The notes under the pieces are model-generated. The model had not been told where the DNA came from. It worked only from the letters and a program-made list of their open reading frames with translations, and ran no database searches. A DNA stretch of 64,000 bases, taken from Escherichia coli (GTDB lineage Bacteria; Pseudomonadota; Gammaproteobacteria; Enterobacterales; Enterobacteriaceae). A program made the position numbers and the translations under genes. The DNA is taken from the NCBI RefSeq assembly GCF_016026235.1, contig NZ_CP065613.1. One strand, given 5' to 3'. Shown here piece after piece: positions 1 to 64,000 of this stretch (positions are counted from its first letter, which is position 1; the number at the start of each line of letters is the position of its first letter).

Positions 1-394
1 GAGGCATGATAAGCACTCCAGTCAATGAGTATCACAACACGAGACATTCCCCGCGTAATCTTTTGGGTAATTCGCTGAAAAATGGTGGAAACCTCATTTT
101 GCAAATGTCGATTCCCCAACAGTCGATCCACCCGCTTTATTTTGTTTTTAACTGATGCCGTACCGGTTAAATGACGCCCGATACTGGTAAGTGTGAGGGA
201 AGCGCCATTTATTACAGCATTAGTTGCGTCAATCAGTGATTTTTGACGGTAAAGATGCAAAGGGGCCAGTATGTTGTTAAGGAAATTTTGGCATAATGAA
301 CGTGCAGGCATAGTGGTGATCTCCTTGAAATTGTTAGCACAATCAATTAGATCACATCTCACTATGCCTGTCTTGTTTTCTGGGGATTCCTCAG
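1..394 (-). mobile_element. Partial copy (left end, first 394 bp) of an IS4-family IS10-like insertion sequence, running off the window start
   Basis: Bases 1-394 are the exact reverse complement of 35604-35997. Terminal inverted repeat TTTTCTGGGGATTCCTCAG at 376-394. Transposase start codon would be at 309-311 on the minus strand (partial CDS 1..311). Confidence 0.85.
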
Positions 395-452
395 GGGAAT
401 TCTCCGATCCCGGCTAGATTGTATTTTGTACAGGGAAATTAAAGTATGAAAC

Positions 453-478
453 GCGGGCACAGTTATCACCAGCCCGCG
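453..478 (-). terminator. GC-rich stem-loop downstream of uidR (possible terminator/attenuator)
   Basis: Inverted repeat CGCGGGC-N12-GCCCGCG immediately 3' of the uidR stop on the minus strand; weak U-tract. Confidence 0.35.
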
Positions 479-489
479 AAATGAGAGGA

Positions 490-1080
490 TCAGGATGCGG
501 TTAAGATACCGCCAATCATCGCGCGTAATCCCTGAGCAAACGACGCTTCACGCGCCAGATCTTCCGCTTCGATATCGGCCAGTACACCGTAGGTCAGATC
601 CAGCAGTAAACGTGAAGTCATTGACGTGTTGATGTCTGGGCTTATCTCGCCTTTTTGCTGGGCATCACGCATCCGCTCGGCAACAAATTCAGTGATCGTC
701 ATATGCTTATTTTTAAGCATGGCGGCGACCTGTGGGTTACGCATCCCTTCCGCCATAATTTCGACCACCAGCGCCCGTTGCCCAAAGGCTTCATGGGTGA
801 GAGAGACAATAGACTCGACCATATAGTCAACAAAATGAATCCCTTCAATCGGTTCCCGGAAACGGGCCAGCGCCCTCTCCTGGTCCTGTAAGATAATCGC
901 CTGAATCAAGGCTTCTTTGGAGATGAAATGGTGATAGAGCGTCCCGGGACTAATGGCGCAGGATTTACAGATGGCTTTCATCGAGGCACTGTGAAATCCA
1001 TTTTCTGAAAAAATCTCTCTGGCAGCATTGAGGATCCGGGTCCGTGTCGGTTGTGCTTCAGTCTGCATGTTATCCATCAT
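490..1080 (-). CDS. uidR: TetR-family repressor of the beta-glucuronidase (gus/uid) operon
   Basis: 196-aa ORF with N-terminal TetR-type HTH; sequence recognised as E. coli UidR/GusR; K-12 neighbourhood (hdhA, malI follow). Confidence 0.9.
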   Translation of the reverse strand: MMDNMQTEAQPTRTRILNAAREIFSENGFHSASMKAICKSCAISPGTLYHHFISKEALIQAIILQDQERALARFREPIEGIHFVDYMVESIVSLTHEAFGQRALVVEIMAEGMRNPQVAAMLKNKHMTITEFVAERMRDAQQKGEISPDINTSMTSRLLLDLTYGVLADIEAEDLAREASFAQGLRAMIGGILTAS

Positions 1081-1308
1081 TAAACCATTATAGTTAGCGT
1101 GAATAACTAGTTTACCGCGTTGTCAGGTGAGCGCCTATCATTGCTGTTGAATAGTGCGAAGGCACACTCTATCCGTATGCTTTTCATCCAGCTATTGGTT
1201 AACCAATAGCCGTGATTTGGCTGCCAGTTGTTTAGCAGAGACGTTGATGAATTGCACACGCTATCCCGGTAAACAACACATACGGCTGTTTACCGGTTCG
1301 TTAGTGTA

Positions 1309-2076
1309 TTAATTGAGCTCCTGTACCCCACCACCGGAGACGGTGAGAATTTGTCCGCTTACCCAGCTGGCTGCAGGCGAGCAAAGGAACAGCGCCGCGT
1401 TAGCAATATCTTGCGGTTGGCCCAGACGTCTGATCGGCGTGTGCTGTAACATTTTTTGTTCAATTTCTGGTGTAATAACGGATTTCAGGGCATCGGTTAA
1501 TATTGCCCCCGGCGCAATGCCATTCACCCGAATATTTTTTTCACCCAGGTCAAATGCCATATTTCTGACCAGATGACTGGCCGCAGCTTTAGATGATGCA
1601 TAGGAAGTCATGTTTATATTTTTATTTTCTGCCGCCATAGAAGTGATGGTCAGAATAACGCCACCGCCATTTTTTTCCATTTCTGGCGCAACAAGTTGTG
1701 ACAGATGGAAAAAAGAAAACACATTCAGTTCATAAGCACGGCGAAAATCCGCCATTGGCATATCAAACGGTTTAGGTCCACCGCCACCGGCGTTGTTAAC
1801 CAGAATATCAACTTTACCCAGCTTACTGATAGCAAAGTCTGCCAGTGCAGAGAGTTCCTGTTCGGAAGTAATATCACAACGGCAGGCAAATGCCTGACCA
1901 CCCAGTTGTTGAATTTCGTCTACAACATGGTTAGCTGCGTCGGCGTTAATATCACTGACCACCACAGATGCGCCAGCTGTCGCGAATGTAATGGCGATTT
2001 CTTTACCAATACCTGCACCCGCACCTGTGATGATGGCGCATTTTCCGTCGAGTCTCAGGTTGTCAGAATTAAACAC
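1309..2076 (-). CDS. hdhA: 7-alpha-hydroxysteroid dehydrogenase (short-chain dehydrogenase/reductase)
   Basis: 255 aa; N-terminal TGAGAGIG Rossmann motif and SDR catalytic YxxxK signature; matches E. coli HdhA. Confidence 0.9.
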   Translation of the reverse strand: MFNSDNLRLDGKCAIITGAGAGIGKEIAITFATAGASVVVSDINADAANHVVDEIQQLGGQAFACRCDITSEQELSALADFAISKLGKVDILVNNAGGGGPKPFDMPMADFRRAYELNVFSFFHLSQLVAPEMEKNGGGVILTITSMAAENKNINMTSYASSKAAASHLVRNMAFDLGEKNIRVNGIAPGAILTDALKSVITPEIEQKMLQHTPIRRLGQPQDIANAALFLCSPAASWVSGQILTVSGGGVQELN

Positions 2077-2187
2077 ATAAACCTCCTGTGAACTTCAGTA
2101 AAAATAAAAGGCACCGCCTGTGTGCCACATTTTTTATCATTAACCTTGAGGAAAGGACACTACCAGGTATAGCAGATAAAGAGAGGA

Positions 2188-4983
<2,796 letters not shown>

Positions 4984-4992
4984 GGATAAGAT

Positions 4993-6165
4993 ATGTTCGA
5001 TTTTTCAAAGGTCGTGGATCGTCATGGCACATGGTGTACGCAGTGGGATTATGTCGCTGACCGTTTCGGCACTGCTGACCTGTTACCGTTCACGATTTCA
5101 GACATGGATTTTGCCACTGCCCCCTGCATTATCGAGGCGCTGAATCAGCGCCTGATGCACGGCGTGTTTGGCTACAGCCGCTGGAAGAACGATGAGTTTC
5201 TCGCGGCTATTGCCCACTGGTTTTCCACCCAGCATTACACCGCCATCGATCCTCAGTCGGTGGTGTATGGTCCTTCTGTTATCTATATGGTCTCAGAACT
5301 GATTCGTCAGTGGTCTGAAACAGGTGAAGGCGTGGTGATCCACACACCCGCCTATGACGCATTTTACAAGGCCATTGAAGGTAATCAGCGCACAGTAATG
5401 CCCGTTGCTTTAGAGAAGCAGGCTGACGGCTGGTTTTGCGATATGGGCAAGCTGGAAGCCGTGTTGGCGAAACCAGAATGTAAAATTATGCTCCTGTGTA
5501 GCCCACAGAATCCTACCGGGAAAGTGTGGACGTGTGATGAGCTGGAGATCATGGCTGACCTATGCGAGCGTCATGGTGTGCGGGTTATTTCCGATGAAAT
5601 CCATATGGATATGGTTTGGGGCGAGCAGCCGCATATTCCCTGGAGTAATGTGGCGCGGGGAGACTGGGCGTTGCTAACGTCGGGATCGAAAAGTTTCAAT
5701 ATTCCCGCCCTGACCGGTGCTTACGGGATTATAGAAAATAGCAGTAGCCGCGATGCCTATTTATCGGCACTGAAAGGCCGTGATGGGCTTTCTTCCCCTT
5801 CGGTACTGGCGTTAACTGCTCATATCGCCGCCTATCAGCAAGGCGCGCCGTGGCTGAATGCCTTACGCGTCTATCTGAAAGATAACCTGACGTATATCGC
5901 AGATAAAATGAACGCCGCGTTTCCTGAACTCAACTGGCAGATCCCGCAATCCACTTATCTGGCCTGGCTTGATCTACGTCCGTTGAATATTGACGACAAC
6001 GCCTTGCAAAAAGCGCTTATTGAGCAAGAGAAGGTCGCGATCATGCCGGGGTATACCTACGGTGAAGAAGGTCGTGGTTTTGTCCGACTCAATGCCGGCT
6101 GCCCACGTTCGAAACTGGAAAAAGGTGTGGCTGGATTAATTAACGCCATCCGCGTTGTTCGTTAA
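4993..6165 (+). CDS. malY: PLP-dependent cystathionine beta-lyase MalY
   Basis: 390 aa; aminotransferase class I/II fold; 10 bp downstream of malX. Confidence 0.9.
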   Translation: MFDFSKVVDRHGTWCTQWDYVADRFGTADLLPFTISDMDFATAPCIIEALNQRLMHGVFGYSRWKNDEFLAAIAHWFSTQHYTAIDPQSVVYGPSVIYMVSELIRQWSETGEGVVIHTPAYDAFYKAIEGNQRTVMPVALEKQADGWFCDMGKLEAVLAKPECKIMLLCSPQNPTGKVWTCDELEIMADLCERHGVRVISDEIHMDMVWGEQPHIPWSNVARGDWALLTSGSKSFNIPALTGAYGIIENSSSRDAYLSALKGRDGLSSPSVLALTAHIAAYQQGAPWLNALRVYLKDNLTYIADKMNAAFPELNWQIPQSTYLAWLDLRPLNIDDNALQKALIEQEKVAIMPGYTYGEEGRGFVRLNAGCPRSKLEKGVAGLINAIRVVR

Positions 6166-6268
6166 CCCCAATTGCGCAACGTAAAAAATCGTTGCGCAAT
6201 CGTGGATTTTTACCCTGCTTTGTTTTTATAATGGTGCGCACTTTTATATCCAGAAAAAGAGTGCGACC

Positions 6269-7270
6269 ATGATTGATACCACCCTGCCATTAACTGATAT
6301 CCATCGCCACCTTGATGGCAACATTCGTCCCCAGACCATTCTTGAACTTGGCCGCCAGTATAATATCTCGCTTCCTGCACAATCCCTGGAAACACTGATT
6401 CCCCACGTTCAGGTCATTGCCAACGAACCCGATCTGGTGAGCTTTCTGACCAAACTTGACTGGGGCGTTAAAGTTCTCGCCTCTCTTGATGCTTGCCGCC
6501 GCGTGGCATTTGAAAACATTGAAGATGCAGCCCGTAACGGCCTGCACTATGTCGAGCTGCGTTTTTCACCGGGCTACATGGCAATGGCACATCAGCTGCC
6601 TGTAGCGGGTGTTGTCGAAGCGGTGATCGATGGCGTACGTGAAGGTTGCCGCACCTTTGGTGTGCAGGCGAAGCTTATCGGCATTATGAGCCGGACCTTC
6701 GGCGAAGCCGCCTGTCAGCAAGAGCTGGAGGCCTTTTTAGCCCACCGTGACCAGATTACCGCACTTGATTTAGCCGGTGATGAACTTGGTTTCCCGGGAA
6801 GTCTGTTCCTTTCCCACTTCAACCGCGCGCGTGATGCGGGCTGGCATATTACCGTCCATGCAGGCGAAGCTGCCGGGCCGGAAAGCATCTGGCAGGCGAT
6901 TCGTGAACTGGGTGCGGAGCGTATTGGACATGGCGTAAAAGCCGTTGAAGATCGGGCGCTGATGGATTTTCTCGCCGAGCAACAAATTGGTATTGAATCC
7001 TGTCTGACCTCCAATATTCAGACCAGCACCGTGGCTGAGCTGGCTGCACATCCGCTGAAAACGTTCCTTGATCATGGCATTCGTGCCAGCATTAACACTG
7101 ACGATCCCGGCGTACAGGGAGTGGATATCATTCACGAATATAACGTTGCCGCGCCAGCTGCTGGGTTATCCCGCGAGCAAATCCGCCAGGCACAGATTAA
7201 TGGTCTGGAAATGGCTTTCCTCAGCGCTGAGGAAAAACGCGCACTGCGAGAAAAAGTCGCTGCGAAGTAA
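6269..7270 (+). CDS. add: Adenosine deaminase
   Basis: 333 aa; metal-binding HRH motif near the N-terminus and TxHAGE motif typical of adenosine deaminases. Confidence 0.95.
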
Positions 7271-7277
7271 CAAAACT

Positions 7278-7306
7278 GGATGGTGCAAATTGCACCATCC
7301 ATTTTT
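7278..7306 (+). terminator. Rho-independent terminator after add (overlaps ydgJ stop)
   Basis: Hairpin GGATGGTGCAAATTGCACCATCC followed by TTTTT. Confidence 0.7.
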
Positions 7307-8346
7307 CACGCAAGGCACAAAGTCGCGCGATGTTTGGCGGATTCGATGCCCAGCTCAATCAACTCCATTACCTGGATTGCCTGGCTTGCCGGAACTGGAT
7401 TTTCACCATCGCCATTTAACGCATCACGAATCGCCGCATAGTAAGCCGGATAATTCCCAGGCACCGTCAACAGCGTTTCTTCGACACGTTCCTCACCTTC
7501 CACGCGGGTAAGTACGCCATCACGCATATCGTAGCCCCAGTCTTCCTGCGGCAGACGCTCGCCATTTTTCAGACGTTCTTCCTGTGGATCGAGGCCATAT
7601 TTCACATAACTGCCTCGGGATCCATGCACGATATACCGTGCTGACTCAGCGGCTGCCAGCATGGTACCGTGTAAAATGACTCGCCGCTGCGGATAGGACA
7701 AGATGGCGTGGAAATAATCGGTCGACTGCGCTCCGGGCCGTAACTGTGCCAAATCTACCGTCATGCTGACCGGTAAACCAAATAGCGTAATGGCCTGATC
7801 AAGAAGATGTGGTGCTAAATCGTACCAGATACCGCTGCCTGGGCCGCCCTGTTCACGCCAACGATCGCGCACCTGCGGACGGAAACGGTCAAAATGAGAC
7901 TCAAAGTAAGCAACTTCACCCAGCACGCCTTCCGCGAGCAAACCTTTTAGCGTCAAGAAATCGCTATCCCAACGACGGTTATGGAATACAGACAGCACAC
8001 GCCCCAGGCTTTTTGCCAGCGCATCCAGCTCTCGCGCTTGTGACAGTGTCACGGTAAAGGGTTTATCAACGACCACATGTTTACCCGCCTCAAGCGCTGC
8101 TTTGGCTAACGGGAAATGGGTATCGTTGGGTGTAGGAATAACAATCAGGTCTATGTTGGGATCGTTAAACAGATGCTTCGGCTCAGAGACAACCGTAACC
8201 GTTGGCCAGTCGGCTTTTACTTTTGTTTCATCACTGCTGGAGATTACCGCCAGTTCCAGCCCGGGCGTGCCCGCAATCAGGGGCGCATGGAAGGTTTTGC
8301 TCGCATAACCATACCCAATCAACCCAACACGGATGTTGTCGCTCAT
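7306..8346 (-). CDS. ydgJ: Gfo/Idh/MocA-family NAD(P)-dependent oxidoreductase
   Basis: 346 aa from ATG at 8346 (MSDNIRVGLIGYGYASK, Rossmann fold); longer listed ORF has an unsupported N-terminal extension. Confidence 0.85.
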   Translation of the reverse strand: MSDNIRVGLIGYGYASKTFHAPLIAGTPGLELAVISSSDETKVKADWPTVTVVSEPKHLFNDPNIDLIVIPTPNDTHFPLAKAALEAGKHVVVDKPFTVTLSQARELDALAKSLGRVLSVFHNRRWDSDFLTLKGLLAEGVLGEVAYFESHFDRFRPQVRDRWREQGGPGSGIWYDLAPHLLDQAITLFGLPVSMTVDLAQLRPGAQSTDYFHAILSYPQRRVILHGTMLAAAESARYIVHGSRGSYVKYGLDPQEERLKNGERLPQEDWGYDMRDGVLTRVEGEERVEETLLTVPGNYPAYYAAIRDALNGDGENPVPASQAIQVMELIELGIESAKHRATLCLA

Positions 8347-8588
8347 GTCATTGCCTCTCATTGAAGTATGATGGCTATTTGACACTATCCTTTACCCTCG
8401 CTCAACAGTTTAATAACCTGCCAGCAATAAGGTATGTTGTTTAACTTAAGTCAAAAAAATAGCGAATTTTCCAACGACAAAAGCTAAATATCGCAAAAAC
8501 CTCAGTAAAAATCTTGCTGGAGCTATTATTGCTAAGTAACATTTACCCCCTGAAGTTAATGGATCAATCAACAGAGATGTGAGTTGTA

Positions 8589-8714
8589 ATGAATCGTCTT
8601 ATTGAATTAACAGGTTGGATCGTTCTTGTCGTTTCAGTCATTCTTCTTGGCGTGGCGAGTCACATTGACAACTATCAGCCACCTGAACAGAGTACTACGG
8701 TACAACACAAGTAA
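8589..8714 (+). CDS. blr: Small inner-membrane protein Blr (41 aa)
   Basis: 42-codon ORF MNRLIELTGWIVLVVSVILLGVASHIDNYQPPEQSTTVQHK with a single transmembrane helix; position between ydgJ and cnu as in K-12; not in the supplied ORF track (below size cutoff). Confidence 0.75.
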   Translation: MNRLIELTGWIVLVVSVILLGVASHIDNYQPPEQSTTVQHK

Positions 8715-8986
8715 GCTATGCGCTTGTAGAGCGACATGCTGCCCGTCCGGGTGCATGTTTTCACTTGTCGGATATTAAACCAGGAATTTATTATCTTGTT
8801 CGGTGTTGTTGGTGATTGTCAGGGATAGTAAAGCGCGTTACTCTTTTCATAGCAGTTTTTCATCCCTGAATATTTACCATCAGCGCATTCTTATTATTGT
8901 AATAACACAAGCGTTCACTTTTGGTGAAATTTTATCATCACTAATAATACCTACCCCTTTGGTATTAATTATTTTATGGACCTTTT

Positions 8987-9202
8987 ATGACTGTTCAGGA
9001 CTACTTATTAAAATTTCGCAAAATCAGTTCACTCGAAAGTCTGGAAAAACTCTACGACCATCTTAATTACACCCTGACGGACGATCAGGAACTGATCAAT
9101 ATGTATCGTGCTGCCGATCACCGTCGCGCAGAGCTGGTTTCTGGCGGGCGTTTGTTTGACCTCGGCCAGGTACCGAAGTCCGTCTGGCACTATGTCCAAT
9201 AA
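8987..9202 (+). CDS. cnu: Hha/YmoA-family nucleoid-associated protein Cnu (YdgT)
   Basis: 71 aa; sequence recognised as E. coli Cnu. Confidence 0.9.
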
Positions 9203-9287
9203 AGAAAGTAGCGATCGGTTATAAAAGCCTTATAATAACGCCCCTAAAATTAGATTTGCCTGTTTGCGTCGCTATTCTGGAGAACCT

Positions 9288-9728
9288 ATGACCACCACAA
9301 CGCCACAACGTATTGGAGGCTGGTTGCTTGGCCCGTTGGCCTGGCTTTTAGTCGCTCTGTTAAGTACGACGCTGGCGTTGTTGCTGTATACCGCTGCGTT
9401 ATCTTCTCCGCAAACATTTCAAACGCTCGGCGCACAAGCACTGACGACACAAATCTTATGGGGCGTTTCTTTTATTACCGCTATCGCCATGTGGTATTAC
9501 ACACTGTGGTTGACCATCGCTTTCTTTAAACGTCGGCGTTGTGTTCCTAAACACTATATTATCTGGCTGCTTATTTCCGTATTGCTGGCAGTAAAAGCGT
9601 TCGCTTTTTCACCCGTGGAAGATGGCATAGCCGTTCGCCAGTTGCTGTTTACTTTGTTGGCAACCGCATTGATCGTCCCCTATTTCAAACGCTCGTCGCG
9701 GGTGAAAGCGACGTTTGTGAATCCGTAA
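9288..9728 (+). CDS. ydgK: Inner membrane protein YdgK
   Basis: 146 aa from ATG at 9288 (MTTTTPQRIGGW...); four predicted transmembrane helices; immediately upstream of rsxA. Confidence 0.75.
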   Translation: MTTTTPQRIGGWLLGPLAWLLVALLSTTLALLLYTAALSSPQTFQTLGAQALTTQILWGVSFITAIAMWYYTLWLTIAFFKRRRCVPKHYIIWLLISVLLAVKAFAFSPVEDGIAVRQLLFTLLATALIVPYFKRSSRVKATFVNP

Positions 9729-9804
9729 TAACCTTACAGTTAACCTGTTGTCGCCTGCTCTGGATTAACGGATAATAGGCGGCTTTTTTATTTCAGGCCG
9801 AAAA

Positions 9805-10385
9805 ATGACTGACTACCTGTTACTGTTTGTCGGAACTGTACTGGTCAATAACTTTGTACTGGTCAAGTTTCTCGGTCTCTGTCCGTTTATGGGGGTTTCC
9901 AAAAAGCTGGAAACCGCGATGGGCATGGGGCTGGCAACAACGTTTGTGATGACGCTGGCGTCTATTTGCGCCTGGCTTATCGATACGTGGATTTTGATCC
10001 CACTTAATCTGATTTACCTGCGCACCCTGGCATTTATTCTGGTGATTGCTGTGGTCGTGCAGTTCACCGAGATGGTGGTGCGCAAAACCAGCCCGGTGCT
10101 TTACCGTTTGCTGGGGATTTTTTTGCCGCTTATCACCACCAACTGTGCCGTGCTCGGCGTGGCGTTGCTGAATATCAATCTCGGGCACAATTTCTTGCAG
10201 TCGGCGCTGTACGGTTTTTCCGCCGCTGTCGGTTTTTCGCTGGTGATGGTTCTCTTCGCCGCCATCCGCGAACGCCTTGCCGTGGCTGATGTCCCGGCAC
10301 CTTTTCGCGGTAATGCCATTGCGTTAATTACCGCAGGTCTTATGTCTCTGGCCTTTATGGGCTTTAGTGGTTTGGTGAAGTTGTA

Positions 10386-10386
<1 letters not shown>
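9805..10386 (+). CDS. rsxA: Rsx/Rnf electron transport complex subunit A
   Basis: 193 aa polytopic membrane protein; first gene of the rsxABCDGE operon; stop overlaps rsxB start (TAATG). Confidence 0.95.
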
Positions 10387-13275
<2,889 letters not shown>

Positions 13276-14334
13276 ATGGTATTCAGAATAGCTAGCTCCC
13301 CTTATACCCATAACCAGCGCCAGACATCGCGCATTATGCTGTTGGTGTTGCTCGCAGCCGTGCCAGGAATCGCAGCGCAACTGTGGGTTTTTGGTTGGGG
13401 TACTCTCGTTCAGATCCTGTTGGCATCGGTTAGTGCTCTGTTAGCCGAAGCTCTCGTACTCAAACTACGCAAACAGTCGGTAGCCGCCACGTTGAAAGAT
13501 AACTCAGCATTGCTGACAGGCTTATTGCTGGCGGTAAGTATTCCCCCCCTCGCGCCATGGTGGATGGTCGTGCTGGGTACGGTGTTTGCGGTGATTATCG
13601 CTAAACAGTTGTATGGCGGTCTGGGACAAAACCCGTTTAATCCGGCAATGATTGGTTATGTGGTCTTACTGATCTCCTTCCCGGTGCAGATGACCAGCTG
13701 GTTACCGCCACATGAAATTGCGGTCAACATCCCTGGTTTTATCGACGCCATACAGGTTATTTTCAGCGGGCATACCGCCAGTGGTGGTGATATGAACACA
13801 CTACGCTTAGGTATTGATGGCATTAGTCAGGCGACACCGCTGGATACATTTAAAACCTCTGTCCGTGCCGGTCATTCGGTTGAACAGATTATGCAATATC
13901 CGATCTACAGCGGTATTCTGGCGGGCGCTGGTTGGCAATGGGTAAATCTCGCCTGGCTGGCTGGCGGCGTATGGTTGCTATGGCAGAAAGCGATTCGCTG
14001 GCATATTCCCCTCGGCTTCTTAGTAACGCTGGCGTTATGCGCAACGTTGGGCTGGTTGTTCTCACCAGAAACACTGGCAGCACCGCAAATTCATCTGCTG
14101 TCTGGAGCGACCATGCTCGGCGCATTCTTTATTTTGACTGACCCGGTTACCGCTTCTACGACCAATCGTGGTCGTCTTATTTTCGGCGCGCTGGCGGGCT
14201 TATTGGTCTGGTTGATCCGCAGTTTCGGCGGCTATCCTGACGGCGTGGCTTTTGCCGTCCTGCTGGCGAACATCACGGTTCCTCTGATCGATTACTACAC
14301 GCGTCCGCGCGTCTACGGCCATCGCAAAGGGTAA
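13276..14334 (+). CDS. rsxD: Rsx/Rnf complex subunit D
   Basis: 352 aa integral membrane protein; start abuts rsxC stop. Confidence 0.95.
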
Positions 14335-14337
14335 ACC

Positions 14338-14958
14338 ATGCTGAAAACTATCCGAAAACACGGCATTACGTTGGCGCTATTTGCAGCGGGTTCAACAGGG
14401 TTAACTGCGGCCATCAACCAGATGACCAAAACGACGATTGCTGAACAGGCCAGTCTGCAACAAAAGGCGTTATTTGATCAGGTGCTGCCAGCCGAACGCT
14501 ATAACAATGCGCTGGCACAGAGTTGCTATCTGGTAACTGCGCCAGAGTTAGGTAAAGGTGAGCATCGGGTTTACATCGCCAAACAGGATGACAAACCGGT
14601 AGCCGCCGTTCTGGAAGCAACCGCGCCAGATGGCTATTCCGGTGCGATTCAGCTGCTGGTGGGAGCCGATTTTAACGGCACGGTACTTGGCACGCGCGTG
14701 ACAGAGCACCACGAAACGCCAGGGCTTGGCGATAAAATCGAACTGCGCCTTTCTGACTGGATCACCCATTTTGCGGGTAAAAAAATCAGTGGTGCGGATG
14801 ATGCGCACTGGGCGGTGAAGAAAGATGGTGGTGATTTCGACCAGTTCACCGGCGCGACGATTACTCCCCGCGCGGTGGTTAATGCGGTAAAACGCGCCGG
14901 ATTGTACGCTCAGACGTTACCGGCACAACTTTCTCAACTTCCTGCCTGTGGAGAATAA
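14338..14958 (+). CDS. rsxG: Rsx/Rnf complex subunit G (FMN-binding)
   Basis: 206 aa; N-terminal anchor helix; RnfG family. Confidence 0.95.
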
Positions 14959-14961
14959 AGC

Positions 14962-15657
14962 GTGAGCGAAATTAAAGACGTTATTGTTCAGGGGTTGTGG
15001 AAAAACAACTCTGCGCTGGTCCAGTTGCTCGGCCTTTGTCCTCTGTTGGCGGTCACGTCCACTGCCACTAACGCTCTGGGTTTAGGACTTGCGACTACGC
15101 TGGTACTGACGCTGACCAACCTGACCATTTCGACGCTGCGTCACTGGACGCCAGCCGAGATCCGCATTCCCATTTACGTGATGATCATCGCCTCGGTGGT
15201 CAGCGCTGTACAGATGCTGATCAACGCCTACGCCTTTGGCCTGTATCAATCATTAGGGATTTTTATTCCGCTGATTGTCACTAACTGTATCGTTGTGGGC
15301 CGCGCTGAAGCCTTCGCCGCCAAAAAAGGTCCGGCGCTTTCGGCACTGGACGGCTTTTCAATTGGTATGGGCGCAACCTGCGCCATGTTCGTGCTGGGTT
15401 CTCTACGCGAAATTATCGGCAATGGCACGTTGTTTGACGGTGCAGATTCGCTGTTAGGTAGCTGGGCAAAAGTATTACGCGTGGAGATTTTCCACACCGA
15501 CTCCCCTTTCCTGTTGGCGATGCTGCCACCAGGTGCATTTATTGGCCTGGGACTGATGCTGGCAGGAAAATACCTGATTGATGAAAGAATGAAAAAGCGC
15601 CGTACTGAAGCAGCTGCCGAACGTGCATTGCCAAACGGTGAAACAGGGAGTGTCTGA
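14962..15657 (+). CDS. rsxE: Rsx/Rnf complex subunit E
   Basis: 231 aa membrane protein paralogous to rsxA; stop overlaps nth start (TGATG). Confidence 0.95.
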
Positions 15658-16292
15658 TGAACAAAGCAAAACGCCTGGAGATCCTCACTCGCCTGCGTGA
15701 GAACAATCCTCATCCCACCACCGAGCTTAATTTCAGTTCGCCTTTTGAATTGCTGATTGCCGTACTGCTTTCCGCTCAGGCGACCGATGTCAGTGTTAAT
15801 AAGGCGACGGCGAAACTCTACCCGGTGGCGAATACGCCTGCAGCGATGCTTGAACTGGGCGTTGAAGGGGTGAAAACCTATATCAAAACGATTGGGCTTT
15901 ATAACAGCAAAGCAGAAAATATCATCAAAACCTGCCGTATCTTACTGGAGCAGCATAATGGCGAGGTTCCGGAAGATCGTGCTGCGCTTGAAGCCCTGCC
16001 CGGCGTAGGTCGTAAAACAGCCAACGTCGTATTAAACACTGCATTCGGCTGGCCGACTATTGCTGTCGACACGCACATTTTCCGCGTTTGTAATCGTACT
16101 CAATTTGCGCCGGGGAAAAACGTCGAACAGGTAGAAGAAAAGCTACTGAAAGTGGTTCCGGCAGAGTTTAAAGTCGACTGCCACCATTGGTTGATCCTGC
16201 ACGGGCGTTATACCTGCATTGCCCGCAAGCCCCGCTGTGGCTCTTGTATTATTGAAGATCTTTGTGAATACAAAGAGAAAGTTGACATCTGA
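15657..16292 (+). CDS. nth: Endonuclease III (DNA glycosylase/AP lyase)
   Basis: 211 aa; HhH-GPD motif and C-terminal Cx6CxxCx5C Fe-S cluster loop. Confidence 0.95.
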   Translation: MNKAKRLEILTRLRENNPHPTTELNFSSPFELLIAVLLSAQATDVSVNKATAKLYPVANTPAAMLELGVEGVKTYIKTIGLYNSKAENIIKTCRILLEQHNGEVPEDRAALEALPGVGRKTANVVLNTAFGWPTIAVDTHIFRVCNRTQFAPGKNVEQVEEKLLKVVPAEFKVDCHHWLILHGRYTCIARKPRCGSCIIEDLCEYKEKVDI

Positions 16293-16298
16293 AGAAAA

Positions 16299-16335
16299 GG
16301 GGTAACACCGATTACCCCATTGATAACCTTTCTTT
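16299..16335 (+). terminator. Candidate terminator after nth
   Basis: Hairpin GGGGTAA-N6-TTACCCC followed by a T-rich tract. Confidence 0.5.
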
Positions 16336-16902
16336 ATCCTCTTTTAAAACATCTTTTTAACGTCAATGATGCCATTGCTTAGCGTTATCATCAGGTAATC
16401 CGTTTGCGGATAACCAAAAATGCAGGTTAATTGTTTTTTTAATAGCGAAATTTTCTATTCATTCGTGATCAAGATCACGATGCTGTGGCAATGTAAAAAC
16501 ATTGCAAGAATCAGGTTAAAATCATTTAAATTTACACACGCAACAAATATTGACCTACAAAACATTACACTGGCTATTTTTCAGAAACTGGACTATCTCA
16601 CTAGGAAAAACGCTAAATAGCAGAACATATCGCCGTCAAGCCATCATCCCCCTCTCAATGCAGTGAAAAAATCTGCCGTTACGTTTTTTGAAAAATTTAA
16701 CGCTGGATAACATTTCCCGGAATGGTTGAATTCCCCGCCTCAGTTATATGTAACAGATTATTACAAAGGACTTGTCTGAAAGTGCAAGATAGTGAACATT
16801 ACCTGCCGTTTCCCCTCCCACTATAACAATTGCGCGTATGTTTTTTAGACATAACGCGAGAAAGCACCCCCGTTAATATGGGATGTAAAAAAAGAGGTAA
16901 AA

Positions 16903-18405
16903 GTGTCCACTGCAAACCAAAAACCAACTGAAAGCGTCAGTTTGAACGCTTTCAAACAACCGAAGGCGTTCTATCTCATCTTCTCGATTGAGTTATGGGA
17001 ACGTTTTGGTTATTACGGCCTACAAGGAATTATGGCTGTTTACCTGGTTAAACAACTGGGTATGTCTGAAGCGGATTCAATCACCCTTTTCTCTTCCTTT
17101 AGTGCCCTGGTTTATGGTCTGGTCGCTATCGGCGGCTGGTTAGGTGACAAGGTACTGGGTACTAAACGCGTAATTATGCTCGGCGCTATTGTGCTGGCGA
17201 TTGGTTATGCTCTGGTTGCCTGGTCTGGTCACGACGCCGGTATCGTTTATATGGGTATGGCGGCTATTGCGGTCGGTAACGGCCTGTTTAAAGCTAACCC
17301 GTCTTCTCTGCTTTCTACATGCTATGAGAAAAACGACCCGCGTCTGGACGGTGCATTCACCATGTACTACATGTCCGTCAACATCGGCTCTTTCTTCTCT
17401 ATGATTGCTACGCCGTGGCTGGCCGCGAAATACGGCTGGAGCGTTGCGTTTGCATTGAGCGTTGTAGGCCTGCTGATCACTATCGTTAACTTCGCCTTCT
17501 GCCAACGCTGGGTTAAACAGTACGGTTCAAAACCAGACTTCGAGCCTATCAACTACCGTAACCTGCTGCTGACCATTATTGGTGTTGTGGCACTGATCGC
17601 TATCGCCACCTGGCTGCTGCACAATCAGGAAGTTGCGCGTATGGCGCTGGGCGTTGTTGCCTTCGGTATCGTGGTTATCTTCGGTAAAGAAGCCTTCGCG
17701 ATGAAAGGTGCTGCGCGTCGTAAAATGATCGTTGCCTTCATCCTGATGCTCGAAGCCATTATCTTCTTCGTGCTGTACAGCCAGATGCCAACGTCACTGA
17801 ACTTCTTTGCGATTCGTAACGTTGAACACACCATTCTGGGCCTGGCCGTAGAACCTGAGCAGTATCAGGCACTGAACCCGTTCTGGATCATCATTGGTAG
17901 CCCGATTCTGGCCGCTATCTATAACAAGATGGGCGATACCCTGCCGATGCCAACCAAGTTTGCAATCGGTATGGTGATGTGTTCTGGTGCGTTCCTGATT
18001 CTGCCGCTGGGTGCGAAATTCGCGTCTGACGCAGGTATCGTGTCTGTAAGCTGGCTGGTCGCGAGCTATGGCCTGCAGAGTATCGGGGAACTGATGATCT
18101 CTGGTCTGGGTCTGGCAATGGTTGCACAACTCGTTCCGCAGCGTCTGATGGGCTTCATTATGGGTAGCTGGTTCCTGACCACTGCCGGTGCAAACCTGAT
18201 TGGTGGTTATGTTGCGGGTATGATGGCTGTGCCGGATAACGTTACCGATCCGCTGATGTCACTGGAAGTCTATGGTCGCGTATTCTTGCAGATTGGTGTC
18301 GCTACTGCCGTTATTGCAGTACTGATGCTGCTGACCGCGCCGAAACTGCACCGCATGACGCAGGATGACGCTGCAGACAAAGCGGCGAAAGCAGCCGTAG
18401 CGTAA
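16903..18405 (+). CDS. dtpA: Proton-dependent di/tripeptide permease (POT family)
   Basis: 500 aa; MFS/POT signature ([10 protein letters not shown]); preceded by a 610-bp AT-rich leader/promoter region. Confidence 0.95.
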
Positions 18406-18427
18406 AATTCAGGGAAACTCTTTTACA

Positions 18428-18459
18428 AGCCGCTAACTTTTCGTTAGCGGCTTTTTTTT
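18428..18459 (+). terminator. Rho-independent terminator after dtpA
   Basis: Hairpin GCCGCTAACTTTTCGTTAGCGGC followed by T9. Confidence 0.85.
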
Positions 18460-18510
18460 TGTTCAGCAACGCACTACCATACTTTAAACCACAGACAAAA
18501 GGAGTTACCG

Positions 18511-19116
18511 ATGAAATTGTTCTACAAACCGGGCGCCTGCTCTCTCGCTTCCCATATCACCCTGCGTGAGAGCGGAAAGGATTTTACGCTCGTCAGTGTG
18601 GATTTAATGAAAAAGCGTCTCGAAAACGGTGACGATTACTTTGCCGTTAACCCTAAGGGACAGGTGCCAGCATTGCTGCTGGACGATGGTACTTTGCTGA
18701 CGGAAGGCGTTGCGATTATGCAGTATCTTGCCGACAGCGTCCCCGACCGCCAGTTGCTGGCACCGGTAAACAGTATTTCCCGCTATAAAACCATCGAATG
18801 GCTGAATTACATCGCCACCGAGCTGCATAAAGGTTTCACACCTCTGTTTCGCCCTGATACACCGGAAGAGTACAAACCGACAGTTCGTGCGCAACTGGAG
18901 AAGAAGCTGCAATATGTGAACGAAGCACTGAAGGATGAGCACTGGATCTGCGGGCAAAGATTTACAATTGCTGATGCCTATCTGTTTACGGTTCTGCGCT
19001 GGGCATACGCGGTGAAACTGAATCTGGAAGGGTTAGAACACATTGCGGCATTTATGCAACGTATGGCTGAACGTCCGGAAGTACAAGACGCGCTGTCAGC
19101 GGAAGGCTTAAAGTAA
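18511..19116 (+). CDS. gstA: Glutathione S-transferase
   Basis: 201 aa; GST N- and C-terminal domains. Confidence 0.95.
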
Positions 19117-19123
19117 TAGCCAT

Positions 19124-19147
19124 CGGCCCACAGATCGTTGTGGGCCG
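19124..19147. terminator. Stem-loop between convergent gstA and pdxY (likely bidirectional terminator)
   Basis: Inverted repeat CGGCCCACA-N6-TGTGGGCCG. Confidence 0.5.
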
Positions 19148-19159
19148 AAATGAGATAAT

Positions 19160-20023
19160 TCAGAGCTTTGTTGCGCTGAAGTAATGTTCTGGTTTGGCAA
19201 TACGATCCTGAGCAGCCACCACTTGCAGCTCATATTCCTGCATTGCTTTGGTGGTCACCATGATTTCGTAGACTGCAGCGGTCACATGTTCCAGGGCCTC
19301 CTGCAGCGTTGCCCCCTGAAGCAGTTTCACCAGCAGTAAACCGCTCGTCACATCACCAACACCTACCGGCTGGCGCATACCAAAATCCACCAGCGGACGG
19401 CTGATATGCCAGGCTTCATCGGCGGTGACCAGCAGCATTTCAAAACGGTCACGGCTGTAGCCAGCTCGCGCCAGGTGTTTAACCAACACAATTTGTGGCC
19501 CTTGCGCAATGAGTTCGCGCGCTGCCAGAACCGCTTCTTCGACGTTATTTACCGCATGCTCACAGAGTATTTCCAGCTCAACCAGATTCGGCGCAATGAT
19601 ATCGCTGGCAGGCAAACCGTGCCGCACATGAAACTCTGCGACACCCGGTGCAACGATACAGCCTTTTTCCGGATGACCCATTACCGGATCGCAAAAATAT
19701 TTCGCCTGCGGATTCGCTGCTTTCACCTGACGGACGATACCGAGGATATGTTCACCCTGCTCCGCCGATCCCAGATAGCCACTTAATACGGCATCACAGG
19801 TGTGTAATTTATCAATGGCGGCAATGCCTTGCACAATTTCGGTTAAATGGCTGGGCGGCATCACGCAGCCAGTCCATTTGCCGTATTGGGTGTGATTAGA
19901 AAATTGAACGGTGTTCAGCGGCCAGACGTTCGCGCCCAGGCGGCGCATCGGAAACTCTGCCGCACTGTTACCCGCATGACCATAAACAACGTGAGACTGG
20001 ATAGCGAGAATATTTTTCATCAT
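19160..20023 (-). CDS. pdxY: Pyridoxal kinase 2
   Basis: 287 aa; ribokinase-like PfkB fold; downstream of tyrS in the pdxH-tyrS-pdxY arrangement. Confidence 0.95.
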
Positions 20024-20081
20024 GTTCCCTGTATAAAAACCAGGGGGAGTGATTTCTCACTCCCCCTTTCCACTTAATGCA

Positions 20082-21356
20082 TTATTTCCAGCAAATCAGA
20101 CAGTAATTCTTTTTGCCGCGACGCAGTAAGGTAAAACGACCAAACAGACGATCTTCTTCTTTAAAGAAGTATTCAGGAGCGGACTGTTTTTCACCGTTAA
20201 TGGTGATGGCATTGGAGGCGATAGTTTTACGCGCCTGACCACGGGAAGGTTGCAGTTCAGAATCGACCAGCGCCTGCATCAGGTCTGCGCCCTTTTCCAT
20301 CTCAACCATCGGTACGCCGTCCTGCGCCAGCTGTTCGAAGTCCGCTTCACTCAGCGCACTCAAGGAACCGCTGAACAGGCATTCGGTAATACGTTTTGCC
20401 GCCTGTAAACCTTCTTCACCGTGAACCAGACGAGTCACCTGCTCCGCCAGTACATACTGGGCGCGCGGTGCTTTACCGCTGTTTTTATCTTCTTCTTCCA
20501 GGGCGTTGATCTCTTCAATGCTCATAAAGGTGAAGAACTTCAGGAAGCGGTAAACGTCGGCATCCGCAGTGTTGATCCAGAACTGGTAGAATTTGTACGG
20601 GCTGGTTTTCTTCGGATCCAACCAGACTGCGCCGCCTTCAGTTTTACCAAATTTGGTGCCGTCTGCTTTGGTGATCAGCGGAACGGTCAGGCCAAACACC
20701 TGATTCTGATGCAGACGACGGGTCAGGTCGATACCAGAAGTGATGTTACCCCACTGGTCAGAACCACCAATTTGCAGCACCACACCGTACTGTTTGTTCA
20801 GACAGGCGAAGTCATAACCCTGCAACAGGTTGTAGGAAAACTCAGTGAACGAAATCCCCTGATCTTCACGGTTGAGACGCTGCTTAACCGCTTCTTTGTT
20901 GATCATCTGGTTAACGGAGAAGTGTTTGCCAATATCGCGCAGGAAGGTCAGCACATTCATATTGCCGAACCAGTCATAGTTGTTCGCCGCGATAGCAGAG
21001 TTTTCTCCACAGTCGAAATCGAGGAACGGGGCAACCTGCTTGCGGATTTTGTCCACCCACTCCTGAACAGTTTCTTCGGTGTTCAGCTTACGCTCGGCAG
21101 CTTTGAAGCTCGGGTCGCCAATCAGACCCGTCGCGCCGCCTACCAGCGCAACCGGCTTGTGGCCCGCCTGCTGGAAGCGTTTCAGGCATAACAATGGAAC
21201 AAGATGCCCCAAATGCAAGCTGTCAGCGGTAGGATCGAAGCCGCAATAGAGCGCGATCGGGCCTTGCGCCAGTCGCTCTGCTAACGCTTCCTCGTCCGTC
21301 ACCTGGGCTACCAGCCCCCGCTCTTGCAATTGTTTAATCAAGTTACTGCTTGCCAT
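20082..21356 (-). CDS. tyrS: Tyrosyl-tRNA synthetase
   Basis: 424 aa from ATG at 21356 ([14 protein letters not shown]); class I HIGH (HLGH) and KMSKS (KFGKT) motifs. Confidence 0.95.
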
Positions 21357-21484
21357 CAAAATCTCCATGTATATAACGACTGCACCTTTGCCGGTACACG
21401 ACTTTTCGCCAGATGCGAAAGAGACATAGAATAAAGTGCCAGAATCAGGAGTACCAGCGATTAAAGCAAGATTTTTGCATCTTT

Positions 21485-22141
21485 TCAGGGTGCAAGACGA
21501 TCAATCTTCCACGCATCATTTTCACGCTGGTACAAAAAGCGGTCATGCAGGCGATGCTCACCACCCTGCCAGAACTCAATCTGTTCAAGGCTGACGCGAA
21601 AACCGCCCCAAAAGCTCGGCAATGGCACTTCGCCCTGTTGAAACTTCTGCTTCAGCTCCAGGAATTTACTTTCAAGGATACCGCGGGCAGAAATGCGACT
21701 GGACTGCTTCGAAACCCATGCACCAATCTGGCTATCACGCGGGCGGCTATGAAAATATTTCATCACTTCGAGAGTCGAAAGTCGTTCCGCTTTACCGATC
21801 ACCATCACCTGGCGCTCAAGGGTATGCCACGGGAATAGCAGGCTAACGCGCGGATTATTTTCGATTTGATGTGCTTTACGGCTGCCGAGGTTGGTGTAAA
21901 ACACCATGCCTTTTTCGTCGTAATGTTTGAGTAAAACGATGCGTTGATAAGGCTGAGCATGTTCATCCACGGTAGCGACCACCATCGCGGTAGGGTCTGC
22001 CAGTTTGGCTTCACACGCCTGAGAGAGCCAACGTTCAAAAAGGGTTAATGGATCGGCGGGAAGATCGCGACGGCGTAACCCGCCTTTGGTGTATTCACGG
22101 CGCAGATGCGCGATTTGCTGCAATTCGTCGTTATCAGACAT
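21485..22141 (-). CDS. pdxH: Pyridoxine/pyridoxamine 5'-phosphate oxidase
   Basis: 218 aa; FMN-binding split-barrel fold; C-terminal conserved tail. Confidence 0.95.
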
Positions 22142-22199
22142 GGTTTTCTTTACGGATTGTCAGTGGGTGACGCTATTGTGCGCCGCCCATGGAAAAATC

Positions 22200-22529
22200 T
22201 CAACGCTGTGGATTTTGTAACTGACAGTTATTCAAGACGATGCGGTCGCGTTTATAGACAGTCGCTTCCTCGCCTTTCGACCAGAAAACATAGATTCCGT
22301 CAGTGTAACGTGCACCAGACGCTGAAATGCCCTGTTTGAGATGCAGTAGTTGATTATCGTAAACAAAACTGACTTCCTGGCGCGGATTATTCAGTTTGAC
22401 CGTCAACGGTTTTTCATCACACTGGTATTCCAGCGTAGCGGTTTGCATGTGCTCAACCAGTTGATTGAACGCGCTACAGCCGGTGAGAAGCACCGGCAAA
22501 CAGATCAGTAACAGTTTTTTCATAGACAT
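22200..22529 (-). CDS. mliC: Membrane-bound lysozyme inhibitor of C-type lysozyme (lipoprotein)
   Basis: 109 aa; lipoprotein signal peptide with lipobox LTGC. Confidence 0.9.
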
Positions 22530-22626
22530 TTCCCGAAGACTTTCCTGGTCTGGAGGGCAATACGCCCTCCCTAACGTTCCAAGTGTAACGGCAGACGCGG
22601 TAAGAAAAATTCAGTTAACTCTGATA

Positions 22627-23736
22627 TCACGGGTTAGCAGGGAAAATAGCCCCCAGTACCGTCTCCTGGCTTGCGCCAGTGACGGAAGGCAGATTTCCTG
22701 GTAATCCCGCCAGCGTCCGCCAGGCAAGCCAGGCGAAAGCCAATGCTTCCATGTCATCGCCACTAATGCCAACGGCATCGGTGGTGGTGACTTCTGTGCC
22801 TGGCAGTAATGCCGCCAGACGCGCCATGAGTAGCGGATTACGACTACCTCCACCACATACCATCAATCGTTCGCAGCCACCGCTCAACAAAACTTGTTCA
22901 GAAATGGTCACGGCGGTGAGTTCTGCCAGTGTGGCCTGAACATCACGGGGATCAACACCCGGAAAATGGCGTAAATGGCGCTCCAGCCAGCCGTAGTTAA
23001 AGTATTCGCGTCCGGTGCTTTTCGGTGCAGGTTGCGAGAAATATGGGGCGCTGAGCATATTTTGCAGCAGTGGGAGAATAACTTTACCCGCCCGTGCCCA
23101 CTCGGCATCTTTATCGTAAGGTTTACCGGCCTGACGCCAGATCCAGGCATCCATCAGCATGTTACCAGGACCGGTATCGTAGCCGCCAACCGGCTGCCCA
23201 GGAATGAGCAGTGACAGATTGGCGATGCCGCCAATATTGAGCACCATTCGTCGCTCGGATGGGTGAGCCAGCAAGGCATGATGGAACGCAGGTACCAGCG
23301 GTGCGCCTTGTCCTCCCAAGGCAATATCGCGACGGCGAAAATCACCGACAACCGTAATTCCGGTGCGTGCCACAATTTGATTGTTATCGCCAATCTGTAA
23401 AGTGTGTGGTGCCACGCCCGTCGGTTCATGCCAGACGGTTTGACCGTGACAGCCGATCGCAACTATATCTCTCGCCTGCAGGTTTTGTTCCTTAAGCAAG
23501 GCATTGACCGCATCAGCAAAAAGTCGCCCGAGTTGAGTATCAAGCTGTCCAAACTGCGAAAGTGTAAGCTGCTGGCCCTGGCAAATATCCAGTACAGCCT
23601 GTTTCAGAGACACCGGGATCGGCCAGCTCAAACTTGCCAGCTGTGCGACCCGGTGTTCATCAATTGTCGCCAACACAACATCAACACCATCAAGGCTGGT
23701 GCCTGACATAACGCCAATAAAGCGGCCCGATTTCAT
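22627..23736 (-). CDS. anmK: Anhydro-N-acetylmuramic acid kinase
   Basis: 369 aa; N-terminal GxMSGTSxDG motif. Confidence 0.95.
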
Positions 23737-23869
23737 AGTTCATCCTTTTTCAATCTGACGTTTGCGCACCACTCAAACATAAACTTTTCGTGAATACCAT
23801 GCGGAATGACCGATTTTTACCGTTGGTAGTAAAACATTATCTTCAAATCAATAATCATCATGAATGTTT

Positions 23870-23886
23870 TGTTTATAATTGGTTGA
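23870..23886 (+). promoter_or_regulatory. Candidate PhoP box in the slyB promoter (TGTTTA-N5-GGTTGA)
   Basis: Direct hexamer repeat with 5-bp spacer about 125 bp upstream of the slyB start; slyB is a known PhoP-activated gene. Confidence 0.5.
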
Positions 23887-24009
23887 TCCTACTTTCATTA
23901 TGATTTGCTCATATTTGGTAGAACATGTAACCATGGATTCACATATGCCATATACTTTGACCATGAGGGATGCTTGCGTGGCGTTTCATGGTGAACAGGA
24001 GATTTTTCA

Positions 24010-24477
24010 ATGATTAAACGCGTATTGGTTGTTTCAATGGTAGGTCTGTCTCTTGTCGGTTGTGTTAATAACGACACCCTGTCAGGGGATGTTTATACCG
24101 CTTCTGAAGCGAAACAAGTACAGAATGTCAGCTATGGAACCATCGTTAACGTACGTCCGGTACAGATTCAGGGCGGTGATGATTCCAACGTTATCGGTGC
24201 AATTGGCGGTGCTGTTCTTGGTGGTTTCCTGGGAAATACTGTTGGTGGCGGAACCGGGCGTTCTCTGGCTACTGCAGCAGGCGCTGTTGCAGGTGGCGTA
24301 GCTGGTCAGGGCGTACAGAGTGCAATGAACAAAACGCAAGGTGTCGAGCTGGAAATTCGTAAAGACGATGGTAATACCATCATGGTGGTACAGAAACAAG
24401 GCAACACTCGTTTCTCTCCGGGCCAACGTGTCGTACTGGCCAGCAATGGCAGTCAGGTGACCGTTTCTCCGCGCTAA
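24010..24477 (+). CDS. slyB: Outer membrane lipoprotein SlyB
   Basis: 155 aa; lipoprotein signal (LVGC) and glycine-zipper region. Confidence 0.95.
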   Translation: MIKRVLVVSMVGLSLVGCVNNDTLSGDVYTASEAKQVQNVSYGTIVNVRPVQIQGGDDSNVIGAIGGAVLGGFLGNTVGGGTGRSLATAAGAVAGGVAGQGVQSAMNKTQGVELEIRKDDGNTIMVVQKQGNTRFSPGQRVVLASNGSQVTVSPR

Positions 24478-24485
24478 ATAAGTTT

Positions 24486-24513
24486 GCGTGTGGTCAGGTT
24501 ACTGACCACACGC
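24486..24513. terminator. Bidirectional terminator between convergent slyB and slyA
   Basis: Perfect hairpin GCGTGTGGTCAG-N4-CTGACCACACGC. Confidence 0.75.
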
Positions 24514-24523
24514 CCCCTTCATT

Positions 24524-24964
24524 TCACCCTTTGGCCTGTAACTCAATGATATTATGCTCAAGTTTTGCGATGAGCGTAATCAGTTGTTCCAGTTCCTCTG
24601 CGGAGATGCCATGTAAGATTTCCGCGCGGGTTTTGTTAATAACAGCTTCCATTTCGCTGATCAGTGGCTCTGCCTTTTCCGTCAGTTTAATACGTTTAGC
24701 CCGACGATCGCTGGCACAAGTTTGACGCGAAATTAACCCTTTTTCTTCCAGTTGGTCCAGAGTACGGACCAGTGATGGCTGCTCGATGCCAATCGCTTTT
24801 GCCAGTTGAATTTGCGACTGGTCTGGAGGTAACTGATGGATATTGTGTAACGTAACCCAATGGGTTTGTGTTAACTCCAGCGGTTTCAGGCGATGGTCTA
24901 TCAGAGCACGCCATATGCGCACCAACCGTGCCAGATCAGAACCTAGTGGTGATTCCAATTTCAT
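24524..24964 (-). CDS. slyA: MarR-family transcriptional regulator SlyA
   Basis: 146-codon ORF; winged-helix MarR domain; the start usually annotated may be the TTG two codons in (24958). Confidence 0.9.
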
Positions 24965-24974
24965 CTCCTTATAA

Positions 24975-24986
24975 TTAGCTTGCTAA
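24975..24986. promoter_or_regulatory. SlyA-box palindrome (TTAGCAAGCTAA on the minus strand)
   Basis: 12-bp sequence matching the SlyA consensus, 10 bp upstream of the slyA start, in the slyA/ydhIJK divergent region. Confidence 0.65.
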
Positions 24987-25158
24987 GATATTATGCGGCT
25001 TTTAGAATAGTGTGCAGCAATTGTATTGCTAAAACAAATGTATTGCTGCATTTGGTTACCGTCAGACATATTTTTCAGAAATTGCGCGTAAATTTTTCGC
25101 ACTTAAAGAATATTTATTAATCTAACGCAATATATTCGGTCGTAAAGGAATCTACTTT

Positions 25159-25395
25159 GTGAAGTTTATGCTCAATGCAACAGGATTGCCCTTACAAGAT
25201 CTGGTGTTCGGTGCGTCCGTCTACTTTCCTCCGTTTTTCAAAGCCTTCGCGTTTGGATTCGTCATCTGGCTTGTCGTACACCGCCTGCTTCGTGGCTGGA
25301 TCTACGCCGGTGACATCTGGCATCCCTTGTTAATGGATTTATCGCTGTTTGCGATTTGCGTTTGCCTTGCTCTGGCAATACTGATTGCGTGGTAA
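25159..25395 (+). CDS. ydhI: Small inner-membrane protein (DUF1656)
   Basis: 78 aa with two hydrophobic helices; first gene of ydhIJK. Confidence 0.85.
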
Positions 25396-25397
25396 CT

Positions 25398-26255
25398 ATG
25401 TCAATTAAAACAATTAAGTATTTCTCAACAATCATTGTAGCGATAGTTGCGGTTCTTGCCGGATGGTGGCTGTGGAATTATTACATGCAATCTCCGTGGA
25501 CACGCGACGGGAAAATACGCGCAGAACAGGTTTCTATCACCCCACAGGTGTCGGGACGTATTGTTGAGCTGAATATAAAAGACAACCAACTGGTTAACGC
25601 GGGGGATCTTCTGCTCACGATCGATAAAACGCCCTTTCAGATCGCCGAGCTGAATGCACAGGCTCAGCTGGCGAAAGCGCAATCTGACCTCGCAAAAGCC
25701 AATAACGAAGCGAATCGTCGTCGTCATCTCTCACAAAATTTTATTTCTGCCGAAGAACTCGATACCGCTAACCTCAATGTTAAAGCGATGCAGGCCAGTG
25801 TTGATGCCGCACAGGCGACGCTGAAACAGGCACAATGGCAACTGGCGCAAACGGAAATTCGCGCCCCAGTGAGTGGATGGGTGACTAACCTTACTACCCG
25901 CATCGGCGATTACGCTGATACCGGGAAACCGCTGTTTGCCCTTGTCGACAGCCACTCGTTTTACGTCATTGGTTATTTTGAAGAAACCAAGTTGCGCCAT
26001 ATCCGCGAAGGTGCACCAGCACAAATTACCCTCTATAGTGATAACAAAACGTTACAGGGTCACGTTTCCAGTATCGGTCGGGCGATTTATGATCAGAGCG
26101 TTGAAAGTGACTCAAGCCTTATTCCGGATGTGAAACCTAACGTCCCCTGGGTTCGTCTCGCCCAACGCGTTCCCGTCCGCTTTGCGCTGGATAAAGTTCC
26201 AGGCGATGTCACGCTGGTGTCGGGCACCACCTGTAGCATTGCCGTAGGTCAATAA
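25398..26255 (+). CDS. ydhJ: Membrane fusion protein (HlyD/EmrA-like periplasmic adaptor)
   Basis: 285 aa from ATG at 25398 (MSIKTIKYF...); N-terminal anchor, coiled-coil and barrel domain. Confidence 0.85.
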
Positions 26256-28267
26256 TGAACGCATCGTCATGGTCCTTGCGCAACTTGCCCTGGTTCAGGG
26301 CCACGCTGGCGCAATGGCGTTATGCGTTACGCAATACCATTGCTATGTGTCTGGCGCTGACGGTTGCCTATTATTTGAATCTGGATGAACCCTATTGGGC
26401 GATGACCTCGGCTGCAGTGGTTAGCTTTCCCACCGTTGGCGGTGTCATCAGCAAAAGCCTCGGACGCATCGCTGGCAGTTTACTGGGAGCCATTGCGGCA
26501 CTGCTTCTTGCCGGGCATACGCTCAATGAGCCGTGGTTTTTTCTATTGAGCATGTCGGCGTGGCTTGGCTTTTGTACCTGGGCCTGTGCGCACTTCACGA
26601 ATAACGTCGCGTATGCATTTCAACTGGCGGGCTACACGGCTGCCATCATCGCCTTTCCGATGGTTAATATTACTGAGGCCAGCCAGCTGTGGGATATCGC
26701 TCAGGCGCGCGTTTGCGAGGTGATTGTCGGTATTTTGTGCGGCGGCATGATGATGATGATCCTGCCGAGCAGTTCCGATGCTACAGCCCTTTTAACCGCA
26801 TTGAAAAACATGCACGCCCGATTACTGGAACATGCCAGTTTACTCTGGCAGCCTGAAACAACCGATGCCATTCGTGCAGCACATGAAGGGGTGATTGGGC
26901 AGATACTGACCATGAATTTGCTGCGTATCCAGGCTTTCTGGAGCCACTATCGTTTTCGCCAGCAAAACGCGCGCCTTAATGCGCTGCTCCACCAGCAATT
27001 ACGTATGACCAGTGTCATCTCCAGCCTGCGACGTATGTTGCTCAACTGGCCCTCACCGCCAGGTGCCACGCGAGAAATTCTCGAACAGTTGCTGACGGCG
27101 CTCGCCAGTTCGCAAACAGATGTTTACACCGTCGCACGTATTATCGCCCCGCTACGCCCGACCAACGTCGCCGACTATCGGCACGTCGCCTTCTGGCAGC
27201 GACTACGTTATTTTTGCCGCCTTTATCTGCAAAGTAGTCAGGAATTACATCGTCTGCAAAGCGATGTAGATGATCATGCCAGACTCCCACGGACATCCGG
27301 CCTGGCTCGTCATACCGATAACGCCGAAGCTATGTGGAGCGGGCTGCGTACATTTTGTACGTTGATGATGATTGGCGCATGGAGTATTGCTTCGCAATGG
27401 GATGCCGGTGCCAATGCATTAACGCTGGCAGCGATTAGCTGCGTACTCTACTCCGCCGTCGCAGCACCGTTTAAGTCGTTGTCACTGCTGATGCGCACGC
27501 TGGTGTTACTTTCGCTATTCAGCTTTGTGGTCAAATTTGGTCTGATGGTCCAGATTAGCGATCTGTGGCAATTTTTGTTGTTTCTCTTTCCACTGCTGGC
27601 GACAATGCAGCTTCTTAAATTGCAGATGCCCAAATTTGCCGCGTTGTGGGGGCAACTGATTGTTTTTATGGGTTCTTTTATCGCCGTCACTAATCCCTCG
27701 GTGTATGATTTTGCTGATTTTCTTAACGATAATCTGGCGAAAATCGTTGGCGTCGCGTTGGCGTGGTTAGCGTTCGCCATTCTGCGTCCAGGATCGGATG
27801 CTCGCAAAAGCCGCCGCCATATTCGCGCGCTGCGCCGGGATTTTGTCGATCAACTAAGCCGCCATCCAACACTGAGTGAAAGCGAATTTGAATCGCTCAC
27901 TTATCATCACGTCAGTCAGTTGAGTAACAGCCAGGATGCGCTGGCTCGCCGTTGGTTATTACGCTGGGGTGTAGTGCTGCTGAACTGTTCTCATGTTGTC
28001 TGGCAATTACGCGACTGGGAATCGCGTTCCGATCCGTTATCGCGAGTACGGGATAACTGTATTTCACTGTTGCGGGGAGTGATGAGTGAGCGTGGCGTTC
28101 AGCAAAAATCACTGGCGGCCACACTTGAAGAATTACAGCGGATTTGCGACAGCCTTGCCCGTCATCATCAACCTGCCGCCCGTGAGCTGGCGGCAATTGT
28201 CTGGCGGCTGTACTGCTCGCTTTCGCAACTTGAGCAAGCACCACCGCAAGGTACGCTGGCCTCTTAA
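26255..28267 (+). CDS. ydhK: Fusaric acid resistance (FUSC/AaeB)-family efflux membrane protein
   Basis: 670 aa; two clusters of transmembrane helices separated by a cytoplasmic domain; start overlaps ydhJ stop. Confidence 0.85.
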
Positions 28268-28789
28268 TTACTTAATTACACCACAGGCATAGCGTTCACC
28301 GCCACCGCCCAGCGGTTTAGGTTGATCGGACATATTATCGCCGCCAACGTGGACCATCAGCGCTTTGTCTTTGATTTCATCCAGTGATTTCAGACGAGGC
28401 GCGATGACGGCATCGGTAGCTTTGCCGTCATTATTGACGACCAGTGCAGGCAGATCGCCTAAATGCCCGGCACCTTCTGGCCCTTCATGTTTACCGGTAT
28501 TTTGTGGATCAAGATGCCCGCCTGCGGATTCCGCGGCGCTGGCTTTGCCATCTTTGGTGGCTGGCTGGCAGCTTCCTTTGGCATGAATATGGAAGCCATA
28601 TTCACCGGGGGGTAATGCTTTCAGATCGGGCGAAAACTCCAGACCTTTATCGGTTTCAGTAATGGTGACGCTACCAATTGACTGCCCAACCCCTTGCGAC
28701 GTGACGAGGTTCATCTCGACTTTTTCACTGGCAGCTTGTGCGCCGGTCGCAACAACCAGCGCCAGAATGGCCAGACTAAAACGTTTCAT
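28268..28789 (-). CDS. sodC: Periplasmic Cu,Zn superoxide dismutase
   Basis: 173 aa from ATG at 28789 (MKRFSLAILALVVATGAQA signal peptide); Cu/Zn-SOD His ligands. Confidence 0.9.
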   Translation of the reverse strand: MKRFSLAILALVVATGAQAASEKVEMNLVTSQGVGQSIGSVTITETDKGLEFSPDLKALPPGEYGFHIHAKGSCQPATKDGKASAAESAGGHLDPQNTGKHEGPEGAGHLGDLPALVVNNDGKATDAVIAPRLKSLDEIKDKALMVHVGGDNMSDQPKPLGGGGERYACGVIK

Positions 28790-28869
28790 AGGACCTCCGT
28801 TCATTGTGCATTCCTGAATAAGTGTAAACCAGTGACACATTTTTGAACGGCGGCTATTCCTAAAAGTGC

Positions 28870-39873: not shown

Positions 39874-40689
39874 GTGGCGCGGATAAACCGTATTTCGATC
39901 ACACTCTGTGCTTTACTTTTTACCACCCTGCCTTTAACGCCTATGGCCCATGCTTCAAAGCAAGCCAGGGAGAGTTCTGCTACCACTCATATCACCAAAA
40001 AAGCAGATAAAAAGAAAAGCACGGCAACCACCAAAAAGACCCAGAAAACAGCGAAAAAAGCCGCCAGTAAAAGTACGACCAAAAGCAAAACCGCTTCTTC
40101 CGTTAAAAAATCTTCCATTACCGCTTCTAAAAACGCCAAAACTCGCAGCAAACACGCCGTCAATAAAACGGCCTCAGCCAGCTTTACCGAAAAGTGTACC
40201 AAACGTAAGGGCTATAAATCGCATTGTGTGAAAGTCAAAAATGCCGCGTCAGGAACTCTTGCCGACGCGCACAAAGCGAAGGTGCAAAAAGCTACGAAAG
40301 TGGCAATGAATAAACTGATGCAGCAAATTGGTAAGCCATATCGTTGGGGTGGCAGCTCACCGCGTACCGGTTTTGATTGCAGCGGCCTGGTTTATTACGC
40401 TTATAAAGATTTGGTGAAAATTCGTATTCCGCGTACGGCGAATGAAATGTATCACCTGCGTGATGCAGCGCCAATCGAACGTAGTGAACTGAAAAACGGC
40501 GACCTGGTCTTTTTCCGTACTCAGGGACGCGGCACAGCCGATCATGTCGGCGTGTATGTCGGCAACGGCAAATTTATTCAGTCACCGCGCACAGGTCAGG
40601 AAATTCAAATCACTTCTCTCAGTGAAGACTACTGGCAGCGCCACTATGTTGGCGCTCGTCGGGTAATGACCCCAAAAACACTTCGCTAA
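39874..40689 (+). CDS. mepH: NlpC/P60-family peptidoglycan DD-endopeptidase
   Basis: 271 aa; signal peptide, Lys/Ser/Thr-rich low-complexity linker, C-terminal NlpC/P60 domain with catalytic Cys (GFDCSG) and His. Confidence 0.9.
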   Translation: MARINRISITLCALLFTTLPLTPMAHASKQARESSATTHITKKADKKKSTATTKKTQKTAKKAASKSTTKSKTASSVKKSSITASKNAKTRSKHAVNKTASASFTEKCTKRKGYKSHCVKVKNAASGTLADAHKAKVQKATKVAMNKLMQQIGKPYRWGGSSPRTGFDCSGLVYYAYKDLVKIRIPRTANEMYHLRDAAPIERSELKNGDLVFFRTQGRGTADHVGVYVGNGKFIQSPRTGQEIQITSLSEDYWQRHYVGARRVMTPKTLR

Positions 40690-40816
40690 AACTTTACCCT
40701 GTTGTTACGGCAACAGGGTAAGTTCATCTTTTGTCTCACCTTTTAATTTGCTACCCTATCCATACGCACAATAAGGCTATTGTACGTATGCAAATTAATA
40801 ATAAAGGAGAGTAGCA

Positions 40817-41398
40817 ATGTCATTCGAATTACCTGCACTACCATATGCTAAAGATGCTCTGGCACCGCACATTTCTGCGGAAACTATCGAGTATCACTAC
40901 GGCAAGCATCATCAGACTTATGTCACTAACCTGAACAACCTGATTAAAGGTACCGCGTTTGAAGGTAAATCACTGGAAGAGATTATTCGCAGCTCTGAAG
41001 GTGGCGTATTCAACAACGCAGCTCAGGTCTGGAACCATACTTTCTACTGGAACTGCCTGGCACCGAACGCCGGTGGCGAACCGACTGGAAAAGTCGCTGA
41101 AGCTATCGCCGCATCTTTTGGCAGCTTTGCCGATTTCAAAGCGCAGTTTACTGATGCAGCGATCAAAAACTTTGGTTCTGGCTGGACCTGGCTGGTGAAA
41201 AACAGCGATGGCAAACTGGCTATCGTTTCAACCTCTAACGCGGGTACTCCGCTGACCACCGATGCGACTCCGCTGCTGACCGTTGATGTCTGGGAACACG
41301 CTTATTACATCGACTATCGCAATGCACGTCCTGGCTATCTGGAGCACTTCTGGGCGCTGGTGAACTGGGAATTCGTAGCGAAAAATCTCGCTGCATAA
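40817..41398 (+). CDS. sodB: Fe superoxide dismutase
   Basis: 193 aa; Fe/Mn-SOD metal ligands (His, DVWEHAYY). Confidence 0.95.
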
Positions 41399-41509
41399 TA
41401 ACTGATGGCAAATGCAGCATTGCCTGATGCGCTTCGCTTACCATGCCAACGCGGATGAGGCGTTAACAGCGCATTCGGCAAGATAAATCGCACGTTGTCA
41501 GCAACTGTA

Positions 41510-41540
41510 ACGCAGAAGGTTATACTTCTGCGTTTTTGTT
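41510..41540. terminator. Terminator between convergent sodB and ydhP
   Basis: Hairpin ACGCAGAAG-N7-CTTCTGCGT followed by TTTTTG. Confidence 0.7.
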
Positions 41541-41543
41541 TAA

Positions 41544-42719
41544 TTAGCTGTTAGCAACGCAAACTGTTTCAGGTTGTTTTCTGGCTGACATAAACACCAG
41601 CAATAATGCCAGTCCCGCGACAATCGCTCCCATCACCGGCACAAAGCTGTATCCCAGCCCAGCGGAAATTACCGCACCACCAGCAGCTGCTCCCAGCGCA
41701 TTTCCAAGATTAAAGGCACCAATATTGACTGATGAAGACAGACCCGGCGCTTCACTGGCGACACGCATCACGCGCATCTGTAACGGCGGTACGACCGCAA
41801 AGGTTGCTGCGCCCCACACCACCATGCTAATAGCTGCGCCGAACTCATTGCGGGCCAGGAACGGGATTGCCAGCATAATCACCATCAGCAGCAACAAAAA
41901 GCCTTTCAACGTGCCGTTAACTGAACGATCTGCCAGTTTGCCGCCGAGATAGTTCCCAATAGAGAACCCGACACCAATCAGCACCAGCATTGCCGTGACG
42001 AACACCGGTGTTGCGTGGGTAATACTTTGCAGTACCGGAGAGATATAGGTGTAGAGGGTAAACATTGCACCAGCTCCCAGTACCGTCGTCAGCAATGCAG
42101 ACAGCACCTGCGGACGCATTAATACCGCCAGCTCTTTTTTCACTTCAGGTCGCGCCCCTGCGCCACCTTTAGGTAATGAGAAGAACAGACTTACCATTGA
42201 AATCACGCCCAGCCCCGCCGTTGCCAGAAATGACATCCGCCAGCCGATGGTTTCACCCAACCAGGTCGCCGCCGGCACGCCACCGATATTTGCCAGGGTT
42301 AACCCCATAAACATAGTGGCAACTGCGCTGGCCTGTTTATGTTTTGGCACCACGCTTGCGGCCACGACTGAACCCAAACCAAAAAATGCTCCGTGATTCA
42401 GGCTGGTCAAAATGCGTGAAAGCATCAGGGTCATATAATCCGGCGCGATGGCGGAAAGTACGTTGCCTAGCGTGAAAATTGCCATCAGGAAAATCAACGC
42501 ACTGCGGCGGGCACGATGAGAAAGTAGAAGCGTCATCAGCGGCGCGCCAACCATTACGCCAACTGCATAGGCACTGATTAACATTCCGGCAGCGGGAATC
42601 GAGACATCCACACCGCGCGCAATGACGGGCAACAAACCCATTGGCGAGAACTCCGTTGTCCCGATACCAAATGCGCCAATCGCCAGCGCCAGCGCCAGCA
42701 ACGGATAGTTAATTTTCAT
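41544..42719 (-). CDS. ydhP: MFS transporter (12 TMS)
   Basis: 391-codon ORF; major facilitator topology. Confidence 0.9.
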   Translation of the reverse strand: MKINYPLLALALAIGAFGIGTTEFSPMGLLPVIARGVDVSIPAAGMLISAYAVGVMVGAPLMTLLLSHRARRSALIFLMAIFTLGNVLSAIAPDYMTLMLSRILTSLNHGAFFGLGSVVAASVVPKHKQASAVATMFMGLTLANIGGVPAATWLGETIGWRMSFLATAGLGVISMVSLFFSLPKGGAGARPEVKKELAVLMRPQVLSALLTTVLGAGAMFTLYTYISPVLQSITHATPVFVTAMLVLIGVGFSIGNYLGGKLADRSVNGTLKGFLLLLMVIMLAIPFLARNEFGAAISMVVWGAATFAVVPPLQMRVMRVASEAPGLSSSVNIGAFNLGNALGAAAGGAVISAGLGYSFVPVMGAIVAGLALLLVFMSARKQPETVCVANS

Positions 42720-42884
42720 GCCTTATCTCCACCTCTTCGCGTCATTACGCGATATTCATTAAAGTGGCGAAAGCATGACAGCAATCACAAAAAAATGAAA
42801 ATAACAAAAAGAGAAAACACTTTTGCCATTTTGCTAACAAACAGGAAGGAGATGCGAGGGAGAACGCGCTCCCTCGAGAGGAAA

Positions 42885-42974
42885 TCAGTGCAGCGCGGCA
42901 GTCAAACCCACGGCTACGATCAAACCGAGGACGATAATCGTTGTTACCAGTGAAAATTTAAGGTCGGTGCTCAT
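42885..42974 (-). CDS. ynhF: Small membrane protein YnhF (29 aa)
   Basis: 30-codon ORF MSTDLKFSLVTTIIVLGLIVAVGLTAALH with an upstream GGAG RBS; single transmembrane helix; below ORF-track cutoff. Confidence 0.65.
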   Translation of the reverse strand: MSTDLKFSLVTTIIVLGLIVAVGLTAALH

Positions 42975-43212
42975 CAAGTTTTCTCCTTTTTTATTACCAC
43001 ACAAAAAGTGATATTACGCATTTTTACACACAGTGATGAAAAAATCTCCCGTCATTTATAATGATAAGTGTTTTTACCACTTCCCCTTTTCGTCAAGATC
43101 GGCCAAAATTCCACGCTTACACTATTTGCGTACTGGCCATTGACCCCTTCCTGACGCTCCGTGTCGTTTTTCCGGCGTACCGCAACACTTTTGTTGTGCG
43201 TAAGGTGTGTAA

Positions 43213-43228
43213 AGGCAAACGTTTACCT
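43213..43228. promoter_or_regulatory. PurR box (AGGCAAACGTTTACCT) upstream of purR
   Basis: 16-bp match to the PurR operator consensus (ACGCAAACGTTTTCNT class), centred about 53 bp upstream of the purR ATG. Confidence 0.7.
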
Positions 43229-43272
43229 TGCGATTTTGCAGGAGCTGAAGTTAGGGTCTGGAGTGAAATGGA

Positions 43273-44298
43273 ATGGCAACAATAAAAGATGTAGCGAAAC
43301 GAGCAAACGTTTCCACTACAACTGTGTCACACGTAATCAACAAAACACGTTTCGTCGCTGAAGAAACGCGCAACGCCGTGTGGGCAGCGATTAAAGAATT
43401 ACACTACTCCCCTAGCGCGGTGGCGCGTAGCCTGAAGGTTAACCACACCAAGTCTATCGGTTTGCTGGCGACCAGCAGCGAAGCGGCCTATTTTGCCGAG
43501 ATCATTGAAGCGGTTGAAAAAAATTGCTTCCAGAAAGGTTACACCCTGATTCTGGGTAATGCGTGGAACAATCTTGAGAAACAGCGGGCTTATCTGTCGA
43601 TGATGGCGCAAAAACGCGTCGATGGTCTGCTGGTGATGTGTTCTGAGTACCCAGAGCCGTTGCTGGCGATGCTGGAAGAGTATCGCCATATCCCAATGGT
43701 GGTGATGGACTGGGGTGAAGCAAAAGCTGACTTCACCGATGCGGTCATTGATAACGCGTTCGAAGGCGGCTACATGGCCGGGCGTTATCTGATTGAACGC
43801 GGTCACCGCGAAATCGGCGTCATCCCCGGCCCGCTGGAACGTAACACCGGCGCAGGCCGCCTTGCCGGTTTTATGAAGGCGATGGAAGAAGCGATGATCA
43901 AGGTGCCGGAAAGCTGGATTGTTCAGGGTGACTTTGAACCCGAATCTGGTTATCGCGCCATGCAGCAAATACTGTCGCAGCCGCATCGCCCTACTGCCGT
44001 CTTCTGTGGTGGCGATATCATGGCAATGGGCGCACTTTGTGCTGCTGATGAAATGGGTCTGCGCGTCCCGCAGGATGTTTCGCTGATCGGTTATGATAAC
44101 GTGCGCAACGCCCGCTATTTTACGCCGGCGCTAACCACGATCCACCAGCCAAAAGATTCGCTGGGTGAAACAGCGTTCAACATGCTGTTGGATCGTATCG
44201 TCAACAAACGTGAAGAACCGCAGTCCATTGAAGTGCATCCGCGCTTGATTGAACGCCGCTCCGTGGCTGACGGCCCGTTCCGCGACTATCGTCGTTAA
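43273..44298 (+). CDS. purR: Purine nucleotide synthesis repressor PurR (LacI family)
   Basis: 341 aa; N-terminal [26 protein letters not shown]. Confidence 0.95.
43300..43315. promoter_or_regulatory. Second PurR box (CGAGCAAACGTTTCCA) inside the first codons of purR
   Basis: Operator-like GCAAACGTTT core within the purR coding start, consistent with known purR autoregulation via two operators. Confidence 0.6.
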
Positions 44299-45227
44299 TC
44301 ACCCGTTGCGGGAGTCTCTTCCGGCTCCCGCAGCCACTCCTTATTCAGCGTCTCACTATCGCCGAGATACTCAAGCAGCCAGGTTAACGCAGGCGACATA
44401 TCATTTTGCTGCCATGTCAGACAACATGCCGAATCCGGAAAGGGGTTTTCCAGTTCTAATGCCACCCACTTCCCCTCATTAAGCCACGGTTTGGCGAAAT
44501 GTGTTGGCACCATCCCTATGCATAATCCTGCCGAGATACAGGTTGCCGATGATTCCCAGTCAGGCACGACAACTCTTTTTTGGTTATCCAGCAACCAGGT
44601 AATACGTTTAGGTAGCGTTCGCGAGGTGTCTTCGCGCACCAACGACGGCCAGTTGCGCAACGTATCATCGCTGAACGGGCCATCCATCAACGCCAGCGGG
44701 TGGTGGCTGGCAACAACGCAACTCCAGCTTAGCATCCCCATATCCCGGAAGGCATAACGACCGCCTACCGGAATCGCGCGTGTTGCGCCAATCGCCAGTT
44801 CCACGCGCCCATCGGAAAGCGCATCCCAGACACCGTTAAACACTTCCTGAAAGACCAGAAGTTCGACGTCGTCAAAATGGCGATAAAAATCAACGATCAT
44901 CTGCCGTGTACGTTCTGGCCTGACAATATTATCCACTGCGATAGCTAACTGACCGCGCCAGCCGTTCGCTATCTGCTGACATTGCTGGCGGGTGATCTGC
45001 ATTTTTTTGACAACAGAGCGCCCTTCTTTGAGAAACCACGCTCCGGCAGCGGTCAGTTCCACATCACGGTGCCGTCTTTCAAAGAGCGGCACCGCCAGCC
45101 ACTCTTCCAGCTGACGCACGGTATAGCTGACCGCAGAAGGAACGCGATGCAACTCCTGTGCCGCAGCGCTAAAACTACCATTACGCGCTACCGCATCAAC
45201 AACTTCGAGAGAATATTCTGACCACAT
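44295..45227 (-). CDS. ydhB: LysR-family transcriptional regulator (PunR)
   Basis: 310 aa; N-terminal LysR HTH; divergent from ydhC. Confidence 0.9.
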
Positions 45228-45339
45228 AGTCTGCCTGCAAAATTTTTGAAACCAGTCATCAAATATTACCGTTTCACAACACTAATTTCACTCCCTACAC
45301 TTTGCGGCAGTGTTTAATTGAGAGATTTAGAGAATATAC

Positions 45340-46551
45340 ATGCAACCTGGGAAAAGATTTTTAGTCTGGCTGGCGGGTTTGAGCGTACTCGGTTTTCTGG
45401 CAACCGATATGTATCTGCCTGCTTTCGCCGCCATACAGGCCGACCTGCAAACGCCTGCGTCTGCTGTCAGTGCCAGCCTTAGTCTGTTCCTTGCCGGTTT
45501 TGCCGCAGCCCAGCTTCTGTGGGGGCCGCTCTCCGACCGTTATGGTCGTAAACCGGTGTTATTAATCGGCCTGACAATTTTTGCGTTAGGTAGTCTGGGG
45601 ATGCTGTGGGTAGAAAACGCCGCTACGCTGCTGGTATTGCGTTTTGTACAGGCTGTGGGTGTCTGCGCCGCGGCGGTTATCTGGCAAGCGTTAGTGACGG
45701 ATTATTATCCTTCACAGAAAGTTAACCGAATTTTTGCGACCATCATGCCGCTGGTGGGTCTATCTCCGGCCCTGGCTCCTCTGTTAGGAAGCTGGCTGCT
45801 GGTCCATTTTTCCTGGCAGGCGATTTTCGCCACCCTGTTTGCCATTACCGTGGTGCTGATTCTGCCTATTTTCTGGCTCAAACCCACGACGAAGGCCCGT
45901 AACAATAGTCAGGATGGTCTGACCTTTACCGACCTGCTACGTTCTAAAACCTATCGCGGCAACGTGCTGATATACGCGGCCTGTTCAGCCAGTTTTTTTG
46001 CATGGCTGACCGGTTCACCGTTCATCCTTAGTGAAATGGGCTACAGCCCGGCAGTTATTGGTTTAAGTTATGTCCCGCAAACTATCGCGTTTCTGATTGG
46101 TGGTTATGGCTGTCGCGCCGCGCTGCAGAAATGGCAAGGCAAGCAGTTATTACCGTGGTTGCTGGTGCTGTTTGCTGTCAGCGTCATTGCGACCTGGGCT
46201 GCGGGCTTCATTAGCCATGTGTCGCTGGTCGAAATCCTGATCCCATTCTGTGTGATGGCGATTGCCAATGGCGCGATCTACCCTATTGTTGTCGCCCAGG
46301 CGCTGCGTCCCTTCCCACACGCAACTGGTCGCGCCGCAGCGTTGCAGAACACTCTACAACTGGGTCTGTGCTTCCTCGCAAGTCTGGTAGTTTCCTGGCT
46401 TATTAGTATCAGCACGCCATTGCTCACCACCACCAGCGTGATGTTATCAACAGTAGTGCTGGTCGCGCTGGGTTACATGATGCAACGTTGTGAAGAAGCT
46501 GGCTGCCAGAATCATGGCAATGCCGAAGTCGCTCATAGCGAATCACACTGA
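45340..46551 (+). CDS. ydhC: MFS drug/purine-nucleoside exporter (PunC)
   Basis: 403 aa; Bcr/CflA-type MFS. Confidence 0.9.
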
Positions 46552-46841
46552 TCTATATCGATATACTTATACTTAGGCTGCTAACAAAATTTTGTTGTAT
46601 GATTGAAATTAGCGGCCTATACTAATTTCGAGTTGTTAAAGCTACGATAAATATTATGTTTTTACGGGGACAGGATCGTTCCCGACTCACTATGGATGGT
46701 CATTTCGGCAAGGGTTCCTCCTTTCCCTCTGTTCTACGTCGGATTATAGACTCGCGGTTTTTTCTGCGAGATTTCTCACAAAGCCCAAAAAGCGTCTACG
46801 CTGTTTTAAGGTTCTGATCACCGACCAGTGATGGAGAAACT

Positions 46842-47990
46842 ATGAGTTCATCGTGTATAGAAGAAGTCAGTGTACCGGATGACAACTGGTACCGTATCGC
46901 CAACGAATTACTTAGCCGTGCCGGTATAGCCATTAACGGTTCTGCCCCGGCGGATATTCGTGTGAAAAACCCCGATTTTTTTAAACGCGTTCTGCAAGAA
47001 GGCTCTTTGGGGTTAGGCGAAAGTTATATGGATGGCTGGTGGGAATGTGACCGACTGGATATGTTTTTTAGCAAAGTCTTACGCGCAGGTCTCGAGAACC
47101 AACTCCCCCATCATTTCAAAGACACGCTGCGTATTGCCGGCGCCCGTCTCTTCAATCTGCAGAGTAAAAAACGTGCCTGGATAGTCGGCAAAGAGCATTA
47201 CGATTTGGGTAATGACTTGTTCAGTCGCATGCTTGATCCCTTCATGCAATATTCCTGCGCTTACTGGAAAGATGCCGATAATCTGGAATCTGCCCAGCAG
47301 GCGAAGCTCAAAATGATTTGTGAAAAATTGCAGTTAAAACCAGGGATGCGCGTACTGGATATTGGCTGCGGCTGGGGCGGACTGGCGCACTACATGGCAT
47401 CTAACTATGACGTAAGCGTGGTCGGCGTCACCATTTCTGCCGAACAGCAAAAAATGGCTCAGGAACGCTGTGAAGGCCTGGATGTCACCATTTTGCTGCA
47501 AGATTATCGTGACCTGAACGACCAGTTTGATCGTATTGTTTCTGTGGGGATGTTCGAGCACGTCGGACCGAAAAATTACGATACCTATTTTGCGGTGGTG
47601 GATCGTAATTTGAAACCGGAAGGTATATTCCTGCTCCATACTATCGGTTCGAAAAAAACCGATCTGAATGTTGATCCCTGGATTAATAAATATATTTTTC
47701 CGAACGGTTGCCTGCCCTCTGTACGCCAGATTGCTCAGTCCAGCGAACCCCACTTTGTGATGGAAGACTGGCATAACTTCGGTGCTGATTACGATACTAC
47801 GTTGATGGCGTGGTATGAACGATTCCTCGCCGCATGGCCAGAAATTGCGGATAACTACAGTGAACGCTTTAAACGAATGTTTACCTATTATCTGAATGCT
47901 TGTGCAGGTGCTTTCCGCGCCCGTGATATTCAGCTCTGGCAGGTGGTGTTCTCACGCGGTGTTGAAAACGGCCTTCGAGTCGCTCGCTAA
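46842..47990 (+). CDS. cfa: Cyclopropane-fatty-acyl-phospholipid synthase
   Basis: 382 aa; SAM-binding motif VLDIGCGWG. Confidence 0.95.
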   Translation: MSSSCIEEVSVPDDNWYRIANELLSRAGIAINGSAPADIRVKNPDFFKRVLQEGSLGLGESYMDGWWECDRLDMFFSKVLRAGLENQLPHHFKDTLRIAGARLFNLQSKKRAWIVGKEHYDLGNDLFSRMLDPFMQYSCAYWKDADNLESAQQAKLKMICEKLQLKPGMRVLDIGCGWGGLAHYMASNYDVSVVGVTISAEQQKMAQERCEGLDVTILLQDYRDLNDQFDRIVSVGMFEHVGPKNYDTYFAVVDRNLKPEGIFLLHTIGSKKTDLNVDPWINKYIFPNGCLPSVRQIAQSSEPHFVMEDWHNFGADYDTTLMAWYERFLAAWPEIADNYSERFKRMFTYYLNACAGAFRARDIQLWQVVFSRGVENGLRVAR

Positions 47991-48002
47991 AGGCTATTCT
48001 AT

Positions 48003-48021
48003 CGCCCCCTCTTCGGGGGCG
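48003..48021. terminator. Bidirectional terminator between convergent cfa and ribC
   Basis: Hairpin CGCCCCC-TCTTC-GGGGGCG. Confidence 0.7.
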
Positions 48022-48029
48022 AGTTCAGA

Positions 48030-48671
48030 TCAGGCTTCTGTACCTGGTTGATTCATGGCATTTTCTCGTGCCGCCAGCACACGTTCTACCGTATCTACCA
48101 CTGCCTGAGTTTGTGGATCAATTTCAATGTTGACGCGTGCGCCGAGTTTTTTCTTCCCAAGAGTCGTGCGTTCCAGTGTTTCCGGAATTAAATGGACGCA
48201 AAAACGCGTTGGCGTGACTTCGCCGACGGTCAGGCTAATACCGTCGATGCCAATAAATCCTTTGTACAGAATATATTTCATCAACTGACTATCCTGGACT
48301 TTAAACCAGATCTGGCGATTATTTTCTGAGGTTAATATTTTCGCCACTTCAGCAGTGGTCATAATATGACCTGACATTAAGTGTCCGCCAATTTCATCAC
48401 TGAATTTCGCCGCACGCTCAACGTTTACCCAATCCCCCACTTTTAAATCGCCAAGATTGGTAATGCGTAACGTTTCTTTCATCAGGTCAAAACTGACATG
48501 GTTGCCGTTAATTTCCGTCACGGTCAGGCAGCAACCGTTATGCGCCACGGACGCACCGGTTTCCAGGCCGTCCAGCATGTGGTCGGGTAACTCCACCACA
48601 TGCGTACGAAAATTTGGTTTCTCGTCAATCGACACCAGTTTTGCGGTGCCCTGTACAATCCCCGTAAACAT
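48030..48671 (-). CDS. ribC: Riboflavin synthase (alpha subunit)
   Basis: 213 aa; internally duplicated lumazine-binding halves (MFTGIV ... [14 protein letters not shown]). Confidence 0.95.
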
Positions 48672-48864
48672 ACTTACAACTCCTGAAATCAGTTAAGACA
48701 TTCTGTTCAGCACAATAGCAGGTGGCAAACGCCCTTACCAGTGAAGGGGTAAGAATGACTATTTTTTCACTGGAGAATTAATAAATCCTCGCTACAATAG
48801 ACTGAATTTCCCCTGCTTCTTCTTTTTGCTGCCCATTCAGGCGGCTTTTTAGTCTCTCATATAA

Positions 48865-50259
<1,395 letters not shown>

Positions 50260-50268
50260 TAAAGACAA

Positions 50269-50300
50269 GGCGCAACCTTCACGGGTTGCGCCTGTGTTTT
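50269..50300 (+). terminator. Rho-independent terminator after mdtK
   Basis: Hairpin GGCGCAACC-N6-GGTTGCGCC followed by a T-rich tract. Confidence 0.75.
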
Positions 50301-51556
50301 TACGCAGGCTGGAGCGTTGCGCCAATCCCGTCTTCGTCTGGCTGTAGTTTCAGTGCGTTACACAGAGTTTGCCGACTGGCATCTGTTATCTCAACGTGTA
50401 TATCACCGGTAACTTCCCCTTTCACATTGATGAAGTCAGGTGAGATTTCTTTCGCACTGGTTTGCAGGCAAATCGCTCCCTCTCCGCGCAGGCGTTTCAC
50501 TTTCAGTTGCACATACGTTGCCGCACCAGTGATCAGCCACAGTTTTCCGCCATTCAGATTGATGTTACCAACAACAAAAGTGACACCGTCACCTTTTACC
50601 GTACTGCCGTCGAGAATCAACACACCGCCCTGCTGTACAGTAATCGTTGATTGTTGCAGATCTGCGCCATAGCCAATAATCATTGAAGCGCCGTCCAGTA
50701 ATGCAACACTCCCGGTCAGTTCAACCGGTGCGCGATCTTCCTCTACGACAAAATTTTCGTCCGCGCTGGTGGGTGACAACAGGATCACTGTTCCACCTTG
50801 TATTACCGCATTTTCCAGCGTACCGGCATGCACTTCAGCCCGACCACCCACATTCACGGACAGGTTTTGCGTCTTACCGGAACTGTAGAGCTGAAGGCCA
50901 TCCGTCCCCAGACGATAAATGGATCCATTCTCAACAATAGTGTCAGAGTCTTCACCACCGAGATTATTCATGGTGCCACCAGCAAGCAACGTATCACTGG
51001 CTTTCCCGGCCAGCATAAAAACGCCGCCCTGATTAATCTCACAATTGCTGGCTTCCCCACCTGGATACACCAACAATTCACCACCTTCATCTACCACGAC
51101 CGCTGAGGTTGTCCCATTAACCAACAGGCCGCCCTCTTGATCGAGAATGATTTTTCCCGCGCGATGTCCTTCCAGTACACGCAGGTTACCGCCATTTTCC
51201 AGCAACAAACCGCAGGCATAACCCTGATCAACGCTGAATTCACCTTCGGGATGGCGGCCATTAACCGTAGCGAGCGTAGAGAGACTAATTGCGCCTCCCT
51301 CGGACTGAACAATATCTGTGGCAATGGCACCGTCGCTGACCGATAGCGTGCCATTGTTACCGTACTGTGTGCATTTGGCGATCCCACCGGTTGCCACTTT
51401 CAACCAGCCAGCCCCCGTGACCACGGTATTTTCGGCTCTTCCGCCAGCTTCAACAATCAACTCGCCTTCAGTAAGTTGCGTCGCGCCAATGACCTCGCCG
51501 GTCTTAACAATTTGCACATTCCCGTCGTTCATCAAGTTTTTCGCATCAGATCCCAT
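50300..51556 (-). CDS. ydhQ: Autotransporter-passenger-like (pertactin/AIDA-type beta-helix repeat) protein
   Basis: 418 aa; Gly/Asn-rich beta-helical repeats; no obvious C-terminal beta-barrel translocator. Confidence 0.85.
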   Translation of the reverse strand: MGSDAKNLMNDGNVQIVKTGEVIGATQLTEGELIVEAGGRAENTVVTGAGWLKVATGGIAKCTQYGNNGTLSVSDGAIATDIVQSEGGAISLSTLATVNGRHPEGEFSVDQGYACGLLLENGGNLRVLEGHRAGKIILDQEGGLLVNGTTSAVVVDEGGELLVYPGGEASNCEINQGGVFMLAGKASDTLLAGGTMNNLGGEDSDTIVENGSIYRLGTDGLQLYSSGKTQNLSVNVGGRAEVHAGTLENAVIQGGTVILLSPTSADENFVVEEDRAPVELTGSVALLDGASMIIGYGADLQQSTITVQQGGVLILDGSTVKGDGVTFVVGNINLNGGKLWLITGAATYVQLKVKRLRGEGAICLQTSAKEISPDFINVKGEVTGDIHVEITDASRQTLCNALKLQPDEDGIGATLQPA

Positions 51557-51863
51557 GATTTATTCCTTTGCTGCATCTGTGTGCCTTTATTGCTACCTAA
51601 GTGTAAAGGCTACGGAGGATTTATCCACGACAGATTTGAGATGGTGGCAAACAACTCTGTTTAAACTCTGATACACGAATTATTGGGTTGTATCAGATGT
51701 AAATGCGATCCTGAATAAAAATCGCCCTTGCAAATCAACAAAATATAGCCAATTTGCTTAAAAGCTCTGCAAACGGTCGAAATAGCGCAGAAAATTACGT
51801 TTTGCCTCTTGCCACCTTCCCACTCTGCCGCTAATATTCGTCCCCGTTGTCACCTACAACGTT

Positions 51864-51940
51864 GCGTTCATAGCTCAGTTGGTTAGAGCACCACCTTGAC
51901 ATGGTGGGGGTCGTTGGTTCGAGTCCAATTGAACGCACCA
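51864..51940 (+). tRNA. valV: tRNA-Val (anticodon GAC)
   Basis: 77 nt; acceptor stem GCGTTCA/TGAACGC, anticodon loop TTGACAT, T-loop GGTTCGAGTCC, encoded CCA. Confidence 0.95.
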
Positions 51941-51944
51941 TCCT

Positions 51945-52021
51945 GCGTCCGTAGCTCAGTTGGTTAGAGCACCACCTTGACATGGTGGGGGTCGGTGGTT
52001 CGAGTCCACTCGGACGCACCA
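51945..52021 (+). tRNA. valW: tRNA-Val (anticodon GAC)
   Basis: 77 nt; near-identical to valV with compensatory changes in the acceptor and T stems; 4 bp after valV; encoded CCA. Confidence 0.95.
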
Positions 52022-52128
52022 GATTTTCTTAATCTGGTCTTCTCCTTTTTCCCTCTGTTTCTTCTCTGTATCCAATACGTTAAAAGATTTACACTGTCTT
52101 CGTATGCGTTATCAGAAGGAGAATCGCT

Positions 52129-52434
52129 ATGGCAACTTTGTTACAACTTCATTTTGCTTTTAATGGCCCATTTGGCGACGCAATGGCTGAGCAGCTTAAA
52201 CCGCTTGCTGAGTCGATTAATCAGGAACCTGGTTTTCTGTGGAAGGTATGGACAGAAAGTGAAAAGAACCACGAAGCCGGTGGGATCTATCTTTTTACTG
52301 ATGAAAAAAGCGCCCTTGCCTATCTGGAAAAACATACTGCCCGACTTAAAAATCTCGGCGTTGAGGAAGTTGTCGCCAAAGTTTTCGATGTCAATGAGCC
52401 ACTGAGTCAAATCAATCAGGCAAAACTCGCCTGA
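52129..52434 (+). CDS. ydhR: Putative monooxygenase-like small protein (YdhR family)
   Basis: 101 aa. Confidence 0.85.
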
Positions 52435-52559
52435 CAGAATTTAATCAAGGGCGGTTAGCGCCCTTTTCATCCCTGTCTGAAATTTCTCAAATTCTAAAAA
52501 TCTCAACCAAACTTATCTGATAACACTAAATTCGAAAGAATGCGTACAGGTAAGTAACA

Positions 52560-53771
52560 ATGAAAAAAATTGCTATTGTGGGTGCCGGGCCTACGGGGAT
52601 CTACACCTTATTCTCGCTTCTACAGCAACAAACTCCACTTTCTATTTCTATCTTCGAGCAGGCTGACGAGGCCGGTGTCGGGATGCCATACAGTGATGAG
52701 GAAAACTCAAAAATGATGCTGGCAAATATTGCCAGTATTGAAATACCGCCGATTAATTGTACGTATCTCGAATGGCTACAAAAGCAAGAAGCCAGCCATC
52801 TCCAGCGTTATGGCGTTAAAAAAGAAACCTTGCACGATCGTCAGTTTTTACCGCGAATTCTGCTGGGCGAATATTTCCGCGATCAATTTTTACGATTAGT
52901 AGACCAGGCACGACAGCAAAAATTTGCAGTGGCTGTTTATGAATCATGCCAGGTTACCGATCTGCAAATTACAAATGCTGGCGTCATGCTCGCTACAAAT
53001 CAGGATTTACCCAGCGAGACGTTTGATTTAGCGGTGATTGCCACGGGTCACGTCTGGCCTGATGAAGAAGAAGCAACCAGAACGTATTTTCCCAGTCCGT
53101 GGTCAGGCCTGATGGAAGCAAAGGTCGATGCGTGTAACGTGGGTATTATGGGAACATCCTTGAGCGGACTGGATGCGGCAATGGCAGTGGCTATTCAGCA
53201 TGGTTCGTTCATTGAAGATGATAAACAACACGTCGTTTTTAACCGCGATAACGCAAGTGAAAAGCTAAATATTACGTTGATGTCGCGCACGGGTATTTTA
53301 CCCGAAGCCGATTTCTATTGCCCTATTCCCTACGAGCCCTTACACATCGTCACCGATCAGGCATTAAATGCTGAGATTCAAAAAGGTGAAGAGGGCCTTT
53401 TGGATCGGGTATTTAGATTGATAGTAGAGGAAATCAAGTTTGCTGATCCAGACTGGAGCCAACGCATAGCCTTAGAGAGCCTGAATGTCGATTCCTTTGC
53501 TCAAGCTTGGTTTGCCGAGCGCAAACAACGCGACCCATTTGACTGGGCAGAAAAAAATCTCCAGGAAGTCGAACGCAATAAACGAGAAAAACATACTGTT
53601 CCCTGGCGTTATGTCATTCTGCGCCTGCATGAAGCCGTACAGGAAATTGTTCCACATCTGAATGAACACGACCATAAACGGTTCAGTAAAGGCCTTGCCC
53701 GGGTTTTTATCGATAATTATGCGGCAATCCCTTCAGAGTCTATTCGTCGGCTGCTGGCCTTACGTGAAGCG
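52560..53771 (+). pseudogene. ydhS: ydhS (FAD/NAD(P)-binding protein), 5' portion (codons 1-404) truncated by IS1
   Basis: N-terminal GxGxxG dinucleotide-binding motif (IAIVGAGPTG); frame runs into IS1; joins in frame with 54549-54941 to give 534 aa. Confidence 0.9.
53763..53771. repeat. IS1 target-site duplication (left) CGTGAAGCG
   Basis: Identical 9-mer at 54540-54548. Confidence 0.9.
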
Positions 53772-53786
53772 GGTAATGACTCCAAC

Positions 53787-54290
53787 TTACTGATAGTGTT
53801 TTATGTTCAGATAATGCCCGATGACCTTGTCATGCAGCTCCACCGATTTTGAGAACGACAGTGACTTCCGTCCCAGCCTTGCCAGATGTTGTCTCAGATT
53901 CAGATTATGTCGCTCAATGCGCTGAGTGTAACGCTTGCTGATAACGTGCAGCTTTCCCTTCAGGCGTGATTCATACAGCGGCCAGCCATCCGTCATCCAT
54001 ACCACGACCTCAAAGGCCGACAGCAGGCTCAGAAGACGCTCCAGTGTGGCCAGAGTGCGTTCACCGAAGACGTGCGCCACAACCGTCCTCCGTATCCTGT
54101 CATACGCGTAAAACAGCCAGCGCTGACGTGATTTAGCACCGACGTAGCCCCACTGTTCGTCCATTTCAGCGCAGACAATCACATCACTGCCCGGTTGTAT
54201 GCGCGAGGTTACCGACTGCGGCCTGAGTTTTTTAAGTGACGTAAAACCGTGTTGAGGCCAACGCCCATAATGCGTGCACTGGCGCGACAT
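53787..54290 (-). CDS. insB: IS1 InsB (expressed as InsAB' transposase by -1 frameshift)
   Basis: 167-aa ORF recognised as IS1 InsB. Confidence 0.9.
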
Positions 54291-54484
54291 CCGACGCCAT
54301 TCATGGCCATATCAATGATTTTCTGGTGCGTACCGGGCTGAGAGGCGGTGTAAGTGAACTGTAGTTGCCATGTTTTACGGCAATGAGAGCAGAGATAGCG
54401 CTGATGTCCGGCAGTGCTTTTGCCGTTACGCACCACGCCTTCAGTAGCGGAGCAGGAAGGACATCTGATGGAAATGGAAGCCAC
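54209..54484 (-). CDS. insA: IS1 InsA (transposition inhibitor/regulator)
   Basis: 91-aa ORF recognised as IS1 InsA (zinc-finger CPSCSA...CSHC). Confidence 0.9.
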
Positions 54485-54539
54485 GCAAGCACCTTAAAAT
54501 CACCATCATACACTAAATCAGTAAGTTGGCAGCATTACC

Positions 54540-54548
54540 CGTGAAGCG
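54540..54548. repeat. IS1 target-site duplication (right) CGTGAAGCG
   Basis: Direct repeat of 53763-53771. Confidence 0.9.
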
Positions 54549-54941
54549 GGGATCATTCATATTCTCGCCCTCGGTGAAGACTACGAAATGGAAATTAATG
54601 AGTCGCGCACCGTCCTGAAAACGGAAGACAACAGCTACTCGTTTGACGTTTTTATTGATGCCCGCGGACAGCGTCCGCTTAAAGTGAAAGATATTCCTTT
54701 CCCTGGGCTACGCGAGCAATTACAGAAAACAGGGGATGAAATCCCTGATGTTGGCGAAGATTATACGTTACAGCAACCCGAAGATATTCGTGGACGCGTA
54801 GCGTTCGGCGCGTTGCCCTGGTTGATGCACGACCAGCCTTTCGTTCAGGGACTTACGGCATGTGCAGAAATTGGTGAGGCGATGGCCCGAGCGGTCGTAA
54901 AACCTGCATCCCGTGCACGTCGGCGTCTTTCGTTTGATTAA
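54549..54941 (+). pseudogene. ydhS: ydhS 3' portion (last 130 codons)
   Basis: In-frame continuation of ydhS after IS1. Confidence 0.85.
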
Positions 54942-54952
54942 AGGTAAAGCTA

Positions 54953-55765
54953 TCAGCACTCAACAAACTGATGCTGTTCATTAAGACGATAGCGGACTCC
55001 GGCTCGAATATTGTTTTCACCTTCAATGGCGACGGCGAAGCGAACTCTTTCGCCGTCATGATATGCCAGTGCGGCGCTTCCCCCTGGCCCGAGAATAATT
55101 GAGTCGACCACGCCCGTGCTCACTACCGTTGAATTTTCACCGCTGGCAATGATGTGTACATTGTCGCCGCTGTTGGCAATTCTGGCGTTTGCGCCAAAGC
55201 TGGCGATTTGCGCCAGGTCACCATTACTGGCGACATGACACCGTTCACCCAATGTACAAACGCGTACTCGCATTCCGGTGTTCGCAATCCGACTACTATC
55301 TCCAGCGCTGCTTATCCGCGAAGAATTACCGGTTACAGCAACCCGTGCGCGTTCACCGGAGCTGCCAATGTGACTGTTAAAGCCGACACTTCCAATCCGC
55401 ACGCTATAACCCATACTGGCAATTTGCGCGGCATACCCAGCGGTTGCGATTCGGGCGTTATCCTCACAACAGCCGATGCGAGCATGATCGTCGCTGCGGG
55501 CAAACTGACTGCAAAATGGTATCTCTCCGTGGTCTGTGGCCAGTTTTTGCATAGAGGAAACTTCCTGATGCGCGAAGTTTTCATCCGCCAGCCATTTTTT
55601 CCACGCATACTCAACCAGACTCTCCGCCCAGTCCGTATATCCTTCCTCAATCAGTGCATGATGAATATCGGCATAACTACCGCCGCGTGGGAAATGGCGC
55701 AGGAACCAGCGATACATCACCGCTCCGATACGCCATTCTCGCAGGTCTGCTCGTGTAATGATCAT
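54953..55765 (-). CDS. ydhT: FhmA/YdhT-family protein of the ydhYVWXUT operon
   Basis: 270 aa; last gene of the operon. Confidence 0.85.
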   Translation of the reverse strand: MIITRADLREWRIGAVMYRWFLRHFPRGGSYADIHHALIEEGYTDWAESLVEYAWKKWLADENFAHQEVSSMQKLATDHGEIPFCSQFARSDDHARIGCCEDNARIATAGYAAQIASMGYSVRIGSVGFNSHIGSSGERARVAVTGNSSRISSAGDSSRIANTGMRVRVCTLGERCHVASNGDLAQIASFGANARIANSGDNVHIIASGENSTVVSTGVVDSIILGPGGSAALAYHDGERVRFAVAIEGENNIRAGVRYRLNEQHQFVEC

Positions 55766-55768
55766 TCG

Positions 55769-56554
55769 TTAGTGCCGGTGATAGCCATCGACCATGCTTT
55801 TAAAGGTTTCGTGTGGCGTACGCCCCGTGGTGCAAAGATAAAGATGACCGAAGATAAAAAAGAGGCTTATAAATGCCAGAGCAAAATGCGCCTGCAATAA
55901 CCAGTATCTTACGCCAGGAAACACATCTCCCACGGCTTGCGGATAGAGACACAACAGCCCCGTCAATAGTAACAACGGCAGCAATCCATACATGACACCA
56001 ACATAGGCGACCTGCTGTAAGGGATTAAATTTAGACTGGCTTGTTGCCGGGAAAGGATGTTCTTCCCCCTGCATAATGCCAAACAAATAAAATCGCGTTT
56101 GTTTTGCCGCTCGTTCCAGCCACCCCTGACGACGAATGCGATAGTGGTGACCATTATCCCCAACGGCATTGATCAGCACAAAGCCGAGCCAGCATGCCAG
56201 TAACAAAAATCCGCAAACTTCATGCACCGCAACCAGACTTTTAACCGCAGTTGCGCCCACCAGCGCAAAGTGATTTATCAGCCCACTTGCCAGCAACAAT
56301 ACAAAGAGTAACGCATTCGACCAGTGCCATAATCTGACCGCTTTGCTGTAAAGATAAATCTTCTCACCATGATCGGTGGCTGATTTCTTCACGCCACGAG
56401 CACGAAGCAAGGCGTGCAGCCCCAGCACCAACCACATCCCAACCAGCAATACTCCGGCAATGATCAACCACACCGGCCAAAATTCGGGAGTGAACTGTGG
56501 CACATAGTTCGCTAACTGGCTCTGAAACTGTTCAGCATGTTGCGACGGGTTCAT
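55769..56554 (-). CDS. ydhU: PhsC/NrfD-like membrane-anchor (cytochrome b type) subunit
   Basis: 261 aa polytopic membrane protein. Confidence 0.85.
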   Translation of the reverse strand: MNPSQHAEQFQSQLANYVPQFTPEFWPVWLIIAGVLLVGMWLVLGLHALLRARGVKKSATDHGEKIYLYSKAVRLWHWSNALLFVLLLASGLINHFALVGATAVKSLVAVHEVCGFLLLACWLGFVLINAVGDNGHHYRIRRQGWLERAAKQTRFYLFGIMQGEEHPFPATSQSKFNPLQQVAYVGVMYGLLPLLLLTGLLCLYPQAVGDVFPGVRYWLLQAHFALAFISLFFIFGHLYLCTTGRTPHETFKSMVDGYHRH

Positions 56555-57219
56555 ACATTTTCCTTTTTAATCAAATGTTGACCGAACCGGCGATACAGAT
56601 GCGGTTTCCCGGCACCAGGTAGCTGATATTGATAGTATTTATTATCCTGCAACCACGCCTGAATTTCTGGGCTATCTTCGCGACCAAAGATCAATGCGTG
56701 TTCCGGACAGGCGCTGACGCAAATGGGCGGAAAGCCTTTTGCCAGTCGGGACTCAGCGCAGAAATCACATTTATCTGCCACTTTAGTGACAGGGTTAAGG
56801 TAGCGAACCTGGTACGGACAAGCGCCAATGCAATAACTGCAGCCGATGCACTGCGATTTTTCTACCCGCACGATCCCCTGCTCATCACGCCACGACGCCC
56901 CTGTCGGGCATACGTCGATGCACGGAGCATCTTCGCAGTGCTGACATGACTGGCGAAAAAAGTGATACTGCGTTTCGTTGTCGTTATCGGTGACTGGAAT
57001 GTGTGCTATCGATAAACGGCTTCCCTGAGCGGGGACGTGGTTAGTTTTACGGCATGCGCGGGCGCAAATATTACAGCCATTGCACCGTGACTCGTCATGA
57101 ATCATGGCATACCGAACTTCCTTTTCTTGCCTCGTGTTCGCTAACAGAGAAGACGCAGAACCAGTAAAAAAGATTACTGTTCCCATCCCCAGAACAAATT
57201 TGCGTCGAGTGAAGGACAT
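56551..57219 (-). CDS. ydhX: 4Fe-4S ferredoxin-type subunit with Tat signal
   Basis: 222 aa from ATG at 57219 (MSFTRRKFVLGMG twin-arginine motif); four CxxCxxCxxxCP-like clusters. Confidence 0.85.
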   Translation of the reverse strand: MSFTRRKFVLGMGTVIFFTGSASSLLANTRQEKEVRYAMIHDESRCNGCNICARACRKTNHVPAQGSRLSIAHIPVTDNDNETQYHFFRQSCQHCEDAPCIDVCPTGASWRDEQGIVRVEKSQCIGCSYCIGACPYQVRYLNPVTKVADKCDFCAESRLAKGFPPICVSACPEHALIFGREDSPEIQAWLQDNKYYQYQLPGAGKPHLYRRFGQHLIKKENV

Positions 57220-57282
57220 CTGATTATCCCCTAATGCAGTGGCTGCAACTGTCCACCCTATCCATGACATCTCCCTGAAATT

Positions 57283-57930
57283 TCAGGGGTTCTGAAACTG
57301 CTCTACCTCGAACCATTCGCATAAGCCATAAGCCTTGCCATAGGTCATAAATCGCTCACTAAACAAGTACAACTCCGCCGTCGATGACTCCACCTGCCGT
57401 ATATCGGCATATTCAGGTGCAACATCCATCGCGGCGATCGCGGCTTCAATCTGCGCTTCCTGGAAGTAATATGGCGCTTGCATCAGCATGGCGACTTTGT
57501 AAGGACGAGGATATGTCTGGCACTCAAAACGAACGGCGTGTGCAATGGCGCGACAAATGTCCTGCTCCACAACTTGCAAAGACATCGCCGCGTAGTTTTC
57601 ACTCATGGCCTGCGTTGAGTAATAGTAATCATCCTGGCTTCCCGTCATACAAGCGATATCAGCGTAGTCTCCGTTCTGCTTAATGCTTTCCAGCAAAACT
57701 GACAGCTCCTCTTCTGCAACCGAATAGGGTGGCGAGAGAAACACGGCGCGCGCCACCAGCTGCCCAGCCGCAGAATGCTGGCGAATGAACTCTGCCAGGA
57801 TTTCAGCCGGTTCTGGTTCGGTTACCGTATCAACGGGGTGACGCATCCCCTGTAACCATTGCCGCTTCGCCTCGTCAACTTCGCTGACTTTCGCTAACGG
57901 CAATTCATCCCGATGGTTCATCTCACCCAT
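57283..57930 (-). CDS. ydhW: Uncharacterized operon protein YdhW
   Basis: 215 aa. Confidence 0.8.
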   Translation of the reverse strand: MGEMNHRDELPLAKVSEVDEAKRQWLQGMRHPVDTVTEPEPAEILAEFIRQHSAAGQLVARAVFLSPPYSVAEEELSVLLESIKQNGDYADIACMTGSQDDYYYSTQAMSENYAAMSLQVVEQDICRAIAHAVRFECQTYPRPYKVAMLMQAPYYFQEAQIEAAIAAMDVAPEYADIRQVESSTAELYLFSERFMTYGKAYGLCEWFEVEQFQNP

Positions 57931-57933
57931 TCC

Positions 57934-60683
<2,750 letters not shown>

Positions 60684-61146
60684 TTATTTCGCATCCTCTT
60701 CGCAAACACAGTGCTGACAATTCAGCAGCCTGATATTAAGCATTCAACTAATACGCTGCTGACTCTGTCCCCAACACCAGATATTTTCCCTAACCCGATA
60801 GTGTATGAGAAAAGATTTAACGCCGATAAACTAATCCTTTATGGTTTTATGGTTAGGAGAAAAAATAATGTGATTATTCTGAGCCCTTAACATTGATCGT
60901 TATCAATTAAAATTACAAAGCAAGAAATTATAAGTGAACTGATATTTATTATCATTTGAAATAAATTTAACTTAAGCGACAATTATTTGTGACGTTCATT
61001 GCAGAAAATAAAAATAATATTATCGTTATAAATTAAAATACATACCGCAATTCGTATAATTTCAGCAGTTGTTATTTAGAATGATTAACTGGACCGCAAC
61101 TGAAGCAAGAATATCAGGATGAAGCTTACCGCCTCATCCTGAATGG

Positions 61147-61356
61147 TCATTTTACCAGTGCGTTAATGACGGTTTCCATCGCCTGCTTTTCCAGCTCACT
61201 GCGCTGAATGCGTTTATTGGCTAATGCTGTACGTAATACGCCTGCGATAACAATATGCTTTGGTTCCTGCCCCAGATCGCGCATTTCCAGCACAACTTTA
61301 CCGACAACTCTGCACATTTCTCGGTACAGTTCATCCTCTTTTGTCCGATTTCCCAT
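61147..61356 (-). CDS. fumD: Small fumarase-like protein FumD (YdhZ)
   Basis: 69 aa (MGNRTKEDELYREMCRVVGKVVLEMRDLGQEPKH...). Confidence 0.8.
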   Translation of the reverse strand: MGNRTKEDELYREMCRVVGKVVLEMRDLGQEPKHIVIAGVLRTALANKRIQRSELEKQAMETVINALVK

Positions 61357-61912
61357 TCTTTATACCTATTTATCATGCCAACTATCAGCATATATCAATC
61401 TAACCAATTAAACAAAAATCAAACAAAATCAGACAAATAACGCGATAAATTATTTTAACTATAGCAATTGAGCGATGATATATTTATACACCGGATGAAC
61501 TTTCACTTATCCTCACACTGACAACTTTGGCACCAGACGTTGCGCAAACAGCGAAGTTTTTGCGTAACCTTTTCCCTGGAACGTTAAATCTTTGATAACA
61601 ATTTATTGTCTAACAAGTTGTATATTTTTTGAAACGCTGTTTTTGTTTTCCTTTTGGATTAATTTCAGCGTATAATGCGCGCCAATTGACTCTTGAATGG
61701 TTTCAGCACTTTGGACTGTAGAACTCAACGACTCAAAAACAGGCACTCACGTTGGGCTGAGACACAAGCACACATTCCTCTGCACGCTTTTTCGATGTCA
61801 CCTATCCTTAGAGCGAGGCACCACCACTTTCGTAATACCGGATTCGCTTTCCGGCAGTGCGCCCAGAAAGCAAGTTTCTCCCATCCTTCTCAACTTAAAG
61901 ACTAAGACTGTC

Positions 61913-63325
61913 ATGAAAAAGACCAAAATTGTTTGCACCATCGGACCGAAAACCGAATCTGAAGAGATGTTAGCTAAAATGCTGGACGCTGGCATGAACG
62001 TTATGCGTCTGAACTTCTCTCATGGTGACTATGCAGAACACGGTCAGCGCATTCAGAATCTGCGCAACGTGATGAGCAAAACTGGTAAAACCGCCGCTAT
62101 CCTGCTTGATACCAAAGGTCCGGAAATCCGCACCATGAAACTGGAAGGCGGTAACGACGTTTCTCTGAAAGCTGGTCAGACCTTTACTTTCACCACTGAT
62201 AAATCTGTTATCGGCAACAGCGAAATGGTTGCGGTAACGTATGAAGGTTTCACTACTGACCTGTCTGTTGGCAACACCGTACTGGTTGACGATGGTCTGA
62301 TCGGTATGGAAGTTACCGCCATTGAAGGTAACAAAGTTATCTGTAAAGTACTGAACAACGGCGACCTGGGCGAAAACAAAGGTGTGAACCTGCCTGGCGT
62401 TTCCATTGCTCTGCCAGCACTGGCTGAAAAAGACAAACAGGACCTGATCTTTGGTTGCGAACAAGGCGTAGACTTTGTTGCTGCTTCCTTTATTCGTAAG
62501 CGTTCTGACGTTATCGAAATCCGTGAGCACCTGAAAGCGCACGGCGGCGAAAACATCCACATCATCTCCAAAATCGAAAACCAGGAAGGCCTCAACAACT
62601 TCGACGAAATCCTCGAAGCCTCTGACGGCATCATGGTTGCGCGTGGCGACCTGGGTGTAGAAATCCCGGTAGAAGAAGTTATCTTCGCCCAGAAGATGAT
62701 GATCGAAAAATGTATCCGTGCACGTAAAGTCGTTATCACTGCGACCCAGATGCTGGATTCCATGATCAAAAACCCACGCCCGACTCGCGCAGAAGCCGGT
62801 GACGTTGCAAACGCCATCCTCGACGGTACTGACGCAGTGATGCTGTCTGGTGAATCCGCAAAAGGTAAATACCCGCTGGAAGCGGTTTCTATCATGGCGA
62901 CCATCTGCGAACGTACCGACCGCGTGATGAACAGCCGTCTCGAGTTCAACAATGACAACCGTAAACTGCGCATTACCGAAGCGGTATGCCGTGGTGCCGT
63001 TGAAACTGCTGAAAAACTGGATGCTCCGCTGATCGTGGTTGCTACCCAGGGCGGTAAATCTGCTCGCGCAGTACGTAAATACTTCCCGGATGCCACCATC
63101 CTGGCACTGACCACCAACGAAAAAACGGCTCATCAGTTGGTACTGAGCAAAGGCGTTGTGCCGCAGCTGGTTAAAGAGATCACTTCTACTGATGATTTCT
63201 ACCGTCTGGGTAAAGAACTGGCTCTGCAGAGCGGTCTGGCACACAAAGGTGACGTTGTAGTTATGGTTTCTGGTGCACTGGTACCGAGCGGCACTACTAA
63301 CACCGCATCTGTTCACGTCCTGTAA
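61913..63325 (+). CDS. pykF: Pyruvate kinase I (fructose-1,6-bisphosphate activated)
   Basis: 470 aa from ATG at 61913 ([19 protein letters not shown]); strong RBS-less leader typical of pykF; the 542-aa listed ORF is an upstream extension. Confidence 0.95.
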
Positions 63326-63355
63326 TATTGCTTTTGTGAATTAATTTGTATATCG

Positions 63356-63381
63356 AAGCGCCCTGATGGGCGCTTTTTTAT
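63356..63381 (+). terminator. Rho-independent terminator after pykF
   Basis: Hairpin AGCGCCC-TGAT-GGGCGCT followed by TTTTTTA. Confidence 0.85.
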
Positions 63382-63622
63382 TTAATCGATAACCAGAAGC
63401 AATAAAAAATCAAATCGGATTTCACTATATAATCTCACTTTATCTAAGATGAATCCGATGGAAGCATCCTGTTTTCTCTCAATTTTTTTATCTAAAACCC
63501 AGCGTTCGATGCTTCTTTGAGCGAACGATCAAAAATAAGTGCCTTCCCATCAAAAAAATATTCTCAACATAAAAAAGTTTGTGTAATACTTGTAACGCTA
63601 CATGGAGATTAACTCAATCTAG

Positions 63623-63871
<249 letters not shown>

Positions 63872-63888
63872 TAGTACCTGTGAAGTGA

Positions 63889-63919
63889 AAAATGGCGCAC
63901 ATTGTGCGCCATTTTTTTT
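63889..63919 (+). terminator. lpp Rho-independent terminator
   Basis: Hairpin AATGGCGCACA-TTG-TGCGCCATT followed by T8. Confidence 0.9.
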
Positions 63920-63933
63920 GTCTGCCGTTTACC

Positions 63934-64000
63934 GCTACTGCGTCGCGCGTAACATATTCCCTTGCTCTGGTTCACCATTCTGCGCTGACTCTACTGAAGG
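63934..64000 (-). CDS. ldtE: 3' end of a minus-strand gene running off the window (probably L,D-transpeptidase ldtE/ynhG)
   Basis: Open minus-strand frame ending with stop at 63934-63936 (C-terminus ...NMLRATQ); position relative to lpp matches K-12; partial, identification by context only. Confidence 0.45.

Follow-up and report, generated by a model that had tools for sequence, protein, structure and literature searches.

The uidR locus and the copy at the window edge

The window, by which we mean the whole 64-kb stretch of Escherichia coli DNA analyzed here, opens with the left-end portion of an insertion sequence, followed by one copy of its target, a terminator-like hairpin, and the uidR (gusR) gene, whose protein is identical in thousands of assemblies according to an exact-protein look-up (Table 1). 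A further copy, of full length, lies within lhr. A repeat search of the entire window returned a single inverted pair with arms at 1-395 and 35603-35997 that are 100% complementary; the pairing of base 395 is a chance match of the flanks, and the element proper stops at 394 and at 35604. Reverse-complemented, bases 1-394 match the first 394 bp of the lhr element exactly, as a first-pass annotation of this DNA had claimed, and since an exact identity over 394 nt is unreachable by chance, the homology of the two copies is real. The terminal inverted repeat described at the end of the element was likewise found, as was its distance of 95 nt (395-489) from the uidR stop codon at 490-492. The portion at the window edge comprises the left inverted repeat (IRL), the 5' leader, and transposase codons 1-103, with the ATG at 311-309 and leftward reading; one end of the element and one target copy are visible. 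Over these 394 bp, the sequence is identical to that of the RefSeq-annotated ISEc60 copies in the genomes RMDEC364 (L001), FDAARGOS_943 (L002), and RMDEC332 (L003).

Table 1. Features of the window that bear on the two ISEc60 copies (positions within the window).
Feature	Position	Strand	Details
ISEc60 left-end portion, clipped by window edge	1..394	-	Exact reverse complement of 35604-35997
Long stable hairpin over transposase ribosome-binding site and ATG	304..374	+	-34.3 kcal/mol, z = -7.5
Terminal inverted repeat IRL, 19 bp	376..394	.	Element strand CTGAGGAATCCCCAGAAAA; 18/19 match to IRR CTGAGGGATCCCCAGAAAA
One copy of 10-bp target GGGAATTCTC	395..404	.	Doubled around the element in RMDEC364, RMDEC332, and L027
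uidR terminator-like hairpin	452..478	-	CGCGGGC-N13-GCCCGCG, then T-rich run; -17.1 kcal/mol, z = -3.4
uidR (gusR), intact, 196 aa	490..1080	-	ORF listing; RefSeq annotation of the homologous locus
Full ISEc60 in lhr, 1,294 bp	35604..36897	+	10-bp duplication GGGCGCACTC at 35594-35603 and 36898-36907
In-frame TGA (R239*) in transposase of lhr copy	36401..36403	+	AGA in reference ISEc60 copies, sole difference

With just 394 bp in view and the element cut by the window edge, one might think of a solo end or remnant, or of an assembly artefact at a repeat, rather than of a part of a full copy. We regard this as highly improbable. A 401-bp query across the uidR-element junction (window 250-650) was recovered in 3 of 5,426 complete E. 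coli genomes (RMDEC364, RMDEC332, and FDAARGOS_943), and all four other genomes with the uidR junction carry the full 1,294-bp element. The passage from uidR into the element recurs in a separately made short-read assembly of the clone (L060), whose flank is 100% identical, and the contig of the window is a 4.56-Mb long-read assembly. Look-ups aimed at the junctions returned little: A 48-aa ORF across the uidR-element junction had no record in the protein look-up, no ORF spans the far junction of the element, and scanning the species-representative genomes for the exact pattern gave no match to the far-side stretch.

Identity of the element and its relation to IS10

RefSeq lists the element as 'IS4-like element ISEc60 family transposase' (WP_001111632.1). 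A full ISEc60 measures 1,294 bp, has 19-bp terminal inverted repeats, and encodes an intact transposase of 396 aa. The intact transposase allele, whose N-terminal 103 codons are identical to those of the window copy, scored 360.5 bits against NF033591 (NCBIfam, IS4 family transposase; cut-off 152), covering profile positions 1-339 of 340. Compared to the IS10A and ISVsa5 transposases taken from plasmid records, it showed 36% identity over 93% of its length, and its catalytic residues D97, D160, and E289, together with Y282-R285-E289-K296 [Y-(2)-R-(3)-E-(6)-K], aligned with the IS10A transposase; of the catalytic residues, only D97 falls within the gene part visible at window 1-311. The profile score, the DDE triad with its YREK signature, and the short inverted repeats with a fixed 10-bp duplication all place the element in the IS4 family. 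By the ISfinder convention, isoforms share >95% DNA identity. Taking the RefSeq-labeled ISEc60 copies as reference, we found 100% identity for the visible 394 bp and a match at 1,293 of 1,294 bases for the lhr copy, in which the one difference is the private stop R239*.

The likeness to IS10, which the first-pass annotation had put into its label, concerns the architecture. The ends of ISEc60 share the terminal sequence CTGA-NNN-ATCCCC with IS10, and at each end, 12 of the 13 outermost nucleotides agree with an IS10A-family copy (CP139951.1). Both elements show the same asymmetry, with GAATCCCC at the transposase-start end and the Dam-site-bearing GGATCCCC at the other; in ISEc60, a predicted Dam site (GATC) lies in the right inverted repeat (IRR, CTGAGGGATCCCC) at the transposase-stop end, while IRL (CTGAGGAATCCCC) holds none. 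Both have a single transposase ORF of ~400 aa with D97, D160/161, E289/292, and the YREK motif, as well as a symmetric target consensus with hot spots. On the other hand, the transposases are only 36% identical, well short of an IS10 isoform, and the element lengths differ (1,294 bp versus 1,329 bp for IS10). The targets differ as well, G-N8-C plus flanking G/C in ISEc60 versus the IS10 consensus NGCTNAGCN. Where IS10 duplicates 9 bp, ten bases are repeated at every intact ISEc60 site; if the conserved flanking C and G are counted into the element, the duplication becomes 8 bp, and on neither count is it 9 bp. The description as IS10-like therefore stands for the build of the element (ends, GATC asymmetry, and DDE/YREK residues) and fails for its identity. 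As judged from its sequence, the element is ISEc60, a distant relative of IS10 and a separate, already catalogued insertion sequence.

A further resemblance is the long hairpin over the translation start, which sits where IS10 has its RNA-OUT/RNA-IN pairing region. The Rfam RNA-OUT model (RF00240) matched the antisense strand over its full length but, with 16.8 bits, fell below its gathering score of 41, and generic or miRNA-type hairpin models scored equally. No promoter consensus was found there. As the score is not specific, we rejected a claim of RNA-OUT homology from Rfam alone, and the hairpin stands as a candidate.

A recurrent target between uidR and uidA

In IS-free genomes, uidR and uidA are separated by 388 bp, and this spacer contains the target decamer GGGAATTCTC once. 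RMDEC364 and RMDEC332 share the junction of the window and carry a complete element at this site, with a perfect duplication of the decamer and an intact uidA-uidB-uidC beyond it, which bears out the first-pass proposal that the insertion site lies within the uidR-uidA spacer. In another genome (L027, GCA_031665585.1), the same decamer is duplicated, with the element in the opposite orientation. Across eleven sites with intact duplications, we obtained the symmetric consensus (C)G|G-N8-C|C(G) and a duplication of 10 bp. A symmetric target preference is known for IS10 and other IS4-family elements.

We built a neighbor-joining tree from 6.6 kb of flanking DNA of 27 genomes, in which the IS-bearing genomes formed three distinct clades, and the nearest neighbor of each was IS-free. 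The first clade holds the window, L060, L061, and FDAARGOS_943 (nearest IS-free genome L053, divergence 0.45%), the second RMDEC364 (L026, 0.03%), and the third RMDEC332 with L027 (L019, 0.24%). The assembly GCA_017060135.1 is an IS-free near-twin of RMDEC364. Hence, the same 10 bp were struck at least three times. The quasi-palindromic decamer is a hot spot for ISEc60: Three E. coli lineages that are unrelated to one another have it occupied, and the element is found there in either orientation.

Within the third clade, ISEc60 stands in opposite orientations in RMDEC332 (L003, 10852-12145) and L027 (9918-11211), with flanks that are 99.99% identical on both sides and with the same 10-bp duplication. 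This flip could reflect independent insertions into the hot spot, loss of the element by excision and its renewed insertion, or a misoriented element in one assembly. The assembly GCA_031665585.1 also holds a direct tandem of ISEc60 (L028, 9918-12515), an IS dimer in which a 10-bp spacer GGGATTTACC is one base off the outer duplication GGGATTTTCC.

ISEc60 is rare, being present in 16 of 5,426 complete E. coli genomes, and in the literature it is almost absent, with passing mentions only. Plasmids of ~290 kb (NZ_CP011417.1 and others) in CFSAN029787, RMDEC364, RMDEC332, and VL46 carry three to four copies each, which suggests that ISEc60 spread into these lineages via plasmids. The same uidR-side insertion is already annotated in RefSeq genomes, and its finding here is known and ordinary.

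Consequences for beta-glucuronidase control

Operators of GusR have reportedly been mapped in a PNAS paper of 2018. Read from uidR, the spacer consists of the stop codon, the GC-rich hairpin, the decamer (GAGAATTCCC in this direction) 85 nt past the stop, and then 293 bp up to the uidA ATG, and the terminator-like hairpin accordingly sits between the uidR stop and the insertion point. Candidate operator dyads lie 237-222, 76-62, and 60-47 nt before the uidA ATG, all of them on the uidA side together with the promoter-proximal region. Operators O1 and O2 of GusR have been described as upstream of the gusA promoter (PMC9881133). By its position, the insertion would interrupt neither transcription unit and none of the candidate uidA control dyads. 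UidR is a diffusible repressor that acts in trans. As the element sits between transcription units that were already separate and UidR is diffusible, we infer from this anatomy that the insertion is probably close to neutral for beta-glucuronidase regulation, with inducible control essentially intact.

The first-pass annotation had instead supposed that the insertion might alter uidA expression, through loss of an upstream site, through a block to read-through from uidR into uidA, or through outward or read-through transcription supplied by the element. The insertion does fall in a regulatory spacer, and in the unrearranged arrangement of RMDEC364 and RMDEC332 the transposase gene is directed toward uidA. 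IS10-type elements are known to have an outward promoter, pOUT, which is located at the IS10 end corresponding to IRL. In ISEc60, however, that end faces uidR, away from uidA, and our promoter scan found no sigma-70-like promoter in the IRL region; at the IRR end, it found no strong outward promoter, only matches at the level expected by chance. The hairpin already parts uidR from the insertion site, and 293 bp with all dyad symmetries remain attached to uidA. Taken together with the trans action of UidR, this makes a change in expression unlikely. There may be a UidR, UxuR, or CRP site upstream of -293 relative to the uidA ATG, and basal uidA expression could shift slightly through an outward promoter or through transcription continuing out of the transposase gene, but near-neutrality is the reading that we favor.

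Shared descent and the far side of the copy

FDAARGOS_943 is by far the closest complete relative of the window: Their flanks are 99.9% identical (5 mismatches in 9 kb), compared to 98.5-98.8% for other genomes. Over 50 kb, they run collinear apart from three structural differences, namely the lhr insertion, which only the window has, an extra 96-bp repeat unit in rsxC, and an IS1 in ydhS. As the uidR-side copy is common to both and lies in collinear DNA, it is shared by descent; the lhr copy postdates the split. The rsxC difference belongs to an array of 96-bp tandem repeats (window 12517-13284) with one unit more than in FDAARGOS_943, at which short-read contigs of the same clone break (L061). 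The IS1 (768 bp, window 53772-54539), absent from FDAARGOS_943, is flanked by a duplication of ~9 bp (GTGAAGCGG). At 51863-52021, the window has two tandem tRNA genes, 92% identical and with anticodon GAC, whose FDAARGOS_943 homologues are annotated as tRNA-Val. The same clone was found via the rare MalY allele of the window, among the matches listed as short-read contigs that end at the IS; the HdhA allele proved too common across assemblies in the exact-protein look-up.

FDAARGOS_943 holds 34 copies of ISEc60. Its uidR-side copy has non-matching flanks, with AGGCATTCCC on the ompG side and ompG-ycjW beyond, and the reciprocal junction, uidC::IS1-uidB-uidA / ISEc60 / IS1 / ycjV, is found 255 kb away. 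This amounts to an inversion of ~255 kb between inverted ISEc60 copies at ycjV/ompG and uidA/uidR (L002 and L047; record 1,107,410-1,363,200). The inverted segment takes in tus-fumC-manA, close to the replication terminus. In the same genome, uidC is split by IS1.

Whether uidA still follows the window-edge copy depends on whether the window's genome underwent such an event too. If so, ompG-ycjW or other DNA would lie beyond the copy and uidABC far off beside another one, leaving uidR and uidA physically uncoupled yet functionally linked through the diffusible UidR. FDAARGOS_943, the closest complete relative, has exactly this arrangement; at least one other ISEc60 copy in the window's genome has non-matching flanks (L022); and the positions of lhr, cysJIH, and glk on the window's contig are not collinear with K-12. 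Against this, intact duplications flank six of seven ISEc60 copies observed in the window's genome, and look-ups of the YcjW, UidA, and truncated UidC proteins of FDAARGOS_943 returned no second genome with the rearranged neighborhoods, a weak argument given that the alleles may differ. We therefore treat a recombinant copy as a serious but less favored option, and lean toward the simple state, in which uidA still lies beyond the window-edge copy.

The two copies in the window (1-394 and 35604-36897) are inverted relative to one another, point inward with their IRL ends, and bracket 35.2 kb of core genes that extend from uidR into the 5' portion of lhr. Formally, such a pair would resemble a composite transposon of the Tn10 kind and could serve as an inversion substrate, while relatives show the bracketed stretch in collinear order. 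We rejected an inversion of these 35 kb, given that lhr is collinear across its insertion and the duplication there is perfect. The locus bears comparison with the IS-mediated inversions of Shigella and enteroinvasive E. coli: The window's genome has many identical IS copies and disrupted motA, lhr, and ydhS genes, and FDAARGOS_943 shows an inversion between inverted copies at the uidR locus. It differs in that the demonstrated inversion belongs to FDAARGOS_943, whereas the 35-kb segment between the copies of the window is uninverted.

The lhr copy and its stop allele

None of the 5,426 complete E. coli genomes searched, the collinear FDAARGOS_943 among them, has the lhr insertion. Its in-frame TGA lies before the catalytic E289, as placed by alignment with the IS10A transposase. 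As R239* removes this residue, the lhr copy would be nonautonomous and could not have been moved by its own product; either a transposase acting in trans brought it there, or the change arose once the copy was in place. This bears on the first-pass proposal that the identity of the two copies indicates recent transposition. In its favor, the lhr copy is absent from a relative that is 99.9% identical; against it, the transposase of the lhr copy is dead, and the uidR-side copy is older, being shared with FDAARGOS_943. What is supported is recent activity of the element family, given identical copies and an lhr insertion that close relatives do not all share.

Upstream of the stop, the lhr frame runs through IRL into the transposase gene (window 33221-36403), yielding a 1,060-aa fusion ORF of Lhr(1-794), a linker, and transposase(1-238). 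This Lhr'-'transposase fusion was found in one assembly only, GCA_900449985.1 (contig UGFA01000002.1, on which the window starts at ~887,200). The remaining 3' part of lhr forms a separate ORF of 728 aa (36955-39141).

The 238-aa truncated product occurs at five more sites of GCA_900449985.1 and nowhere else in the protein index. Besides those in lhr and motA, the R239* copies (window; L020-L024) comprise two around glk/nupC, one near cysJIH/queD, and one within an island close to an AIDA autotransporter. At least one intact ISEc60 copy is present in this assembly alongside the six R239* copies. By contrast, none of the 94 ISEc60 places in complete E. coli genomes has the T allele that creates the stop. 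A sister assembly, GCA_031665325.1, reads AGA at three shared sites, although the flanks differ by one SNP in ~18 kb. These nearly identical flanks exclude independent mutation as the source of the six TGA copies. The remaining options for the origin of the stop allele are gene conversion in the strain of the window, a trans-mobilized mutant copy combined with short-read polishing that homogenized the sister assembly, or an error in either assembly. A more elaborate scenario can be read from the sequences, in which the stop allele would have spread by rapid gene conversion among dispersed copies, with the 238-aa product acting as a dominant-negative inhibitor, alongside a strict hot spot and an in-place flip of the element. 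We consider this scenario improbable. If it were true and both assemblies were right, the product would keep the N-terminal, end-binding part of the transposase without the catalytic glutamate and thereby tame the element.

Proposed history and implications

We propose the following history for the window-edge copy. An ISEc60 copy would have entered the decamer of the uidR-uidA spacer by cut-and-paste transposition, at a sequence that fits the symmetric preference G|G-N8-C|C with its 10-bp duplication and that was struck independently in at least three lineages. The copy would then have been inherited from the common ancestor of the window's strain and FDAARGOS_943. Its arrival would merely have parted two already independent transcription units, and the main consequence would be structural, as one of many identical copies that offer a substrate for homologous recombination, as demonstrated in FDAARGOS_943. 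Taken as a whole, the explanation that an ordinary ISEc60 copy, of a previously catalogued kind and at a favored target between uidR and uidA, supplies bases 1-394 as its IRL-proximal third appears very likely to be correct.

By itself, the finding matters little, as it adds one more catalogued IS copy to an E. coli genome that is rich in IS elements and resembles Shigella or EIEC. Of greater interest are the hot spot, the flip between sister strains, the stop allele in several copies, and the inversion in FDAARGOS_943, each of which nevertheless varies a familiar theme of IS biology. Identification of such strains via uidA, whether by MUG or by PCR, is probably unaffected by the insertion itself. 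The decamer is a recurrent landing site of ISEc60, and its occupancy is thus unreliable as a marker of shared descent. Within this lineage, furthermore, large inversions around the replication terminus have a proven breakpoint in the uidR-side copy, a point relevant to genome assemblies and to synteny-based typing.

Follow-up and report, generated by a model that had tools for sequence, protein, structure and literature searches.

The region considered here, positions 24524–28267 of the window (the whole 64-kb stretch of Escherichia coli DNA that was analysed), is a core locus of this species, in which slyA lies on the minus strand and is divergent from the genes ydhI, ydhJ, and ydhK, in that order. 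These are also the gene names that RefSeq uses at the locus, and the slyA-ydhIJK arrangement was found in 5425 of 5426 complete E. coli genomes. The initial annotation had described slyA as divergent from genes for a small membrane protein, an HlyD-like adaptor, and a FUSC-type efflux protein, and this description agrees with the gene calls, with the profile matches, and with RefSeq. The features discussed below are collected in Table 1.

Table 1. Genes, predicted regulatory sites, and conservation blocks of the slyA-ydhIJK locus, in order of position in the window.
Feature	Position	Strand	Description
GC-rich hairpin	24486..24513		between convergent slyB and slyA; likely slyA terminator, possibly bidirectional
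slyA CDS	24524..24958	-	144 aa, MarR-family winged-helix regulator; TTG start at 24958; RefSeq CDS
Conserved slyA-proximal block	24959..25045		holds the Shine-Dalgarno sequence, the SlyA box, the second site, TTTTAGAATAGTGTGCAG, and the deeply conserved ATACATTTG
slyA Shine-Dalgarno AAGGAG	24965..24970	-	6 nt upstream of TTG; invariant in alignment A1; read from sequence
SlyA box TTAGCAAGCTAA	24975..24986	-	12/12 to published consensus; 16 bp upstream of slyA TTG
Promoter-like element facing ydhI	24980..25008	+	TTGCTA (inside the box), 17-nt spacer, TAGAAT; 9/12; hypothetical
Second SlyA-like site TTAGCAATACAA	25021..25032	-	9/12; predicted; centre 46 bp from box centre; direct repeat of box region (repeat family D2)
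Candidate slyA -10 TACATT	25037..25042	-	within ATACATTTG; relaxed scan; inferred
Variable ydhI-proximal segment	25046..25145		about 100 bp; per-column conservation, alignment A1
Third SlyA-like site TTATTAATCTAA	25114..25125	+	9/12; fits TTAN6TAA; 33 bp upstream of ydhI GTG
ydhI	25159..25395	+	78-aa DUF1656 small membrane protein (AaeX-like); GTG start; Shine-Dalgarno AAGGA at 25145-25149
ydhJ	25398..26255	+	285-aa HlyD/AaeA-like periplasmic adaptor; starts 2 nt past ydhI stop
ydhK	26255..28267	+	670-aa FUSC-family (AaeB-like) inner-membrane transporter; ATG overlaps ydhJ TAA by 1 nt (TAATG)

The product of slyA is SlyA, since it matches the equivalog profile NF002926 of NCBIfam, "transcriptional regulator SlyA", along its full length (277.4 bits against a cut-off of 120, profile positions 1–143 of 144). 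In addition, it carries a MarR domain according to Pfam (60.1 bits, cut-off 24.6) and matches SlyA in the PDB entry 3q5f with E=1.9e-79. Regarding the start codon, the longest open reading frame on the minus strand (24524–24964) reaches an ATG at 24964, but we rejected this candidate and prefer the TTG at 24958. RefSeq uses this TTG, the NF002926 match starts at residue 3 of the open reading frame, and the AAGGAG (24970..24965) directly abuts the ATG, as against a spacing of 6 nt from the TTG. Moreover, the ATG is missing in Yersinia, Hafnia, Edwardsiella, and Sodalis, where TTG or GTG is retained, and a TTG or GTG start of slyA is kept in 89 of 90 loci. On these grounds the ATG is probably unused, and with the TTG taken as the real start, slyA and the box upstream of it are separated by 16 bp, not by 10 bp. 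The latter distance, given in the initial annotation, holds only when counted from the ATG; the other part of that claim, an exact 12/12 consensus site in the region shared with ydhIJK, stands.

As for the divergent genes, YdhI matches PF07869 (DUF1656) with 53.9 bits (cut-off 26.5), YdhJ matches HlyD_3, HlyD_D23, and the RND_mfp subfamily (135 bits against 94.9 for the last), and YdhK matches PF04632 (FUSC) with 469 bits (cut-off 30.9), with no homologue of YdhK found in the PDB by sequence search. The three families, their order, and the translational coupling of the genes together constitute an architecture of the AaeXAB type. The ydhIJK operon confers resistance to fusaric acid (Will 2019, PMC6401476): in Salmonella its deletion led to slower growth in this compound, and a slyA mutant grew better (PMC6401476).

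The 200 bp that separate slyA and ydhI have a GC content of 31.5% and contain the box, which reads TTAGCAAGCTAA on the minus strand and TTAGCTTGCTAA on the plus strand. Two consensus sequences are in use for SlyA, TTAGCAAGCTAA from Stapleton 2002 and TTAN6TAA from Haider 2008, both as cited in PMC5797941, and the box fits the second as well as being identical to the first. It is the sole match without mismatches in the window, for which 0.0073–0.0077 (about 0.0075) exact matches are expected per 64 kb on both strands, and 4e-5 within the intergenic region. Matches with up to two mismatches occur at the level of chance (5 found, 5.56 expected from shuffled sequence), and therefore the weight rests only on the exact match and on its location. 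When the threshold is set at 9 of 12 positions or more, the window holds 40 sites, three of which fall inside these 200 bp (0.125 expected). The second of them, TTAGCAATACAA, is kept in Escherichia and in some Citrobacter and is altered in Salmonella; the third, which sits in that half of the region where conservation is poor, is the site "TTAGATTAATAA" given in Table 3 of PMC5797941 as 161 bp upstream of slyA.

Conservation of the intergenic region was followed per column over 81 sequences and in a further alignment (A1), and it separates the slyA-proximal block from the variable, ydhI-proximal segment. Both agree with PMC6401476, which describes a conserved stretch of ∼95 bp adjoining slyA and "extensive mutation" on the side of ydhI. 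Within the conserved block, the motif ATACATTTG is kept as far as Yersinia, Serratia, Hafnia, and Sodalis, and the candidate -10 hexamer found in it would set the slyA transcription start near 25030, so that the box would span roughly +45 to +56 of the leader. A literature search for mapped transcription starts of slyA and ydhI gave nothing usable, and for this reason we infer where the box lies with respect to the two promoters. An Rfam scan of positions 24400–25500 returned no known RNA element, and the two eukaryotic snoRNA matches below threshold are attributed to chance.

The box is strictly conserved in position: of 80 Enterobacteriaceae species, 78 have it without mismatch and at this very distance (16 bp) from the TTG, and the divergent layout of slyA and ydhIJK is likewise present in 78 of the 80. 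Its occurrence beyond chance, together with this positional conservation among orthologous loci, is that of an operator. Outside this family, the match at the same offset amounts to 11/12 in Serratia, 11/12 in Hafnia, and 10/12 in Yersinia. Within the species, 5340 of 5423 E. coli genomes carry a sequence with 99% identity or more to a 221-bp query from the intergenic region. The box is also retained in three lineages that have lost ydhIJK, namely Intestinirhabdus (12/12), Kosakonia oryziphila (12/12), and Y. pestis (10/12), which ties it to slyA itself.

Much of what this arrangement implies has already been published. In E. coli K-12, SlyA binds the slyA-ydhI intergenic fragment in gel shifts with an apparent Kd of ∼50–100 nM (PMC5797941), and the primers used in that work map to 24959–25158 of the window, so that the fragment contains the box. 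Table 3 of the same paper (Curran 2017) lists TTAGCAAGCTAA as PslyA, 22 bp upstream of slyA, in agreement with the box centre lying 22 bp upstream of the TTG. Regarding the individual site, no mutational dissection was found in the literature on the box. For Salmonella, in vitro transcription showed that SlyA represses ydhI about 19-fold, a value that falls to 3.2-fold with salicylate, and slyA about 5.3-fold, which salicylate also relieves (PMC6401476). RNA-seq placed ydhIJK among the SlyA-repressed genes, and the ligands of SlyA include 4-hydroxybenzoate and 2,3-dihydroxybenzoate (PMC12506092). Disruption of kvrA, the slyA orthologue of Klebsiella, raised YdhJ by a factor of 45 to more than 100 (bioRxiv 10.1101/845925). 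The control of ydhIJK by SlyA proposed in the initial annotation is thus upheld by published work, and the gel shift and the expression measurement in a regulator mutant that it suggested as checks already exist in these papers. A regulator, a divergent efflux operon, and an operator between them make the locus a module of the MarR type.

We consider it likely that the 12-mer is a genuine high-affinity operator of SlyA, and that this is the main explanation for the site, covering both the autoregulation of slyA and the control of ydhIJK. According to this model, ligand-free SlyA, a dimer of the MarR family, would occupy the shared region, where the box would lie in the promoter-proximal or leader part of slyA, 16 bp before the TTG, flanked within the AT-rich 200 bp by the two weaker SlyA-like sites. 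By doing so, it would autoregulate slyA and control the divergent operon, which encodes an AaeXAB-like pump with aromatic carboxylic acids as its putative cargo. Salicylate, benzoate, 4-hydroxybenzoate, or 2,3-dihydroxybenzoate would then bind SlyA and release it from its high-affinity DNA, so that the pump is derepressed, and the circuit would represent the ancestral MarR pairing of a local repressor with an efflux pump. For the most part the box would serve slyA, placing a roadblock downstream of the point where its transcription begins, and ydhI would be repressed by SlyA at the weaker distal sites or by spreading from the box. In Salmonella, the salicylate-sensitive footprint near the -35 of ydhI lies on a weaker site with a 75% match and not on the perfect box (PMC6401476).

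The direction of regulation is the point at which another explanation arises. Overproduction of SlyA in E. coli K-12 MG1655 raised ydhIJK 2.2-fold, the operon being counted among "SlyA-activated divergent operons" (PMC5797941), a direction opposite to that in Salmonella and Klebsiella, and the title of Corbett 2007, as cited in the same paper, describes slyA as positively autoregulated. E. coli may therefore depart in this respect from the other two genera, and its SlyA could act here mainly as an anti-silencer or activator against H-NS, recruited by the box to raise the expression of both slyA and ydhIJK. The AT-rich composition of the region points the same way, as does the likely E. coli counterpart (25051–25062) of the ydhI -35 site of Salmonella, which is degenerate and matches at only 6 of 12 positions. 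The increase is, however, small and comes from overproduction, and in the list of Curran the ydhIJK operon bears just one cross-reference mark, unlike most of the up-regulated operons (PMC5797941). Moreover, Corbett 2007 reports slyA expression that is independent of H-NS, transcription with purified Salmonella components demonstrates direct repression, and the derepression in Klebsiella, above 45-fold, takes place with an identical box and architecture. On balance we regard a predominantly activating role as rather doubtful.

A different possibility concerns how ydhIJK is reached. The box itself could be the operator of this operon, with its right half serving as the -35 hexamer TTGCTA (24980–24985) of a promoter directed toward ydhI that has TAGAAT (25003–25008) as its -10; in that case a single SlyA dimer would stop RNA polymerase at PydhI and also obstruct the slyA leader, and the ydhIJK leader would measure about 143 nt. 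This is the classical geometry of a divergent operator of the MarR type, the promoter scan picks precisely this element, and its hexamers and spacing are invariant in 11 aligned Enterobacteriaceae genera and at least 90% conserved over the 81 sequences. Yet one such match in 1.1 kb is fewer than the chance mean of 1.9, and the conservation of the hexamers is unspecific, because the whole 95-bp block is conserved. The element is also not kept in Yersinia or Hafnia, although these have both ydhIJK and the box, and PMC6401476 assigns the site with the 75% match, not the perfect one, to the -35 of the mapped ydhI start of Salmonella. Unsupported beyond the Enterobacteriaceae and in conflict with the published site, the element was not accepted as the ydhI promoter, and we retain the dual role of the box as an unlikely rival only.

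A further reading concerns the history of the pump. In a small sample, the distant relatives that keep ydhIJK (Serratia, Hafnia, Y. aldovae, and Y. enterocolitica) have a box of at least 10/12, and those with an old loss of the operon have 9 (Photorhabdus and Edwardsiella), 8 (Sodalis), or no box (Gibbsiella and Moellerella). The three lineages named above that still have it, Y. pestis, Intestinirhabdus, and Kosakonia oryziphila, lost the operon recently. Two readings are conceivable, though we hold them only tentatively: that the box is at once a shared operator and the -35 of a ydhI-directed promoter, and that selection on it is linked to the pump. Under the second, strong autorepression by SlyA would be kept only while the ancestral circuit of sensor and pump is intact and would disappear once SlyA turns into a counter-silencer that is dedicated to this role and highly expressed, which would extend the hypothesis of Will et al. 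2019 to the level of sequence. The decay of the box in lineages with an ancient loss of the pump is the small lead that the present comparison adds. Finally, the view that the 12-mer is a functionless chance match, which could appeal only to the chance-level number of matches with up to two mismatches, is effectively refuted by the rarity of the exact match in the window and in these 200 bp, its place directly upstream of the gene for its own binding protein, its identity and constant offset in 78 of the 80 species, and the published gel shift.

As a discovery, our preferred reading, an operator of SlyA that serves slyA and ydhIJK, is of little importance. The locus itself, the precise site, the binding of SlyA to the fragment, the regulation of ydhIJK, and the resistance phenotype were all published between 2002 and 2025 and are already known. 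Its value is that of a positive control, as a reading of the raw sequence alone recognised a real operator and a real module of regulator and pump.

Among the known systems, the closest is the slyA-ydhIJK locus of E. coli K-12 MG1655 (PMC5797941; Corbett 2007), which has the same gene arrangement, the same 12-mer, the same additional site at 25114–25125, and the same gel-shift fragment; the strain of the window is not K-12, and otherwise nothing of substance differs. Among the matches listed, E. coli FDAARGOS_943 is the nearest, with 99.9% identity over a 4-kb query. Salmonella Typhimurium (PMC6401476, PMC12506092) has the same divergent layout, with a SlyA about 91% identical, and in the Salmonella enterica subspecies loci examined the box is likewise exact and again 16 bp from the TTG. 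There SlyA represses both its own gene and ydhI, and aromatic carboxylates release it. In its distal half, the intergenic region of Salmonella has diverged from that of E. coli. Salmonella has a 9/12 site, TTGGTAAGCAAA, which lies 92 bp ahead of slyA and is the one whose E. coli equivalent is degenerate; in addition, the slyA promoter of E. coli is reported to be about 10-fold weaker than that of Salmonella under inducing conditions. In Klebsiella pneumoniae, kvrA is an orthologous regulator divergent from ydhIJK (bioRxiv 10.1101/845925), and in the loci of Klebsiella species the box is unaltered in sequence and in distance from slyA, with a distal intergenic part that is not alignable with E. 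coli.

The aaeR-aaeXAB system for the efflux of pHBA (Van Dyk et al. 2004, as cited in PMC12506092) shares the gene order and the three families of ydhIJK, with identities of 34% for YdhJ and AaeA and 21% for YdhK and AaeB (PMC12506092). AaeX, AaeA, and AaeB are the best NCBIfam matches of YdhI, YdhJ, and YdhK, and all miss the equivalog cut-offs (21.4 against 82, 243.7 against 400, and 121.7 against 870, respectively). The ydhIJK operon is a paralogue of aaeXAB, not an orthologue, and is not to be filed as AaeXAB. The regulator of the aae genes, AaeR, is a LysR-type and not a MarR protein. Export of aromatic carboxylates is common to the two systems, as a putative function in the case of YdhIJK. 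Classical MarR-family pairs of a local repressor and an efflux pump, such as mprA(emrR)-emrAB and marRAB, resemble slyA-ydhIJK in that a winged-helix MarR dimer binds a palindromic operator, is released from it by aromatic carboxylates, and controls a pump. Unlike their regulators, SlyA is also a global counter-silencer of H-NS, and its gene is divergent from the pump operon instead of being the first gene in it.

The slyA-ydhIJK locus comprises four genes in the interval 24524-28267, and the labels given to them in the initial annotation were borne out by protein family scans. In these scans, SlyA scored 277 bits against the NCBIfam equivalog NF002926, whose cut-off is 120, and contained a MarR domain; it also matched the solved SlyA structures 3q5f, 3qpt, and 3deu in the PDB, and its identity as SlyA is established. 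For YdhK, a 670-aa FUSC-family transporter, no PDB homologue was detectable by sequence. An Rfam scan of 24400-25500 revealed no known RNA element between slyA and ydhI. Only 2 nt separate ydhI from ydhJ, and a single base is shared by ydhJ and ydhK (TAATG), so that translation of the three genes is coupled in one operon. This is a core E. coli locus, found in 5425 of 5426 complete E. coli genomes; its neighbours are anmK and slyB at one end and sodC and ydhF at the other. Between the convergent slyB and slyA lies a GC-rich hairpin with a minus-strand T-run, probably the slyA terminator and possibly a bidirectional one. At the other end, the stop codon of ydhK (TAA, plus strand) abuts that of sodC (TTA on the plus strand, reading TAA on the minus) at 28265-28270, so that these convergent genes have zero intergenic bases and no terminator between them; the junction, TTAATTACTTAA, fits TTAN6TAA by chance.

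Coordinates of the genes, sites, and sequence elements of the slyA-ydhIJK locus in the window
Feature	Position	Strand	Description
Hairpin	24486-24513		12-bp stem, GC-rich
slyA	24524-24958	-	144 aa, TTG start, RefSeq annotation
Longest slyA ORF	24524-24964		146 aa, ORF call
Box	24975-24986	-	TTAGCAAGCTAA, 12/12 against the published SlyA consensus
Promoter-like element	24980-25008	+	TTGCTA, 17-nt spacer, TAGAAT
Inverted repeat	25013-25021 and 25042-25050		TGCAGCAAT / ATTGCTGCA, perfect, 9 nt
Direct repeat	25018-25030 and 25035-47		CAAT/ATGTATTGCT
Site 2	25021-25032	-	TTAGCAATACAA, at least 9/12
ATACATTTG	25033-25041	-	Candidate slyA/rovA core promoter
Candidate slyA -10 hexamer	25042..25037		TACATT
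Site 3	25114-25125	+	TTATTAATCTAA, at least 9/12
ydhI	25159-25395	+	78 aa, GTG start, DUF1656 protein
ydhJ	25398-26255	+	285 aa, HlyD-type adaptor
ydhK	26255-28267	+	670 aa, FUSC family, 469 bits

We take the TTG at 24958 as the almost certain start of slyA, because RefSeq annotates this codon, because the SlyA profile alignment begins at ORF residue 3, because the Shine-Dalgarno AAGGAG (24970..24965) is 6 nt from this codon and directly abuts the ATG at 24964, and because Yersinia, Hafnia, Edwardsiella, and Sodalis are without the ATG but keep a TTG or GTG. The ATG is rejected by annotation, profile, Shine-Dalgarno spacing, and distant loci alike. The TTG start places the box, i.e., the 12-bp SlyA consensus match between slyA and ydhI, 16 bp upstream of slyA, with its centre 22 bp upstream of the TTG, exactly the literature figure. 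The consensus site reported earlier upstream of slyA is confirmed as a full match, but the 10 bp then given as its distance holds when counted from the ATG and not from the true TTG start. Across the Enterobacterales loci (L002-L092), 89 of 90 have a start codon (24956-24958) other than ATG, namely GTG for Serratia and Gibbsiella and TTG for the rest; such a conserved weak start suggests selection for limited translation.

With each species represented by a single genome, the scan yielded 80 loci from Enterobacteriaceae, 78 of which carry the exact 12-mer 16 bp upstream of the start (15 bp in L042, the sole one of these box-bearing loci whose slyA start is not TTG), and the remaining two have a box off by one base. 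Divergent ydhJ and ydhK accompany slyA in 78/80 loci; Intestinirhabdus and Kosakonia oryziphila are without ydhJK, and their box is still 12/12. Measured column by column in 81 sequences, conservation is almost complete in the block next to slyA (24950-25045) and weak in the ~100 bp next to ydhI (25046-25145), a split which agrees with the description of Will et al. 2019 (PMC6401476). Site 3, one of two weaker SlyA-like matches in the intergenic region, falls in the variable part, and the other, site 2, is conserved in some genera only.

Ten loci from other Enterobacterales families, obtained via homologous proteins, have a box-like element at the same -16 offset, with none in Gibbsiella and Moellerella. 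The pump genes ydhIJK are present, together with a box of 11/12 in Hafnia and of 10/12 in Yersinia aldovae and Yersinia enterocolitica; in Serratia, ydhJ is present and ydhK is split. They are lost in Yersinia pestis (10/12), Photorhabdus and Edwardsiella (both 9/12), Sodalis (8/12), Gibbsiella, and Moellerella. At 181-2213 and 3080-3501 of the Serratia locus (L083), ydhK appears as two ORFs (468 + 205 aa) with ydhI uncalled, possibly a pump operon in decay; its 11/12 box, TTAGCATGCTAA, is perfectly palindromic. The box outlives recent pump loss and therefore appears tied to slyA itself. When L082-L092 are compared with L002-L081, the box is at least 10/12 in lineages with ydhIJK or with a recent loss of it, and at most 9/12, or absent, where the loss is old, as in Photorhabdus, Edwardsiella, Sodalis, Gibbsiella, and Moellerella; that the box decays after long-past pump loss is only a lead, given by a small and phylogenetically confounded sample.

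Much of the regulation is in the literature. Curran et al. 2017 (PMC5797941) reported "PslyA TTAGCAAGCTAA, 22 bp upstream of slyA" and a second site, "TTAGATTAATAA, 161 bp upstream", which is site 3 of the window. In the same work, a 200-bp slyA-ydhI fragment, whose primers map to 24959-25158, was gel-shifted by SlyA with an apparent Kd of ~50-100 nM, and SlyA overproduction raised ydhIJK 2.2-fold. On a Salmonella template with purified components, SlyA represses ydhI ~19-fold and slyA ~5.3-fold, salicylate lifting both repressions; toward fusaric acid, the ydhIJK deletion is more sensitive and the slyA mutant more resistant (Will et al. 2019, PMC6401476). In that study, the footprint near the ydhI -35 that responds to salicylate is a 12-bp site matching the consensus at 75%, hence not the perfect box. 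Among the Salmonella loci sampled here, the best non-box site is TTGGTAAGCAAA, the sole 9/12 one listed; it lies 92 bp upstream of slyA, and the corresponding E. coli stretch (25051-25062) scores just 6/12. RNA-seq places ydhIJK among the SlyA-repressed genes, with 4-hydroxybenzoate and 2,3-dihydroxybenzoate as endogenous SlyA ligands and the physiological function of YdhIJK still to be determined (Will & Fang 2025, PMC12506092), and in a Klebsiella preprint disruption of KvrA, the SlyA orthologue, raises YdhJ by 45-fold to more than 100-fold. Thus, published binding and regulation support the proposal that SlyA controls ydhIJK, and the checks suggested alongside it are largely in print already. 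The literature itself recognises the residual points, namely the physiological substrate, which site acts at the ydhI promoter, and whether E. coli SlyA activates or represses.

The most likely mechanism is SlyA autoregulation together with control of ydhIJK from the shared region. SlyA, as a MarR-type dimer, would bind the perfect box and weaker nearby sites in this AT-rich stretch (31.5% GC), autoregulating slyA and regulating ydhIJK, and aromatic carboxylates would release it from the DNA; the locus would then be an ancestral MarR circuit in which a sensor is paired with a pump. It is rather unlikely, though compatible with this mechanism, that SlyA acts here in E. coli as a mild activator or anti-silencer, as the E. 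coli data of PMC5797941 and the title of Corbett 2007 would have it.

The position of the box relative to the slyA and ydhI promoters is one that we infer from sequence. A relaxed promoter scan, and the deep conservation of ATACATTTG, which lies ~75-83 nt upstream of the slyA start and is kept even in Yersinia, Serratia, Hafnia, and Sodalis, suggest the -10 hexamer TACATT and a transcription start near 25030, with ATACATTTG as candidate for the slyA/rovA core promoter, -10 hexamer and transcription start included. Such a start would put the box at about +45 to +56, as a possible roadblock. We consider it improbable that the box is instead a direct ydhI operator overlapping the -35 of the plus-strand promoter-like element: this ydhI-directed element is invariant across Enterobacteriaceae, but so is the whole conserved block; Yersinia and Hafnia retain box and pump yet lack the element, and it clashes with the published 75% site at ydhI (PMC6401476).

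A chance match is excluded as an explanation of the box, the sole exact consensus match in the 64-kb window, where base composition predicts 0.0073-0.0077 over the two strands (for the 200-bp intergenic region, 4e-5). Allowing up to two mismatches gives no enrichment in the window (5 found vs 5.56 expected), so the weight rests on the exactness and location of the match. Sites of at least 9/12 number 40 in the window, three of them, namely the box and sites 2 and 3, inside the intergenic region vs 0.125 expected. Within the conserved slyA-proximal block, a perfect inverted repeat flanks site 2, and a direct repeat occurs there too; the repeats could serve another regulator or provide additional SlyA half-sites (AGCAA). 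In one blood isolate (L088, E. coli strain 4238, NZ_CP103533.1), an ISEcp1-blaCTX-M-55 transposition unit (about 1-3000 of the locus) sits between slyA and ydhI, inserted at ~25030 of the window, roughly at site 2, and parts ydhIJK from the box and slyA.

The best named relatives of YdhI, YdhJ, and YdhK are AaeX, AaeA, and AaeB, of the E. coli p-hydroxybenzoate efflux pump, but all three proteins score under the corresponding equivalog cut-offs, which makes ydhIJK a paralogue of that pump rather than the pump itself. It shares the three-gene architecture of AaeXAB, and slyA-ydhIJK has the divergent arrangement of regulator and pump. The locus, the box, and their regulation are already known: the window holds the known E. 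coli slyA-ydhIJK system itself, and not merely one like it.

Follow-up and report, generated by a model that had tools for sequence, protein, structure and literature searches.

The PUR boxes of purF, purHD, purMN and other genes of this kind are built on the same 16-bp palindrome as those of purR (ACGNAAACGTTTGCNT) and are bound by the same repressor-corepressor complex. However, these boxes are located between the -35 and -10 elements, where they block initiation and give strong repression, while the two boxes of purR are reported to lie downstream of its promoter and repression is weak. The purB operator (He & Zalkin 1992) resembles the second purR operator: it too is a PUR box located within the coding region, past the promoter, with an action on elongation, and reviews on roadblocks name purB alongside purR. 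Still, purB has a single intragenic box, while purR has a leader box as well as a box in its codons, the latter, unlike that of purB, lying in DNA that encodes the repressor's own DNA-binding helix-turn-helix. Like purR, lac (O1/O2/O3) and gal (OE/OI) use two LacI-family operators, one of them within the coding sequence. Looping of the lac and gal type calls for a phased, conserved spacing and a bridging repressor, and the purR pair shows neither.

For purR itself, the title of Rolfes & Zalkin 1990 (J Bacteriol 172:5758) states that two sites, located downstream, are required for autoregulation. According to papers that cite it and to the evidence paper of RegulonDB, the same work reported footprint protection by purified PurR and relief of repression by mutation, and a secondary source attributes to it a Kd of 0.1 nM. 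In vivo, Cho et al. 2011 (PMC3159470) report a purR ChIP region at 1,735,528-1,736,095, detected only with adenine, and list for it the motif AGGTAAACGTTTGCCT; read on the other strand, this motif is the leader operator, here called O1. Coordinate arithmetic from the purR start shows that this region also contains the operator inside the codons, O2; at a ChIP-chip resolution of a few hundred bp the two are not separated, and only O1 is listed as a motif. According to the same study, PurR binds in the reading frame at both purB and purR and stops elongation. In papers on transcriptional roadblocks, PurR is counted among the natural ones, and these papers note that stronger regulation may take several roadblocks. 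A paper on PurR of Yersinia pestis makes no mention of autoregulation.

Here, we analysed one stretch of 64 kb of Escherichia coli DNA, referred to as the window. The open reading frame at 43273-44298 on the plus strand encodes 341 amino acids, and its homologues contain the Pfam domains LacI and Peripla_BP. When 501 bases around the two sites were compared with 5426 complete E. coli genomes, 5424 of them matched, and purR is annotated in 5424 of the 5426; the best E. coli genomes among the matches listed are 99.8% identical and have both purR and cydH annotated at this place. The local gene order is mepH, sodB, ydhP, cydH (minus strand), purR (plus), punR (minus) and punC (plus). The gene is E. 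coli purR. Compared with purRo1 and purRo2 of E. coli K-12, the gene, both operator sequences and their positions relative to the ATG (-60 and +28) are the same, and we see no difference. Downstream of purR, at 44295-46551, punR is followed by punC. The former encodes a LysR-type activator and is convergent with purR, the two stop codons overlapping by 4 nt, while the latter encodes a purine nucleoside transporter. Together, purR, punR and punC make up a small cluster of purine-related genes that includes the one for the repressor.

An earlier note on this DNA, made from the letters alone, had described two PurR-box-like sites at the purR start and proposed autoregulation through two operators. 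This proposal agrees with the identity of the gene and with the literature, in which both operators are described, and both sites agree exactly with the K-12 coordinates given by Cho 2011 and by the GalR study discussed below. We conclude that the two sites are very probably the purR operators purRo1 (leader, 43213-43228) and purRo2 (codons 10-15, 43301-43316), acting by a corepressor-dependent roadblock. The pair as such is already known (Rolfes & Zalkin 1990).

The two sites were scored with a symmetrised PurR weight matrix, built from 27 independent, ChIP-supported PurR motifs taken from Cho et al. 2011 (PMC3159470, Table 1). The entry of purR itself was left out of the matrix to avoid circularity. 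Both O1 and O2 are 16-bp imperfect palindromes with a central CpG, fit ACGCAAACGTTTGCGT and score in the range of known sites. They also share the 10-mer GCAAACGTTT, which occurs twice in the 64 kb, once in each site and 88 bp apart, where about 0.38 occurrences are expected.

O1 (AGGCAAACGTTTACCT, 43213-43228) has its first base 60 nt 5' of the purR start codon at 43273, and the letters and coordinates given for it in the earlier note are exact. It scores 21.0-21.5 bits (exact p=4e-8), which is above the median of the PurR training sites and the highest score in the 64 kb. Among purR loci from 80 Enterobacteriaceae species, O1 is found in 80/80 at positions -57 to -60, with at least 18.4 bits in 79 of them. 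The upstream alignment shows AAAGGCAAACGTTTACCT as an almost invariant island between variable flanks. O1 is a strong PUR box.

The second site was given as CGAGCAAACGTTTCCA at 43300-43315, with letters and coordinates that are exact but one base out of register with the centre of the palindrome. In that register it scores -18.8 bits and fails as a PUR box, while in the CG-centred register, GAGCAAACGTTTCCAC at 43301-43316, it scores 10.4-11.9 bits (p=2e-5) and ranks 4-8 in the window. This one-base shift is the sole error in the earlier reading. Even after the shift the match is marginal: about one match of its strength is expected per 64 kb, and PurR matches of similar strength occur at 7855 and 10774, inside unrelated reading frames. 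O2 is in the low tail of the known PurR sites, yet 3 of the 27 bona fide sites score below it in a leave-one-out comparison. The probability of a site scoring at least as high as O2 within 100 bp on either side of O1 is, on the other hand, about 0.007-0.009. A scan with a PurR matrix had been named in advance as the deciding test, with poor scores as the refutation; O1 passes it clearly, while the matrix alone leaves O2 borderline.

Conservation and codon choice provide support for O2 that is independent of the matrix score. O2 spans from the second position of codon 10 to the second position of codon 15, where codons 10-15 encode R-A-N-V-S-T, and it is fixed at +28 in 80/80 Enterobacteriaceae species. 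Within this comparison set, the protein identity is 92-100% and the median pairwise nucleotide identity of the coding sequences is 0.84. Synonymous constraint was measured as the third-position entropy among sequences sharing the same amino acid. Across the gene it averages 1.01 bits, and just 5% of the degenerate codons fall below 0.15 bits. For codons 11-14 (GCA AAC GTT TCC), the values are 0.10, 0, 0 and 0.10 bits, and codons 11-16, at 0.14 bits, are the most synonymously conserved stretch of the gene, ranking first among its 246 windows. Codons 3, 4 and 6-10, just 5' of O2, vary freely at synonymous positions.

The same signal is seen in the choice of codons. When all 4608 synonymous encodings of RANVST are scored for PurR, the median is -4.3 bits and the codons of E. 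coli rank 17, i.e. the actual O2 codons are in the top 0.4%. The version CGC-GCA-AAC-GTT-TCC-ACN, present in 44 of the 80 species, ranks 1/4608. The mismatches of O2 to the box, at positions 1, 15 and 16, are fixed by the codons for Arg10 and Thr15. O2 is a weak box, yet, given these ranks, it comes close to the best PUR box that can be written for this peptide. Selection beyond that on the neighbouring function is thus visible at both operators, at O1 as an island between variable flanks and at O2 as synonymous constraint and codon optimality. However, the constraint on O2 could partly reflect GalR binding or a promoter for cydH on the opposite strand.

Third positions are also invariant or nearly so in the 80 species at three further codons, codon 5 (AAA, 43285-43287), codon 16 (ACA, 43318-43320) and codon 19 (TCA, 43327-43329). 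These sit outside the 16-bp PUR box, and their constraint may come from a wider PurR or GalR footprint or from an opposite-strand promoter.

A natural control is provided by residue 12, which is located in the turn of the helix-turn-helix. The usual LacI-family turn is AGVS. O2 needs AAC at codon 12 (43306-43308), i.e. Asn12. Among the 120 homologues retrieved, ANVS marks those with at least about 87% identity together with one protein at 80%, while nearly all others have AGVS. Gly12 (AGVS) is found in orthologues from other Enterobacterales families, i.e. Erwinia, Providencia, Yersinia, Hafnia and Pectobacterium, at 79-82% identity. In these orthologues O2 is missing, with scores of -16.6 to -0.5 bits, and the third positions of codons 11-14 are variable. 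At most a weaker leader site, AGGCAAACGATTAACA, is present at -60 to -62 with 9.4-10.9 bits, and a PurR scan of the Providencia purR leader found no site at all. In total, O2 is lacking in six Gly12 orthologue loci of other lineages within L081-L089 (L087 duplicates L086 and is not counted). The single 80%-identity protein with Asn12, at locus L089, carries both sites (21.0 and 14.5 bits).

More distant PurR orthologues were few in a search of representatives at 50% identity, and two of them, P0123 and P0127, were used. At one locus, a low-GC orthologue with 55% identity, neither O1 nor O2 was found. According to Ravcheev 2002, as quoted in a citing paper, purR sites are absent in Vibrio and Pasteurellaceae. 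Asn12, O2 and a strong O1 occur together in all 80 Enterobacteriaceae loci, in the window and in L089. Since AAC is needed as codon 12 for O2, the Gly12-to-Asn change accompanies the intragenic operator without exception in the loci sampled. A regulatory site appears to be coupled to an amino acid change in the turn of the repressor's own helix-turn-helix.

The roadblock model depends on where transcription of purR starts. A strict sigma-70 consensus scan of 42850-43400 gave no promoter on either strand. However, conservation points to a candidate purR promoter at 43081-43116 on the plus strand, with a -35-like TTCCCC (43081-86), a 17-bp spacer, a -10-like CAAAAT (43104-09) and a start near 43116. 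In the alignment of the window and the 80 loci, CAAAAT is conserved to at least 97% and TTCCCC to at least 80-97% per column. The RegulonDB site positions for purR, which we take to be +105.5 and +193.5, fit a start at about 43116. The start would then be upstream of both sites. A putative Shine-Dalgarno sequence, GGAG at 43260-43263 on the plus strand, is found 9 nt before the purR ATG in a conserved block at 43256-43267. Upstream of the candidate promoter, TATAATGATAAGTGTTTTT at 43054-43072 is Fur-box-like, with 13/19 matches to GATAATGATAATCATTATC by eye, and is poorly conserved across the Enterobacteriaceae alignment. A Fur titration assay is said to have recovered purR.

Regulation proceeds as follows. 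When hypoxanthine or guanine is plentiful, a PurR dimer with its corepressor binds each 16-bp PUR box. With the two boxes probably located beyond the purR start, bound PurR would act as a roadblock to the elongating RNA polymerase, without the promoter being occluded, and the outcome is a weak negative autoregulation of purR. PurR binding, its dependence on the corepressor and the effect on purR expression come from published work. This autoregulation is reportedly about two- to three-fold with both sites needed, and O1 is said to be bound about six-fold tighter than O2, in a non-cooperative manner. PurR is a dimer that lacks the C-terminal tetramerisation helix of LacI. The centres of O1 and O2 are 88 bp, or 8.4 helical turns, apart, and the distance varies between 85 and 88 bp among species. 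Because the spacing is unphased and drifting and the repressor is dimeric, a DNA loop between O1 and O2 is rejected and two independent roadblocks fit.

The purR leader is also transcribed in the other direction. On the minus strand, at 42882-43272, cmscan gives a full-length match (positions 1-388, 394.5 bits, E=6e-103) to the Rfam family STnc550, which corresponds to the mRNA of cydH/ynhF, long 5' UTR included. The gene cydH (ynhF; 42885-42974, minus strand, RefSeq annotation; translation MSTDLKFSLVTTIIVLGLIVAVGLTAALH followed by a stop) encodes a 29-aa accessory subunit of cytochrome bd-I and is divergent from purR. The 5' UTR is roughly 300 nt and antisense to the entire purR leader, including O1. 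A block of the leader at 43130-43180 is strongly conserved, most columns being at least 90% identical in the window and the 80 loci. On the minus strand this block coincides with base-paired parts of the STnc550 consensus structure, so it is probably a portion of the cydH 5' UTR. When block 43125-43212 was folded as plus-strand RNA, it was no better than its shuffles (z=0.42), and a structured leader or attenuator on that strand was rejected. A weak hairpin with a T-run at 43152-43172 was likewise rejected, as it is within chance (1 found, 0.9 expected).

From this overlap it can be speculated that the main role of O2, and perhaps of O1, is on the opposite strand. PurR or GalR at O2 would occlude the cydH/ynhF promoter, O1 would block elongation of its transcript, and the effects on purR would be partly indirect, through face-to-face transcription. 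We consider this unlikely, although it is the most probable of the alternatives. If 43272 is the true start, O1 lies at about +52 and the centre of O2 at about -36 of the cydH transcript, and a -10-like TATTGT (reverse complement of 43279-84) is found 6 nt before the STnc550 5' end. An RNase study describes a 5'-extended ynhF mRNA that is trimmed by RNase G, and the constraint at codons 5, 16 and 19, outside the PUR box, would also be accounted for. Further, in Salmonella Typhimurium a MarA/RamA ChIP peak is located at purR<>ynhF, with a marbox GCCCGTTTCGCTACA. The E. coli counterpart of this marbox, GCTCGTTTCGCTACA, is in purR codons 7-11 (about 43291-43305, minus strand) and overlaps O2 by 5 bp.

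However, several points speak against this reading. The Rfam boundary is exactly at purR ATG-1, and this is also the case in Salmonella, Klebsiella and L089, i.e. in every species tested, so it may be an annotation artefact, a cut at the neighbouring gene, and not a mapped start. The consensus scan, as described above, gave no promoter on the minus strand either. The marbox is a weak motif match (p=6.9e-4), is 73 bp away from the centre of the peak and is atypically spaced, being too close to the putative -10 for the known marbox promoter classes. In the papers searched, no data were found on a response of cydH to purines or PurR, and none of them mentions STnc550. Fusion experiments reported from 1990 link both operators to the expression of purR itself. 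Dual use of the purR operators by the cydH transcript is therefore a lead only. It is also compatible with the autoregulatory roadblock at purRo1 and purRo2, and the one does not exclude the other.

Another possibility is that O2 is in fact an operator of GalR, or a site shared within the LacI family, so that PurR binding is incidental and O1 alone carries the autoregulation. A GalR ChIP-chip study (PMC5110547) describes binding at ynhF/purR, where both sites were inferred. The study lists the O2 16-mer itself for purR/b1658, and purR is one of six GalR sites validated by ChIP-qPCR. The left half of O2 is PurR-like and the right half GalR-like, and O2 is the best GalR-matrix match in the window. 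With this matrix (consensus GTGNAANCGNTTNCAC), it reaches 13.3 bits (O1 9.2 bits). However, this is just under the training minimum of 13.6 bits, i.e. below every GalR training site, and the score is carried by the right half, GTTTCCAC, with 11.6 bits, while the left half is poor at 1.6 bits. Codon choice also speaks for PurR. The codons are optimal for this repressor (rank 1 or 17), compared with ranks 21-25 of 4608 for GalR, and the commonest synonymous variant, CGA to CGC, adds 2.6 bits to the PurR score but just 0.8 bits to the GalR score. In addition, no regulation of purR by GalR was seen in PMC5110547, and the title of the 1990 paper states that two sites are required. Taken together, this makes a GalR operator with purely incidental PurR binding a very improbable explanation.

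Finally, there is hardly any probability left for O2 being a non-operator, i.e. a chance resemblance beside a real O1 that arises because the helix-turn-helix (KRANVST) has to be encoded or because of a generic constraint at the mRNA 5' end. Its score is marginal, with similar chance scores in reading frames elsewhere in the window, and an invariant amino acid sequence fixes codon positions 1 and 2 anyway. However, codons 11-14 show little or no third-position variation in 80 species, compared with the free codons 3, 4 and 6-10 and the gene average, the actual codons are in the top 0.4% for PurR score, orthologues encoding AGVS vary freely at the third positions, and a neighbour of this quality beside O1 has a chance probability of about 0.008.

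With purRo1 and purRo2 as the preferred reading, a wider scenario can be put forward tentatively, at low confidence. O2 would be an Enterobacteriaceae-specific gain that required, or fixed, the Gly12-to-Asn change (GCN GGN GTT to GCA AAC GTT) and that is also located in the promoter region of cydH/ynhF (STnc550) on the opposite strand. A single 16-bp element would then be under simultaneous constraint from a residue of the protein turn, from PurR autoregulation and from the control of a respiratory small-protein gene.

The main result re-identifies a finding from 1990, and its value is that a reading of the raw sequence can recognise real operators. In addition, O2 of purR is a modest but well-supported case of a regulatory site lying within codons, which shows up as a local loss of synonymous variation. 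If the antisense overlap with cydH/ynhF is functional, the PurR regulon would extend to a respiratory accessory subunit, and the locus would be a natural case of face-to-face promoters sharing operators. If the dual-use reading is true, the purine status of the cell would be linked to the expression of the cytochrome bd-I accessory subunit.

Follow-up and report, generated by a model that had tools for sequence, protein, structure and literature searches.

An IS1F-type IS1 insertion interrupts ydhS beside the convergent ydhYVWXUT operon in Escherichia coli

Two IS1 forms of Escherichia coli K-12 are the closest described relatives of the element reported here. IS1F of strain MG1655 (NC_000913.3, positions 4518472–4519239), the 'type IV' IS1, differs from IS1A at 73 positions and showed no detectable transposition in K-12, while the target duplication of IS1 measures 8–9 bp (PMC12428005). 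A count of 73 positions was also obtained when K-12 IS1F and IS1A were compared here, in agreement with the published figure. The second form, IS1A/IS1E, represents the K-12 IS1 'consensus' and is close to IS1R. With regard to the target gene, a blaCTX-M-15 unit is integrated within ydhS in a sublineage of ST131 (PMC9334617); a search of the literature for a link between ydhS and IS1 found none. The element analysed here lies inside ydhS, in a stretch of E. coli DNA of 64,000 nucleotides (the window, to which coordinates refer unless another record is named). An earlier note had described it, from the sequence, as a canonical IS1 that disrupts ydhS by simple insertion beside the convergent ydhYVWXUT operon, and this overall reading is supported on all points.

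The element is a complete IS1 of the IS1F isoform, exactly 768 bp long (53772–54539), with its transposase genes on the minus strand, its left terminal repeat (IRL) ending at 54539 and its right terminal repeat (IRR) at 53772. On the plus strand it starts with GGTAATGACTCC and ends with GGCAGCATTACC, which are the right and left terminal repeats. IRL (54517–54539, minus strand) reads GGTAATGCTGCCAACTTACTGAT, with an A at position 4 instead of the G of IS1A, and IRR (53772–53794, plus strand) reads GGTAATGACTCCAACTTACTGAT; the two share 20 of 23 positions. These are features of the IS1 family, the members of which are about 768 bp long and bounded by imperfect inverted repeats, each about 23 bp in length and starting with GGT. 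Abutting both ends is a perfect 9-bp target-site duplication, CGTGAAGCG, within the 8–9 bp of the family; its left copy (53763–53771, plus strand) corresponds to ydhS codons 402–404 and its right copy is located at 54540–54548 (plus strand). In a repeat search the duplication reads as 11 bp (CGTGAAGCGGG), with the IS starting in GG and the right flank also going on with GG. It is taken as 9 bp, not 11, because of the canonical GGT...ACC ends of the element and the single-copy empty site in relatives. By chance, a specified 9-mer would recur right next to the element with a probability of 4^-9 = 3.8e-6; CGTGAAGCG occurs five times in the 64-kb window, which contains only this one IS1 copy. The length, the ends and the duplication given in the earlier note are thus confirmed, and re-inspection for the flanking 9-bp repeat and the terminal repeats, the absence of which it had named as grounds for refutation, finds both. 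An Rfam scan of positions 51000–56500 gave no match within the IS or ydhS. Elsewhere in this region there is a full-length match to RF02194, 'HPnc0260 bacterial antisense RNA', at 51983–52145 on the minus strand (112 bits, gathering score 59); the opposite strand carries the 3' portion of valW (tRNA-Val) and the sequence preceding ydhR.

On the conceptual level the copy has the two-frame organization of the IS1 family, with a 91-residue insA, an AAAAAAC motif at nucleotide 307 and a fusion product of 232 residues. The insA gene (54209–54484, minus strand) has a GTG start and its product, the predicted repressor, contains a zinc ribbon and a helix-turn-helix (Pfam PF03811 and PF12759). A promoter-like site, CTGCCA-16-TATGAT, picked up by a consensus scan inside IRL (54532–54505, minus strand), would read into insA. 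The A6C motif of the programmed -1 frameshift is found at 54227–54233 (minus strand; IS positions 307–313), and both motif and context are the same in IS1A and IS1F. The InsAB' reading frames together span 53787–54484 (minus strand), and the conceptual -1 product runs through without a premature stop. This product scores 245 bits against the NCBIfam equivalog NF033558, transpos_IS1 (cutoff 100), and matches the Pfam families Zn_ribbon_InsA, HTH_Tnp_IS1 and DDE_Tnp_IS1 (PF03811, PF12759 and PF03400), the last over its full length (1–131 of 131).

When compared with the K-12 copies, the window IS1 is identical to IS1F at 763 of 768 positions (99.3%) and to IS1A at 700 of 768, that is, it is nearly identical to the former and diverges by about 10% from the latter. 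Copies from other genomes annotated as IS1B-type, generic IS1 or IS1X2-type are 91.0–96.2% identical to it. The typing, which the earlier note had proposed to do against the known IS1 isoforms, thus assigns the element as IS1F-like on the basis of IS1A and IS1F of K-12 and of copies annotated as IS1B-type and IS1X2-type; of the other named isoforms (IS1SD, IS1N, IS1X1-4), the comparison covered one copy annotated as IS1X2-type, at 96.2%. IS1F of K-12 and the window copy have the same length of 768 bp, the same first 30 nucleotides at both ends, an insA of equal length and the same A6C frameshift site, and they are separated by five substitutions. At nucleotide 542, the TGG codon of the window copy is replaced by TAG in K-12 IS1F, so that the K-12 InsAB' is cut at 162 residues and insB7 is annotated as a pseudogene; in addition, the K-12 InsA differs by two changes (H34P and T52K), and the K-12 element is inserted near fecI, the window copy inside ydhS. 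IS1A/IS1E shares the family, the length, the gene layout, the frameshift motif and the 8–9 bp duplication with the window copy. However, IS1A differs from it at 68 nucleotides (91.1% identity) and at 14 of 232 InsAB' residues, its left end starts with GGTGATG, and its own ends match at 18 of 23 positions, compared with 20 of 23 in the window copy. One terminal repeat had been singled out as a variant. The difference itself is real, the left end being GGTAATGCTGCC and that of IS1A GGTGATGCTGCC, but it is not peculiar to this copy: GGTAATGCTGCC is also found at the left end of K-12 IS1F, so the supposed variant is the standard end of this isoform.

Among the complete E. coli genomes, 3,926 records contain a copy at least 99% identical to the window IS1, and copies with 100% identity are present at various loci in many of them. 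The IS1F-type isoform is common and, by inference from these identical copies, recently mobile; the intact features of the window copy, together with its identical counterparts at other loci elsewhere, suggest that the isoform has been active in recent times. As a more speculative point, the immobility of IS1F in K-12 may be due only to the nonsense mutation, with the isoform probably active in wild strains.

The insertion splits ydhS after codon 404, in phase 0, with the IS genes antiparallel to ydhS. The 5' part (codons 1–404) continues into the element for 26 IS codons, forming a truncated fusion reading frame of 430 residues on the plus strand (52560–53852, with the stop codon at 53850–53852), while the 3' part (codons 405–534 and the stop codon; 54549–54941, plus strand) is separated from its promoter and start codon. 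When 52560–53771 is joined to 54549–54941, an open frame of 534 codons results. The translation of the joined sequence scores 1117.7 bits against NCBIfam NF007381 (FAD-NAD(P)-binding protein, equivalog; PRK09897; cutoff 783), aligning over 1–534 of 535, which confirms the point of interruption and the in-frame rejoining to 534 residues that had been reported before. It also contains a Pfam NAD_binding_9 domain at residues 5–164 and is identical to K-12 YdhS at 529 of 534 residues. Only the rejoined sequence qualifies as a member of the YdhS family, as the interrupted gene is without residues 405–534. A search for homologues of YdhS of solved structure gave only weak matches (E of about 0.1), to the N-terminal dinucleotide-binding motif. 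Since no start codon remains for the last 130 residues, ydhS::IS1 is almost certainly a null allele, and the truncated YdhS, which lacks these 130 conserved carboxy-terminal residues, is presumably inactive. This oxidoreductase gene is non-essential and evidently dispensable, because independent IS1 insertions are present in the 042 lineage, 5CRE51 and CUPS04, as is the blaCTX-M-15 integration in ST131.

A comparison with related genomes, as the earlier note had recommended, reveals relatives in which ydhS is uninterrupted and the site empty. Among complete genomes, that of E. coli FDAARGOS_943 is the nearest, at about 19 substitutions in 38 kb. Its uninterrupted ydhS is identical to the rejoined gene at 1604 of 1605 nucleotides, without any amino-acid difference. 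An empty site with a single CGTGAAGCG is present in FDAARGOS_943, EC2341, 042 and 5CRE51. The rejoined sequence equals the empty site of the relatives base for base, and the flanking sequence runs collinear with that of K-12, EC2341 and FDAARGOS_943. A search of 5,426 complete E. coli genomes found none with exactly this insertion, and the 430-residue reading frame that spans the junction is found in three NCBI assemblies (GCA_900449985.1, GCA_001907395.1 and GCA_002467115.1). In the first of these, the 7.3 kb retrieved from the 4.56-Mb contig UGFA01000002.1 show no difference from the window. Because three assemblies carry the insertion, and FDAARGOS_943 and the 5,426 complete genomes are without it, the insertion is both real and recent, and its distribution is limited to a narrow lineage. 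As a separate observation, the two halves of ydhS are 99.8% identical to ydhS of PK8568, NCTC8623 and several WCHEC and AR isolates, while the surrounding 17 kb are about 99.4% identical to most genomes, NCTC8623 included, and 99.9% identical to FDAARGOS_943, a contrast that hints at a mosaic, recombined history of the region.

Other IS1 insertions in the neighbourhood of ydhS were searched for in both IS orientations in the 5,426 complete genomes, and the same-orientation matches were inspected individually. An IS1 of the same orientation is located within or near ydhS in nine genomes, six of them from the 042 lineage, and the search counted four genomes with an IS1 of the opposite orientation in or near the gene. 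In the 042 lineage the element follows ydhS nucleotide 1371, with target duplication TCCCTGGGC; in 5CRE51 it follows nucleotide 366, with an 8-bp duplication; and in CUPS04 it lies within codons 46–48 (about nucleotides 136–144, as placed by its GAAAACTC duplication), with 150 nucleotides annotated as the 5' fragment. Outside ydhS, in strains unrelated to one another and with IS1 copies of several isoforms, an IS1 is located upstream of the gene in 2017-19-1CC (L010 3001–3768), inside ydhU (phsC) in PSS-08-2 (L012 4205–4972) and between ydhY and fumD in EC2341 (L006 21210–21977). Each of these insertions in the ydhR-ydhS-ydhTUXWVY region of other strains has its own duplication of 8–9 bp, and the interrupted ydhS is called a pseudogene by PGAP. 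They differ from the window insertion in site and in isoform, the elements being 91–96% identical to the window copy and having GGTGATG left ends. Inside ydhS, there are roughly 9–10 genome-level occurrences of IS1 compared with about 19 expected by chance, as calculated from 59,352 chromosomal IS1 places, a gene of 1.6 kb and a genome of about 5 Mb. The idea that IS1 favours ydhS as a hotspot, or that the gene is convergently inactivated, was rejected: the count is at or below the uniform-chance expectation, and the positions are scattered, none coinciding with the window site.

The genes ydhQ, valV, valW, ydhR, ydhS, ydhT, ydhU, ydhX, ydhW, ydhV and ydhY are in the K-12 order, with ydhY, V, W, X, U and T all full length and on the minus strand. 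Convergent ydhS and ydhT end with their stop codons 11 bp apart, and the ydhT stop codon begins 413 bp past the right end of the IS, in keeping with the few hundred base pairs to the 3' end of the operon that had been estimated. Positions 19135–64000 are collinear with K-12 1,715,001–1,757,786 bar two IS insertions; with the upstream genes back to uidR also in K-12 order, collinearity, apart from the same two insertions, extends over 396–64000. A crude scan of open reading frames had hinted at truncated hdhA, rsxE and dtpA, as in a Shigella-like, pseudogene-rich decay. This was rejected when tblastn of 60 K-12 proteins found 57 of them at full length; of the other three, lhr and ydhS are split and uidA lies outside the window. 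In rsxC (10957–13275), a tandem array of 96-nucleotide (32-residue) repeats is located at 12517–13284 on the plus strand, and RsxC has 772 residues compared with 740 in K-12, the equivalent of one extra repeat unit.

The split in lhr, a helicase gene, is caused by a 1,294-bp IS4-family element (35604–36897, plus strand), 99.9% identical to 'ISEc60 family' copies. Its termini read CTGAGGAATCCCC...GGGGATCCCTCAG, and its target duplication, GGGCGCACTC, measures 10 bp. A single base sets it apart from the intact copy in EIEC CFSAN029787: an A-to-T change at 36401 turns AGA into TGA and cuts the 396-residue transposase at residue 238. Of the 5,426 complete E. coli genomes, just 14 contain this element at full length; in FDAARGOS_943 it has 38 places, and lhr is intact. 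A second copy (1–394, minus strand), inverted with respect to the one in lhr and cut by the start of the window, is 100% identical over 394 bp. It is located about 98 bp past the end of uidR, at the position of the K-12 uidR-uidA intergenic region, and may disrupt the promoter region of the beta-glucuronidase gene. The 35 kb between the two inverted copies are not inverted with respect to K-12.

Three other explanations of the locus were weighed. IS1 is strongly polar on transcription, and the element could end ydhS transcription about 400 bp early, remove the convergent overlap with ydhT and alter ydhYVWXUT expression, the allele being kept by selection. The small distance between the two stop codons is consistent with this, and ydhS-ydhT is one of the 165 convergent 'excludons' of MG1655, these being overlapping transcripts in at least 50% of 58 MG1655 transcriptomes (PMC12288877). 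Against selection, the insertion is limited to a narrow lineage of three assemblies and the closest complete genome is without it, and the other IS1 copies in or near ydhS are scattered in position and orientation and present at about the chance rate, without any sign of convergent selection. The explanation as a whole is therefore considered unlikely, and we give the same small probability to the IS1 acting as a transcription block that uncouples the ydhS/ydhT excludon, by which expression of the anaerobic oxidoreductase operon ydhYVWXUT would be changed in this lineage.

An assembly artefact, in which a multicopy IS1 has been misplaced in ydhS, is far less probable still, to the point of being hardly credible. 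IS1 is indeed a multicopy element in E. coli, at a median of 11 places per genome, and two of the three junction-carrying assemblies are drafts with contigs breaking inside the IS. However, a perfect 9-bp duplication at the precise ends of the IS is the signature of true transposition, not of repeat collapse, the left junction was obtained independently in three assemblies, and both junctions are contained within one 4.56-Mb contig. Just as improbable is that the IS1 marks a rearrangement junction, left by IS1-IS1 recombination or by an adjacent deletion or inversion: the genome has several IS copies, including the two inverted ISEc60-like copies in the same window, but the flanks are the two halves of one gene, in the same orientation and phase and with matching 9-bp duplication and nothing missing, and the intact duplication and the collinearity with K-12 over 396–64000, bar two IS, refute it.

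We are highly confident, then, that the locus arose when an intact IS1F-type element recently transposed, by simple insertion, into the ydhS coding sequence. Following established IS1 biology, InsAB' would be made through a -1 ribosomal frameshift at A6C between insA and insB', with InsA acting as a repressor. InsAB' would bind both terminal repeats of about 23 bp and join the element to a target cut with a 9-bp stagger, repair of which would give rise to the CGTGAAGCG duplication. The allele ydhS::IS1 is lineage-specific and most likely has little or no selective effect.

Knockout of a non-essential gene by IS1 is an ordinary, well-understood kind of mutation. For annotation, ydhS in this genome is a pseudogene disrupted by IS1, and IS1F-like is the proper type for the element, which is no aberrant IS1. 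Carried by three public assemblies but by no genome among the 5,426 complete ones searched, the insertion can be used as a lineage marker. If the uncoupling of ydhS and ydhT were true, ydhS::IS1 would offer a natural setting in which to examine excludon-type regulation. For the IS1 family, the immobility of IS1F inferred from the K-12 copy need not hold for wild strains.
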